Shown one piece after another: positions 1 to 12,339 of a stretch of DNA of 12,339 nt (positions are counted from its first letter, which is position 1; every line of letters begins with the position of its first letter). Position numbers and translations under genes: made by a program. The notes beneath the pieces are model-generated. The model was not told where the DNA came from. It saw only the letters and a list, made by a program, of their open reading frames with translations, and did no database searches. This stretch comes from an uncultured archaeon. Lineage in GTDB: Archaea; Thermoproteota; Nitrososphaeria; Nitrososphaerales; Gagatemarchaeaceae. The stretch covers positions 1 to 12,339 of the forward strand of contig CAWFOU010000009.1 of assembly GCA_963817525.1 (NCBI GenBank). The letters are read 5' to 3'.

Positions 1-46
1 CTGGCCTTTCGAGTCGGCGACGCGGGATCGAATCCCGCCCGGGGCA
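1..46 (+). tRNA. tRNA-Glu(TTC), 3' half (5' part lies outside the window)
   Basis: Anticodon arm CTGGC-CTTTCGA-GTCGG (anticodon TTC), short variable loop CGAC, T arm GCGGG-ATCGAAT-CCCGC, acceptor 3' strand CCGGGGC and discriminator A. CCA is not encoded. Confidence 0.92.
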
Positions 47-47
47 T
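34..47 (+). repeat. att core, tRNA-side copy (14-bp direct repeat)
   Basis: CCCGCCCGGGGCAT is identical to 4663-4676. Confidence 0.9.
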
Positions 48-76
48 CACTATCGCGAGTGCTGTTCCCTTCCATC

Positions 77-574
77 TCACGGTCCACCCACGTAGTCGAC
101 CGTCGAGTTCGTGGAGCCTTGCCAGACCTGGGTGCCGTTCGACCACTGAAGGCTGACTCTCATCGTGCCGTCGGCGGTCATCTGCTGGAAGTACCAATCG
201 TGGAGCGATCCCTGGTAGGGTAGCTGTACCTGGAAGGTCTGAGTCCCGTTGCCATAGATCGCGTTGCCGAACAGGCTGGTGGTCGTGAGAACAGAGACGT
301 CGTACGTACCGGCGTACTGACTGCGGCCAGCAGTAGTCCCGTTCTCGCCGGGGAAATATTTGGAGATGTTCGGCGTGTCCCCCACGGTGCAGTTGTCGCA
401 GCTCACCGTGAAGTAGAGGTAGTTCGCCGTCGTGCTCGTAGTCGAGGAGGTAGTCGAAAGTGAGACTGTCGACGCGGGCGCGGGGGTAGTACTCCTGGCA
501 GCGAAGACGGCGCCGAGCGAGACCACCAGAGCGACGAGCGCTACTCCGGTGATGGCCTTGTTGACGTTCTTCAT
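77..574 (-). CDS. Secreted or membrane-anchored protein with putative class III (prepilin-like) signal peptide
   Basis: N-terminus MKNVNKA|ITGVALVALVVSLGAVFAA, Ser/Thr-rich linker, beta-rich aromatic C-domain. ATG lies 4 nt after the upstream gene's stop, preceded by GAGGAG. Confidence 0.75.
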   Translation of the reverse strand: MKNVNKAITGVALVALVVSLGAVFAARSTTPAPASTVSLSTTSSTTSTTANYLYFTVSCDNCTVGDTPNISKYFPGENGTTAGRSQYAGTYDVSVLTTTSLFGNAIYGNGTQTFQVQLPYQGSLHDWYFQQMTADGTMRVSLQWSNGTQVWQGSTNSTVDYVGGP

Positions 575-578
575 CTTA

Positions 579-974
579 TCATCTCCTCGACGCGGGCTTC
601 CTCTCGCCCCGGGCGTTCATCACCTTGTAGACCTTGGGGATGGCCCAGGCGAACCCGATGTGGACGCAGTTGTCGGAGTCGTCGAGGCTGCAGAAGAGGA
701 CCTTGTCCCTGAACGTGAGCTCCGCGATCTCGTTCCGCCTGTTGTCCTTGATCAGGATCCTGTTATCGTCGACCGCGAGCTCCTCCAGGAGAGGCCCATA
801 GCGCCTCAGTTCCTCGTCACCTTCTATCACATCATATAGCAGTTCTTCTACAAAAGCGCCGAGGGCAGGACGGGTCCGCGGATTCGTGTATTTTCTCTCC
901 CGCGCGTGCTCCACCTTGTCGACCATCTCCTCGCGGAGGGAGACGCCCCTCCAACCGGGCCTCGTCATGCTCAC
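579..974 (-). CDS. Hypothetical protein with putative RHH/CopG-like N-terminus and Cys/His C-terminal motif
   Basis: N-terminal WRGVSLREEMVDKVE fits an RHH beta-alpha pattern; C-terminal FCSLDDSDNCVHIGFA (C-x7-CxH, SWIM-like). Start may be GTG 974 or ATG 968. Confidence 0.7.
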   Translation of the reverse strand: MSMTRPGWRGVSLREEMVDKVEHARERKYTNPRTRPALGAFVEELLYDVIEGDEELRRYGPLLEELAVDDNRILIKDNRRNEIAELTFRDKVLFCSLDDSDNCVHIGFAWAIPKVYKVMNARGERKPASRR

Positions 975-992
975 ATGGTGCTGGATGGTGCT
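975..992. promoter_or_regulatory. Tandem ATGGTGCT direct repeat in divergent intergenic region (candidate operator)
   Basis: ATGGTGCT at 975-982 and 985-992, 10-bp period. Confidence 0.4.
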
Positions 993-1024
993 ACATAAGG
1001 TTGAAGATACTCGGCACTGGTGTT

Positions 1025-2185
1025 ATGGCACTGAGGTCGATCCTCTCGTCTGACGTCTCGTCCATCAACGGGACGGAAAGCACCGGGCTGGCCATCTCCC
1101 TGAAGCCCAACACGACCTACGCCATCAAGGCGCACCTCTGGCTCTACGTCTCCGTCGGGAACATTCCAGGGCTACAAGTCCACGCGCCCGCTTCCGGGGC
1201 GGAGCTCACCTACGTCAACGCCATCTACGGCGTCCAGGCGCCGAGCAATGACAGCCAAAACGTGATGTCCGCTCCCAACGTCGGCACGGGGGCCAACTTC
1301 GCGGCCTGCGAGGCTTACGCCACGAGCGCATATTTCGGCGCGGAGATACTGAGCGGAGTGATAACCACCGGAGCGAGCGCGACCACGTTCCAGATAGACA
1401 TAGCCGACACCGCCACCACCGACAAGGTCAAGGCGGGCTCCTGGATAGAGGCCACGCCCATCCTGACGACGACCACCTCTGAGGAAACCATCACGCAGGG
1501 CCTGTTGTTCCCACTGTACATCTACCCGACGTCGCCGGCCTCGACGACCTGGGGTCCCCTCATCTCCATCGCAGAGGCCTACCCGACGATGTCGATCATC
1601 GCAGTCATCAACCCGGACAACGGCCCCGGCACGTCAGTCGACTCCAACTACACAGCGGGCATCTCCGCTCTGCAGGCGGTCGGGATCACCTGCGTAGGCT
1701 ACGTCAACACCTGCAACCCGCCAGGGACACTCCTCTCCTCAGGCACCATCGAGGGTTACATCGCCGAGTGGAAGTCGCTTTACCCGGCCATCACGGGAAT
1801 CTTCTTCGACAACGTCTACTACAACTCGGGAGCCAACGACAGCTTCTACGAGAGTCTGGTGACCTACTGCGGCACCGAGGGGTATTCTTTCACCATCGCC
1901 AACCCTGGTGAGAACGTCACAGACTCCGAACTTAGCATCTGCAACATCACCGTGATCTACGAGAACACGACGATCCCCACGACGGCGGACGTCGACGCCT
2001 ACTACCCGACCTACCCCATCAGCGAGCTCGCGTGGCTGGTCGGCAACGGCGGCCCCACGACGCTCTCGGGCTCGAACTACACCGCCATCGCGGCCGCGCA
2101 GGTCTACGTCAAGTACCTCTACGTCTGCAACGTCTACACGGCGTTCCCGTCTTACCTCGACGCTTTCGTGGCGGCGATCGCATAG
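1025..2185 (+). CDS. Two-domain protein: N-terminal beta-rich domain plus spherulation-specific family 4 (GH135-like) domain
   Basis: C-domain motifs LLFPLYIYP, AVINPDNGPG, VGYVNT, GIFFD, IANPG and VIYE match spherulin-4; Thr-rich linker TTTTSEET. ATG 1025 preferred over TTG 1001. Confidence 0.85.
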   Translation: MALRSILSSDVSSINGTESTGLAISLKPNTTYAIKAHLWLYVSVGNIPGLQVHAPASGAELTYVNAIYGVQAPSNDSQNVMSAPNVGTGANFAACEAYATSAYFGAEILSGVITTGASATTFQIDIADTATTDKVKAGSWIEATPILTTTTSEETITQGLLFPLYIYPTSPASTTWGPLISIAEAYPTMSIIAVINPDNGPGTSVDSNYTAGISALQAVGITCVGYVNTCNPPGTLLSSGTIEGYIAEWKSLYPAITGIFFDNVYYNSGANDSFYESLVTYCGTEGYSFTIANPGENVTDSELSICNITVIYENTTIPTTADVDAYYPTYPISELAWLVGNGGPTTLSGSNYTAIAAAQVYVKYLYVCNVYTAFPSYLDAFVAAIA

Positions 2186-2235
2186 TTGCCGTTCTCCCAA
2201 GGGCTAAAGTGAGATGTTGGAGACCCGAGCCCAAT

Positions 2236-2565
2236 ATGGGCTACCAGGTGGACCTGAACACCTTCATCGCCGCGCTCTCCATGCTGGCGGCCCTGGCCGT
2301 GGGCTACTACAGCAGGGAGAGCTTTCGCAAGGCAAACCCCAGCAGGATGCAGGTCGACATGGACGGGTTAAAGACCCGCATGCAGGATGTAGAGGACCGG
2401 GTTGAGGTCGACACGCAAGAAGGCGCGCTGATTGCAGACCGGCTCAAGATGATTCAAGAGATGCTCGTGGCGAACGCCGCAAGCAACGACAAGAATAGCG
2501 CCCGGGTGGACGGCCAGCTTCGAGACCTCTCTGCGCGCATCGACAACCTCTCCGACAGACGCTGA
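2236..2565 (+). CDS. Single-TM plus coiled-coil protein (109 aa), holin/XhlA-like architecture
   Basis: ATG 2236 within the listed 2032..2565 frame; hydrophobic helix FIAALSMLAALAVGYY followed by heptad segments such as LRDLSARIDNL. Confidence 0.72.
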   Translation: MGYQVDLNTFIAALSMLAALAVGYYSRESFRKANPSRMQVDMDGLKTRMQDVEDRVEVDTQEGALIADRLKMIQEMLVANAASNDKNSARVDGQLRDLSARIDNLSDRR

Positions 2566-2579
2566 CTCCATTTAAGCCG

Positions 2580-2885
2580 CTAACTCTTGGTGCCCCAACT
2601 TCGCTTTTTATCACGCGGGCCGCCGCGCAGCTTCCGGCCGCAGACCCTACCCTGGCGGATCCGCGGGCAGGACCACATCGTCTCGGGGTGGATCGTCGCG
2701 CAACGCTCCGGGCGCGTCATCCTCCTCGAGAAACGGCAGGCCTGGCACAGAAGAGGGTTGGAGACGGGCGACCTGGCGCCGCACTTGGGGCACACCCACG
2801 CATAGCAGAAGTCGCAAGGCTCGTCGCCGACGCGGTGGTCTCCCTCACATGCGGAGCAATACCGCTTCCGCGGCTCCGGGAGCAA
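2580..2885 (-). CDS. Multi zinc-finger protein
   Basis: Four CxxC motifs (CSAC, CDFC, CPKC, CQAC) plus further Cys and a basic tail; TTG start 1 nt after the upstream gene's stop. Confidence 0.7.
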   Translation of the reverse strand: MLPEPRKRYCSACEGDHRVGDEPCDFCYAWVCPKCGARSPVSNPLLCQACRFSRRMTRPERCATIHPETMWSCPRIRQGRVCGRKLRGGPRDKKRSWGTKS

Positions 2886-2886
2886 G

Positions 2887-3432
2887 TCACTGCTCGCGCA
2901 GGGTGCCGGCGACGTCGGTGCCCCTGAGCCCGCACCTGGAGCAGGTGATCAGGTGGGGGCCGGGCTCCCTGGCGGGCTCGATCCCCGGGGGCAGGGCTCG
3001 AGTTTGCGGTGACCGCAAACTGGGGCCGGCAGGCCTCCCCTCGTCCGACTTGAACCGCCTGGGCGTCATCTCGTAGGTGTACCGCTCCAGCCAGGGCGAG
3101 GCCTCGATGATCTCGGCCATGAGCTCCCCTCCAGGGACGCGGCCGGCGGCCAGGAGCACGTCGCCGTACGCCTCGAGCATCGAGACGACCTCCGCCGGGG
3201 GCATCCCGCGCTGCACGTTGTAGTGCAGCTTCAGCCTGAAGAACTCGAGGTCGTCCTTGGTGCGGATGTGCTTAATGCTCTTCCAGCCGGCCTTGATCCG
3301 GTGCGACCCGGAGATGGCCTCGTTTCGCCGGTCGTCCCAAATGACGGGATTGAGCTCCCCGACGACCTTGCGGGAGCGCCGGAGCTCGTCGATAGCGTCC
3401 TCCTGGAGAAACTGCGACGCGGCTGCGGCCAT
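2887..3432 (-). CDS. ParB/Srx N-terminal-like domain protein
   Basis: ELRRS...GELNPVIW...AISGSHRIKA fits the ParB/sulfiredoxin GxxR pattern; C-terminal CSRCG. Confidence 0.75.
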   Translation of the reverse strand: MAAAASQFLQEDAIDELRRSRKVVGELNPVIWDDRRNEAISGSHRIKAGWKSIKHIRTKDDLEFFRLKLHYNVQRGMPPAEVVSMLEAYGDVLLAAGRVPGGELMAEIIEASPWLERYTYEMTPRRFKSDEGRPAGPSLRSPQTRALPPGIEPAREPGPHLITCSRCGLRGTDVAGTLREQ

Positions 3433-3456
3433 GCCCTACTCATTCATTAGCAATTA

Positions 3457-3466
3457 TCTATAAAGG
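3457..3466 (-). promoter_or_regulatory. Archaeal TATA box for the ParB-like and Zn-finger genes
   Basis: Minus-strand TTTATA (3464-3459) about 27 nt upstream of ATG 3432 in an AT-rich gap. Confidence 0.6.
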
Positions 3467-3468
3467 TA

Positions 3469-4608
3469 TCATACGGTGTCAGACTTCAGGTCGCTCTTCC
3501 TGAGGTCGAGCAGCGAGGGGTCGACCTTCGCACCCGCCTGCAGGAGCCTGATGATCTCCGCCTGGTTCTTCTCGATGACCGCTAAGCGGTCGTCCTTGGC
3601 CATCGCCGCCTGGACGGTGAGAGCCATCCCGCACTTTGCGCACGTCTCCGCGTCCGTCGGCGACACGAACCCGCACCTGGGGCAGGCCTTCGGGACCTTG
3701 ATCTGCAGCGTCTCTCCCTGCTTCTTGATGCCGTAGGCGCTCAGCAGCTTCTCGTCGACGTCCCTGCCGCTGAGGTGGATGTACATGCGGGGCATCTTCG
3801 ACCCGATGCTCCAGCCCGCGAAGATGCAGAGCTCCGCCTCCATGAGGAACTTCGCCAAGTGCGTCAGCCTGGTGTGCCTGAAGATGTACGCGGTGACGCG
3901 CTTCCCGATCTTCGCGGCGGCGACCCAGCGCTTGACGACCTTCGCGAGCCCGAGGTACTTCAGCTGCGTGCCGTGGACCCCGTGCGACGCCTCCACCCAG
4001 AGGGGTGCGTCCCTGTCGGGCATCGGGTGGTTCTCGACGAGGTTGGCCAGGAGGGGGGCGGCGTTGATCACACGGACCCTGCGAGGCCCGGTCTTCCCCT
4101 TGCGGATGTAGACTACCGCCCCGAGCTCGTCGAACGCGACGTCCGACTTCCTCAGGCCCAGGAACTCGTGGGGCCTGAACGCGCCCTCGTAGAGCGTCTC
4201 GCACATCGCGCGGTCCCTGACCGACCGGCACGCCTTGCGGATGGCCGTGAGCTCGTCGTCGGTCAGGATGTCCTCAGGCCCCACCGTCTCGTCGGGCGAG
4301 CCCACCTTCAGCCCGTCGACGAAGTCCTTCCCCTTGAGCCACCGGAAGAACCGCTTGGTGATGAGCCGATAGTCGCGCTTGGTCCAGTCCTCGGCCTCCT
4401 TCTGCTTCGACTGAAAGTAGAGCCCGTCGATCTGTCCCCAGACCCCGACCAGGTCCTCCCGGCTGACCTCCCCGAAGGGCTTCCTCAGCCACCACGTCTC
4501 GACGCTGCGCAGGTAGGTGCGGTGCTTCTCGACCCGGCGCTTCGACATCGGCAGGATCGTCTTGATGAAGCGCTCGACGAGCTCCGCGTTGGTGGCCTGC
4601 ACCAGCAC
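3469..4608 (-). CDS. Tyrosine recombinase/integrase with C-terminal zinc ribbon
   Basis: Catalytic motifs AFRPHE (R), KGKTG (K), YIFRH, AGW and MPRMYIH (Y); C-terminal CPRCG-x9-CAKCG; SD AGGAGGTG 7 nt before the GTG. Confidence 0.95.
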   Translation of the reverse strand: MLVQATNAELVERFIKTILPMSKRRVEKHRTYLRSVETWWLRKPFGEVSREDLVGVWGQIDGLYFQSKQKEAEDWTKRDYRLITKRFFRWLKGKDFVDGLKVGSPDETVGPEDILTDDELTAIRKACRSVRDRAMCETLYEGAFRPHEFLGLRKSDVAFDELGAVVYIRKGKTGPRRVRVINAAPLLANLVENHPMPDRDAPLWVEASHGVHGTQLKYLGLAKVVKRWVAAAKIGKRVTAYIFRHTRLTHLAKFLMEAELCIFAGWSIGSKMPRMYIHLSGRDVDEKLLSAYGIKKQGETLQIKVPKACPRCGFVSPTDAETCAKCGMALTVQAAMAKDDRLAVIEKNQAEIIRLLQAGAKVDPSLLDLRKSDLKSDTV

Positions 4609-4662
4609 TCATGGCCACCTCCTATTTGTGCGCCGATGGGATTCTACCCTGCGGTCATCATG

Positions 4663-4676
4663 CCCGCCCGGGGCAT
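4663..4676 (+). repeat. att core, distal copy (duplicated tRNA 3' end)
   Basis: Identical to 34-47 and adjacent to the integrase 5' end. Confidence 0.9.
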
Positions 4677-4692
4677 TTCTTCGAAATGAGAG

Positions 4693-4699
4693 TTTTTTT
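4693..4699 (+). terminator. T7 tract, probably the displaced tRNA-Glu terminator
   Basis: TTTTTTT 16 nt after the distal att, preceded by the inverted repeat CATTTC-TTC-GAAATG (4674-4688). Confidence 0.55.
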
Positions 4700-4818
4700 C
4701 CTCTATTCGTCCAAAGGAGACAGAATCGGGCTGGCAAGGAACCACATCATCTCAGCGAAAAGTCAACCCTTCCTCGGCCGGTCGCCAAGAACGTGGATTG
4801 ATCGAGAGGGATAGGTTC

Positions 4819-4829
4819 TTTAATATTAA
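4819..4829 (+). promoter_or_regulatory. TATA-like box for the coiled-coil gene
   Basis: TTTAATATTAA about 24-34 nt upstream of ATG 4853. Confidence 0.55.
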
Positions 4830-4852
4830 GGCCTGAATAATATCGTATTAGA

Positions 4853-5230
4853 ATGGCAGCCAGGGTGAAAGAAGCTGCCGGTGCGGTGGAGAGGACATTG
4901 CTTCCCCGCCTCAACAGCATCGATGGCGAGCTCAAGTCCATCAACACTCGGATAGACTCAGTCAACAATCGGATAGACTCAGTCAACAATCGGATAGACT
5001 CGGTCAACAAACAGATTGATGGAGACATGAAATCAATCGATACCAGAATAGACTCGGTCAGCACAAGAATCGATGAGATGGACAAACGAATGAACATAAA
5101 GTTCGAGTCAGTACATACTCAAATCGACTCCGTCAGGACTGAAGTGCATGGACTTTCCGAGAAGGTAGACCTGATCAAGGACGTGGAGAAGCTCAAGCTG
5201 GAAGTCGCAGAGCTCAAGAGACGCAGGTAG
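4853..5230 (+). CDS. Heptad-repeat coiled-coil protein
   Basis: Continuous heptads of the RIDSVNN/RIDSVST type. Confidence 0.85.
   Translation: MAARVKEAAGAVERTLLPRLNSIDGELKSINTRIDSVNNRIDSVNNRIDSVNKQIDGDMKSIDTRIDSVSTRIDEMDKRMNIKFESVHTQIDSVRTEVHGLSEKVDLIKDVEKLKLEVAELKRRR
4949..5011 (+). repeat. 21-bp coding tandem repeat, 3 copies
   Basis: CGGATAGACTCAGTCAACAAT at 4949 and 4970 (identical) and 4991 (2 mismatches). Confidence 0.92.
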
Positions 5231-5240
5231 TTTTTGAGAG

Positions 5241-6062
5241 TCATTCGAGGCTCACCGAGTCCCCACGGCGGACGTTTCCGCCCCGAGTTACCGACGCGTA
5301 GATTCCCACGACCGTTTGGTTGTTCCTCGCGGCGGTCCTCAAGATGCCGAGGTCTCCTGGAAGGTCGCCCTGCGGCAAGGTCGTCATCACGCACCTGGAG
5401 CAACGCGCGGTGACCTTCAGGCACACCTCCTCGCCCACGGCGACCGTCTTGCCCACCCACGAATTCTCGACGAAGTCGGCCTGCCCGTCCGTCGGTCCGA
5501 CCACGATGTTCGGCCTAAACCGTCTGGCCTCGAAGCGCCCCTCCGGATATAGCTCCCGAAGACGGTCTATCGTGGAAGTCGTGAGAAGATGGACCGGAGA
5601 AGAATCGAAGAACGTGCGAGGGGGCATGGTCTCGTCGGTGACGACCTCTCTGTTGGCGAGCCCCTCGATGTCCGGCCAGTACTCCTCCAAGGTCGGGCCC
5701 TCCAGGCTCGGCCTCATCAGCTTCACTCGTCTCCCAAGGGTCTCTGACAGCGTCTCGTCGATATCTCGGTCAGAGGACAAGAGCGTCCCGTCAGGAAGGG
5801 ATATGCGCACGGGCGGGAGCTCGTCGCTCACCATTGGCTGTCCGGCATAGGTGGCGCGAAAGTCGAAGAGCCGCGCCCACTTCCGCGGGTTCTTCGCGCT
5901 GGCGACCTTTCCCGTCTCCTGGTCGACGAGCGCGAACGCCCGGTCGCCGAGCAGCCCACGCTCCGTCAGGTAGGAAGAATTCAGCTCCTCCCCCATCAAT
6001 GATTTGACGGGATAGCGATGGAGCGAGACCACGGACCCGACGGCTTGATTGGGCTGGCCCAT
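5241..6062 (-). CDS. MOSC domain protein (YcbX/mARC-like, with N-terminal beta-barrel)
   Basis: LHRYPVKS, GLLGDRAFAL, RRFRPNIVV and CSRCVMT (Moco-ligating Cys) motifs. Confidence 0.93.
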   Translation of the reverse strand: MGQPNQAVGSVVSLHRYPVKSLMGEELNSSYLTERGLLGDRAFALVDQETGKVASAKNPRKWARLFDFRATYAGQPMVSDELPPVRISLPDGTLLSSDRDIDETLSETLGRRVKLMRPSLEGPTLEEYWPDIEGLANREVVTDETMPPRTFFDSSPVHLLTTSTIDRLRELYPEGRFEARRFRPNIVVGPTDGQADFVENSWVGKTVAVGEEVCLKVTARCSRCVMTTLPQGDLPGDLGILRTAARNNQTVVGIYASVTRGGNVRRGDSVSLE

Positions 6063-6083
6063 GAGAGTCAGTCCGCTCTCGCT

Positions 6084-6092
6084 TATTTATGA
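6084..6092 (-). promoter_or_regulatory. TATA-like box for the MOSC gene
   Basis: Minus-strand TCATAAATA about 22-30 nt upstream of ATG 6062. Confidence 0.5.
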
Positions 6093-6115
6093 AAGCGCGG
6101 CCCATCCAGAACGAA

Positions 6116-6724
6116 CTACCCCCTCTTCGCCTGGCTCGCGAACCTCTTCTTGACGAGCTGCCCAAAGGCCCGCTTATCGTATCGGTATTCCCTGTCGGTG
6201 TCGAGCTCGTGGGAGAGCTGCTCCAGGGTGGCGTCCCTGAAGAGCACCTTCGAGATCCAGAGCCCAAGGTCCGTCGTCGTCCTGAAAGGCACCTCCATGG
6301 AGTAGAAGGGATAGTCGTAGGCCGTGGGCAACACCCCTACGAAGGGGAGGAAGAGGGTGACGAACCTGGAGCCCGCGGGGAGCTCCCTCCCGAAGTGCCC
6401 GACGTCCTCCTCCATCTCGTAGGTGCCGCAGTAGACGACGGTCGCATCGTGGATGTCCGAGTCCATGAAGTCCTCGTTCCTTATCTCGATCCGGTCAGAC
6501 AGGCCGAGCTTCTCGACGATGGCGGCGGCCTTCGCCGCCCTCCCTGCGTGCATCTCGATCCCCACGGCCCTCTTGACCCCGAACTCGGTGACCGCGACGA
6601 CGCACAGCTGTCCTCGCCCACACCCGAGGTCGCAGAAGACGTCCCTCTCGGTGGCCCGTGCGAGGGTGAGGAGCTTCCTGATGTGCCTGTTGCTCTGGTA
6701 GTCCTCCGGCCCCAACCTATCCAA
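6116..6724 (-). CDS. Class I SAM-dependent methyltransferase (DOT1/FAM173-like pattern)
   Basis: Motif I FCDLGCGRG, AVGIE and DF...DATVVY; start codon uncertain. Confidence 0.85.
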   Translation of the reverse strand: MDRLGPEDYQSNRHIRKLLTLARATERDVFCDLGCGRGQLCVVAVTEFGVKRAVGIEMHAGRAAKAAAIVEKLGLSDRIEIRNEDFMDSDIHDATVVYCGTYEMEEDVGHFGRELPAGSRFVTLFLPFVGVLPTAYDYPFYSMEVPFRTTTDLGLWISKVLFRDATLEQLSHELDTDREYRYDKRAFGQLVKKRFASQAKRG

Positions 6725-6872
6725 CGCGACTTACGCCGGCTCCCGCCCAGAGCGCGCCCAGATAAGAAGGGCGGACATCGAGGTACCCCGACGGACTCCC
6801 CGGCTCGCGACCGGTCCGGAGGCGTCCCTCGCCAACTATAATACACGGGTCAAGAAACAGCGCCCGAGCGTC

Positions 6873-8123
6873 GTGGAACTCCTGGGCGCGAGGTCTGCGA
6901 GGATTACCCTTTTCGTGGTGCTGTCGGTCTTTCTCCTCGCGTTCGTCCCCCACGCGTTCGCGTTTTCAAACGGCCAGGCGGCCAGCCTGACTATAGGCGA
7001 GCCGAGCCTCACGTCATTCACTCCAGGGGCGACGCCTACAGGCCTCGTCGGGCCCTACGCCATCGCCTTCGACTCCAACCACGACCTCTGGGTAGCAGAC
7101 GGCTACGGGAACAGAATCCTCGAATACAAGGCTCCCTTATCCACGGGCGAAGCCGCCAGCATCGTGATAGGCCAGTCGGGGTTCACAGGACTTTCCCTCG
7201 CCACAACCTCGACGGGGTTGGATACCCCCAACGGCCTAGCCTTCGACTCGAGCGGCAACCTCTGGGTGGTCGATTCGTCTAACAACAGGGTCTTGGAGTT
7301 CAAGGCTCCGTTCTCAACTCACGAGGCGGCCAGCCTCGTCATCGGGCAACCCAGCTTCACCAACGACGCCTCCACGACCGTGAACTCGACCTCGCTGGAC
7401 CAGCCCTATGGTCTTGCCTTCGACTCGACCGGCAACCTTTGGGTCGCGGACCTCCAGAACGGGAGGGTCTTGGAGTATACGGCGCCGTTCTCCACCCACG
7501 AGGCCGCCAGCCTCGTCATCGGCGAGCCGAGCTTCACAGCGTCCAACGACGAGGTGAGCCGGGCGGGGCTGAACGCCCCCAACGCCGTCGCCTTCGACCC
7601 TAGCGGGAACCTGTGGGTCGTAGACGGGCACAGGGTCCTAGAGTACACGACTCCTTTCTCCACCCACGAGGCCGCCAGCCTCGTCATCGGCCAGAACACC
7701 TTTACGAACAGCAGCACCGTGACGACATCCACGGGGCTCGATTCCCCCAGCGGCATCGCCTTCGACCCCAGCGGCAACCTTTGGATTGCCGACACTGACA
7801 ACGGCAGGGTTCTGAAATACGACGCGCCGTTCTCCACGTTCGAAGCAGCGAGCCTCGTGATAGGGCAGCCAAACTTCACGAGCAGCCTGACGCCTCCGGT
7901 CACTCAACCCACCGCAACCTCGCTGAGCGAGCCCACTGGGATCGCCTTCGACTCGAGCGGGAACCTCTGGGTCGTGGACGGACCTGAGGCCAGGGTCCTT
8001 CAATATGGGGCCACAGTCACGACGGCCGAGTTTCCATCGCTCGCAGTCCCGATTGTTTTCACTGTCGCACTTGCGGCGGCCATAATCCTCGGGGCGCCGG
8101 GAAGAAGATTCCGCCGCCTCTGA
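6873..8123 (+). CDS. Cell-surface NHL-repeat beta-propeller protein with PEF-CTERM-like tail
   Basis: Signal peptide; six PxGxAFDSSGNLWV repeats with IGQ/IGE inserts; C-terminal AEFP, TM helix and RRFRRL; CTATAATA about 30 nt upstream. Confidence 0.9.
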   Translation: MELLGARSARITLFVVLSVFLLAFVPHAFAFSNGQAASLTIGEPSLTSFTPGATPTGLVGPYAIAFDSNHDLWVADGYGNRILEYKAPLSTGEAASIVIGQSGFTGLSLATTSTGLDTPNGLAFDSSGNLWVVDSSNNRVLEFKAPFSTHEAASLVIGQPSFTNDASTTVNSTSLDQPYGLAFDSTGNLWVADLQNGRVLEYTAPFSTHEAASLVIGEPSFTASNDEVSRAGLNAPNAVAFDPSGNLWVVDGHRVLEYTTPFSTHEAASLVIGQNTFTNSSTVTTSTGLDSPSGIAFDPSGNLWIADTDNGRVLKYDAPFSTFEAASLVIGQPNFTSSLTPPVTQPTATSLSEPTGIAFDSSGNLWVVDGPEARVLQYGATVTTAEFPSLAVPIVFTVALAAAIILGAPGRRFRRL

Positions 8124-8198
8124 TCATGGAAGGGCGCCTTCCGCCGCACGCCACGATGACGCGGTGGTCCGCGGCGTGAAACTTGACCGAGGCCCTTG

Positions 8199-10098
<1,900 letters not shown>

Positions 10099-10147
10099 CT
10101 TCTCGGTCAAGCTTATCGCCCCCTGCGCCCGGGGCAGAGGCAGGTGA

Positions 10148-11350
10148 ATGGGAATCCCGGACGGCAGCGTAGGAGTCGTCGAGACAAAGTCCTTCACGTT
10201 CGCCGAGCCGCCCCGTGAGATGCCGCTCGAGAGCGGAGAGCAGCTCGGCCCCATAACCCTGGCCTACGAGACCTACGGCCGGCTCGACGAGGAAAAGTCC
10301 AACGCCATACTCGTGGCCCACGCGCTCTCGGGAGACGCGCACGTCGCGGGTTTCCACGAGGGGGACAAGAGCCCCGGCTGGTGGCACAGCATGATAGGCC
10401 CAGGGAGGGCCCTGGACACCGACAAGTACTTTGTGATCGCCTCGAACGTCATCGGGGGGTGCATGGGATCTACGGGCCCCTCGTCGCCGAACCCCAAGAC
10501 GGGAAGGCCGTACGGGTCTGAATTCCCCATGGTCTCCATCAAGGACATGGTCGACGCCCAGCGCCACCTCCTCGACCACTTGGGGATACAGCGCCTCCTC
10601 TCCGTGGTGGGCGGCTCGATGGGCGGGATGCAGGCGCTCCAGTGGATGGTGTCGTACCCCGAGAGGATATGCTCGGCAATCCCGATATCGACCGCGCTGA
10701 AGCATACGCCCCAGCAGATAGCCTTCAACGAGGTCGGCAGGCAGGCGATCATGGCGGACCAGAACTGGAAGGGCGGGAACTACTACGATTCCAAGCCGCC
10801 GGGGAGGGGTTTGGCCGTCGCAAGGATGGTTGGGCACATCACCTACATGAGCGAGGCCTCGATGGGCGAGAAGTTCGGGAGGCGCCTCAGGGAGTCGAAG
10901 AAGGCGGTCAAGTTCAGCCCGGAGTTCGAGGTCGAGGGGTACCTCGAGAACCGGGGGGAGAGCTTCGTCAAGAGGTTCGACGCCAACTCCTACCTCTACA
11001 TCACCAAGGCCATGGACTACTTCGACGCGGGGGCCGGGAGCCCCGCGGGGGTCTTCAAGGGTCTCAGGGCGAAGGTCCTCGTGATCGCGTTCAAGTCCGA
11101 CTGGCTCTATCCCGCACACCAGTCCCAGGAAATAGCCAAGGCGTGCAAGTGGGCGGGCGTGGACGCGACATATTGCGAGGTCCACTCCACTTACGGGCAC
11201 GACGCCTTCCTCCTGGAGACCGTGGAGGAGACCCGGCTCATCAAGCACTTCCTCACCTCGACCTTCAGCCGACGCGAAGAAGGCCACGAGAAGACGAAGT
11301 CCAATGAGGTTGGAGGAGCTGTCAAATTCGCGGGAGGCGTGGGCGCTTAA
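10148..11350 (+). CDS. metX: Homoserine O-acetyltransferase
   Basis: HALSGDAH, GGSMGGMQ nucleophile elbow, RFDANSY, SDWLYP and GHDAFLLE. Confidence 0.96.
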   Translation: MGIPDGSVGVVETKSFTFAEPPREMPLESGEQLGPITLAYETYGRLDEEKSNAILVAHALSGDAHVAGFHEGDKSPGWWHSMIGPGRALDTDKYFVIASNVIGGCMGSTGPSSPNPKTGRPYGSEFPMVSIKDMVDAQRHLLDHLGIQRLLSVVGGSMGGMQALQWMVSYPERICSAIPISTALKHTPQQIAFNEVGRQAIMADQNWKGGNYYDSKPPGRGLAVARMVGHITYMSEASMGEKFGRRLRESKKAVKFSPEFEVEGYLENRGESFVKRFDANSYLYITKAMDYFDAGAGSPAGVFKGLRAKVLVIAFKSDWLYPAHQSQEIAKACKWAGVDATYCEVHSTYGHDAFLLETVEETRLIKHFLTSTFSRREEGHEKTKSNEVGGAVKFAGGVGA

Positions 11351-11372
11351 ATGGATGGCCGACCTCTAGGCA

Positions 11373-11961
11373 TTGGATAGAGCCAGATTAGACTACTGGG
11401 TCATCGCTGACTGGATAAGGCCGGACGCGAGCGTCCTCGACCTCGGGTGCGGAGACTGCGAGCTCCTGTCCATCCTCGTGAAGGAGAAGAACGTCCGCGC
11501 CAACGGCATCGAGATCGACGAGCAGGCGATTTACAAGTGCGTCGAGAAGGGTCTGAGCGTCTTCCACGAGGACATCGAGCAGGGGCTCTCGGGATACCCG
11601 GACGAGTCCTTCGACTATGTCATCATGAACGGCAGCCTCCAGCAGGTGACGAAGCCGGACGCTGTGTTCAAGGAGGCGCTGCGGGTGGGCAAGAAGCTGA
11701 TAGTTGGCTTCCCGAACTTCAGCCACGTCTCCACGAGGCTCCAGATCCTCTTCTCCGGGAAGGTCCCGGTGACCCCCTCCCTGCCCTACCAGTGGTATGA
11801 CACGCCGAACCTACACTTCCTGAGCATATCTGACTTCCGGGCCTACTGCAGGCTGAGAGGCCTCAAGATAGAGGCGTCAGCGTTCCTGACCAATGATAGG
11901 CCCGTGGGCCCTCCTCCCAAACCTCTTCGCCGAGCAGGGCCTTTTCCTGCTCTCAAAGTGA
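11373..11961 (+). CDS. metW: Methionine biosynthesis protein MetW (frameshift near 11910; corrected stop at 11959-11961)
   Basis: VLDLGCGD, VGFPNF and LPYQWYDTPNLHFLSI motifs; follows metX; the expected tail PNLFAEQGLFLLSK* lies in the +1 frame. Confidence 0.9.
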
Positions 11962-11965
11962 GCGC

Positions 11966-12339
11966 CTATTCCGGGTGGCTACGAGAGGACAAGGAGACGT
12001 CCTGGGTGATCCAGGGAGTCGGCGGCTTCATGCCGAGCGCTTGGTGCAAGAGGTAAACCGCCTGGTAGTTCTTCCGGAAGATCTCCACCACCATCTCGCT
12101 CGTGACGTCGCTCCCCAGGGTCTGGAGGTCCTCCACCGGATTGTACTGGGAGAACCGCACCACCGCGCGCCCGCTCACTTTGCATGTCTGGCCGCACGCA
12201 GGCACCCCGAACCTGAAGGTATACCGCACGCTGAACGTGTCTTCGCCCCAGGCAGACTCGCTCAGCTCGACGTCGAAATCAAAGGGCCTCACCTCGGAGG
12301 AGCGGGCTTCTCGCGCTAGCCTTGACAGGGAAATACCGT
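11966..12339 (-). CDS. Hypothetical protein, probably 5'-truncated (possible SecB-like fold)
   Basis: Frame stays open upstream of 12292 to the window edge; alternating beta strands, then a helix and a PP motif. Confidence 0.6.
   Translation of the reverse strand, partial: GISLSRLAREARSSEVRPFDFDVELSESAWGEDTFSVRYTFRFGVPACGQTCKVSGRAVVRFSQYNPVEDLQTLGSDVTSEMVVEIFRKNYQAVYLLHQALGMKPPTPWITQDVSLSSRSHPE

Follow-up and report, generated by a model that had tools for sequence, protein, structure and literature searches.

A 4.6-kb element in a tRNA-Glu gene of a soil thaumarchaeon is probably an internally deleted head-tailed provirus

The element at positions 48–4676 of the window (the entire 12,339-bp contig analyzed here, which begins inside a tRNA gene, its left end having been cut off by the assembly) is probably a head-tailed (Caudoviricetes-like) provirus reduced to a remnant by one large internal deletion, a reading to which we assign a probability of roughly 0.75. 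The element is bounded by a repeat of the tRNA end and carries an uninterrupted integrase gene, one of its genes is truncated, its gene order is common to a full provirus, and its distribution among related genomes is patchy. An internally deleted provirus was among the origins offered in a first-pass annotation of this DNA, and the truncated gene, the gene order of a 32.7-kb provirus in a related genome, and the sizes of all relatives that could be measured (at least 20 kb) bring it to the fore. The features of the element are listed in Table 1.

Table 1. Features of the integrated element and its insertion site (window coordinates)
Feature	Position	Strand	Basis
tRNA-Glu(UUC), 3′ 46 nt	1..46	+	identity to the copy on contig C8; Rfam
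attL, 14-bp core copy	34..47	+	repeat search, shuffles
165-aa protein	77..574	-	N-terminal hydrophobic signal/anchor, Ser/Thr-rich linker, beta-rich domain; read from the sequence
131-aa protein (p131), patchy multicopy thaumarchaeal family	579..974	-	homologue counts, Atlas clusters
Inferred deletion junction	975..1031	.	onset of homology to full-length fiber gene; bog contig matching only from 1031 rightwards
5′-truncated fiber/receptor-binding-like gene	1001..2185	+	PF12138; P0006 homology; fold matches
109-aa protein, N-terminal membrane segment and coiled coil	2236..2565	+	positional counterpart in G104
101-aa Cys-rich zinc-ribbon protein (p101)	2580..2885	-	always adjoins ParB-like gene
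181-aa protein (p181), putative ParB/Srx-like N-terminal domain	2887..3432	-	phrog_620; 7o0n
Tyrosine integrase with C-terminal zinc ribbon	3469..4608	-	PF00589, phrog_1, XerA NF040815
P arm, element side, motif GGGATTCTACCCTGCGGTC	4632..4662	+	conserved beside core in related elements
attR, 14-bp core copy	4663..4676	+	repeat search, shuffles

The 14-bp sequence CCCGCCCGGGGCAT (family D18) occurs exactly twice in the window, against a chance expectation of 0.01, and two or more matches were found in 0 of 200 shuffles. The repeat comprises the 13 3′-terminal nt of tRNA-Glu(UUC) and one further base. Another exact 14-mer pair (D19) arises by chance in the window, which means that the repeat carries weight only through its coincidence with the tRNA end and its position beside the integrase gene. 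The first 46 bases of the window are identical (46/46) to the 3′ part of a tRNA gene on contig C8 of the same assembly (C8:23860–23905), which scores 48.8 bits with the Rfam tRNA model and has the anticodon loop CUUUCGA (anticodon UUC), identifying it as tRNA-Glu. Neither this gene nor the copy in the window was called by ARAGORN because the D-loop (that of the C8 gene) carries a 26-nt insertion, and Rfam was used instead. The perfect repeats of the tRNA 3′ end described in the first-pass annotation are thus borne out, and a direct repeat of this kind is what bounds an integrative element that uses a tyrosine recombinase. The P-arm motif was recognized in an alignment (A3) of nine junctions from seven assemblies, and the P arm, core, and flank together are 77–82% identical to C1:3344–3442, on another contig. 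The P′ arm, which lies on the tRNA side and is present beside the tRNA in intact relatives, is absent from the element in the window. A reading of the arm motif as a piece of a tRNA T-arm or as half of a split tRNA was dropped, as convincing pairing was not found.

The integrase is encoded by a single ORF, uninterrupted as previously claimed, whose product matches PF00589 (E = 4.8e-13), phrog_1 (1.8e-19), and, under the family cut-off, XerA (NF040815, 5.6e-18). When aligned with the structure of XerA (4a8e), the protein shows the catalytic Arg, Lys, and second Arg; Tyr replaces the His of the HxxR motif, as it does in the homologue from genome G104 (see below), and the C-terminal motif GW...MYIHLS, read off the sequence, supplies the Trp and Tyr. 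The nearest integrases (49–61% identity) are all from other genera. A long-dead remnant would have no need of perfect att core repeats and an uninterrupted integrase, an observation that runs against the remnant reading.

The largest gene of the element encodes a product that is 96% identical to residues 133–525 of a 525-aa homologue, P0006. A tblastn search found no counterpart of the 132 extra N-terminal residues of P0006 in any part of the 2.82-Mb assembly. Protein homology to P0006 starts at nt 1010, and the ORF has a start without ATG, 26 nt from the neighboring divergent gene. In addition, a contig from a bog metagenome matches the window at ∼97% over positions 1031–1927 and is dissimilar over the 1469 nt on the left side of this match. 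From this comparison of sequences, we conclude that the gene is cut at its 5′ end and that the element is therefore incomplete. The first-pass annotation had described a complete mini element with six further ORFs free of obvious disruption; neither description holds for a gene that has lost 132 N-terminal residues encoded nowhere in the genome.

What remains of this gene encodes a β-sandwich tip domain (aa ∼8–158) followed by a GH135 (Sph3/Spherulin4) domain (aa 168–393). The latter matches PF12138 (E = 4e-31, 108.8 bits against a cut-off of 30.2), and its predicted structure, modeled there at a pLDDT of 50–80, matches the Sph3 structure 5d6t in Foldseek with a probability of 1.00 and a TMt of 0.58 (0.57–0.58 for Sph3 overall), so that the predicted domain has both the profile and the Sph3-like (β/α)8 fold of the GH135 family. 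Four stand-alone GH135 paralogues (34–44% identity) are encoded in the same genome. The likeness to the Aspergillus GH135 enzyme Sph3 (5d6t/5c5g) is one of fold and profile, and in contrast to that enzyme the GH135 domain of the element sits behind a tail-fiber-type β-sandwich. The central fiber domain was modeled with a pLDDT of 75–94; its top BFVD matches are Caudovirales tail-fiber-type proteins (E down to 1e-12), and its PDB match is the knob of the phi812 central spike (5e-9). These data uphold the earlier description of a spike-like fusion, in which a GH135 domain is joined to a virus-like fiber domain. In most of 22 sequence homologues, the fiber-tip domain is at the C-terminal end of the protein. 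Ten homologues were scanned against families, and 7/10 had no Pfam match and 7/10 no PHROG match, with one homologue showing weak matches to tail-fiber PHROGs (6e-4 and 3e-3). The alignment of the fiber domain found no relatives among the IMG/VR viral contigs.

The gene order of the element recurs in a 32.7-kb head-tailed provirus at the tRNA-Glu(CUC) gene of G104, a closed genome from another genus of the same family. Read from the tRNA, this provirus encodes an integrase (59% identity), p181 (46%), p101 (36%), a TM/coiled-coil protein, and a fiber-tip protein (39%), and the relative order and strands of these five genes agree with those in the window. The TM/coiled-coil ORF of G104 (104 aa) has the same position and strand relation as the 109-aa ORF in the window, and the two proteins have no BLASTP similarity. 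Further along come a 1214-aa LamG protein, a tape-measure protein (phrog_58, 3.7e-19), a weak major-head match (4.4e-4), a portal protein (PF04860, 1.3e-12, above cut-off), and a large terminase (phrog_9, 2.6e-13). Its far end, 32,744 bp from the tRNA core, consists of arm and core with a p131-family gene adjoining, so that both end modules of this provirus match the window, with the p131 family at the integrase-distal end. The 165-aa protein of the window has no counterpart in the G104 provirus. With 36–59% identity in the common proteins and a host from another genus, the G104 provirus is a model for the ancestor and not the ancestor itself. A 3.45-kb mini element in G104, which would end at a second “core” (L056:5489), was considered and rejected, as this sequence falls in a long operon, inside ORFs that overlap, and the genuine arm and core are 32.7 kb away.

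Other elements with related integrases are 56.9 kb (G079) and at least 20 kb (G096, limited by its contig), and none of the three delimitable integrase relatives (0/3) is smaller than 20 kb. It had been proposed in the first-pass annotation that homologues that are always much larger would favor a decayed provirus over a satellite, and this is the pattern found among the sized relatives (32.7, 56.9, and at least 20 kb). The 56.9-kb element has only the integrase and a p131-like gene in common with the window; therefore, the integrase/att module also moves with different cargo, and modules could in principle combine into a small chimeric element, which weighs against the remnant reading. The p181-p101 gene pair is also present on a 38.8-kb metagenome contig, together with three further genes common to the G104 provirus.

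The distribution of the element is that of a mobile element. Homologues of p181 are encoded in 4 of 97 genomes of the family and in 0 of the 22 other genomes of the genus, and a search of 40 relatives with the interior DNA found no match beyond short p131 matches. The same tRNA gene holds a different integrase element in G009, in G012, and on contig C8 of the same assembly, the one in G009 being 9.66 kb long and encoding an integrase, DnaJ, and an NHL protein but no virus genes. On contig C1, from a co-binned sister haplotype, the flank is 91–92% identical and different DNA is present at the site. Presence at the site thus varies among related genomes, as is the case for integrative elements; an exact empty site matching the window flank was not found in the compared relatives. 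A proposal that C8 (tRNA and second integrase) and the beginning of C1 belong to a single island, collinear with the 29.8-kb island of G012, was rejected, as the match is confined to the first ∼2 kb and two short pieces.

Among the smaller proteins, p181 may have a ParB/Srx-like N-terminal domain, as suggested by a match to phrog_620 (ParB-like, E = 1e-3) and by its sole PDB profile match, to ParB 7o0n, in the same region (E = 0.45); it has no Pfam match. Its terminal CxxC pair is a possible zinc ribbon, with no match to a family. Just 5 homologues of p181 were found among 5.8 billion proteins, a structure model from this 5-sequence alignment was unusable for fold search (pLDDT 44), and a pattern scan found no relatives in IMG/VR viral contigs or GTDB species genomes. 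That no relative of p181 or of the fiber domain turned up in these IMG/VR scans speaks against the remnant reading. Homologues of p101 adjoin a p181 homologue in L025 (51% identity) and in G104 (36%). The 109-aa protein has only weak XhlA/hemolysin matches, which are under the family cut-off. Of the 97 family genomes, 25 contain members of the p131 family, and a single genome has as many as 8 matches; the nearest Atlas clusters of p131 are Nitrososphaerota proteins, one of them with RHH_1 in 11% of its members, and p131 is possibly a ribbon-helix-helix regulator, which we treat as a lead only. For the 165-aa protein, no family was matched in Pfam, PHROGs, or NCBIfam, and its single non-self homologue (58% identity) is on a 58-kb contig. 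It had been called pilin-like, a label that we do not retain: its N terminus resembles an ordinary signal/anchor by eye, and the class III signal peptide and pilin family match of archaeal type IV pilins were not found. No capsid, portal, or terminase family was matched by any of the seven window ORFs in Pfam, PHROGs, or NCBIfam, nor was any primase/replicase, small terminase, capsid-size, or packaging-redirection gene, although three of the ORFs match no family at all and may have remote homologies. The reported absence of Rep, primase, and capsid genes is consistent with this result, as is the lack in the window of the major capsid, portal, and large terminase genes that an intact Caudoviricetes provirus would carry.

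In the origin that we propose, a head-tailed provirus would have entered the genome of a soil thaumarchaeon at the 3′ end of tRNA-Glu(UUC) through the action of a tyrosine integrase, with duplication of 13–14 bp of the tRNA end. We infer that a single internal deletion of ∼28 kb, a size taken from the G104 relative, then took out the replication, packaging, head, and tail genes and fused the integrase-distal end, where the 131-aa and 165-aa genes lie, to the tail-fiber/GH135 gene at codon ∼133. The survivors of one end would be the integrase, the ParB-like, zinc-ribbon, and membrane/coiled-coil proteins, and the truncated fiber gene, and those of the other end would be the two small genes adjoining the tRNA. 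Such a remnant would presumably be incapable of forming particles or of autonomous replication, and it might be excisable by its own integrase. Parts of the window are contained in 13 sequencing runs (best share, 0.36), and Logan contigs of four of these runs, which are a few hundred bases long at 3–5x depth with rare variants dropped, were compared with it, stretches without coverage being left out of the evidence. Among the contigs listed, all short and of this depth, there was neither a circular junction (47 to 4663) nor an empty-site bridge (47 to 4676), and none spanned the deletion junction. An assembly join at that junction is possible, a point that also tells against the remnant reading.

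The element could instead be an autonomous minimal integrative element (cryptic integrated or plasmid-like) that gained a fragment of a fiber gene by recombination with a virus and that would be replicated or maintained with the help of the ParB-like or RHH-like protein. The perfect 14-bp repeats and uninterrupted integrase, the unrelated cargo carried by the same module in G079, and the elements without virus genes at this tRNA in the genus, such as that of G009, speak for this, as do the thaumarchaeal cryptic integrated elements down to 2.6 kb without a recognizable replication gene that are described in PMC6563490. We consider this origin unlikely, since four homologous genes and one positional analogue follow the order seen at one end of a full provirus, the truncation affects the largest gene, small relatives were not found among the integrase relatives that can be delimited, and the tRNA-side arm of intact relatives is absent.

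It is also improbable, in our estimate, that a nearly palindromic att site accepts the integrase module in either orientation and that the remnant, being excisable, spreads as a defective passenger packaged by a helper. The center of the tRNA-Glu core, CCCGGG, is palindromic, and in this view two inverted arms (ACCCGCAGG and CCTGCGGGT) would flank the core in the element. The integrase module faces away from the tRNA in three cases (the window, G096, and G079) and adjoins it in G104. If this view were true, the 4.6-kb remnant, with its uninterrupted integrase and perfect core, could excise and then spread with a circulating parent virus as helper. A simple Int-mediated flip of the integrated provirus was rejected as the cause of the two orientations because, on paper, it destroys the tRNA 3′ end, yet the tRNAs are intact in both orientation types.

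A helper-dependent satellite, which would have kept the integrase, att site, and virion-surface genes and be packaged by a related head-tailed virus, is very unlikely. The element is small, has an integrase, and lacks capsid and replication genes, and sequences 97–99.9% identical to positions 1031–3472 are found in lake and bog metagenome contigs; therefore, a virus closely related to the parent is in circulation and is a potential helper. However, none of the typical satellite genes named above was found, the fiber gene is without the N-terminal part of its full-length homologues, no circular or excised form was seen in the short, 3–5x Logan contigs listed, and multiple independent copies of the 4.6-kb form were not found. 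Satellites such as pSSVx/pSSVi and those of the PICI/P4 type are small, some have an integrase, and they need a helper for particles, but they have their own replication genes, helper-exploitation genes, and intact genes. In contrast, the ORFs of the window include no replication initiator or primase and no helper-exploiting gene, and one of them is truncated. With the P′ arm also missing, the complete mini element or helper-dependent satellite of the first-pass annotation is not favored.

An assembly chimera joined near position 1000 or at the tRNA, with the 4.6-kb unit absent from any cell, has very little probability: the bin mixes two haplotypes (contamination, 8.75%) and has many small contigs 91–100% identical to parts of large ones, the contig begins inside the tRNA, and depth is ∼3–5x in the likely source runs, but a 98%-identical p181 on a 12,656-bp contig from another data source suggests an independent similar assembly, the ORFs flanking the junction are open and closely packed, and the soil runs yielded contigs 100% identical to the element as well as to its flank.

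The remnant of a head-tailed provirus, our preferred reading, has parallels in other systems. In defective prophages, such as those of E. coli K-12, the integrase, att sites, and a few late or accessory genes remain after internal deletion, and broken tail-fiber genes are typical leftovers in bacterial defective prophages. The element in the window is like the E. coli K-12 cryptic prophages in its integrase, att sites, and leftover late genes and unlike them in its archaeal host and unrelated genes.

Within the Thaumarchaeota, the element joins a known kind, the cryptic integrated elements and provirus remnants described by Krupovic et al. 2019 (PMC6563490). There, such elements are given sizes of 2.6–98 kb, a range that includes the size found here, with short att sites (median, 17 bp, compared with 13–14 bp here), and arrays of elements at one site are mentioned. 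Common to both are a tyrosine integrase, 3′-distal insertion in a tRNA gene (in the window, an intron-containing one), and the lack of a recognizable replication gene. The element in the window differs in that it can be traced to a head-tailed provirus through synteny and the truncated fiber gene, and in that its host is of a non-ammonia-oxidizing soil lineage.

For annotation, the element should be labeled a provirus remnant and not a novel mini-virus or satellite. To our knowledge, few viruses are known from this lineage. The element provides a lead to a family of head-tailed proviruses in non-ammonia-oxidizing soil thaumarchaea, represented by the 32.7-kb, apparently full provirus of G104, and to tRNA-Glu as an integration hot spot for these proviruses. 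The predicted tail-fiber protein with a GH135 glycosidase domain hints that these viruses may cut a polysaccharide of the host surface.

The element (window 48-4676) lies between two exact copies of the 14-mer CCCGCCCGGGGCAT, with no third copy in the window. Such a pair is expected by chance 0.01 times, and two matches were seen in 0 of 200 shuffles; since one further exact 14-mer pair in the window (D19) is due to chance, context is needed to weigh the repeat. On contig C8 of the same assembly, a stretch identical to window 1-46 (C8:23860-23905) belongs to a 96-nt tRNA detected by Rfam (48.8 bits), with the anticodon loop CUUUCGA of tRNA-Glu(UUC). The repeat consists of the last 13 nt of this tRNA plus one base, confirming the perfect tRNA 3'-end duplication reported in the first-pass annotation. 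The tRNA gene (G000:C8:23860-23955; L002:1501-1596, minus strand) contains a 26-nt D-loop insertion, probably a non-canonical intron, which explains why ARAGORN reported no tRNA. This insertion is kept within the genus and in another genus (G079:C66 near 121,320-121,398).

The integrase ORF is uninterrupted, as previously described. It matches PF00589 (4.8e-13), phrog_1 (1.8e-19), and archaeal XerA (5.6e-18, under the equivalog cut-off), and its catalytic Arg, Lys, and second Arg all align in place with XerA structure 4a8e. The HxxR motif has Tyr for His; since the homologue in the related genome G104 has the same Tyr, this reads as a clade trait rather than a lesion. When 97 Gagatemarchaeaceae genomes were searched, integrase matches at E<=1e-30 were found in 31, and the closest (49-61% identity) were all outside the host genus. 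Same-clade integrases (49-52% identical) also occur directly 3' of a tRNA that has an intron and a CAT anticodon loop, and a similar arm, the element-side motif adjoining the core, comes next (L054, G104:C1 near 1,522,300; L057, G062:C2 near 160,200), indicating that the clade targets another tRNA besides tRNA-Glu.

Features of the window element and of the related G104 element, the latter listed from its tRNA-Glu(CUC)
Feature	Position	Strand	Observation
Core, tRNA side	34-47		14-bp att repeat
165-aa protein	77-574	-	One non-self homologue, 58% identity; N terminus reads as signal/anchor, then Ser/Thr-rich linker
p131, 131 aa	579-974	-	Family in 25/97 Gagatemarchaeaceae genomes; often multicopy
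GH135 ORF, 394 aa	1001-2185	+	Spherulin4/GH135 at aa 168-393, 4e-31
109-aa protein	2236-2565	+	Membrane segment and coiled coil; XhlA-type matches sub-threshold only
p101, 101 aa	2580-2885	-	Cys-rich zinc ribbons
p181, 181 aa	2887-3432	-	Weak ParB-like signal, phrog_620 at 1e-3
Integrase	3469-4608	-	Open ORF
Core, far side	4663-4676		14-bp att repeat
G104 integrase	gene 1		59% identity; apparent frameshift near zinc ribbon
G104 p181 homologue	gene 2		46% identity
G104 p101 homologue	gene 3		36% identity
G104 104-aa TM/coiled-coil ORF	gene 4	opposite	
G104 237-aa protein with fiber-tip domain	gene 5		39% identity
G104 1214-aa LamG protein	further on in operon		
G104 tape-measure protein	further on in operon		phrog_58, 3.7e-19
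G104 major-head match	further on in operon		Weak, 4.4e-4
G104 portal	further on in operon		PF04860, 1.3e-12, over cut-off
G104 large terminase	further on in operon		phrog_9, 2.6e-13
G104 HerA-like ATPase	further on in operon		

The large ORF, 1001-2185, is truncated at its 5' end. Its first 170 residues, used as a query, retrieved a single protein, P0006 (525 aa). From residue 133 to its end, P0006 shares 96% identity with the window ORF, and it has 132 additional N-terminal residues; these had no tblastn match in the whole assembly. The description of the element as complete and without disruption is therefore not sustained. The start codon of the ORF is TTG, 26 nt from the start of its divergent neighbor. 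Its N-terminal beta domain was found in 23 proteins (HMMER, 1.84 billion representatives), in most of them at the C-terminal end. An AlphaFold model of P0006 on the HMMER-homologue alignment had a mean pLDDT of 61 (75-94 in the central domain). The top Foldseek matches of this model in BFVD were Caudovirales tail-fiber-type proteins (E down to 1.2e-12), a viral label that is partly built in, as BFVD holds viral proteins only. In the PDB the best match was the central-spike knob of phage phi812 (5e-9), followed by glycosidase carbohydrate-binding modules and then, for the C-terminal domain, Sph3 (GH135, 5d6t, TMt 0.58). The assignment of residues 1-300 to viral (Uroviricota) Atlas clusters (score 0.93) is only a lead. 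Four stand-alone Spherulin4 paralogues (34-44% identity) are present in the assembly.

Among the smaller ORFs, the 165-aa one has no family match in Pfam, PHROG, or NCBIfam, leaving its earlier pilin-like label unsupported, and a ribbon-helix-helix fold for p131 is likewise only a lead. For p181, a set of 5.8 billion proteins yields only five homologues, and its sole match to PDB profiles, ParB 7o0n (E=0.45), covers the same residues as the phrog_620 match. A bog-metagenome contig (2366 nt) has 23 differences from window 1031-1927 and, leftward, 1469 nt unlike the window, and lake and bog contigs that match as far as 3472 diverge past that point. These matches with unlike flanks show that block 1031-3472 is in circulation in other habitats, 97-99.9% identical and beside different neighbors.

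A relative of the element is present at tRNA-Glu(CUC) in G104, a closed, single-contig thaumarchaeal genome. Its first five genes have the relative order and strands of their window counterparts; the TM/coiled-coil proteins show no BLASTP similarity and are positional analogues only, and G104 lacks a counterpart of the 165-aa protein. At the far end are a p131-family gene, a zinc-ribbon ORF, GGGGAACTTGACCCGCAGGTCCCATG, and then CCCGCCCGGGGCA, the last of these lying 32,744 bp away from the core copy in the tRNA. The interval (G104:C1:543047-575790; L056:2047 to L058:16789) is apparently a full 32.7-kb head-tailed provirus. Based on the shared end genes, we propose that the window element is a provirus remnant (probability roughly 0.75), in which one large internal deletion in such a head-tailed provirus would have left the two end modules, joined at about codon 133 of the fiber gene.

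In G079, a tRNA-Glu(UUC) with an identical-type D-loop insertion is followed 56,880 bp on by integrase, arm, and core; the integrase is 56-57% identical to that of the window (tblastn/HMMER) and in the same orientation, and the cargo does not resemble the virion genes of G104. The same integrase-arm-core end opens a 20.4-kb contig of G096, and the p181-p101 pair is also found on JGI contig L025 (38.8 kb), which has a HerA/TrwB-like ATPase and three more genes in common with the G104 provirus. None of the relatives sized (G104, G079, G096) is under 20 kb, the outcome that the first-pass annotation had taken to favor a decayed provirus. A naturally small cryptic element would sit within the 2.6-98 kb range given for cryptic integrated elements, many of them without a recognizable replication gene, in passages of Krupovic et al. 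2019 (PMC6563490), and with these larger relatives we consider it unlikely. A satellite is more doubtful still.

A remnant left by deletion is also suggested by the attachment region. This region is nearly palindromic, with arm, core with central CCCGGG, and inverted arm (window 4623-4685; L056:2024-2086; G079 junctions), and nine aligned junctions from seven assemblies give the consensus GGGGAATTTAACCCGCAGG-N-CCCGCCCGGGGCA. An inverted arm copy lies just 3' of the tRNA in the intact relatives G104 and G079 and is absent after the tRNA in the window, a second sign of decay. The integrase-side arm is the same in the window, G096, G079, and G104; the integrase module faces away from the tRNA in the first three and adjoins it in G104.

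The MAG comprises 15 contigs (2.82 Mb; completeness 95%, contamination 8.75%), and the window is the entire 12,339 bp of contig C9, which begins within the tRNA gene and is therefore broken off by the assembly on its left. An assembly artefact is the least probable reading, since short contigs (3-5x depth) from two soil runs are 100% identical to element plus flank. None of the listed Logan contigs spans or circularizes the element, and the best single run covers 36% of sampled window words. One window protein has Nitrososphaerota proteins as its Atlas neighbors. Judging from alignments of C9:5244-6747 with C1:7179-8683 (90.8% identity) and of C9:8206-12339 with C1:8757-12900 (92.0%), C9 is the second-haplotype (minor) counterpart of C1:1-12900, the beginning of that large contig. 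The ends of many small contigs (among C2-C6, C9-C15) are 91-100% identical to the interior of large contigs C1, C7, and C8, so the bin is a mixture of two related haplotypes. A repeat-rich gene (window 6873-8123 and C1:5684-6958; internal repeats of 168-186 nt) lies on opposite sides of a MOSC-like gene in the two haplotypes, a local rearrangement; the C1 product reads as an NHL-type beta-propeller, with a Pfam NHL match only for a similar G009 protein. Just beyond the element, window 4853-5230 encodes a 125-aa coiled-coil protein, DUF7310-like (below cut-off) and made of 21-nt tandem repeats, in a low-GC stretch (0.48); paralogues are encoded at other places in the genome, and in one soil contig a single 21-nt unit is missing.

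By comparison across genomes, the tRNA-Glu site is an integration hot spot. A different integrase, 33-40% identical to that of the window, lies directly beside this tRNA in the same genus (G009, G012, G020, and C8), the span between cores being 9,661 bp in G009 and 29,842 bp in G012, and G014 and G018 have other DNA 3' of the tRNA. The C8 integrase (G000:C8:22650-23790, L002), directly downstream of the full tRNA-Glu, has an apparent frameshift. A DnaJ-domain gene comes next, and this integrase-DnaJ pair also heads the G009 and G012 islands (91-94% identity). In the sister haplotype, C1 has two arm-plus-core copies, at 3374 and 5597 (C1:3344-3387, 5570-5609; L007), with a gene reading as a 646-aa adenylate/guanylate-cyclase-like plus TPR protein between them and metabolic genes on the left; the first copy and the window right junction, flank included, share 77-82% identity. 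These scars suggest that elements once lay here in a tandem array that has since decayed.

Passages of the same survey (PMC6563490) describe 74 integrated elements across 20 thaumarchaeal genomes, head-tailed proviruses among them. Of the 68 insertions mapped there, 39 lie in tRNA genes (the 3' part in all but one), and the att sites have a median length of 17 bp. The window element fits the picture given there, and it adds to the known thaumarchaeal integrated elements rather than being a new kind.
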